From positions 1,050,001 to 1,082,000 of the forward strand of contig NZ_AP028907.1 of the NCBI RefSeq assembly GCF_036323395.1: a stretch of 32,000 bases of DNA. Reading direction: 5' to 3'. Positions 1 through 32,000 of this stretch are shown here, in pieces (the stretch's first letter is position 1; each line of letters opens with the position of its first letter). Under the pieces are notes generated by a model. It searched no databases, was not told the origin of the DNA, and saw only the letters and a list, made by a program, of their open reading frames with translations. This DNA comes from Pyrodictium abyssi. Its GTDB lineage: Archaea > Thermoproteota > Thermoprotei_A > Sulfolobales > Pyrodictiaceae. Both the position numbers and the translations under genes were made by a program.

Positions 1-641
1 CGCAGGGGCTGCCCGGCTAGCGGGTGGTGGTACTCTATAAGCCACACCGGGTAGTGCGCCACGCCCACGAGCCCCGCCCGGCTCTCGACGCTGCCTCTGC
101 ACCCGGCTAGCCGCGCCTCACCCGCAGCCCGGTACTCCACACGGGCCCGGAGTGCACTACACCTGGGCTCTGGGCTAGCGTCGGGCTGGTGGAACACGCC
201 CCTACGCGCCCTCCGCGGGTCGTAGGGCTCCCTCCCGACGACGGGGAACCTGTAGCCGTGCTCGAGCCCCGGGAGCGGGAGCCTAGACGTGGCCAGCCAC
301 GTCTCCTCCCGCTCCTCTCGCGCTCCCTCGCAGCCCTCCACCCAGGCCTCTGCGCTGCAGATGTAGAGCGGTAGGTAGTGGAGCTCGCTCCGGGCTAACG
401 AGGCTGTCTCGGCTATGTCCGCTGGCGCGCCGGGGAGCATACGGGCCCGTGAAACGGCTAGGAGGAACGCCTCGCCGTCGTCGAGCCTCGGTGGGTAGTA
501 GTACTGCCTTGTAGCCTCCTCCCCAGTCTTAGCCACGACCGTGGTCCCGCAGTACGGGCAGACGGCGTACACAGCACCCTTCGGCACCTCGAACACAGCG
601 CCACAGTATGGGCACCGTAGCCTCCTCAAGCCCTGGGTCAC
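1..641 (-). CDS. Zn-ribbon protein, N-terminal part only (gene runs off the left edge); paralog of the 638..1759 product
   Basis: Absent from the ORF track because it has no stop inside the window. My own minus-strand translation from GTG 641..639 reads MTQGLRRLRCPYCGAVFEVPKGAVYAVCPYCGTTVVAKTGEEATRQYYYPPRLDDGEAFLLAVSRARMLPG... and stays open to base 1. The start overlaps the upstream stop as GTGA. It has the same CxxC-x14-CxxC N-terminus and a similar following segment as the upstream neighbour. Confidence 0.6.
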   Translation of the reverse strand, partial: MTQGLRRLRCPYCGAVFEVPKGAVYAVCPYCGTTVVAKTGEEATRQYYYPPRLDDGEAFLLAVSRARMLPGAPADIAETASLARSELHYLPLYICSAEAWVEGCEGAREEREETWLATSRLPLPGLEHGYRFPVVGREPYDPRRARRGVFHQPDASPEPRCSALRARVEYRAAGEARLAGCRGSVESRAGLVGVAHYPVWLIEYHHPLAGQPL

Positions 642-1759
642 CTTCTCGCCAGCCTCTCAGCCTGGGTGCCTATCGTCGTGAATAGGCTGCGGAGCCACGA
701 GCCCTCACGGCCCTTCTCTATCCTAGCCTCGCTTAGCCCAGCTCGCGCCGCGAGGTAGCCCAGCACAGCGCCGAGCCCTAGCGTGGCCCCAGCTACAGCT
801 AGGCCCCCGACGCCGCCTCCCGCAGCCGTGTAGAGCACGGCAGCAGCTCCGCCACCACCCCCGCCGAGGAGCCCAGCGAGCATGAGGAAGAAGCTCCGCT
901 GCCTGCCGGTCAGGGGCTCTTCGCGTAGCAGCGGGTACATGTCCCACCCGGAGAAGTAGGCGCGGTACACCCTGCCCTCGCAGACGTAGAACACCTTGGT
1001 TAGGGGGAGCAGCACCGGCCCACGGACCTCGAGCTCGGGGAACTCGCACGTGATAGTCCTATGGACAACGTTGACAGCAGTGACCGTGCCGGGGCCGTGG
1101 TAGCTGGCCCTAGCCCTCCGCCTAATCTCCGCCTCAACCCTCTCGCGGAGCCAGTCGCATGCATCGTCGCGCACGGTCTCCTCCGCCTCCTGGGGGCCGT
1201 AGTCTGCAGCGAGCGCCGTGTACTCCCCCTTCCTCCACTCCACGCTGCCCAGGCCCACGAGCTCTGGGCGCGTGGAGAGGTAGTGCTCGGCCAGCTCGTC
1301 CACAGCCTCTTCGCCGAGGCTCCTCTTGCCGCTGACTAGAGCCTCGAAGCTCTGCTCGTAGACGCCCGAGACGTGGAACGGCACGGTACGTGTCTCGGTG
1401 TAGACACGGTCGCCCTTCCTCCGGGAGACGGTGACGATGAGGAACCCGGAAGCCTCGTACCGGCTATAGAGCCGGCCACGCGCCTCGTAGAAGGGCACGA
1501 GCACGGTCTCGATACGGGCTGGCTCCACGTTGAGCCCGCGGAGGTCTGGGTCCCTGCGCGCAAGCTCCATGAAGGCCTCCCAGGCCCTATCCATGCTCGG
1601 CGGCTTAGCGGCGAACACGCTGCCGGGCTCGCCCTTAACCCAGTTGGGCTTCCCGCAGTACGGGCAGACCACGAGAACCGTGTCGGGGCCGACCCGCAGC
1701 GGTGAGCCGCAGTAGCTGCACCGCAGCCTCTGCACGCTGACCGCCGGTAAGCCAGCCAT
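638..1759 (-). CDS. Zn-ribbon protein with C-terminal Gly-rich transmembrane hairpin; function unknown
   Basis: 373-aa ORF. The N-terminus carries CSYCGSPLRVGPDTVLVVCPYCG (CxxC-x14-CxxC). The C-terminus, SFFLMLAGLLGGGGGGAAAVLYTAAGGGVGGLAVAGATLGLGAVLGYLAA, is hydrophobic and glycine-zipper-like, followed by a basic amphipathic tail. It starts 25 nt downstream of the SPFH gene on the same strand. Confidence 0.75.
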   Translation of the reverse strand: MAGLPAVSVQRLRCSYCGSPLRVGPDTVLVVCPYCGKPNWVKGEPGSVFAAKPPSMDRAWEAFMELARRDPDLRGLNVEPARIETVLVPFYEARGRLYSRYEASGFLIVTVSRRKGDRVYTETRTVPFHVSGVYEQSFEALVSGKRSLGEEAVDELAEHYLSTRPELVGLGSVEWRKGEYTALAADYGPQEAEETVRDDACDWLRERVEAEIRRRARASYHGPGTVTAVNVVHRTITCEFPELEVRGPVLLPLTKVFYVCEGRVYRAYFSGWDMYPLLREEPLTGRQRSFFLMLAGLLGGGGGGAAAVLYTAAGGGVGGLAVAGATLGLGAVLGYLAARAGLSEARIEKGREGSWLRSLFTTIGTQAERLARR

Positions 1760-1784
1760 GCAGGCCGCCTCCCTGCCGGCCCTA

Positions 1785-2918
1785 CTAGGCCTCTAGCTGT
1801 GCTCCGCACACGGGGCAGAACCGCGCCTCAGCTGGCGCTACGTGGCCACGAGGGCACCAGAGTATCCTCTTGCCGCAGAAGGGGCAGAACCCGGCACCCC
1901 GGAGCGACGGAGGCAGCTCCCGCCCACAGTAGGGGCACCGCGGCGTATAGCTCTGCTGGCTGCCAGCCCCCCTCTGCTGCTGGGCAGCGGCAGCGCCTAC
2001 AGCGGCGGCCCCAGCGGCCTGCACGGGCTGGGGCTGCTGGGCCTGTTGGAGGAACTGCTGGAGCATAGGCAGGAACGCTGCTAGGCCCACCACGTTGCCT
2101 CCCTGGGCCTTCGCCAGCGCGTCCATGAGGCGGCGCTGTAGGTCGTACTGCTGCATGAACTGCGCCACCTGAGGGTTGGTGGCGGCAAGAGCCAGCATCT
2201 GGAAGTAGCCGCTCTCCTGCAGCTTCCTGAGCCACTCCTCAGGGATATCCACGTCCACAGCTATGCTCTTGACCCTCAGGTACCAGTTCTCCTGCAGCTC
2301 CCTCGCAACCTGACTCCTCAGGAGCTCCTTGACCCGTGCCTTGCCCTGGTGCACGTCAATGCTGAGGAAGCTTCCCAGGAACGACTCCACCCAGTCATTT
2401 ATGTAGAGCCTTATCCTCTCCTCGAGCTCCTCCGTCGTGAAGCTCTTGTCCTCAGCGGCTATCTTTAGCGCGAACTTCTTAATGTCCTCGTCGTTCTCTG
2501 GCATCACTACGTGTATCTTCCCCCGGTACTGGATGGGCACACCGTCCTTACTATTCCCCTGGCCGCCGAAAGCGATATCCTTCTCCGTAACGTTGACAAA
2601 GACTATGCGTACCGGTATGGGGACGCCCTCGTAGAGCTCCTGCATTACGCCTCGCAGGCCCGGCACGTGGGCGGTGTCGAGCGGCCACTCGCCCTGCCGG
2701 AGGACAGCCAGCACCTTGCCGCCGCGGATGACGATAGCCGCCTGGTTCGGCTGCACGACTATTCTGGAGCCGTAGGGTATCATCCGCTGTGGGTACTCCC
2801 AGACCAGCTCCCCGGGGTGGAAGTCGTGCGATATTACTAGCAGCTTCCCGGCCCCGGCTTTGGCTACCTTACCCCCTATCCTGCCCAGCTTATCGAAGAA
2901 CGACACGACCAGGCTCAC
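1785..2918 (-). CDS. SPFH/Band-7 superfamily protein with C-terminal double Zn-ribbon (COG4260 / B. subtilis YdjI-like architecture)
   Basis: 377-aa ORF. The N-terminal segment ELVWEYPQRMIPYGSRIVVQPNQAAIVIRGGKV...VRIVFVNVTE resembles the YdjI-type SPFH core. A Q/A-rich linker follows, then CPYCG-x12-CPFCG and C-x3-H...CPVCG ribbons. Its GTG start overlaps the upstream stop (GTGA at 2918..2915). Confidence 0.85.
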   Translation of the reverse strand: MSLVVSFFDKLGRIGGKVAKAGAGKLLVISHDFHPGELVWEYPQRMIPYGSRIVVQPNQAAIVIRGGKVLAVLRQGEWPLDTAHVPGLRGVMQELYEGVPIPVRIVFVNVTEKDIAFGGQGNSKDGVPIQYRGKIHVVMPENDEDIKKFALKIAAEDKSFTTEELEERIRLYINDWVESFLGSFLSIDVHQGKARVKELLRSQVARELQENWYLRVKSIAVDVDIPEEWLRKLQESGYFQMLALAATNPQVAQFMQQYDLQRRLMDALAKAQGGNVVGLAAFLPMLQQFLQQAQQPQPVQAAGAAAVGAAAAQQQRGAGSQQSYTPRCPYCGRELPPSLRGAGFCPFCGKRILWCPRGHVAPAEARFCPVCGAQLEA

Positions 2919-3697
2919 CCCCTACCGAATACGCGTGAGAGCAGGATCCGTGCACGGGAAACAGCTGGGCCGAGCCCCTCGGCTACAGCCCCAGCAGCGG
3001 CCCGTAGCCGCCCAGCCACGGTGTCGCCGCTGGAGGCGAACTGGAGGAACCGGCGCCTCTCCTCGTAGAGCTCGCGGAGGCTCCTAGCAACCTCCTCCAG
3101 CCTGCCGAGGAGCTCCAGGGCCTTCTGGTAGTCGCCGAGGCCCACGGCGGCCCGCAGCTCCCGCGCGGTCCTAGCTGCAGCCTCGCCAAGCCCTATCATA
3201 GAGTCGTCGTACTCGCATAGCCGGAGTATCTCGTCCTCCCTTATCGCCCGTGCAGCCCCTACCGGGGCCCAGCCAGAGTCGGCGTAGAGTATGTCGCTGA
3301 CAAGCCCGGAGACCTCGGCGCCTATGCTCCGGAGCCTCTCCGGGAGAACTGGCAGTGCCTGCAGAGCACCCGTGCCCTGCTGTACCGGGGCGGTGGGCGG
3401 GACAGCGCTAAGCATTGGCGTGGAGGCGAAGAACGCCTGCCCGGCCGCAGAGGCGAGTGCCTGCCGTGCAGCCTCCACCTCCCGGTAGGCCTCGTCGAGC
3501 CGCCCAGCCACGTACCGGCGTATCTCCACGTCCAGCTCCCGGAGCTTCTCCCGCCGGAGAAACCCCCGGGCGAACGGCACAGCCCGGAACATGTTCTGTA
3601 TCCAGGCGTAGTGGGGCCGGAGGCACAGCTCGTAGCCCGGGCCACCAGAGCTACTGTTGTCGGACAACACCCAGCACCCGATAAGCCATTTAGACAC
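2915..3697 (-). CDS. Hypothetical alpha-helical protein, first gene of the SPFH operon
   Basis: 260-aa ORF from GTG 3697; an alternative ATG at 3592 gives MFRAVPFARGFLRREKLRELDVEIRRYV... It has long charged helices (N-terminal coiled-coil-like, C-terminal TPR-like DYQKALELLGRLEEVARSLRELYEERRRF), a Pro-rich middle and an amphipathic C-terminus. I recognise no family motif. Confidence 0.6.
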   Translation of the reverse strand: MSKWLIGCWVLSDNSSSGGPGYELCLRPHYAWIQNMFRAVPFARGFLRREKLRELDVEIRRYVAGRLDEAYREVEAARQALASAAGQAFFASTPMLSAVPPTAPVQQGTGALQALPVLPERLRSIGAEVSGLVSDILYADSGWAPVGAARAIREDEILRLCEYDDSMIGLGEAAARTARELRAAVGLGDYQKALELLGRLEEVARSLRELYEERRRFLQFASSGDTVAGRLRAAAGAVAEGLGPAVSRARILLSRVFGRG

Positions 3698-3955
3698 CAG
3701 GGCTCATGGTACACCGAGTGGGGGACAGACTAGCGAGCCGCTGTTCTATTAGCAGTTCCGTAGAGGCTAGGAGCCGGGTTAATACGTGTTATACGCAGAG
3801 CCCAGGGCCAAACCACGCTACGACGGGACCAACACCGCCCTAACCTTTAATCATACAGCGTTCTTTCAGCCTCCCCTGCCCCAGTCCCCGGCCCACGGGC
3901 CGTGCCCCTTAGATGGTGATACCGCATTGTAACCCCTCTAGGGGGCGCACAAGCC

Positions 3956-4237
3956 TTGGCTATAGGGCAGCACACTACAGTACGCTATATAAGCCTCGTA
4001 GCAGCCATCGAGCGCGTGCTACGCGACCTCGGCGGCCGCGCGGAGATGGACACCCTGCTACGCGAGGTATGGACACGCTACGTGGAAGCCGGGAACGGCG
4101 AGCGCGTAGTAATGAGGCTCTACCGCCACCCCACCGGCAGGCTATGGAGCCCCGACGCAGAGGAAGCCCTACGCGTCCTAGAAGCAGCAGGGATAGTCGA
4201 GAGGCACGGCAGAACACTAGTACTCAAAGCCGCCTAG
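3956..4237 (+). CDS. Small winged-helix-like protein (HARE-HTH / Mrr_N-like pattern), hypothetical
   Basis: 93-aa ORF with a TTG start and host-like codon usage. The segment ISLVAAIERVLRDLGGRAEMDTLLREVWTRY fits the pattern of small wHTH modules. Fold assignment is by eye only. Confidence 0.5.
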   Translation: MAIGQHTTVRYISLVAAIERVLRDLGGRAEMDTLLREVWTRYVEAGNGERVVMRLYRHPTGRLWSPDAEEALRVLEAAGIVERHGRTLVLKAA

Positions 4238-4274
4238 CCCCGTAGCCGTTTCCCCCACCCGCTAGGCGGTGAGC

Positions 4275-4583
4275 CTATCCTCTCTCCTCCGGGGCCTGCT
4301 GGGGCCTGCAGAAGACCCATGGCCTGTGGCGGACGACCCGGTAGCCTAGCCTCCTGTAGAGCCTCACCGCGGCAGTGTTGCCCTCGGCTACGTGCAGCAT
4401 CGCTGCTGCTCCTGCTGATAGCGCCGCCTCGGTCACGGAGGATACAGCGGTCTTGCCGTAGCCCCGGCTCCGGTACCGCGGGTCCGTGTACACACCGCCA
4501 ATAACCCACACCTCGCGCATTCTGATATAGGCGCTGGCGATGGAGACTACCTCGCTGCCGGCCAGGGCCCCGTGGTACCTCAT
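4275..4583 (-). CDS. GNAT N-acetyltransferase, C-terminal (acetyl-CoA-binding) fragment of an apparently frameshifted gene
   Basis: VWVIGGVYTDPRYRSRGYGKTAVSSVTEAALSAGAAAMLHVAEGNTAAVRLYRRLGY contains the GNAT motif A (R-x-x-G-x-G/A) and motif B. The reading frame stays homologous-looking upstream of the ATG (AAIATGPVSGEEARAALRA) back to a TAG at 4643..4641. Confidence 0.7.
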   Translation of the reverse strand: MRYHGALAGSEVVSIASAYIRMREVWVIGGVYTDPRYRSRGYGKTAVSSVTEAALSAGAAAMLHVAEGNTAAVRLYRRLGYRVVRHRPWVFCRPQQAPEERG

Positions 4584-4948
4584 AGCCCGGAGAGCCGCCC
4601 GCGCCTCTTCCCCCGAAACGGGCCCTGTAGCGATAGCAGCCTAGCCAAGGCCTCAACGTGTCCGGGATTACTAGGGCTTAGCCTCACAACGGGGTGGCCA
4701 CGGTACGGGGTGAAGTCCTCCTCGCCCACAGCCATGTCCAGGAAGCTCTCCACACGGGTAATGTGTCCGGGCTTTAGCGCCTCGAGCACGCGGGGTAGAA
4801 GACCCGGATCGTAGAGCTGGATAACAGTTTCCCTCGTGCACCGGTGCTCCTCTAGGAGAGGGTCTACGCGGCCCCAGAGGTGCACAGAGTCCCTCACGGG
4901 GCCACGCCACCGGAGGAGGTAGCCAGCTATAGCGTCCTGGTCTACCAC
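4580..4948 (-). CDS. N-terminal fragment of the same GNAT gene (frameshifted)
   Basis: 122-aa ORF ending in ...VVRLSPSNPGHVEALARLLS, followed by an Arg/Gly-rich tail (LQGPFRGKRRGRLSGL) that reads like out-of-frame translation. Joining it to the +1 frame at about 4620-4643 restores a contiguous GNAT of about 225 aa. Confidence 0.55.
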   Translation of the reverse strand: MVDQDAIAGYLLRWRGPVRDSVHLWGRVDPLLEEHRCTRETVIQLYDPGLLPRVLEALKPGHITRVESFLDMAVGEEDFTPYRGHPVVRLSPSNPGHVEALARLLSLQGPFRGKRRGRLSGL

Positions 4949-5275
4949 AACCCTCAGCCTACCTGGTCGAGCTGGTACACTAGGTTATAGACCAGGTGGA
5001 CGTGGGTCAGCGGAAGCGGTAGAGACCGATAATGGCTCTCCACAGGATATAGTCGAGGCTCTTGAGCCCTACTAGGCGATACAAACCCGGCACACCGCCT
5101 AGGATACAGGGTAATAGGGCCTTCTAAGGCATAGGCTCGTCCCCGGCCCACGGGATGCTAGCGCCAGAGGCCCCCGGGGCACTGTGTCGCGGATCCCTGT
5201 GTGTCGTTGCGCCCAGGAGCCCTGGGAGTAGAATTTACCTAGCAGCATGGCTCCCATTACCTGGGCGGCTCCCGC

Positions 5276-5611
5276 TTGAGCATCGAGGAGTACAGGCTAC
5301 TGATGCGGAGAGCGTTAATGTTCCTAGACGAGGCCCGTGAGGCCTACAGTAGGGACCGCCACGATCTAGCTATGTTCCTCGCCGAGCAGGCTCTACAGCT
5401 CTTCCTCAAGGCGCAGCTCCTCCGTATGCTCGGCGACTACCCTCGTACGCATAGTGTACGGCAGCTCCTCACCATGCTCGGGAAGGCGCTAGGCGATAAC
5501 GCTGAGAAGGAGATAACGGCCTTCATTAGGCGAGAGAGGCCCCGCCTATCAGAGCTAGAGGACGTATACATAGTCTCACAGGTACGGGTTCCGCACCTAT
5601 ACCAGGGATGA
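5276..5611 (+). CDS. HEPN domain protein (COG2250-type), truncated by an apparent frameshift
   Basis: TTG start. The segment AMFLAEQALQLFLKAQLLRMLGDYPRTHSVRQLL is a typical HEPN helix pair. The conserved C-terminus (SHRYGFRTYTRDDAEDILSTVERVMGFVEELL) is encoded in the +1 frame from 5574 to a TAG at 5703..5705. Confidence 0.7.
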   Translation: MSIEEYRLLMRRALMFLDEAREAYSRDRHDLAMFLAEQALQLFLKAQLLRMLGDYPRTHSVRQLLTMLGKALGDNAEKEITAFIRRERPRLSELEDVYIVSQVRVPHLYQG

Positions 5612-5652
5612 CGCCGAGGACATATTGTCCACCGTGGAGAGGGTGATGGGTT

Positions 5653-5889
5653 TTGTCGAAGAGCTACTCAGATGTACTGCTCGAGACGATGCTGGAGAGG
5701 GCTAGCATCCTCAGGAACTGGAGGAAGATAGCGAGTAGGGTAGCAGACGCTGTGAGAGAAGTGTGTCCGGAAGCACGTGTATACGTAGCTGGTAGTGTCG
5801 CGAGGGGCGAGTGGATAGCAGCAAGCGATATAGACATCGTTGTCGTGTTGCCGCGCAGCCCAGTATGCGGGAGGCGGCACAAATTATAG
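5653..5889 (+). CDS. Minimal nucleotidyltransferase (MNT), N-terminal catalytic fragment; partner of the HEPN gene
   Basis: VYVAGSVARGEWIAASDIDIVVVL matches the G-S-x(9-10)-D-x-D polymerase-beta NTase motif. An alternative in-frame ATG lies at 5689. The ORF ends prematurely (PVCGRRHKL*) after an apparent frameshift near 5857-5865. Confidence 0.75.
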   Translation: MSKSYSDVLLETMLERASILRNWRKIASRVADAVREVCPEARVYVAGSVARGEWIAASDIDIVVVLPRSPVCGRRHKL

Positions 5890-6005
5890 AACATGTATGG
5901 AGCAGGCTAGGGCTCCCTCCGAGTAATCCGCTCGAGGTACACGTAGTCGGGCCCAAGGACCTTGAGAGGTATCTGAGAAAAGGCGTGGTAGCACAGCTAG
6001 CATAG
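5811..6005 (+). CDS. C-terminal fragment of the MNT gene (-1 frame)
   Basis: From about 5865 this frame reads MREAAQIIEHVWSRLGLPPSNPLEVHVVGPKDLERYLRKGVVAQLA. That continues the MNT fold expected after DIDIVVVLPRSP. The first ~18 codons of the ORF are overlap noise. Confidence 0.5.
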   Translation: MDSSKRYRHRCRVAAQPSMREAAQIIEHVWSRLGLPPSNPLEVHVVGPKDLERYLRKGVVAQLA

Positions 6006-6044
6006 TCTACGCGGCGGCATAGAGGCTGTGCCCCCGAGGGGGCC

Positions 6045-7184
6045 TTAGCTCCTTTCCGGGGCGTCTACCGGTAGGCTGCCGGTTTCCTTGCCTATTACCT
6101 TCTGTAGCCTCTTGATGGTCAGCTCTACTAGTGGTGTGCGTAGCGGCTTCTCGGGTATCAGGCCCTGCGGCCTATACAGCAGCACAGCGACTATCAGTAG
6201 GCCCATTATCACGTAGCGTAGGAACGGCAGTGCGGCGGCCACGGCGTCTGGTACGCTTATCCCTAGGGTCTCTAGCGCCGAGGTGTTGAGGAACACGTTT
6301 ATCGCCGCTACCGCGGCTGCGCCGAGCAGCGCGCCTACGTTGTTCGCTGCGCCGCCGAGCATCACGGCTACTACGACCTCGAAGGTCCTCTCCGGCTTGA
6401 AGGTGTTCGCCTGGACGCTCCCCGAGTAGAACACCAGGAGAGCGCCGGCTATCGCCGCCATGGCGGAGCCGACGGCTAGCACCTGTAGCCTGAGCCGGGC
6501 CACGTTGTAGCCGTACACCTGGGCTGCTAGCTCGTCGTCCCTCATCGCCTTTAGGGCGCGGCCCCAGGGGCTGTTGGCCAGCATCTCGGCGTAGACGTAG
6601 AAGAGCGCTGCGAACAGCAGCACAAGCATAGCGTACATTAGGTCTATCCTGGCCTTCACCGGGTACCAGGCGAAGGGCGTCGGTATGGCTGTGAGGCCGT
6701 TGAAGCTGCAGACAGGCCACTGGCTGTTGTAGGCTATCAGCCTCACAACCTCGCCCATTGCTAGCAGGGTTATCGCGAGGAAGTCGCCGCCGAGCCGCAG
6801 CGTCGGGTAGCTAGAGAGTATACCGGACACCGCGCCTATCACGCCAGCAGCTACCAGTGCTAGCGCGAAGAGCGTGAAGTACTGACCCGGAGAGAGCAGG
6901 TGCTGTGAGGCAGCGGTGGAGAGTATGTTGTACGCCTCCGGGCTGCAGTAGACCGGGCCCTCAGTGCTTGCTGCCACGGTTGCCCCGGCTGTCTGGGCTG
7001 CCCAGTGTAGGCCTAGCCACGCTGCCAGGGCGCCGGCAGAGTAGGCGCCAAGGCTCATGAACAATACCTTGCCGAAGTTTGGTACGCCGCCGTAGCCGTA
7101 CTCTAGGTTGAAGCTCAGCGCTAGTATCGCGTAGACGCCGAACCAGACAATCCACTGCGAGACTATACCCATCACGCCCTCCAT
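6045..7184 (-). CDS. livM: Branched-chain amino-acid ABC transporter permease (LivM family)
   Basis: 379-aa polytopic membrane protein. The N-terminus WFGVYAILALSFNLEYGYGGVPNFGKVLFMSLGAY is LivM-like. It is the last gene of the liv operon. Confidence 0.9.
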   Translation of the reverse strand: MEGVMGIVSQWIVWFGVYAILALSFNLEYGYGGVPNFGKVLFMSLGAYSAGALAAWLGLHWAAQTAGATVAASTEGPVYCSPEAYNILSTAASQHLLSPGQYFTLFALALVAAGVIGAVSGILSSYPTLRLGGDFLAITLLAMGEVVRLIAYNSQWPVCSFNGLTAIPTPFAWYPVKARIDLMYAMLVLLFAALFYVYAEMLANSPWGRALKAMRDDELAAQVYGYNVARLRLQVLAVGSAMAAIAGALLVFYSGSVQANTFKPERTFEVVVAVMLGGAANNVGALLGAAAVAAINVFLNTSALETLGISVPDAVAAALPFLRYVIMGLLIVAVLLYRPQGLIPEKPLRTPLVELTIKRLQKVIGKETGSLPVDAPERS

Positions 7185-7187
7185 GGC

Positions 7188-8144
7188 TCACGCCCTCCTC
7201 TTGAGTGATAGCGACTCGAGCCTTATCACGCCCTCAGGCCGGTACATGAGCACGACTATGAGGGCCACGAGGGCTATCACGGGCGCGTAGGCCGTGCTGA
7301 GCCCGAGGTAGGTGTTCGCGAGGAAGCTCACAACCTGCTCAGCGAGGCCCAGGAGCACGCCGGAGACTATGGAGCCGTAGAAAGTGAAGCCGCCCATAGT
7401 CGCGGCGGCGAATATCCAGAGCAGCATCAGCCAGCCCGACTCCGGGTTCACGTAGTAGTAGTACGCGTAGACGAAGCCAGCGAAGCCCGCTAGGCCGCCG
7501 CCTATAAGCCAGGTTATCCGCCGGATAGCGTAGATGTTGATACCCGTCACCCGGGCGAGCACCGGGTTGCTAGCAGTAGCCCTCATCGCCTTACCCGTCC
7601 GGGTCCTGGTGAACAACCAGTGGAGCGCAGCAGCGAACACCACAGCGGCGCCTATGGCTAGCAGGTGGCTGGTCTCAACCGAGACTATACCGCCTATGCT
7701 CAGTATCGTGGCGCTCCGCACCGGGAGCGCTGCCTCGAGCAGCCCAGCAGCAGAGGCAGCTACGGCTAGCAGCGAGTACCGGAGCACAAGGCCGACACCT
7801 ATGCTGGCGACCAGTAGGTGTAGCGGCGTAGCGCCCCTCTTCCATAGAGGCTTGAAGGCTAGCTCGTCGCTCGTAAGCGCCGCCGCGGCGCCGACGACTA
7901 CTGCGATGAGCAGCGCGGCGGCTAGCCCGGCTCCCCCAACGCCAGCGGCCACGGCCGCTAGGTAGGCGGCGTAGGCGCCGTAGGTTATGTACTCGGCGTA
8001 GGCGAAGTTGGGCACCTTTGTCACGCGGAATATAAGCGTGAGCCCGAGAGCCATTAGGCCGTAGAGGCTGCCCACACGCAGCCCGTTAACCACCGCGCCG
8101 AGCACTCCGTAGAGGATAGCAGACTCGACCATCCCGGGACACAC
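7188..8144 (-). CDS. livH: Branched-chain amino-acid ABC transporter permease (LivH family)
   Basis: Contains LYGLMALGLTLIFRVTKVPNFAYAEYITYGAY. The likely true start is ATG 8132 (MVESAILYG), which has GGAGGTG 9 nt upstream. The track start at 8144 is a GTG. Confidence 0.9.
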   Translation of the reverse strand: MCPGMVESAILYGVLGAVVNGLRVGSLYGLMALGLTLIFRVTKVPNFAYAEYITYGAYAAYLAAVAAGVGGAGLAAALLIAVVVGAAAALTSDELAFKPLWKRGATPLHLLVASIGVGLVLRYSLLAVAASAAGLLEAALPVRSATILSIGGIVSVETSHLLAIGAAVVFAAALHWLFTRTRTGKAMRATASNPVLARVTGINIYAIRRITWLIGGGLAGFAGFVYAYYYYVNPESGWLMLLWIFAAATMGGFTFYGSIVSGVLLGLAEQVVSFLANTYLGLSTAYAPVIALVALIVVLMYRPEGVIRLESLSLKRRA

Positions 8145-8177
8145 CTCCCCTCCTCTTCTCCTCCCCTGGTCACCGGT

Positions 8178-8948
8178 CTAGCCGTGGTGTATGCCGAGGA
8201 AGAGCTCCTGGAGGTCACGGCGGGAAAGAATCTCCTGGCCAGAGCCCTCAGCAGCGACACGGCCAGCTACGAGCACGTAGCCGCGGTCAGCAAGCTCCAG
8301 GGCTCGGCGCGCGTGCTGCTCCACTATGAGTATCGAGACCCCGGCCTCCTCGCGTATCTGTTTAAGCGAGTCGAGAAGCTCTATAGCAATCTTCGGCGCG
8401 AGACCCGCAGTAGGCTCGTCGAGTAGCAGCAGCCTCGGCCGGGCCATGAGCGCGCGGCCGACAGCCAGCATCTGGCGCTGGCCACCGCTAAGCGCGCCCG
8501 CCAGGGTCTTGCGGAACTCTCTGAGCACCGGGAAGATGTTGAACACCATCTCCATCGCCTCCCTTATCTTGTTCTCGTCCCTCTCCAGGTAGGCGCCCAT
8601 CTCCAGGTTCTCCTCCACGGTGAGGTCGGGGAACACGTTGTCGGTCTGAGGCACGTAGCCCATGCCTAGCCTCGTCTTAGCCTCCGGCGGCAGCCAGGTC
8701 ACGTCACGGCCCTCAAAGACCACCTTGCCGCCGAACACCTTGGCGACGCCGTATATGGTCTTCAGCAGCGTGCTCTTACCGCTACCGTTAGGCCCGACGA
8801 GCGCCACTATCTCGCCGCGGTCGATGTAAATGCTAACACCCTGTATGATGACCATCTTGCCGTAGCCGCCTACCAGGTCCTCCGTGGACAGTATGGTCGT
8901 GCCCGGCATGCCGCGATACACCCCGCCTAGCCCTCTATGCGGAGCCAA
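8178..8948 (-). CDS. livF: Branched-chain amino-acid ABC transporter ATP-binding protein (LivF family)
   Basis: Walker A GPNGSGKST, signature LSGGQRQMLAVGRAL and Walker B LLLLDEP. An alternative start at ATG 8909 (MPGTTILS) would remove the 14-nt overlap with livG. Confidence 0.9.
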   Translation of the reverse strand: MAPHRGLGGVYRGMPGTTILSTEDLVGGYGKMVIIQGVSIYIDRGEIVALVGPNGSGKSTLLKTIYGVAKVFGGKVVFEGRDVTWLPPEAKTRLGMGYVPQTDNVFPDLTVEENLEMGAYLERDENKIREAMEMVFNIFPVLREFRKTLAGALSGGQRQMLAVGRALMARPRLLLLDEPTAGLAPKIAIELLDSLKQIREEAGVSILIVEQHARRALELADRGYVLVAGRVAAEGSGQEILSRRDLQELFLGIHHG

Positions 8949-9705
8949 GGTAGGCGTCCAACACGCGCGGGTCCTCAGCCACCTTCTCCGGGGGCCCCTC
9001 GACGAGCACCCGGCCCTCGTGCATCACTATGACGCGCTCAACGTGGTTGAATAGCACCTCAAGCCGGTGCTCTATAACGAATATGGTCAGGCCTTCGCTA
9101 TTCAGCTTCTCCAAGAGCTTGAAAATGTCCTGCGCCAGCTTAGGCGCGACGCCAGCGGTGGGCTCGTCGAGGAGAAGGATACGAGCCTCCCCCATCAGAG
9201 CACGGGAGATATCCGTGAGCTTCATCTGGCCACCACTAATCTCCGAGGCACGGTTCAGCGCGACCCGCGTCAACGAGAGCTTCTCAAGCACACCATGCAC
9301 CCGGTCCACAAGGCTCTCCCGCTCCCAGCGGAGCCACTCCCCCCTCCGCAGAAGCGCGGAGAACGGGCCATCGCCCTGCCGGTCGCGGGCAGCAGTAGCA
9401 GCGTTCTCCACCACGGTCATCCCATGCCAGAGCCGGGGCACCTGGAAGCCGCGGACAAGCCCCCGGCGGTAGAGCTCGTACGGCGGTAGCCCGGTAACCT
9501 TCTCGCCGTAGAGGTAGACGTCGCCCCGGTCGGGGTGATAGATACCGGATATCACGTTGAACAGTGTACTCTTACCGCTACCATTAGGGCCTATCAGGCC
9601 GACAAACTCGCCCTCGCGGATAGATATGGAGACACCGTCGAGCGCACGTACACCGCCGAAGTACTTGTAGAGGTCAACCGTCTTGAGCACCTCAACACCC
9701 GCCAA
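8935..9705 (-). CDS. livG: Branched-chain amino-acid ABC transporter ATP-binding protein (LivG family)
   Basis: TTG start with GGAGGG 7 nt upstream. Walker A GPNGSGKST, signature ISGGQMKL and Walker B ILLLDEP. Confidence 0.9.
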   Translation of the reverse strand: MAGVEVLKTVDLYKYFGGVRALDGVSISIREGEFVGLIGPNGSGKSTLFNVISGIYHPDRGDVYLYGEKVTGLPPYELYRRGLVRGFQVPRLWHGMTVVENAATAARDRQGDGPFSALLRRGEWLRWERESLVDRVHGVLEKLSLTRVALNRASEISGGQMKLTDISRALMGEARILLLDEPTAGVAPKLAQDIFKLLEKLNSEGLTIFVIEHRLEVLFNHVERVIVMHEGRVLVEGPPEKVAEDPRVLDAYLGSA

Positions 9706-10075
9706 TACGCATCCCTCCTACAAGGATCTTCCTGGAGAGCTACCGGCTGGGCAGCTCTATGGACGCGGATAGCCCCCAGGGCGGGAAGCCCCGGAGGCTA
9801 ACGGGCCATGGATAGTCCCAGCAATGCTACACGGTGCTGGGAGACTATACTACCTCGGGCGAGCCAGCGTGCCCTAAATTAGCCAGATTCATGCCTCGGT
9901 GCCTAAGCCCTAATAAAGGCTCCTCAGTGGAAGCCGGCCGAGTCAATCTAGATACAGCTCGGTAAAATCATTCACAGGCTCCGTTGGCCCCAGGGTACGC
10001 GTGATGCAGCCCTAGAAGAGGGCGTGTATCGCGCAACATGGTGTAGCGGAAAGGCTGGAGAAGCCGGATGGAGCT

Positions 10076-10108
10076 AAAAACTACCATAGGGCTTCTCGGG
10101 GCTAAAAA
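10076..10108 (-). terminator. Two oligo-T tracts (T5, T5) just downstream of livJ
   Basis: On the minus strand, TTTTT occurs at 10108..10104 and again at 10080..10076, 20-50 nt after the livJ TAA (10130..10128). Oligo-T runs are the usual archaeal termination signal. Confidence 0.4.
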
Positions 10109-10127
10109 GGGAGGTTGGGGCTGCGCC

Positions 10128-11507
10128 TTACTTGTACCACTCTATCTGGCCGGTAGCTGCGTGCCAGATGCCTACCTCCTTGAACTGGCCGTCCTTCACA
10201 GTTACTAGCGCGTAGTCGGCGAACGCGGCGTCACCGTTCTCGTTCAGCATCTTGTGGCCGGTAGCGCCCATGAAGTGGAAGGCCACTGTGGGCAGCACGG
10301 CCTTGATAGCCTGGCCGTCGTACTTGCCGGCGGCTAGTACGCTTAGCATCGCTATCCAGGCGGCGTCATAGGCGTAGTAGGCGTAGGTTGTCGGGTCCTC
10401 GCCGTACTTAGCCTTATAGGCCTCCTCGAAGTGCGCTGTCACAGGGTTCCTGGCTATAGCGGGCTTGGTTACTAGGAGGTTGACCTTCTCCAGGAACTTG
10501 GCTATCTCCGGCTTCTCTAGGAACGTCTTACGGGCCATGCTGTCGGGGCCGAACCAGCGCACCTTGCCTAGCACGTCTATCTTGGACGCCTGCTCTAGTA
10601 TCTTGGTGCCGTCGTCGTCAAAGGCTATTATGAGCACGGCGGTCTTGTCGTCGGCGCCCATCTGCTGTACCTTGACGGCTAGCTGGTTGACCTCGTTGGT
10701 TAGGTCAGGCTTGTCGGGCTGGTAGAGTATCTTCTCCACCTTGCCGCCTAGCTGCTTGAAGGTCTCCTCTACTAGCTTGGCTAGGCCGCTGCCGTAGTCG
10801 TCGTTACGGGCTATTATCACTAGCTTGGTGAAGCCTAGGCTGTGTATTATCTTGGCTAGCGCTGGGCCCTGGACAGTGTCCGGAGGCGCCATCCTGAAGA
10901 CGTAGTCATCCGGGAAGGCGGCGGCAGCACCAGTGCTGCTCGGGCTTATGATGACTATGTGCTGCTCGTTGGCTATGGGCATCACGGCGCGGGTCTCGCT
11001 GGTGGATAGCGGGCCTACCACCACCTGTATACCCTGGCTAGCAAACCTCTTGATCACGTTGACGGCCTCCTGGGGGTCGGTCTTGGTGTCCTCGTGTATC
11101 GGCTTGAACCTGAACGGCGCGCCCGCCCTCTCTAGTAGCTGGTTCATCTCCTCTATGGCTAGTAGCGCGCCCTTGAGGCGGCGCGGACCGTCCACAGCAT
11201 AGCCGCCGCTCACGGCTATGGCGAGGCCTATTGGTATCTCCTTGGGGAGGCCCTCAGCGGTGCCGGTGGCCTGCATGGTCTGCGTAACGGTGGGCGTCGC
11301 GGCCGGTGTAGCGGTGGCTGGCGGCGATACGGTGGCTACCGGCGAGGTAGCCGGGGCGCTTGTAGGCGAGACTGTTGTAGGCGCTGGTGCGGCCTGCTCA
11401 CCGGTCATTGCTAGGTAGCCTATGGCTGCTACAGCGATTAGGGCTATGGCTACACCTATTATACGTGGGTCCATCTTCGCCATGACTCTATCTCCCTCCC
11501 TTCGCAC
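10128..11507 (-). CDS. livJ: Branched-chain amino-acid ABC transporter substrate-binding protein (LivJ/K family), membrane-anchored with Thr/Pro/Ala-rich stalk
   Basis: It has an N-terminal TM helix (IIGVAIALIAVAAIGYLAM), then the linker APAPTTVSPTSAPATSPVATVSPPATATPAATPTVTQT, then a type-I periplasmic-binding fold pattern (IPIGLAIAVSGGYA...VVGPLSTSE...). An alternative start lies at ATG 11483. Confidence 0.85.
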   Translation of the reverse strand: MRREGDRVMAKMDPRIIGVAIALIAVAAIGYLAMTGEQAAPAPTTVSPTSAPATSPVATVSPPATATPAATPTVTQTMQATGTAEGLPKEIPIGLAIAVSGGYAVDGPRRLKGALLAIEEMNQLLERAGAPFRFKPIHEDTKTDPQEAVNVIKRFASQGIQVVVGPLSTSETRAVMPIANEQHIVIISPSSTGAAAAFPDDYVFRMAPPDTVQGPALAKIIHSLGFTKLVIIARNDDYGSGLAKLVEETFKQLGGKVEKILYQPDKPDLTNEVNQLAVKVQQMGADDKTAVLIIAFDDDGTKILEQASKIDVLGKVRWFGPDSMARKTFLEKPEIAKFLEKVNLLVTKPAIARNPVTAHFEEAYKAKYGEDPTTYAYYAYDAAWIAMLSVLAAGKYDGQAIKAVLPTVAFHFMGATGHKMLNENGDAAFADYALVTVKDGQFKEVGIWHAATGQIEWYK

Positions 11508-11682
11508 ACCTTGTTACCTAACATGCGTGTAGAGGGCCCAGCCCCTGCCCAACACAGCCCAAAGGGCTAGGACCACAGAGGGTCATGGGGTTGCAGCGAA
11601 CCCCGCCGGGCAGGGAGTAGGTAGCTGTAGAGGGGCGGGCCCTCTCTAGGACTGCGCCGGGCCACACAACCCTACCAATAGG

Positions 11683-11689
11683 TATAAAA
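11683..11689. promoter_or_regulatory. TATA-like element (TATAAAA / TTTTATA) in an AT-rich island
   Basis: GGTATAAAAGCTTTTTGACA is the strongest TATA-like sequence between htpX and livJ. It lies about 175 nt upstream of the livJ start, so orientation and target are uncertain. Confidence 0.3.
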
Positions 11690-11834
11690 GCTTTTTGACA
11701 AGTTGAATAATGCTGATAACACCTCTACTAAACACTACCACAGCTTATCTGTTATCACAGCTACATAACGCGTAGTGGCGCTGAAGAATATGACGACGCG
11801 TACATGGGCGGCCGGGAGCTGGCAGCGTGTGGGT

Positions 11835-11880
11835 AAAAACACCACGGGCCAGCGGCGCGGGCCTCTACGGGCCCGGTGGA
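11835..11880 (-). terminator. Imperfect GC hairpin followed by T5, downstream of htpX
   Basis: The minus strand reads CCACCGGGCC-(19 nt)-GGCCCGTGG then TGTTTTTA (T5 at 11839..11835). It begins about 10 nt after the htpX stop. Confidence 0.4.
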
Positions 11881-11890
11881 GGAGCCCCGG

Positions 11891-13000
11891 CTAGAGCCTG
11901 GAGTGCAGCTGGGCCTCGACCGTGTCTAGGAACCGTAGCCTCTTGGGTATCGGCGGGTGGTCGCTCAGCACCTCCTGGACCGGGTCCACCTCAGCCCGCT
12001 TCAGCTGCTCGACTATCGCGTCTATGCTGCCGCTGCCCCGGTAGCCCCAGCCGCCGCTGTAGAACGGGCTCGCAGCAGCCTCCACGAGCGCGTATATGAA
12101 GAGCGCCTTGATGCTGCTCCTCTCCACTAGCTCGCGGGCCCCGGTGCCCTGGTAGTAGATGTGTATCCTCGCCAGAGCCCTCTGCATAGCCCTGGCCCCG
12201 GCTACCTGGGCGCCGTGGGCGTCGGCGTAGTACTCGCGTAGCCTGCTGAAAGCCAGCACAGCCACCTGCATGATGAAGCTCAGCACTATGCCTAGCAGGC
12301 CTAGCGCTGCCAGGTATACGCCACCGCCGCCCTCACGGTCGCGGCGCTCGCTAGCGCCGCTCCAGAGCCCTATGCGGAGTAGCCAGACGCCGAGGTAGTA
12401 GAGTATGCTGGGCACTAGCCCCAGCAGCATGATGATGACCACGTCGCGGTGCCTGTGGTGCCCGAGCTCGTGCCCCACTACGGCGAGCAGCTCGTCGCGG
12501 GGCAGCATCTCGTAGAGGCTCCTCGTCACGGCCACGTAGCGGCCCGCCAGGAAGTTGCCGTACGCGAACGCGTTCGGCGGCCCCTCGACTAGGACAGCCT
12601 TCGGGGGCTTAACGCCAGCCCTCGCGGCGGCCTCGTTGACTATCTCCTGGAGCTCTGGGCTAGGCCGGGCGCCGTAAGCCATGTTTATCATGAAGGGGGC
12701 GAAGAGGTAGCTCAGCAGGTTAGCGACGACTATGAACGCTACCATGGCGCCTATGGGTAGCTGGTAGCCGGCACTAGCGGCGGCGGAGTAGAGCCCGTAG
12801 ATGGCGAGGATACCGCCCCCGACTATGAGGCCGGCTGTCAGCAGCATAGCCGTGTAGAGGCTCATCCTGCCCGAGAGCGTGGCCGCTACGCGCGGCGCTA
12901 CCTTGGCGGCTAGCAGCTGGAGCACCAGGAAGCCCAGAGCATAGGCTATGGTCAGGGCGAGAAGCGTAACCGGGTCGTAGAACCACATAAGCCCTATCAT
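11891..13000 (-). CDS. htpX: M48-family Zn metalloprotease, HtpX-like, membrane-bound
   Basis: HEXXH motif as VVGHELGHHRHRD, flanked by multiple TM helices. ATG start with GGAGAGGTG upstream. Confidence 0.8.
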   Translation of the reverse strand: MIGLMWFYDPVTLLALTIAYALGFLVLQLLAAKVAPRVAATLSGRMSLYTAMLLTAGLIVGGGILAIYGLYSAAASAGYQLPIGAMVAFIVVANLLSYLFAPFMINMAYGARPSPELQEIVNEAAARAGVKPPKAVLVEGPPNAFAYGNFLAGRYVAVTRSLYEMLPRDELLAVVGHELGHHRHRDVVIIMLLGLVPSILYYLGVWLLRIGLWSGASERRDREGGGGVYLAALGLLGIVLSFIMQVAVLAFSRLREYYADAHGAQVAGARAMQRALARIHIYYQGTGARELVERSSIKALFIYALVEAAASPFYSGGWGYRGSGSIDAIVEQLKRAEVDPVQEVLSDHPPIPKRLRFLDTVEAQLHSRL

Positions 13001-13102
13001 GGCGCTCTACACCTCTCCACTAGGGCTGGGCTCACGTCTCCACCAGTTCCGTGGCCTCGTCTACCCCTAGCTACTTGGCTCTACGTCTACCCGGACAGCC
13101 CC

Positions 13103-14314
13103 TTATAGCCTCACCTCGTGCCGGGAGCTGGAGGCCCTCACAGTCCTACCAGCGACGGCTAGCGCCAGCCCCCCGGCGGCCACGGCGGCGAGAGCGGCGG
13201 CTCCGTACGCGGAGCTGTAGCCAGCGCTGCCAGCCACCTCGGATAGCGCGAAGAGCCCCAGAGTGCCGCCCAGGTCGAAGCCCAGCGTGTAGAGGCTCGC
13301 AGCCCGGTTACCCGCGCCACGGGGCACCGACATGCTCGCCAGCATCTGCTCGCCTGGTATCGACGTGCCGGAGCCGAGCCCGTAGAGCAGAGCAGCAGCG
13401 TAGACGAGCGGCAGCACCGGGTACTCGGCGAGCAGTGTGAAGCCGAGAGCCTCCAGGGAGAAGCCTAGCGCGAGCATACGGCGGGGCCCTAGGCGGGCGT
13501 AGACGTGGCTAGAGAGCCCCCGGGCTATGAGGCCCGATGCTGCGGCGATGCTCTGGAACGCCCCCGATACCGAGGCGCCGTAGCCCAGGTCGCGGAGCTG
13601 CATCTGGGAGAGAGACTGCACCGCGAAGAACGCCATACCGTCGACCAGAGCCAGGGCTATAGACACAGCAACGCCGAGCGTCAAGACGCCACGCAGGCCT
13701 ACGCCCCTCGCCCCAGCCCTCTGCACTGGCGCGCCCGGGATGCGGGCAGCGGCTAGAGCAGCGGCCAGCCCCGTGGCAGCGGTGAAGGCGAACACCGCGT
13801 GGTAGCCAGCGAGGTCCGCTACGACCCCAGCTACCAGGGGGCCCAGTATTAGGGCGGCGGAGACCGCTACAGCCCGCATCGAGATAGCCCTGGCCACCAT
13901 GCGGCCTCCGAGCGCGGCCGCAGCCGCTATAGACGGGGCCACGAAGAACGCTAAGGCAAGCCCCTGAAGCACACGCACAACAGTCACAGCGGCGACACTG
14001 GTAGCGTATAGCGCCGAGACCCCGGCAGCGGCGGCAGCAAGGGAGCCCGCCACAAGGAAGCCACGCGCCCCTACGCGGTCAGCCGCTATGCCCACGGGGA
14101 GCCGGAGGAGCGCAGCAACCAGCGGGGTGACCGCGTAGACCTGGCCCGAGGCCGCTACATCGGTCCCCAGGTCCCTCATATACCTGGATATGACCGAGCT
14201 AGTAGCAGACATGGAGATGAAGAACAGCAGCGTGGAGGCTAGTAGTGCGTAGAGCCCGGCCACCCCTATACAGCCCGGGACAACCACTCCACAGACCAGT
14301 GAACAATTAAGCAT
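13103..14314 (-). CDS. MFS-type transporter
   Basis: 403-aa protein that is Ala/Gly/Leu-rich, with about 12 predicted TM helices. It has an MFS loop-like motif, GIAADRVGARG. Substrate is unknown and the start may lie further in (GTG). Confidence 0.75.
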   Translation of the reverse strand: MLNCSLVCGVVVPGCIGVAGLYALLASTLLFFISMSATSSVISRYMRDLGTDVAASGQVYAVTPLVAALLRLPVGIAADRVGARGFLVAGSLAAAAAGVSALYATSVAAVTVVRVLQGLALAFFVAPSIAAAAALGGRMVARAISMRAVAVSAALILGPLVAGVVADLAGYHAVFAFTAATGLAAALAAARIPGAPVQRAGARGVGLRGVLTLGVAVSIALALVDGMAFFAVQSLSQMQLRDLGYGASVSGAFQSIAAASGLIARGLSSHVYARLGPRRMLALGFSLEALGFTLLAEYPVLPLVYAAALLYGLGSGTSIPGEQMLASMSVPRGAGNRAASLYTLGFDLGGTLGLFALSEVAGSAGYSSAYGAAALAAVAAGGLALAVAGRTVRASSSRHEVRL

Positions 14315-14489
14315 ACTGTAGAAGGTGGTCTAGCCGGGGGAAACCTGTACAATCCATGATTTAGAAACTGCTCCATGCAGTAAATAGGGAGGCACAACGC
14401 CAGGTACAGGGCAGCGGGGCTAAGCAGAGACGTAAAACCGGGGTAGAAAACACCGGGGCTCTGCACCGTCAAAGAGTGTGCACTACCCT

Positions 14490-15374
14490 CTAGGAGCTAT
14501 ACCTGGCCACGGCCTCGGCCTCCCTGAGCGCACGCCGCTCAAGTCCACGCTTCTTGCCAAGAGTTATCGCTATGTGCATCGGCAGGTATAGGCTGAAGCC
14601 TATCAGCAGCATACCGAGGCCACTGGGGTCCGGCGATATTATGGCACCGAGTATCATCGAGCCAAGGAATATGTACTTCATCGCATCCTTCCCGAACATC
14701 TCCGGATCTACTATGCCGTACGCGAGGAGCATGTAGAGCATCACTGGTAGCTCGAAGAGCAGGCCAAAGGCCAGCGCAAGCTTCAGCACAAACCCCACTA
14801 TCGAGCTTATCCTCACAGCCATTATGAAGCCGTAGTCCGCCGGCACTAGCGGCGGGTAGAGCTTCAGCATCATAGTGACTATGAGTGGCGCAGCTATGTA
14901 TATGGCGAAGAACACGCCGAAGAGGAACGACAGGACGAACAACACTATAAACTTCTTGGCGAAGGCCTTCTCGTGCGGGTAAAGCGCGGGCTCAATATAG
15001 GCCCATATCTCCCTAGCAGCGATAGGGGCAGAGCCTATAGCACCTAGGAGTAGAACAGCCTGCATCATTATCTGTATCGACTCGAACTCCGTGGACGGCA
15101 GTATAGTTATGTTGTAGACGTGGCCGTCGAGAGCCTTAATCTGCTTCGGCACTGTATGCGCGAAGATAAGCGCCGGGAGCTTGGTTATGAGAGGTACGTA
15201 GAGCATTCCACCGCTTCCAGCGGGTATAAGCGATAGTATCACGGCAGCCATTATGAACGCTATCACTATCCTACGCAGCCTTATAATCAGCTCCTCTATG
15301 TGCTCCCATAGCGAGGCCTCCTTGTCGCTAGGCGGCGTAGCTGCAGCCATGGCCCCACCTAACCCCTTGAGCAC
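14490..15374 (-). CDS. tatC: Twin-arginine translocase subunit TatC
   Basis: SLWEHIEELIIRLRRIVIAFIMAAV is the typical TatC N-terminus, followed by 6 TM helices. An alternative start lies at ATG 15350. Confidence 0.85.
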   Translation of the reverse strand: MLKGLGGAMAAATPPSDKEASLWEHIEELIIRLRRIVIAFIMAAVILSLIPAGSGGMLYVPLITKLPALIFAHTVPKQIKALDGHVYNITILPSTEFESIQIMMQAVLLLGAIGSAPIAAREIWAYIEPALYPHEKAFAKKFIVLFVLSFLFGVFFAIYIAAPLIVTMMLKLYPPLVPADYGFIMAVRISSIVGFVLKLALAFGLLFELPVMLYMLLAYGIVDPEMFGKDAMKYIFLGSMILGAIISPDPSGLGMLLIGFSLYLPMHIAITLGKKRGLERRALREAEAVARYSS

Positions 15375-15613
15375 CGTTGCTCAGCAGTGTACACGGCCCC
15401 TCTATTACGTGGCCCGCCTGGAAGACCAGCCGCGCCTCCGGGCCCACCGGTGGGCCTCAGGGCAATCATGCGGCTCAGCCCAGGGCCCGCTGGACGGCGT
15501 ACAGTCACCGGTGCCTAGAGCAGGCTCCATGGATACCGTGTGGGAGGGCTGGAGAAGAGTGCGCAACAAAAGCCTCGCATAGCCAGGGGTCTACCTTGCC
15601 CTATCCCTCGCCC

Positions 15614-15976
15614 CTAGTTTGACTTGGCGGACTTGGATTGCTCGGCCTCGACCTTTATCTCGTCGAGAAGGCCCTTCTTCTTGGCCTCGTTTATTATCTC
15701 GACTATGAGGTCGTCGCGCTTCTTCTTCTCAGCGTCCTTTACGCCGAGCTTCTCAGCCAGCTTACGAAGGGTCTCCTCGTCCACGCCTTGTAGGCTCCTA
15801 GCGGTCTCGGACTGGGACTTGCTGAGGTCCTCTACGACGCCCTGGCTGGCGCGGCGGAACTCGTAGAGCGCCTGGCCGAGGCCCCTGGCGAGCTGCGGCA
15901 GCTTCGTCGGACCGAATATCAGAAGGACTATGAGGAGGATTATTACCCACTCCATGCCCTGAAACTGGGGGAGCAT
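15614..15976 (-). CDS. tatA: Twin-arginine translocase subunit TatA/E with long Lys/Glu-rich tail
   Basis: WVIILLIVLLIFGPTKLPQLARGLGQALYEFRRA is the TatA TM helix plus hinge (FGP) plus amphipathic helix. Confidence 0.85.
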   Translation of the reverse strand: MLPQFQGMEWVIILLIVLLIFGPTKLPQLARGLGQALYEFRRASQGVVEDLSKSQSETARSLQGVDEETLRKLAEKLGVKDAEKKKRDDLIVEIINEAKKKGLLDEIKVEAEQSKSAKSN

Positions 15977-16031
15977 GCTGAACCACTTCCCCTTTCTTGC
16001 GCCCGGAGAATCATGCTAGACGCTGCCCCAC

Positions 16032-16040
16032 TATATTAAC
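16032..16040. promoter_or_regulatory. TATA-like element (TATATTAA / TTAATATA) between divergent tatA and the V4R gene
   Basis: It lies about 57 nt upstream of the tatA ATG on the minus strand and about 80 nt upstream of the 16116 ATG on the plus strand. Confidence 0.3.
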
Positions 16041-16115
16041 CCTTTGCCCGAGGTCTATCAAGGCCTTACCACACTCTAGAGGCGGCTGGATGAGCGGCAT
16101 CTAGGCATCTCCTTC

Positions 16116-17219
16116 ATGGCCCGAAGGGGGCGTAATTTTCTAGGGAAAACACTATGTATCTCTGTAGCATCGTATACATTGCGCGGCTCCCGGTGTCAGC
16201 CTCTCGCCCCGGCTGCCGCAGTGCACCCCCGCCCTGAGGTGAGCCTCTTGGCTATAGTAGCGCTTAACGGCCTTCCGCTCGACGGCTCGGGCGCCGACGA
16301 CGGGCCGAGGGAAATAGAGGCCTACTCGCGGCTCATAGCGATGGCTGTCGTGGGGGTCGAGGAGGCCGTTGGCAGCGGGGTTACCGGCGGGTTCGCGAAC
16401 CTCCTCGCCCGGGAGATAATGGCGAAGTACAAGCCCCCAGAGGGGGACCTCCGCTCTGCCCTCGAGTGGCTCGGCAGGAACACTGTGTTCCGTGTAGACA
16501 CCTACCGTGTTGGGGGCCGTCTCTGCCGCGACGAGGGGGGCGAGAAGGCCTTTTACCTCATAGCCCGCGAGTGTCCTGTCCGCCAGATACTCTACCTCGA
16601 GGACCTCCCGGCGGGCCGCACGCTCTGCAGGATAATGTGCAGCTACCTGGAGAGGCTGTTCGCCGAGAGGCTTGGCGGCCGCTACCGGGTAAAGCTCGCC
16701 CGTACGGGACCCAACGCGTGCCTCCTACGCGGCGTAGTGGTCTCCGGAAACCCGCCGCCCGACGACCTAGAGGTCCGCACTGAGCCGCCGAGCCGCGAGG
16801 AGTACGTGAAGCTCCTCCACGAGATGCTCTCAGCCATACTCCGTGGGCTCTCCCGCGCCCTCTACCTCACCCTTGGCAGCAACCCGGCTATGAGCTACCG
16901 GGCTGGCAAGAGCTACGGCCGCCACCTCGGCGCAATGATCCTTGCTGAGGGCTACGAGGCTTCGAGCCTAGAGGAGGCTGTGGAGATACTAAACGAGGGC
17001 CTACAGGGGATGGTGAAGACCCGGCTAGAGGGCGACAAGCTGTTCCTAGAGTGGAGCTGGTTCCACGACATAGTTGAGAAGGAGGGGATAGAGCACCCCG
17101 AGTTCATACACCGCCTGGTCCAGGGCTTCATAGCGGGCATCCTCGAGATGCTCCTAGGCCGGCGTATCGAGCTCCGCTCAACCCAGGAGCAGAACGTCTA
17201 CCGGGTGATGCAGCTGTGA
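16116..17219 (+). CDS. V4R-domain-like (4-vinyl-reductase / hydrocarbon-binding type) protein, coupled to the hydrogenase genes
   Basis: ARECPVRQILYLEDLPAGRTLCRIMCSYLERLFAERLGGRYRVKLARTGPNACLL matches the Cys-containing V4R pattern as I remember it. A second Cys-less V4R-like repeat sits at the C-terminus. The stop overlaps the hydrogenase small-subunit GTG (GTGA). The true start is uncertain because the first ~50 codons look non-coding. Confidence 0.5.
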   Translation: MARRGRNFLGKTLCISVASYTLRGSRCQPLAPAAAVHPRPEVSLLAIVALNGLPLDGSGADDGPREIEAYSRLIAMAVVGVEEAVGSGVTGGFANLLAREIMAKYKPPEGDLRSALEWLGRNTVFRVDTYRVGGRLCRDEGGEKAFYLIARECPVRQILYLEDLPAGRTLCRIMCSYLERLFAERLGGRYRVKLARTGPNACLLRGVVVSGNPPPDDLEVRTEPPSREEYVKLLHEMLSAILRGLSRALYLTLGSNPAMSYRAGKSYGRHLGAMILAEGYEASSLEEAVEILNEGLQGMVKTRLEGDKLFLEWSWFHDIVEKEGIEHPEFIHRLVQGFIAGILEMLLGRRIELRSTQEQNVYRVMQL

Positions 17220-18205
17220 CCGGGAAGCTCACCCTAGCAGTGATACCCCTCAGCGGCTGCGGCGGCTGCGAGGTGCAGGTCCTCCGCGCTCTAGCCCTCC
17301 ACGAGGACCTCATGGAGCGGTATGAGATAGTATACTGGCCCCTCGTGGTCGAGGAGACCAAGCTGCCCGAGAAGGTAGACGTGGCCATAGTGGAGGGGCT
17401 TGTCAGGACCCGGGAGAACCTGGAGGCGCTGCGCGAAGCCCGGCTTAGGAGCCGTACACTCATACTCCTGGGCAGCTGCGCGGCGTGGGGCGGCATCGGC
17501 GGCTCAGCGGACTCCTTCAACCCGCGGCTTAGCATGAAAGCTATATACGGCCGCGAGGGGATAGAGGAGAGCGCCGAGATGCTTCCACGCGCCTACGCGG
17601 CGGCCGACCTGGTGCCCGTGGACTACATCATATCCCGGTGCCCGCCCCCGGTCGAGCACGTAGTCCTAGCCCTCCGCGCGATAGCCGAGGGCAAGAAGGT
17701 GCCGGTAGCAGATAGCACGGTCTGCAGCCAGTGCCCCCGCGAGATAAAGCCCGTGGAGAAGCTAGAGTTCAAGCCGGGGCTCCCCGGGCCCAACGCAGAC
17801 CCCAAGACCTGTTTCCTCAGCCAGGGCTACCTCTGCCTCGGCTCCGTCACAACCGTAGGCTGCGGCGCGCCGTGCACGAGGCATGGTGTGACCTGCTTCG
17901 GCTGCGGCGGCCCGCACATAGAGATAGCTGAGAGGCGCGACATGGACATAGTGACGGCGCTCGCTAAGAAGGTCGCTACGCTAGCCGGCCTAGACCCAGC
18001 CAACGACCTGGACAAGGTCGTGGACATGCTGCTAAAGGTGTACGAGCCACGCCGCTTCTACGTCTTCACCTTCGCCTCGCAGGTGCTACGCCGCAAGCCT
18101 CACGGCTACGCAGTGCACGCACTGGCCTCGACTAGGCGCGACCCGGTTTTCGTGAAGAGGCTCGAGGAGCGAGCCCACTTCGCATCGGGCGAGGAGGGCT
18201 TGTAG
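17216..18205 (+). CDS. [NiFe]-hydrogenase small subunit, group 3 (MvhG/FrhG-like), cytoplasmic
   Basis: The N-terminus LAVIPLSGCGGCEVQVL shows the proximal-cluster Cys pattern with no twin-arginine signal. The C-terminus CSQCPRE...CFLSQGYLCLGSVTTVGCGAPCTRHGVTCFGCGGP carries the medial and distal cluster motifs. Confidence 0.85.
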   Translation: MTGKLTLAVIPLSGCGGCEVQVLRALALHEDLMERYEIVYWPLVVEETKLPEKVDVAIVEGLVRTRENLEALREARLRSRTLILLGSCAAWGGIGGSADSFNPRLSMKAIYGREGIEESAEMLPRAYAAADLVPVDYIISRCPPPVEHVVLALRAIAEGKKVPVADSTVCSQCPREIKPVEKLEFKPGLPGPNADPKTCFLSQGYLCLGSVTTVGCGAPCTRHGVTCFGCGGPHIEIAERRDMDIVTALAKKVATLAGLDPANDLDKVVDMLLKVYEPRRFYVFTFASQVLRRKPHGYAVHALASTRRDPVFVKRLEERAHFASGEEGL

Positions 18206-18208
18206 CCG

Positions 18209-19690
18209 ATGCTCCATGCGCGTGGAGGTGTGCCGGTGGTGGGCTCGGCCGGAGAGAAGGCAGAGACTAGGAAGAGGCTAAGGAAGATCCTCGTGACGCT
18301 GGTTGAGGGCCATGCATTCGTCGTCTTCAAGACCGGGGGCGACGGCCGCGTAGAGGACGTGCTCTACGAAGGCGTTGACACGAGAATGTTTGAGACAATG
18401 TGGGTCGGCATGCTTGTCGATGAACTGCCGAGGGTAACTCCGATGATATGCGGCGTCTGCAGCGCCACCCACCATATAGCTAGTGTCAAGGCAGTGGATG
18501 GTGTGAGGGGCGTAGAGGCTCCCGAGGACGCGTGGCGCATCAGGTACATGGTCAACTGGGGTATACACCTCAACAACCAGGTTCTCCACCCCTTAGTCTT
18601 CGGCCTGCCGGACTTCCTCCCAGCAGACGTCGAGAAGAGAAGCATGCTGGTGCTGGCCAAGAAGTACCCGGAGCTCGTCAAGGCCGGTGTAAAGCTGATG
18701 GAGCTAGGCCACAAGGTAGTAGCGGTCTACGGTGGCAGGGATATACACCCTATCAACGCCATAGCTGGTGGTGTTGCGCGTAAGCCCTCTGGCACCGAGA
18801 TCTCGAAGCTAAGGGACTTGTTCGCTAAGCACCGCGGCGACCTAGAAGTATTCGTAAAGACAGCAATTAAGATAATGGAGGAGTCTAAGGACAAGATAGG
18901 GGAGTACAAGCCCGGCTACAGTTACATGATGGCCCTGGCGGGTGAGAACCGTGAGTACGACATAGTAAACGGCCGGGTCAGAATACTGGACGCCAAGACT
19001 GGCTCAGTGGTAGCAGAGTTCAGCGACCGCACGACAGAGTACCTCAAGTACCTCAAGGAGTACACTGTGCCCTACAGCTACATAAGGATGGTTACTACGA
19101 AGTGGAAGGCCCAGAGTCCCCGTGAGGGCACGATACACGTCAGTGCCCTCGCCCGCGCAAACATAGTCAAGAGCTACGGCGTAGAGTGGGCCGACGAGCT
19201 GCGCGACAGGCTGTTCGAGGAGTGGGGCCGCCCGTTAACGCACCCGCTCCTGGCCACCTACCTACGCGTGGTAGAGACGGTAGCAATATACGAGAACATA
19301 TCGAGGGAGCTGGAGAAGCCCCTCGGCGACAACATATACACGCCGCCCCCGAGGGACACCGGCGAGGGCGTAGGCATAATAGAGGCGCCTAGAGGCACGC
19401 TCATCCACCACTACCGCGGCGAGGAGGGCAAGACCACCTTCGTCAACATAATAACCCCGACCGCCATCAACGCGGCCGCGATAGAAGCCGACCTCCGCGG
19501 CTACTTCGTCGGCAAGAAGCTAGACGAGATGAAGGACCGCGAGGTCTACGCGGCGGCAGTAGCGATAGCCCGCAGCTACGACCCGTGCATGGCGTGCGCG
19601 ACTCATGCAGCACGCCTAGACAAGTTGCCTCCCCTAAGGATAGTCATAGCGGACGAGAACTGGAGGCCAGTGCGCGTCATAAAGCCCTAG
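18209..19690 (+). CDS. [NiFe]-hydrogenase large subunit, group 3 (MvhA-like)
   Basis: It has the N-terminal Ni-binding motif RVTPMICGVCSATHH and the C-terminal motif DPCMACATH. The latter is followed by a 27-aa extension, the usual substrate of a maturation endopeptidase. Confidence 0.9.
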   Translation: MLHARGGVPVVGSAGEKAETRKRLRKILVTLVEGHAFVVFKTGGDGRVEDVLYEGVDTRMFETMWVGMLVDELPRVTPMICGVCSATHHIASVKAVDGVRGVEAPEDAWRIRYMVNWGIHLNNQVLHPLVFGLPDFLPADVEKRSMLVLAKKYPELVKAGVKLMELGHKVVAVYGGRDIHPINAIAGGVARKPSGTEISKLRDLFAKHRGDLEVFVKTAIKIMEESKDKIGEYKPGYSYMMALAGENREYDIVNGRVRILDAKTGSVVAEFSDRTTEYLKYLKEYTVPYSYIRMVTTKWKAQSPREGTIHVSALARANIVKSYGVEWADELRDRLFEEWGRPLTHPLLATYLRVVETVAIYENISRELEKPLGDNIYTPPPRDTGEGVGIIEAPRGTLIHHYRGEEGKTTFVNIITPTAINAAAIEADLRGYFVGKKLDEMKDREVYAAAVAIARSYDPCMACATHAARLDKLPPLRIVIADENWRPVRVIKP

Positions 19691-19707
19691 ACGGGGGTGG
19701 CCCCGCG

Positions 19708-19974
19708 GTGCCCGCATCCACGGTCACGATTAGGATACTCAGGGAGCGGTGTAAGAAGTGTCTAAACTGCGTAAGAGTCTGCACCGCGTTCGACGGCGTC
19801 TTCGAGGAGGGGCCGGACGGCTACCCGGTAGTGGCCCGGCCCGAGGAGTGTGTACAGTGCCTCATATGCCACACAGTGTGCCCAGCCAACGCTATAGTCC
19901 ACGAGAACTACCGGGTAACCATGCTGATAAACCCCGACGAGGCCATAATAGAGCGCTACCGCAACATGGTGTAA
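19708..19974 (+). CDS. 2x[4Fe-4S] ferredoxin-type protein
   Basis: I place the start at GTG 19708, with GGGGGTGG upstream, after the large-subunit stop. The track ORF from 19585 overlaps that gene. The motifs are CKKCLNCVRVC and CVQCLICHTVCP. Confidence 0.75.
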   Translation: MPASTVTIRILRERCKKCLNCVRVCTAFDGVFEEGPDGYPVVARPEECVQCLICHTVCPANAIVHENYRVTMLINPDEAIIERYRNMV

Positions 19975-20019
19975 CAGTCTACGGCGCCCTCGCGGTTTCT
20001 CCCGGTCCCTTGCCCCGGG

Positions 20020-21822
20020 CTACTCCTCGGCCCCGCGGAGCCCGGCTCCACCCATGTACTCGATGTAGCGTGGACAGCTGTATGCGTTGTCGAGAACCAG
20101 GCGGAGCACATCCACGGTATCCACCCGGTAGCTGTAGGCTAGCCTCGCGAGCCGGACTAGGCCGCGGCCCACCGGCACCTGGACCGTGAACACTATCCTG
20201 GTGAAGGCCCCGCTCCTCTTGAGGAGCCTCGCAAGCCGCGCCTCCACCGCGTCACGGACGCCGCGTAGCCCGGCCAGCCGCTGGCCGTTCTCCCCGTAGA
20301 CTGTGATACGGGCCTCTAGCTCCCTGTCGGGCTCCAGGGCCTCGCGGTACAGCGTGTAGAGCTTCTGGAGAGCGGTGCGCGCCGCGTAGACCCTGCCTAG
20401 GTGTGTGTAGATGTAGACAGCGAGGCCGCGGGCCTGGAGCCACTCTAGCGCCTCCCGCGCACGGGGCAGGGGCATGCCGAGCGCCCGCGCCACCACGTCG
20501 AGGGGTGCTGGCTGCTCCTCTACTGCCTCTAGGACGCGGCGCCGGCGGCTGAAGCTCCAGATGTACTCAACCACCCCGGGGTCAATGTTGACGTAGACGC
20601 CGGCGCGCCGAGCCTCCAGGAGCCCGTCTACCAGGCTATCGACGTCCACGGTGTCGGGCGTGGCTATGAAGACTACCCAGCGGGGCCTCTGCCGGGCCGA
20701 GTCGGTGGCGCGGAGCACTCGGCCGAGCCTCTGGATGAACCTTAGCGGGCTAGCAGTGTGGCTCCACACTACCAGGAGGCTCGCCTCCGGCAGGTCTATG
20801 CCCTCCTCGCCCGCGCTGGTGGAGACTATGAGTCGTGTCCCAGGCCTCCGGGCCCGGTCGAGCGCCTCCCGGGGGTCTATCCGGCGGCGGCCTAGGACAA
20901 GGACCGGGTTGTACCCCGCTAGCTTCTCGGCGACGTACTCGGCGACCACGACCCGGTCTATGAAGACTATAGCCTTGTCGAAGCCCTCGTGGTCCCGGAG
21001 CACCCTCTCGAGTGCGCCTAGCTTGTGGGCGGGCCTCACCCCGCCGCTGTAGAGGAGGCTGAGCGCCTCCCGGGGTACGAGGCTCCTTAGCTTCTGGCTC
21101 CTCTCGAGGCTCTCCATGAGTGCGAGCGCGCCGTCGCGGACCAGCCACCGTATAGCGTTGCCGAGGAGGCTCCGGCTGCCCCCGGTGGCCTGGTCCCATG
21201 CCTCCTCGAGCAGCATGTAGAGCCGGGCCTCGGCATCGTTGAGCGGAGCCTCGTAGACCTCGGCCTCCCAGCCCGGCAGGTAGCGCGAGAGCCGGGGGTC
21301 GTCCCAGCCCCAGCACCGTATCCTGCCTATGAGCTCCTCGATCTCCCTCCTCCTGCTGGGCGGCACGTAGGCGGTTAGGCCTAGCCTCCACCGGAACCGG
21401 TACCCCTTCATCACCTTCATGTAGGCGTCCTGGCCCGTGGTGTGGTGGCACTCGTCGACCACAACAGCGTCGAAGCCCTGGCTTAGGAACTCCCTCCACT
21501 CCGCCACCACTATCTCCGGCGTGGCCACCACTACCCGGCTTCTCCAGCCCCTGCTCCTCTCGCCCCGGCTAAGGCTCCCGTGGACGGGGGCTGCGTCGAG
21601 GCCCTGGCTCTGGAGGAACCTCGCGCTCTGCTCTACGAGGAACCGGGTGGGCTCGAGGACTAGTACGCGGCGGGCACGGCCGCTGCGGAGTAGCTCCTCT
21701 ATCCAGAGCACTGCTACGAGCGTCTTCCCCGTCCCCGTGGGCATGCATACGACAGCGGCGCCCTCGCGGAGCGCCCACTCAGCGGCCTCGCGCTGGTAGT
21801 CCCGTGGCTTTAGCCGCGCCAC
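20020..21822 (-). CDS. SF2 DExH (DECH) helicase with C-terminal winged-helix and an unassigned ~130-aa domain
   Basis: Motifs are RDYQ (Q-like), motif I MPTGTGKT, motif II VVVDECHH, motif III GLTAY and motif VI QRLGRVLR. The C-terminus LDVVARALGMPLPRAREALEWLQARGL is wHTH-like. The helicase core starts at residue ~5, so there is no XPB-type N-terminal domain. Confidence 0.85.
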   Translation of the reverse strand: MARLKPRDYQREAAEWALREGAAVVCMPTGTGKTLVAVLWIEELLRSGRARRVLVLEPTRFLVEQSARFLQSQGLDAAPVHGSLSRGERSRGWRSRVVVATPEIVVAEWREFLSQGFDAVVVDECHHTTGQDAYMKVMKGYRFRWRLGLTAYVPPSRRREIEELIGRIRCWGWDDPRLSRYLPGWEAEVYEAPLNDAEARLYMLLEEAWDQATGGSRSLLGNAIRWLVRDGALALMESLERSQKLRSLVPREALSLLYSGGVRPAHKLGALERVLRDHEGFDKAIVFIDRVVVAEYVAEKLAGYNPVLVLGRRRIDPREALDRARRPGTRLIVSTSAGEEGIDLPEASLLVVWSHTASPLRFIQRLGRVLRATDSARQRPRWVVFIATPDTVDVDSLVDGLLEARRAGVYVNIDPGVVEYIWSFSRRRRVLEAVEEQPAPLDVVARALGMPLPRAREALEWLQARGLAVYIYTHLGRVYAARTALQKLYTLYREALEPDRELEARITVYGENGQRLAGLRGVRDAVEARLARLLKRSGAFTRIVFTVQVPVGRGLVRLARLAYSYRVDTVDVLRLVLDNAYSCPRYIEYMGGAGLRGAEE

Positions 21823-21917
21823 CTGTGTGCTCCCCTAGCCCCGGCTTATGCCCCATAGGGGTCCTTTGCTGGCGGGCTGTGGTGCAGCCGTGGAGGCCCC
21901 TGGGAGAAAAGAGGGGC

Positions 21918-22802
21918 CTAGCTGAGGTACCTCACAGCCTCCTTCATGACCTCGGCGTAGAGGGTTATGGTGTCGCGGTACTTCGTTTCAGGTATACCGG
22001 TATAGATGAGGTGCATCCTTAGCGGCAGCTCCTTCTCCCGGACCTCCTTCACCATGAACCTGGCGAGCGCGCGGGCTAGCGGCTCTATGTCGGGGTAGCC
22101 CTTGCCGAGGGGTACCCGCTTCTTCAGTATCCTCCGGCCGAGCGCGAAGCCTATCACCTGGCTAAACCGGAGCGAGAGGAAGCCGTGGCTCAGCTCGAGT
22201 GTCCGGCGCAGTATGTTTGTCCAGAAGGCCTCGTCGGCCATAGCGTTGGCCTGCTCGAAGTCGCCGTGCTCGCTAGCGCCGGTCTCGAGCATCCACGCGT
22301 TCTCCAGCTGCACAGAGACTATCAGCCGGTCCTCGCCGACCATCTCCCGGAGCGCCTTTACCTCGTCCCATAGGCCCAGCATCCGCCTGGTGTAGGGCAC
22401 CTCGACGCTTATGAGCATGCCCTCGCCGGCTTCCTCGGCCAGCCTCCTCAGGACATCGGCCGCCGCCTCTAGGTCGCGGTGGTCCATGTAGGCGCGCCAG
22501 CCAAGGTGGAGGTTGAACACCTCTGCTCCCGCTATCCTGGCCTTCCTGACAGCCGCCATCAGGGCCTTCACGGTCTTCTCCTGCACGTACTTGTTGGTGG
22601 AGACCACGTTGTAGTAGGGCGCGTGCGCGGTTATCGTGGTGAAGGCCTTGGAGGCGAACTCGCGGTACTGCTGGAAGTAGTCCTCGCCCCGGCTACGCCG
22701 GGCGAGGTCGTACGGCGGTATCTCGGTGAGCTTGGTGCCGAGCGCAGCCGCTATAGGCAGCTTGGAGAACGCGTTGTAGGTGCCCCAGTCGAAGAGTATC
22801 AA
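21918..22802 (-). CDS. Xylose-isomerase-like TIM-barrel protein, divergent endonuclease IV (AP endonuclease 2)-like
   Basis: The motif series TAHAPYYNV, AEVFNLHLG, LISVEVPY and VSVQLENAW follows the beta-strand-end motif order of Endo IV/TIM-barrel family 2. The C-terminal half lacks obvious His/Asp ligand motifs. It lies 95 nt upstream of the helicase on the same strand. Confidence 0.55.
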   Translation of the reverse strand: MILFDWGTYNAFSKLPIAAALGTKLTEIPPYDLARRSRGEDYFQQYREFASKAFTTITAHAPYYNVVSTNKYVQEKTVKALMAAVRKARIAGAEVFNLHLGWRAYMDHRDLEAAADVLRRLAEEAGEGMLISVEVPYTRRMLGLWDEVKALREMVGEDRLIVSVQLENAWMLETGASEHGDFEQANAMADEAFWTNILRRTLELSHGFLSLRFSQVIGFALGRRILKKRVPLGKGYPDIEPLARALARFMVKEVREKELPLRMHLIYTGIPETKYRDTITLYAEVMKEAVRYLS

Positions 22803-22846
22803 TCCGGCTTCCCACCAGTAGACATAGCGTGTAGAGCGATGGCTAA

Positions 22847-23758
22847 ATGCCTAGCCCCCGCGCCGGGGCGCAGCGGCGGAGGACAGCGGTGTGGAGACGC
22901 AGAGTGCTGCCGCCCTGGCTGGCCCTGGGGGTAGCTCTCCTAGGCATATCGACGGCGGCGCCGCTGGCGAGGCTAGCAGCCGTAGACGGCGCTACTGCTG
23001 CGTGGTGGCGGCTCCTAGTCGGCGGCGGGGTAACCCTAGCGGCGGCGCTCCTGGCTGGCCAGCTGCCCCGCGGCAGCGTGGCCCTCCGTAGCCTGCCGGG
23101 CGGCGTCTTCCTGGCGGCGCACCTAGCACTCTGGCTCGAGAGCCTACGCTACATGAGCATAGCCTCCTCGACCGGGATAGTGGTCTCGTACCCGGTCATC
23201 GCGGCGGCGTACGAGGCGCTCCACGGCGGTCTACCGCCCCGCCGCCTCCTAGGCGTCGTCCTCGGCTTCGCCGGTGTCGCGGTTCTCTCCACGCCATGGG
23301 CAGGCGCCACACTGCCCGGCTCGCTGCTAGCCCTCGCAGGCGCCTTCACAGCAGCAGCGTACTTCCTCACCGGCCGCAGGCTACGCGTCTCCGGCGCCAC
23401 CACCCTAGAGTACACCGCAACGGTCTACACCACGGCCTTCCTGGTCCTCACAGTCTACTGCCTCGCGGCCGGCGTGGAGCCGTGGAGCCCCCGTCCAGGG
23501 AGCCTCCCCTACCTAGTGGCGCTAGGCCTCGCTCCGATGCTGATGGGCCACACTATGCTGAACTACGCGCTCGCCTACTACCCGGCCAGCATAGTGACCG
23601 GTGTCGCGCTCCTCGAGCCCTACGGAGCGAGCCTCATAGCGTGGCTAGTCCTCGGCGAAGAACCGCCTCCCGCGAGCATCCCGGGGCTACTGCTCACCGT
23701 GTCTGGGGCCTGGCTAGCGCTTAGCCCCGGAGGAGCTTCTCGTAGACGACGGCTCTAG
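22847..23758 (+). CDS. EamA/DMT-family transporter
   Basis: About 10 TM helices arranged as two EamA-like halves. The composition is Ala/Leu/Gly-rich and the N-terminus is basic. Confidence 0.75.
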   Translation: MPSPRAGAQRRRTAVWRRRVLPPWLALGVALLGISTAAPLARLAAVDGATAAWWRLLVGGGVTLAAALLAGQLPRGSVALRSLPGGVFLAAHLALWLESLRYMSIASSTGIVVSYPVIAAAYEALHGGLPPRRLLGVVLGFAGVAVLSTPWAGATLPGSLLALAGAFTAAAYFLTGRRLRVSGATTLEYTATVYTTAFLVLTVYCLAAGVEPWSPRPGSLPYLVALGLAPMLMGHTMLNYALAYYPASIVTGVALLEPYGASLIAWLVLGEEPPPASIPGLLLTVSGAWLALSPGGASRRRRL

Positions 23759-24287
23759 CGAGGTCCTCGAGCGCCTCTAGCCGGTCCACAGCCTCGTACA
23801 CAGCGTCCACGGGGTCGCTGGAGGTCCCGACCGCTACGGCACCGTGCCCCTCCATCACGGCCACGTCGCAGCCCTGGAGCGCCTCGGCGGCTAGCCTCGC
23901 GAGCTCCTCTGTCCCCGGCTCCGCCTCCGGCACGACTGCGACGCATCTCCCTAGGTAGTAGCGGGCCTCTACCCCTAGCGCCTCTGGGCGCAGCTCTAGC
24001 CCGAGGCGGCGCGCGAGCACCGCGTAGGGGTTGTGAGCGTGGACCACAGCCCGGACATCGCCCCGGGCCCGGTAGACGGCGAGGTGTAGCCGGTACTCGC
24101 TGCTAGGCCTGCCCTCGTACACGTAGCCGTCGGGGCTCATCACGGCTATGTCCCCGGGCCTCATGCGCGTCTTCACGGCGCCGCTCGGCGTTATGTAGAC
24201 GAACCTCGTGCCGTCGGGCAGCTCCAGCACAGCGCTAGCATTGCCGCCCCGGAGGTTGAGAAGGCCACGGTCGTGTAGAATCCGCAT
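23721..24287 (-). CDS. Class II aldolase/adducin-family protein (fuculose-1-P aldolase / MTRu-1-P dehydratase-like)
   Basis: Contains LRGGNASAV, YITPSG, SSEYRLHLAVY, VVHAHNPYA and MEGHGAV. The N-terminal helix appears to be encoded upstream of the ATG without a canonical start (see findings). Confidence 0.8.
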   Translation of the reverse strand: MRILHDRGLLNLRGGNASAVLELPDGTRFVYITPSGAVKTRMRPGDIAVMSPDGYVYEGRPSSEYRLHLAVYRARGDVRAVVHAHNPYAVLARRLGLELRPEALGVEARYYLGRCVAVVPEAEPGTEELARLAAEALQGCDVAVMEGHGAVAVGTSSDPVDAVYEAVDRLEALEDLARAVVYEKLLRG

Positions 24288-24669
24288 AGCGTCTACCAGC
24301 GCGCGTCTAATCTCGTAGCCCAGCTGTTCCAGCCTTCATGCACCCCGCTCCGGGAGTAGGGCCCCGAGCCGGGCTACCGGGGCCAGGTATGTATGCTGCG
24401 TGGCTCTCCAGGCGCCCCCTGTGCACAAGGGAGCAGCTTGTCCTCCAATGCTAGGAGGTTGTAGCCTGGCATTCCCGCGCCCGCGTCTCCGCGGAGTATT
24501 ACCCACATAATAGATTGTGTTAATACTACCGGGCTCTACACGGTACACAGCCTTAGTACCCGGTAAGCGGTGTTAACGCATCCGCGTTAAGCGTGCTACT
24601 GCTCCCACGAGAGGCCTACCAGGGCTACTCCTTGAAGCATACCCCTCGCCAGTACTTCCGACTAACCGG

Positions 24670-25029
24670 GTGCCTCTCGCCGTGCCGATAGTCTACCGCT
24701 GCCGTGTATGCGGCTTCATACTCCACGTCTTCGTCAAGGTCGGGCAGAACAGCTACGGCATACCGACCCCGAGTGAACTCTCGAGCCAGTTCGGCGGCAT
24801 CTGCCCCCGCTGTGGCAGCATGCTCAACACGCCTACGCTCAGCGACATAGTGATAAAGCCGAACGGGCCACAGGAGCTGCTAGCAGTGCTAGAAGAGGCA
24901 AAGCGCAGTATGAGAATAAGCTTCAGGAGCCTAGAGCGCTACCTCGCGGAGCTACGCCGCACAGTGCGCGTGACAGAGAGCATCGAAGCTCCATCATCCA
25001 TAGGCGGCTCGGTAGCGGTAGAGGCGTAA
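24670..25029 (+). CDS. Small Zn-ribbon protein, hypothetical
   Basis: GTG start. CRVCG...(31 aa)...CPRCG form a split CxxC pair, followed by a charged helical tail (LLAVLEEAKRSMRISFRSLERYLAELRR). Confidence 0.55.
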   Translation: MPLAVPIVYRCRVCGFILHVFVKVGQNSYGIPTPSELSSQFGGICPRCGSMLNTPTLSDIVIKPNGPQELLAVLEEAKRSMRISFRSLERYLAELRRTVRVTESIEAPSSIGGSVAVEA

Positions 25030-25191
25030 GAGGGGAGGGCTCCGACGGGATCGAGGCTCCGCACAGCCCCATGGGCTCCCCGGGGCTTCGGGGCAGGCTA
25101 CACTCGTCACAGCCCCCCGGGAGGGAGCCCTGTAGACCCTTTACTCCTCTTTTACGCGTGGGCCCTAGCCCCGGAGTAGTTGTGGACGCGG

Positions 25192-25698
25192 CTACCTCCT
25201 TACCGGCTTCGGCTCCGCAGCGTAGAGGACTGCTATCTTCTGGAGCGCTCGGCGTACTAGCTTGCCAGCAGCAGCCCTTGAGACGCCTAGCCGCGAGGCA
25301 ATACCGGTTATGGTCTCGGAGCCGCCCAGCATGCCGAGCACTGCTCTCTGCCTGGGCGTGAGTAGGAGCGAGCGGGCGTCCACCACCTCGACGCTTACGA
25401 GCCGGCTCTTGTTCCGGGATATTATCCTGCGGGTGGCGTTAGTGTACACGGCTACGAAGCGTATGAGCCCGCCAGGCAGCAGCACCGGCTGGCCCACAAC
25501 GTAGCTACCCTGGAGCAGCTGGGCGAGCACGCAGTCCCGGCAGCCGACCCGGAGCTTCTCCATGCGGCCCCTCTGGTCCTCTACTATGTGCTCTATCATC
25601 TCGCGAGCAGCGCCGCAGGAGCCGAAGGCCAGGTAGCTACGGGGCCTCAGCTCCCGCAGGAGCTGGCACTGTTTCATCGTGATTACTGCGAGCCTCAA
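25192..25698 (-). CDS. Transcription regulator: four-Cys N-terminal domain + C-terminal HTH (HTH_10/LuxR-like)
   Basis: LTPRQRAVLGMLGGSETITGIASRLGVSRAAAGKLVRRALQKI is an HTH of the bat/HTH_10 or sigma-70-r4 type. Cysteines are at ORF positions 11, 28, 53 and 56. TTG start at 25698, or ATG at 25677. Confidence 0.6.
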   Translation of the reverse strand: MRLAVITMKQCQLLRELRPRSYLAFGSCGAAREMIEHIVEDQRGRMEKLRVGCRDCVLAQLLQGSYVVGQPVLLPGGLIRFVAVYTNATRRIISRNKSRLVSVEVVDARSLLLTPRQRAVLGMLGGSETITGIASRLGVSRAAAGKLVRRALQKIAVLYAAEPKPVRR

Positions 25699-25740
25699 GA
25701 CGCGCTGCTCCCGGTACGGCTAACACGCGTCTAAGGAGAG

Positions 25741-25748
25741 CCTTATAC
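25741..25748. promoter_or_regulatory. TATA-like element (CCTTATAC / GTATAAGG) in the regulator-qNOR divergent spacer
   Basis: It lies about 45 nt upstream of the regulator TTG on the minus strand. It also precedes the qNOR gene on the plus strand. Confidence 0.3.
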
Positions 25749-25828
25749 CCGTCTCCGCTTACTGCCGTTAGAGGTCCAAACGTACCAGAATCGGTTACAC
25801 ATAGCATCGTCACGGCAGCTGATAAGCA

Positions 25829-28045
25829 TTGTGGTTGCGGGCTGTAGCCCCTACGCTAGTAACGCGACATGCCAGCTCCTCTTACACACGTGAACAAGGA
25901 GCCTGGAGGGACAGTCTGTTGAAGAACGGGTTGACAAAGCTCGTACTCGCAGTAGCAATACTAGTCTACGTAGTGTACGGCGTCATGGCGTTCTACACGT
26001 TCCAGAACCTCCCACCAGTACCCGACAAGGTGGTAACCAGTACCGGGGAAACACTCTTCACAGGCCAGGACATAGTCGAGGGCAAGGCGCTGGTACAGCA
26101 CTACGGCCTCCAGGACTATGGCAGCTTCCTCGGCTTCGGCGGCTACTTCGGCATGGACTACACGGCTTACACCCTCCACATACTCGCCGAGACAGCTAGA
26201 GAGGCGGGCGCAGACGACCTCAGAGCAGCCCTCGAGCCCGAGTTCATCCAGCAGGGCGGCGGGACCATAGCCGTGGTCAGCGACGTCTTCGCTGAAGGCT
26301 ACCGCCGCGCCCTAGACTTCTACACGAGGTTCTTCCGCGGAGAGATAGCCGAGACCCGCCTAGCGCTGGACCTCACGCCGGACGAGGCCAGGAAGATAAC
26401 AGCGTTCTTCACCTGGGGCGCCATGATAGCCATGAAGGGCTATACTAACGGGTTCCCCTACTACCCAGGCCTAGTAGAGCCGACGATATCCAGCGTCAAG
26501 GCGACCTGGGTGACGATATTCCTCCTGCTCCTAGTGGTAATGCCCCTGGTAGGCTACGTGCTGCTAAAGTTCATAGACTACTGGCGCGACCAGCGCGTAA
26601 CAGTCGAGCTACCGCCGCCGAGCCGCGCCCAGAGGCTAGCACTAGTAGGCATGGCGCTCGCAGCGCTGGGCTTCGCGGTGCAGGGGCTACTCGGCGGCTA
26701 CATGATGCACCTCTACGCCGAGCAGAGCCTCTACGGCGTAGACCTCACCGGGATACTGCCCTTCAACGTGGCCCGCGCGCTCCACTACAACCTAGCGATA
26801 CTATGGATAGTAGTAACGTGGGTATCATTCGCTATATTCATACTACCGTACTTCGGCGCCCGGATAACCGAGAAACACGCCTTAGCCATACTAGGCGCGG
26901 GTGCGGCTACAGCGTTAGGCATACTCTTCGGCATATGGCTGTCATACCTGGGCAAGATGCCGGATAGCGTCTGGTTCATACTGGGTAGCCAGGGCCGCCC
27001 AGTAATCTCCCAGGGCACCCTATGGCTCCTACTAGTAGCCGGGCTCCTAGCGTACCTAGCGCTCGTAGTCTACCGGACAGCGAAGACAACTCCCCTGGAG
27101 CCGGCGAGACCACTGCTGAAGATACTGGCGATAGGCCTCGCGGGCTCAGCAGCAGGCGCCTTCGTGGGCGCACTGCCGGTGGTTAAGCCCTGGAGCCACT
27201 TCACGGTGGACGAGTACTTCCGCTGGATAACCATACACAGCTTCGTAGAGGGCTTCTGGCCGGCAATACTGGTGCCGATACTGGTAGCCCTGCTGGTAGT
27301 CACGGGCCTAGTGCCGCCCAAGCTGGGCATAGCTGTGGCCGGTATGGACGCGGCCCTCGAGATAGCGTCAGGCATGATAGGTACTGCGCACCACTACTAC
27401 TGGGGCGGCGAGCCAACATTCTGGATGTACGTAGGCGCTGCTATGAGCACCCTAGAGGTGCTCCCCATAGGCTTCCTAATAGCCTACGCCATAGTCCTAT
27501 GGCGCCGCGGCGAGGTCAGCACAGAGCTGCAGAGGACCCTAGTGACATTCATACTCGTAGCGGCGCTGGGCGGCGCAATAGGCGTCATAGCGTTCGGCGC
27601 CGGCCTCATCAACATGCCTGTGGTCAACTACTACCTCCACGGCAGCCAGGGCACAATGGTGCACGCGCACCTGGCAATGCCGCTAGCGTACGGCATCCCG
27701 AGCATACTGATGTGGGTGGTAGCGTTCTACCTCGCTGGCGGCTTTAGCGACTCGACGCTCCGCAAGCTACGCAAGGCAGCAGTGGTGATGGCTGTAGGCT
27801 TCTACCTGCAGATACTCCTCTCGCTGGGCCCGCTAATGCTCAAGCAGTTCAACGCTGGGAGCAGCCAGGGCTACTGGTTCATAAAGAGCCTAGTAGCGCC
27901 CGACGGCTCGCTAGGCTTCTGGATGGACGGCACAGTGAAGGCACTGGTATGGGCTAGGCTCGTAGGCGACCTCGTGGTCGCAGCAGCCCTGCTAATATTC
28001 CTCGTGGAGATAGCCAAGGCGCTCCCGAGAGCGCTAAAAGGCTAG
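25829..28045 (+). CDS. norZ: Quinol-dependent nitric-oxide reductase (qNOR, NorB-like heme-copper oxidase superfamily with N-terminal extension)
   Basis: Motifs are IHSFVEGFWP (HxxVEG), GTAHHYYWGGEP (HH pair) and GSQGTMVHAHLAMPLAYG (HxH heme ligands). The ~740-aa length and an N-terminal single TM helix plus soluble domain are typical of qNOR. The likely true start is TTG 25919, preceded by GGAGGG 9 nt upstream. Confidence 0.8.
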   Translation: MWLRAVAPTLVTRHASSSYTREQGAWRDSLLKNGLTKLVLAVAILVYVVYGVMAFYTFQNLPPVPDKVVTSTGETLFTGQDIVEGKALVQHYGLQDYGSFLGFGGYFGMDYTAYTLHILAETAREAGADDLRAALEPEFIQQGGGTIAVVSDVFAEGYRRALDFYTRFFRGEIAETRLALDLTPDEARKITAFFTWGAMIAMKGYTNGFPYYPGLVEPTISSVKATWVTIFLLLLVVMPLVGYVLLKFIDYWRDQRVTVELPPPSRAQRLALVGMALAALGFAVQGLLGGYMMHLYAEQSLYGVDLTGILPFNVARALHYNLAILWIVVTWVSFAIFILPYFGARITEKHALAILGAGAATALGILFGIWLSYLGKMPDSVWFILGSQGRPVISQGTLWLLLVAGLLAYLALVVYRTAKTTPLEPARPLLKILAIGLAGSAAGAFVGALPVVKPWSHFTVDEYFRWITIHSFVEGFWPAILVPILVALLVVTGLVPPKLGIAVAGMDAALEIASGMIGTAHHYYWGGEPTFWMYVGAAMSTLEVLPIGFLIAYAIVLWRRGEVSTELQRTLVTFILVAALGGAIGVIAFGAGLINMPVVNYYLHGSQGTMVHAHLAMPLAYGIPSILMWVVAFYLAGGFSDSTLRKLRKAAVVMAVGFYLQILLSLGPLMLKQFNAGSSQGYWFIKSLVAPDGSLGFWMDGTVKALVWARLVGDLVVAAALLIFLVEIAKALPRALKG

Positions 28046-28081
28046 CCAGACCCGGGCTCGACAGCCCCTAGCCCATACCCG

Positions 28082-28086
28082 TTTTT
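28082..28086 (+). terminator. T5 tract downstream of qNOR
   Basis: CCCGTTTTTAGGG lies 37 nt after the qNOR TAG, in the 48-nt convergent spacer. Confidence 0.35.
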
Positions 28087-28093
28087 AGGGCGG

Positions 28094-29128
28094 CTAGAAG
28101 TGCTCAGCCCCTCTCCCCCACCCCTGGAAGTTGTCCCAGCCACGTGGCTCCAGCGTTCTCCCCCGGTGTAGTATCCCGGGCCCCTCGTGGTTCAGGACCC
28201 TGCCTATACGGGCTACACGCAGCCCTATAGCCTCCGCCTCCTCCTCGACTAGGTCTGCGCAGCCAGGCTTCACGGTGAAGACTACCTCGAACTCCTGGCC
28301 ACCGTAGAGCGCGAGGATCATGGGGTCCAGGCTCTTCTCCGAGGCGTAGTCCACTGCCTCCCTCTCGACGGGGACATCCTCTACCTCTATAGCGGCGCCA
28401 GCAGACCGGGAGAGGAGCCATAGGCTGAAGGCGAGCCCGTCGCTGGTATCCGCGGACCCCGTTAGGCAGCCCTGTGGCAGCCTCTCGGCTAGCTCGGCGA
28501 AGCCAAGCCGCGCGAGGGGCCGTGCCATCTCCCTGAAGGCCCTCGGGTAGGACTTGATGTCCTCCCTCCACGTACCCTCGGCTAGCGAGTGGAACACGAG
28601 CCCGCCGAGCCCGAGCCGCCCAGCAGTAGTGTAGACTAGGTCGCCCCTGCCCGGGCGGCGCGGCACCGGCACAGCCCGGGCGACGCCCACGGCTGCTACG
28701 TCGACCCAGCCGCAGCCCCTCCCATGGCAGCTGTTGAGGTCGCCGCCTGCTAGCCAGCCGCCGTGCGCCCTCGCAGCCTCAGCGGCGCCCCTCACGAGCT
28801 CCTCTAGCTCCTCTACCGTGGCCTCTGGGTCTAGACCGAGCGAGACTAGGAACACGAGTGGCCGGCCGGCCTTCGCGGCTAGGTCGCTAGCGGCTGCAGC
28901 GACCTGGAGCCAGCCAAGGTCCCCGAGGCTCATCCAGGGGGCCAGGTTGGAGGCTATGCCGCCTCCGTCGATCTTGACGAGGAGGTGCGCGGCGCCGGGC
29001 CCGGCGCAGGACGCGTCGTCCCCCGGGGCTAGGCTGCGGCAGCGCCACTGGCCCTGGAGGAGCCTAGTCAGGAGCTCGGTGGCACGGTGCTCCCCTATCT
29101 CGGCGAGCTTTGTGCCGCGCCGGTGCAA
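28094..29128 (-). CDS. thiL: Thiamine-monophosphate kinase (ThiL; PurM/AIR-synthase-related fold)
   Basis: Contains KLAEIGEHRATELLTRLL, GDDAS, LLVKIDGG and a PurM-like C-domain. I place the start at TTG 29128. The Arg-rich 100-codon extension of the track ORF overlaps the upstream gene and looks non-coding. Confidence 0.65.
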   Translation of the reverse strand: MHRRGTKLAEIGEHRATELLTRLLQGQWRCRSLAPGDDASCAGPGAAHLLVKIDGGGIASNLAPWMSLGDLGWLQVAAAASDLAAKAGRPLVFLVSLGLDPEATVEELEELVRGAAEAARAHGGWLAGGDLNSCHGRGCGWVDVAAVGVARAVPVPRRPGRGDLVYTTAGRLGLGGLVFHSLAEGTWREDIKSYPRAFREMARPLARLGFAELAERLPQGCLTGSADTSDGLAFSLWLLSRSAGAAIEVEDVPVEREAVDYASEKSLDPMILALYGGQEFEVVFTVKPGCADLVEEEAEAIGLRVARIGRVLNHEGPGILHRGRTLEPRGWDNFQGWGRGAEHF

Positions 29129-29175
29129 AACAACACCCCTGGCTAGGGCACCGGGCCAGCCCCGGGGGCCCAGCG

Positions 29176-30165
29176 CTACTGTAGCTTCATGGACTCGAGG
29201 CCCCGGTGCCCGGTGCGGCGTAGCGCCTCGTCTATGCGGCCCCACGCCTCCTCCGTGGCTGCTACGACCACGCTGCCTACCCGCACGACCTGGGTCAGCG
29301 TCGCGGCTCTCTTCTCGACGGCCACGCGGGCGCCTGCCTCGCTCGCTAGCCAGATAGCGGCGGCCACGTCTACTACGCGGAGCCGGCCACGGACGTCTAT
29401 GAACGCCTCGGCGCGGCCGAGCCCAGCCCACGCTATCTCGAGGCTAGCGCTGCCCAGAGCCCTTACGCTCCTCTTGTCCCCGGTTAGCCGCAGGTACTCA
29501 TGCACAACAGCGGCCTGCTCGGGCTTCTCGACGTAGGCTAGGACGAGCCTCGTCCTCCGGCCCGTCTCGACCGTGACCCGGGCGCCGCCCTCGTACGCGC
29601 CCTTTCCGCGGGCGAAGCTGAGCACAGGCCAGGGGAACACAGGGGCCACAGCGCCAGCGGCCACGTCTGCTAGGCTGGGCTCCCGGCCCTGAGGCAGCGG
29701 GGCGATGGCTATGCTGACAGCGCTCCACGGGACTAGGCCAGCGTAGTTCTTGCTGCCGTCGAGCGGGTCGGCCACCACTATGTAGGGGTCGTCACCGAGC
29801 TTGACTAGGCCGTGCTCCTCGCCCAGGAAGAGGCCGCGGAACCCCTCGGCCTCGAGGAGCTCTATGATGTTCTGCTCGCTCTCGACGTCTATCCTCATGC
29901 CCTCGTCTCCGTCGTGGCCGTGCACAGCGACAACGCTGAGGAGCTCCTCGAGGCCGAAGCGGTCGCGGAGGTACGCGGCGGCTTCCCCGGCGACGCGTAC
30001 AGCGAGCCTCCGGAGGTCCTCGAGCTCGCGGCGCTCCGCGAGGAGAGTCTCCACCAGGCTCCCTGGAGACCCGGCGGGCCCGGGCCCCCCTTTATCCGGG
30101 TTCCGGTTGCCGGCGAGTCCGGGACTCGTGATACCCGCTTCCCACAGCCCGACACAATCCAACAT
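29176..30165 (-). CDS. suhB: Inositol-monophosphatase / FBPase-family phosphatase
   Basis: Contains FLGEEHG, VVADPLDGSKNY and VVDVAAAIWLASEAGA (WD-x-AAG-like). ATG 30165 overlaps the upstream stop as TAATG. An alternative GTG at 30054 is possible. Confidence 0.8.
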   Translation of the reverse strand: MLDCVGLWEAGITSPGLAGNRNPDKGGPGPAGSPGSLVETLLAERRELEDLRRLAVRVAGEAAAYLRDRFGLEELLSVVAVHGHDGDEGMRIDVESEQNIIELLEAEGFRGLFLGEEHGLVKLGDDPYIVVADPLDGSKNYAGLVPWSAVSIAIAPLPQGREPSLADVAAGAVAPVFPWPVLSFARGKGAYEGGARVTVETGRRTRLVLAYVEKPEQAAVVHEYLRLTGDKRSVRALGSASLEIAWAGLGRAEAFIDVRGRLRVVDVAAAIWLASEAGARVAVEKRAATLTQVVRVGSVVVAATEEAWGRIDEALRRTGHRGLESMKLQ

Positions 30166-31112
30166 TATCGATACTCCCGGATTACCCCGCGTAGCAGCCT
30201 ATGCTGCAACAGCCTACGGTGCACAGCCATAACCTGGCCGTCCTCGCCCCGGAAGGCGAGCACGCCAGCCCAGTAGTCCACCACGCGGAGCCTCCGGCCC
30301 AGCAGCTTCACCGGGTCGGCCACGCGCCTGGCCGAGAGCAGCCAGCCGGGTTCCCGCGGCGCCACGGCGTAGGCGCGGAACCTCCCCTCGAGGCCCAGGC
30401 TGGCTAGCATCCTCGCGAGCCTCTCCGCGGCCCTCGTCCAGCCGTCCTCCTCCTGGAGCCGGGTGAGCGCCCCAGCTGCTAGCCTGAACCTCTCCTCCAG
30501 CCTCGCAGCCGCGCCCTCCGTGGCCAGCCTCATCCTGCCGAGCCGCTTCTCGGTCTCTCTCGCGTCTAGCAGCCCGCCCTCGTAGACCCGGGCGGCGGCT
30601 ACGTGTGGCTGCTCGGCTATTCTCCATAGCAGCCTCCAGCTCTGGGTAAGCCCTACCTTGACCCTAGAGCCGCCGTAGTCCAGCACGTAGACGGCGAACT
30701 CCTCGCCAGGATTCAGCCGGTGCGCCTCGAGGCATGCAGGCTCGTGGCCCTGGGCGCAGCGCTCGTAGAGGGCCTTCCAGCTACCCCGGTGCAGCACGCA
30801 GTAGCCGTCCCGAGTAACAGCCCTGTTGACGCAATACCGGTGGCTCAGTGGCTCACCACGGGGTCCCTCGTGGAACCTGCAGAGAAGGTCCCCGAGCCCC
30901 TCCACGGCTATGACGGGGCTCCAGGCCACCGATACGCTGCGGCTCGGCGGCTCCTGGACGAGGAGCCCCACCCGCGCGACCCTGGACACCTCGAGGTCTA
31001 GCTCTACGCGCGGGCCGCCGCCGAGCCAGGAGTCCAGCCCGCTGCCACGGGCCTCCGCGTGGAACAGGCCCAGCGGCTCGGCCTCGAAGACTACGGCGCG
31101 CAGTACTGGCAC
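30165..31112 (-). CDS. Hypothetical Cys/His-cluster protein, DUF2797-like
   Basis: GTG start. A C/H-rich stretch CRFH...HRYCVNRAVTRDGYCVLH...CAQGHEPAC is followed by FAVYVLDYGGSRVKVGLTQSWRLLWRIAEQ, which matches my recollection of the DUF2797 core. The family name is unverified. Confidence 0.5.
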   Translation of the reverse strand: MPVLRAVVFEAEPLGLFHAEARGSGLDSWLGGGPRVELDLEVSRVARVGLLVQEPPSRSVSVAWSPVIAVEGLGDLLCRFHEGPRGEPLSHRYCVNRAVTRDGYCVLHRGSWKALYERCAQGHEPACLEAHRLNPGEEFAVYVLDYGGSRVKVGLTQSWRLLWRIAEQPHVAAARVYEGGLLDARETEKRLGRMRLATEGAAARLEERFRLAAGALTRLQEEDGWTRAAERLARMLASLGLEGRFRAYAVAPREPGWLLSARRVADPVKLLGRRLRVVDYWAGVLAFRGEDGQVMAVHRRLLQHRLLRGVIREYR

Positions 31113-31159
31113 AGCTGTCCCGGCCCCCTACGCGGCGACGGCGGCTCAAGCCCCCCGGC

Positions 31160-31166
31160 TTAAATA
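31160..31166. promoter_or_regulatory. Near-palindromic TATA box (TTAAATA / TATTTAA) in the divergent spacer upstream of cdvA
   Basis: It lies 48-54 nt upstream of both the cdvA ATG (31214) and the divergent GTG (31112). This is the spacing expected for an archaeal TATA plus a short 5' UTR. Confidence 0.4.
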
Positions 31167-31213
31167 CCCGCTCGTGCCGCCCCTAGAATAGCTACCAGCG
31201 GTGGCTCCGGGAT

Positions 31214-31954
31214 ATGCCCAGGATGCCTCTCACGGTAGACAGGGTACAGGAGTTCATAGGCGAGACAGTCTACGACCCCTATGGCCGCGTCGCTGGCAGG
31301 CTTGTGAGCTTCGAAAGCGACGTGGACGGTACTGTCCAGAATGTGGTCGTAGAGACAGAGTCCAGGGATATACGCTTCATACCAGCTGAGGCCATAGAGA
31401 TCAAGGATGGTCGTGTCATAGTCTGGCCCGAGTGGAAGGTGGTAGCCTACAAGGTGATAGCGAGCTACCAGCGCGCCCTCAAGAGGCTCAAGGGTCTAGA
31501 GGACATGTACAGCCGCAACGAGATACCCAGCGTAGTCTACCACGAGATGAGGAAGAGGCTCAACGCGAGCATATCCAAGCTCAAGGACGAGGCTAAGAAG
31601 CTCCGCGAGATGATAACCCAAAGGATGCACGAAATAGAGGATAGCAACCTCAAGCTAGACCGCGCCATAGCAAACCTCAAGGTCTCCTACATGGCGGGCG
31701 AGATAGGCGAGAAGGCCTACAAGACAGCCATAGAGCACCTACGCGGCGCAAAGGACAGCAACGCCAGGGAGCTAGAGGACCTAAAGTCGACCAAGAACAA
31801 GGTAGAGGCCCTCGAGAACGGCGCCCTAGACCTCGTAAAGTCCAGAACGTCAGAGTCCAAGGCCGAGGACAAGAAGCAGCCGGAGCCGGCAAAGGCCCCG
31901 GCGTCGCCGATACAGGGGCTGCAGCCGATACCCGTCAAGGTAATCGAGGGCTAA
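31214..31954 (+). CDS. cdvA: Cell-division protein CdvA
   Basis: The N-terminus has the PRC-barrel-like pattern VQEFIGETVYDPYGRVAGRLVSFESDVDGTVQNVVVET. A long coiled coil follows, then an acidic/Pro-rich linker. The short hydrophobic C-terminal peptide (PIQGLQPIPVKVIEG) sits where the ESCRT-III-binding (E3B) element is found in CdvA. Confidence 0.75.
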   Translation: MPRMPLTVDRVQEFIGETVYDPYGRVAGRLVSFESDVDGTVQNVVVETESRDIRFIPAEAIEIKDGRVIVWPEWKVVAYKVIASYQRALKRLKGLEDMYSRNEIPSVVYHEMRKRLNASISKLKDEAKKLREMITQRMHEIEDSNLKLDRAIANLKVSYMAGEIGEKAYKTAIEHLRGAKDSNARELEDLKSTKNKVEALENGALDLVKSRTSESKAEDKKQPEPAKAPASPIQGLQPIPVKVIEG

Positions 31955-32000
31955 CACCCCGGCTCCACGGGCCCCGGAGGGACCCGCGACGAGCGCTAGA

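Follow-up and report, generated by a model that had tools for sequence, protein, structure and literature searches.

The window analyzed in this study, a stretch of 32,000 nucleotides from the chromosome of Pyrodictium abyssi, opens with four genes (g1 to g4) filling positions 1..3697, all of which, like every feature located below, lie on the minus strand. The same-strand cluster of four genes claimed in a preliminary description of this DNA was found as described: g1 (2915..3697) encodes 260 aa when read from a GTG start, followed by g2 (1785..2918; 377 aa), g3 (638..1759; 373 aa), and g4 (1..641), of which 213 codons are visible and the rest is cut off by the window edge. The start of g1 is ambiguous, being either the GTG at 3697 (260 aa) or the TTG at 3667 (250 aa), the latter representing the NCBI call.

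The 4-nt GTGA start/stop overlaps reported earlier for this cluster are doubtful and probably reflect mis-assigned starts. Because the N-terminus comparison revealed that 16 out of 16 g2 homologs begin with MSFFDKLG or a close variant, the g2 start was placed at the GTG at 2906 (MSFFDKLGR...), which is most likely the true one; for g4, the TTG at 629 (MRRLRCPYCG, matching the orthologs) is likewise the most likely start. With the starts moved to these positions, the supposed overlaps become motifs resembling Shine-Dalgarno sequences, as favored by the homolog N-termini, namely GGGGGTGA (2915..2922), which includes the g1 stop codon, and AGGTGA (638..643), which includes the g3 stop codon, placed 8 nt upstream of the probable starts of g2 and g4, respectively. 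A third such motif, GGGAGG (1768..1773), precedes the g3 ATG (1759) by 8 nt, and we infer that all three junction motifs may act as Shine-Dalgarno sequences. The corrected intergenic spacing of 8–25 nt still leaves g1 to g4 tightly packed, and the four genes are plausibly co-translated.

The product of g2 was recognized as an SPFH protein, as had been proposed, with matches to Band_7 (E 3.5e-11) and Band_7_1 (E 9.5e-10) that both exceed the Pfam cut-offs and an alignment extending from end to end with YdjI of Bacillus subtilis (BLASTP E 6e-13), including the linker and the C-terminal zinc ribbon; reciprocal HMM and phmmer matches were obtained as well. The SPFH domain (2211..2801; aa ~40–236) is covered by Band_7_1 at residues 40–236 and Band_7 at residues 54–235. 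It is followed by a low-complexity linker rich in Q, A, and P (1953..2066; aa ~285–322), delimited by sequence and by the YdjI alignment, and a C-terminal double zinc ribbon (1791..1946), where Zn_Ribbon_1, DUF7575, and DZR map to residues 325–376, the former two passing their Pfam cut-offs and DZR falling just under its own. The pattern reads CPYC-x12-CPFC, then C-x3-H...CPVC, so that the proposed ending in two zinc ribbons holds for the first, which aligns with the YdjI ribbon, but not for the second as a canonical ribbon (C-x3-H...CxxC). Hydropathy analysis indicated no transmembrane segment and an amphipathic N-terminus. Judged from its sequence, g2 is a YdjI/SamI-type (Band_7_1) soluble SPFH protein devoid of a membrane anchor.

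Both g3 and g4 start with the CxxC-x14-CxxC arrangement previously noted for the two paralogs. In g3, this zinc ribbon (1655..1720; aa 14–35; C14, C17, C32, and C35 invariant) is followed by an alpha/beta domain (914..1615; aa 49–282), modeled by AF2 with long beta-hairpins and helices and predicted to be cytoplasmic, a Gly-rich transmembrane hairpin (734..907; aa 285–342), and a short C-terminal amphipathic helix. The hairpin ascribed to the first paralog appears in the AF2 model (pLDDT 88) as two helices (285–312 and 317–342), and the hydropathy peaks concur. Since both of its ends are flanked by basic residues, a cytoplasmic location is predicted for the N- and C-termini. The g4 ribbon (549..614) shares 42% identity with g3 over the ribbon region, and the full-length g4 orthologs (289–319 aa) also end in a Gly-rich transmembrane hairpin; together with the hhalign result (99.3%, E 1e-20), this indicates that g3 and g4 are full-length paralogs. 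For both proteins, all soluble domains are predicted to be cytoplasmic, leaving only a few loop residues outside. A comparison of g3 with the PDB gave no match. Separately, two giant-virus proteins (E 2.9e-8 and 1e-6) matched the fold of the g3 alpha/beta domain.

Profile comparisons related both paralogs to B. subtilis YdjG. The g3 profile (A2) scored 48.5 bits against YdjG, hhalign gave 96.5% (E 8.7e-10, 255 columns) for g3 and 94.9% (E 4.4e-8, 228 columns) for g4, and YdjG used as a phmmer query matched archaeal g3 orthologs directly (E 4e-10 to 1e-5). The g3 alignment spans YdjG residues 51–313, with the alpha/beta domain corresponding by homology to YdjG's unnamed central domain, and the superfamily containing g3 comprises 1187 representatives. 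According to these profile matches, g3 and g4 are remote homologs of YdjG/SamG, that is, YdjG-family membrane proteins; in line with the earlier expectation, none of the partners was placed in a characterized family of unrelated function.

The g1 product had been described as all-helical, and its AF2 model, although of moderate confidence only (pLDDT 71), indeed consists entirely of helices, among them long helical hairpins. The family alignment revealed a conserved N-terminal motif (P-G-x-x-G-Y/F-x-x-x-E-x-x-R-E-x-D-x-x-x-R) and a conserved central motif (YADSGWAP / xGYAP). Short orthologs of 166–190 aa are all-helical, too, and open with a brief hydrophobic/charged segment, after which comes a charged helix (KxRExxREdDrxlR). 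No relatives of g1 were found in Pfam, NCBIfam, or the PDB, nor with PspA, and the matches of the g1 profile to PDB sequences were designed helical bundles only. By these profile searches, g1 is a new protein family with no detectable relative.

The four families are linked in at least 14 independent loci from several archaeal phyla, indicating that the arrangement is not due to chance; many related heat-loving archaea retain the cluster. They were found together, with the order mostly kept, in Pyrodictiaceae, Hyperthermus, Acidilobaceae, other Desulfurococcales, Methanomethylicota, Culexarchaeota, and Nitrososphaerota; the g1-SPFH pair also occurs in one Bathyarchaeota MAG and possibly in a Methanomethylophilus MAG, for which the g1 match is marginal (E 4.8e-5). 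Wherever a locus is complete, g3 and g4 are neighbors; the gene directly upstream of them encodes the SPFH protein in the window and in loci L001–L006, L009–L014, L016–L018, and L021, and g1 adjoins in at least 12 loci (upstream or convergent downstream), usually immediately upstream of the SPFH gene. Split cases are represented by L020 (g3-g4 only), L003 (g1 not nearby), and L026 (g1 alone). Pairwise identities across the four families correlate (r = 0.86–0.95). The helical protein and the zinc ribbon–transmembrane paralogs hence stay beside the SPFH gene in Thermoproteota and beyond, as anticipated, and the evidence shows that all four genes have been passed on together in several archaeal phyla.

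The closest precedent is the envelope-stress operon pspA-ydjGHI (pspA-samGHI) of B. subtilis (PMC8581546; PMC9239133; PMC11237479; bioRxiv 10.64898/2026.02.06.704340). The Bacillus reference locus was authenticated by its match to published primers, YdjH matching the TPM domain and YdjG matching Zn_Ribbon_TF. Both operons are compact and same-strand, and both encode homologous SPFH proteins featuring a Band_7_1 domain, no transmembrane segment, a low-complexity linker, located in SamI/YdjI at the same position as in g2 (bioRxiv 10.64898/2026.02.06.704340), and a C-terminal zinc ribbon. YdjG and g3/g4, also homologous, share a zinc ribbon, the alpha/beta domain, and C-terminal transmembrane helices; however, YdjG carries two ribbons and a single transmembrane helix, whereas g3 and g4 each possess one ribbon and a two-helix Gly-rich hairpin. 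The archaeal module differs further by having two YdjG paralogs instead of one, by adding g1, a helical protein from a new family, by lacking any extracytoplasmic part, and by its gene order (g1-SPFH-G-G' versus pspA-G-H-I). Since neither the window nor any of the archaeal loci examined yielded a counterpart of YdjH/TPM, the module is better termed ydjG/ydjI-like than ydjGHI-like, as it had been labeled; for G and I, the label is stronger than could previously be known, the relationship to YdjG having earlier been a guess.

Among other SPFH proteins, g2 exceeds the gathering threshold of Band_7_1 (PF13421)/COG4260, with which it shares the MSFFDK-type start and the C-terminal zinc ribbon. Nevertheless, the archaeal clade is distant, its nearest match outside the clade reaching 22% identity in a search of 5.8 billion proteins, and has the non-canonical second ribbon in addition. 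Classical prokaryotic SPFH operons, i.e., stomatin/NfeD, flotillin/YuaF-YqiJ, and HflK/C-FtsH (PMC2636767), similarly keep the SPFH gene in a conserved operon with one or more dedicated membrane partners, but g2 is without a membrane anchor at its N-terminus, and its partners are YdjG-type zinc ribbon proteins and a new helical protein rather than NfeD, YuaF, or FtsH.

Taken together, g1 to g4 probably encode the parts of a single SPFH complex that faces the cytoplasm and is associated with the membrane, and this complex would be an archaeal relative of SamG/SamI (YdjG/YdjI). Recruitment of soluble YdjI to the membrane depends on YdjG and YdjH in B. subtilis, where YdjI in turn recruits PspA (PMC8581546; bioRxiv 10.64898/2026.02.06.704340); in two-hybrid analysis, YdjH interacted with YdjI and PspA, and YdjG with YdjH only (PMC8581546). 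In the archaeal complex, g3 and g4 would pair up as a hetero-oligomeric membrane anchor, with the role of the TPM protein YdjH taken by the second YdjG paralog, and the SPFH protein, as a soluble oligomer, would be drawn by this anchor to the inner membrane face, probably via contacts of the zinc ribbons and alpha/beta domains. Direct anchoring of an SPFH protein by YdjG-like proteins is an extrapolation, because YdjG, unlike YdjH, interacted with neither YdjI nor PspA. The g1 protein may take the place that PspA has in Bacillus, serving as adaptor or effector by binding to the SPFH protein.

It is rather unlikely that the module serves mainly in membrane-stress signaling instead of forming a structural scaffold, with g3/g4 as intramembrane sensors whose cytoplasmic ribbons and alpha/beta domains pass on a signal, e.g., by binding nucleic acid or a regulator, and with the SPFH protein and g1 merely tuning it in space or time. 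Loss of SamI is reported to unbalance SamG-SamH activity and to cause constitutive stress signaling and global transcription changes independent of PspA (bioRxiv 10.64898/2026.02.06.704340), the TFIIB-type ribbon of YdjG may have a regulatory role (Popp et al.), and the occurrence of g3-g4 in L020, where the SPFH gene and g1 are absent, suggests an independent function for the pair. However, no enzymatic or DNA-binding domain besides the zinc ribbons was detected in the module proteins and no conserved transcription factor in the locus neighborhoods; moreover, signaling overlaps, and is compatible, with a scaffold complex.

We consider it quite improbable that g1 is an extremely diverged PspA/ESCRT-III member and the locus a true Psp-like membrane-repair operon, made up of an effector polymer together with an SPFH adaptor and membrane receptors. 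Like pspA in the ydj operon, g1 adjoins the gene for the SPFH protein, long helical hairpins are present in its AF2 model, and the layout of the short orthologs loosely recalls helices alpha0 and alpha1 of ESCRT-III/PspA. Yet the likeness to PspA/Vipp1/ESCRT-III is confined to this position and the all-helical composition, and sequence, profile, and fold similarity were not detectable: PspA_IM30 and Snf7 matched 0 out of 15 diverse g1 members even at E<=10, hhalign against B. subtilis PspA gave a probability of 0.1%, and the top 50 Foldseek PDB hits of the g1 model included no PspA, Vipp1, or ESCRT-III and none at E<0.01. No PspA occurs in the window, a PspA query likewise gave no match in any archaeal locus examined, and the designation 'PspA-less' can be retained. 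The antiviral membrane-integrity sensor also suggested, or an abortive-infection system, is highly improbable and unsupported, for although the window contains a HEPN/MNT pair at a distance of 1.6 kb and some SPFH and zinc ribbon proteins are reported from conflict systems, none of the four proteins matches PADLOC models, no effector domain (nuclease, protease, pore-forming toxin, or NADase) was found, and the loci, each with a single copy, are all flanked by housekeeping genes that vary by locus (transporters, ribosomal proteins, tRNA synthetase, and ribonucleotide reductase), with identity dropping with taxonomic distance as under vertical inheritance.

For the SPFH complex favored here, the most likely function is that of a cytoplasm-facing membrane scaffold or stress module. 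Lacking any extracytoplasmic domain, the module would have to sense a signal either from the cytoplasm or within the bilayer, by means of its Gly-zipper helices. By analogy with Bacillus, its physiological role in these archaea is likely to be that of organizing or stabilizing the membrane under stress.

In Pyrodictium abyssi (Thermoproteota; Desulfurococcales; Pyrodictiaceae), four minus-strand genes look like a single operon; the g1 and g3 products share 100% identity with NCBI proteins of this species. These are g1 (2915..3697), coding for a helical protein; g2 (1785..2918), coding for an SPFH (Band_7-type) protein; and g3 (638..1759) and g4 (1..641, truncated at the window edge), which both encode zinc-ribbon (ZnR) proteins with transmembrane (TM) helices. 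The preliminary description had reported GTGA start/stop overlaps between these genes; their tight packing was confirmed, with intergenic gaps of ≤25 nt whichever starts apply, but the literal overlaps presuppose that each gene starts at its earliest in-frame GTG, and the N-termini of homologs give other starts. All g2 homologs begin with MSFFDKLG or a near variant, which equals the GTG at position 2906, and the g4 orthologs begin with M-x-V/L-K/R-C-P-Y-C-G, which equals the TTG at position 629; both codons are the probable starts of the respective genes. The g3 gene starts with ATG, and positions 3697 and 3667 are the candidate starts of g1. With the homolog-based starts, a purine-rich motif is located exactly 8 nt 5' of the start of each internal gene (minus strand: GGGGGTGA-N8-GTG for g2, GGGAGG-N8-ATG for g3, and AGGTGA-N8-TTG for g4), and we infer that these motifs represent Shine-Dalgarno sites. 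Scans of the whole window for Rfam families and tRNA genes gave no matches, and a scan for sigma-70 promoters and intrinsic terminators was set aside, since its models are bacterial and the host is archaeal.

The g2 product had been proposed to be an SPFH/Zn-ribbon protein of the YdjI type, and this assignment was borne out by Pfam matches to Band_7 (43.9 bits, cut-off 23.6) and Band_7_1 (38.9 bits, cut-off 24), as well as by a full-length match to Bacillus subtilis YdjI (BLASTP, E 6e-13), in which the alignment ran end to end through SPFH domain, low-complexity linker, and ZnR. Furthermore, the g2 HMM scored 71 bits on YdjI, and YdjI alone, used as phmmer query, recovered every archaeal g2. 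The protein features an amphipathic N-terminus, a Q/A-rich low-complexity stretch (approximately aa 285-322), and a C-terminal double ZnR (aa 325-376, covered by Zn_Ribbon_1, DUF7575, and DZR), and is without a TM segment (maximum 19-residue hydropathy 1.15, zero windows >1.4). A soluble SPFH protein with a low-complexity linker and a C-terminal ZnR is common to YdjI and g2, and the same architecture has been described for SamI, as YdjI is also called (bioRxiv 10.64898/2026.02.06.704340).

The g3 and g4 products are, judged from their profiles, paralogs of each other (hhalign 99.3%, E 1e-20, 228 columns) and homologs of YdjG. The g3 profile scored 48.5 bits on B. subtilis YdjG in hmmsearch and aligned with YdjG residues 51-313 in hhalign (96.5%, E 8.7e-10, 255 columns), the g4 profile was likewise aligned with YdjG (94.9%, E 4.4e-8, 228 columns), and YdjG alone matched archaeal g3 orthologs in phmmer (best E 4e-10). 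In both families, the CxxC-x14-CxxC pattern is invariant. In the AF2 model (pLDDT 88), the ZnR of g3 is followed by an alpha/beta domain that contains long hairpins, by two TM helices, and by a terminal helix, and full-length g4 orthologs share this layout. Basic residues are found at both sides of the g3 TM hairpin and the inter-helix loop comprises only a few glycines, so that the two termini, and with them every soluble part, are predicted to lie in the cytoplasm. Ravi et al. described YdjG as two ZnRs followed by an uncharacterised YpeB-related domain, called 'YpeB-related, NTF2-like', and a TM segment, which fits the homology with g3 and g4; no PDB fold match was obtained for the g3 central domain, and the NTF2-like assignment was not confirmed. 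The PDB search with g3 yielded nothing but non-significant matches to long-beta-hairpin proteins, among them aerolysin, secretins, and CDTb, and a pore-forming toxin was rejected, because E-values exceeded 0.1, TM-scores were approximately 0.1, and the predicted location of the domain is the cytoplasm.

When the g3 profile was used in an exhaustive HMMER search, 1187 representative clusters were retrieved at E<=1e-3, of which 140 remained at E<=1e-10. The distant members look bacterial and combine two ZnRs and the same central domain with one C-terminal TM segment. Pfam-A and NCBIfam hold no model of this central domain. In a comparison with BFVD, the g3 model matched an Edafosvirus protein (E 2.9e-8) and a Yasminevirus protein (E 1e-6) over approximately 270-300 columns each, both of them annotated as 'DnaJ-like subfamily C member 3'. 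The YdjG-type alpha/beta fold is therefore present in Nucleocytoviricota, where it is possibly fused to a J domain.

For comparison with the envelope-stress-inducible pspA-ydjGHI operon of the B. subtilis type, a reference locus was taken from a metagenome by means of a published ydjG primer; its termini match the primers, its YdjH hits TPM_phosphatase (E 7.6e-22), and its YdjG hits Zn_Ribbon_TF. The preliminary description had termed the archaeal operon ydjGHI-like, which holds for the YdjG and YdjI homologs but not for YdjH: no TPM_phosphatase match was found in the operon products or their listed neighbours, and the phmmer search with YdjH found nothing in the archaeal loci. The operon was correctly described as lacking PspA, as no PspA_IM30 or Snf7 match was detected in it and PspA as phmmer query found nothing across the archaeal loci examined. 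PspA and YdjH are encoded in the Bacillus operon, whereas neither was found in the archaeal module. Moreover, YdjG carries two ZnRs and a single C-terminal TM segment, in contrast to one ZnR and a two-helix TM hairpin in g3 and g4.

The remaining product, g1, is a new helical family. About 16 close homologs were found, and shorter orthologs of 166-190 aa were detected in distant archaea by means of the HMM. The family is characterized by an N-terminal motif (P-G-x-x-G-Y-x-x-x-E-x-x-R-E-x-D-x-x-x-R) and a central motif (G-Y/W-A/S-P), and its AF2 model is all-helical. No relative was identified in Pfam, NCBIfam, PDB sequences, or the PDB searched with Foldseek. A PspA/ESCRT-III protein in this position was considered and rejected: 15 members gave no PspA_IM30 or Snf7 match in Pfam at E<=10, the hhalign probability against B. 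subtilis PspA was 0.1%, and Foldseek PDB and PDB sequence-profile searches were negative or returned non-specific helical bundles, the fold test being limited by the model's pLDDT of 71. A DUF2564 match of one ortholog (22.6 bits, below the cut-off) was dismissed because no other member reproduced it.

To evaluate the conservation of the module, homolog contexts were collected, GTDB genomes were scanned with the g3 alignment, and every locus was then analysed with the four family HMMs. The census used two g3 peptide patterns, did not return P. abyssi itself, and cannot establish absence in a lineage such as Sulfolobales. The order g1>g2>g3>g4 was found in P. abyssi, in the two loci L004 (89% g2 identity) and L001/L002 (about 60%), as well as in a Hyperthermus MAG, a Methanomethylicota MAG, Ca. 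Culexmicrobium (Culexarchaeota), and a Nitrososphaerota MAG; L006 has the same order with a small TM ORF inserted. In Acidilobaceae MAGs, other Desulfurococcales MAGs, and L005, g2>g3>g4 is accompanied by a convergent g1 just downstream. In a Bathyarchaeota MAG, a ZnR-TM gene precedes g1>g2, and a similar layout was observed in a Methanomethylophilus MAG (L024), its ZnR-protein and g1 matches being marginal (E ~4e-5, 20 bits). No g1 homolog was found within 8 kb in L003, only a g4-like gene was detected in L023, and g1 stood alone in L026. In a low-GC Thermoprotei MAG (L020, 7013-8917), only the g3-g4 pair was found, the SPFH and g1 genes not being detected within 7 kb; the YdjG-like pair is the tightest core of the module and may act alone. 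The genomic context of the nearest SPFH protein outside the archaeal clade (P0017) revealed no YdjG-like neighbour. While the genes flanking the module vary by locus, the four families are linked in loci of several archaeal phyla, which upholds the expectation that the neighbours of the SPFH gene are conserved. Pairwise identities of the four families correlate strongly (r = 0.86-0.95), to which the shared species phylogeny contributes, and these values are consistent with inheritance of g1-g4 as a unit.

Several loci showed individual peculiarities. Upstream of the SPFH gene of L003, g1 is replaced by genes for two other proteins (6416-7914), one of 291 aa with several TM segments (multi-TM) and one of 202 aa that matches DUF5789 weakly, and the g3-g4 pair of L020 has a ribonucleotide reductase gene on one side and a biotin-ligase-like gene on the other. 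In L004, the closest relative of the window, the g4 ortholog (10282-11200) is split over three reading frames toward its 3' end, all three pieces matching the g4 HMM, due to either an assembly frameshift or pseudogene formation. Small multi-TM ORFs in two distant loci, inside the module of L006 (6718-7017, 99 aa) and at the module end of L005 (8943-9269, 108 aa), for which the P. abyssi window has no counterpart, may represent optional accessory subunits.

An anti-viral membrane-integrity sensor had also been suggested, but a defence role of the module is unsupported: none of g1, g2, g3, and a full-length ortholog of g4 matched a PADLOC-DB 2.0 family at E<=0.1, the PHROGs matches amounted to ZnR noise, and the window outside g1-g4 is ordinary chromosomal content (a GNAT gene, a HEPN/MNT pair, a branched-chain amino-acid ABC transporter, an M48 peptidase, TatC, a NiFe hydrogenase, an XPB-like helicase, and a qNOR-like oxidase). 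The HEPN-domain gene (5276-5611, plus strand) and the following MNT gene (5653-5889, plus strand) form a toxin-antitoxin-like pair, in which the MNT ORF comprises just 78 aa, overlaps with a further ORF in a different frame (5811-6005, plus strand), and may be frameshifted. The profile match of the GNAT ORF (4275-4583, minus strand, 102 aa) is confined to the C-terminal two-thirds (profile positions 35-116 of 116), and this ORF shares 4 nt with an upstream 122-aa ORF without a Pfam match (4580-4948, minus strand); the two may represent one acetyltransferase gene that is split or frameshifted, or an arrangement of two genes.

Based on homology and linkage, the g3/g4 pair would act as membrane anchor or intramembrane sensor, g2 as an SPFH scaffold recruited by this pair, and g1 as a fourth subunit contacting g2. 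In B. subtilis, the soluble YdjI depends on YdjG and YdjH for its membrane localisation, PspA depends on YdjI, and YdjI was contacted by YdjH and not by YdjG in two-hybrid assays (PMC8581546). The latter observation is the weak point of the proposed anchoring by g3/g4, although the duplicated YdjG paralog may stand in for YdjH. It appears rather unlikely that g1 constitutes a new class of membrane-associated helical effector, i.e., the counterpart of PspA in several phyla of Thermoproteati, which would be recruited by the YdjI-type SPFH scaffold, itself held at the membrane by the two YdjG paralogs, and would stabilise or remodel damaged membranes. If this were true, the SPFH-YdjG core would be an ancient module of Bacteria and Archaea coupled to different effectors, and the archaeal module would provide ESCRT-III-independent membrane maintenance in hyperthermophiles.

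Whereas g2, g3, and g4 are members of families that are known but poorly understood, the module has a new composition in four respects, namely the lack of PspA, the lack of a TPM protein (the YdjH type), two hairpin-anchored YdjG paralogs, and a new helical partner. In the searchable literature, the coverage of which is incomplete, no archaeal description of the module or of its distribution in Thermoproteati (formerly the TACK group) was found. To our knowledge, membrane recruitment of a soluble SPFH protein by dedicated partners has been studied only in the SamG/H/I-PspA system of B. subtilis. Conservation of the core in Thermoproteota and related phyla without PspA and TPM proteins points to the SPFH-YdjG pairing as an old, self-sufficient unit. 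This agrees with a recent B. subtilis preprint, in which SamGHI phenotypes did not depend on PspA and SamG-SamH was viewed as a stress sensor that is integral to the membrane and tuned by SamI (bioRxiv 10.64898/2026.02.06.704340). For structural studies, the archaeal module provides a minimal set of four thermostable proteins, and it adds g1 as an uncharacterised partner family, and the YdjG central domain is now defined as a large family. Membranes of hyperthermophiles are under constant thermal stress, and their maintenance is a candidate function of the module.
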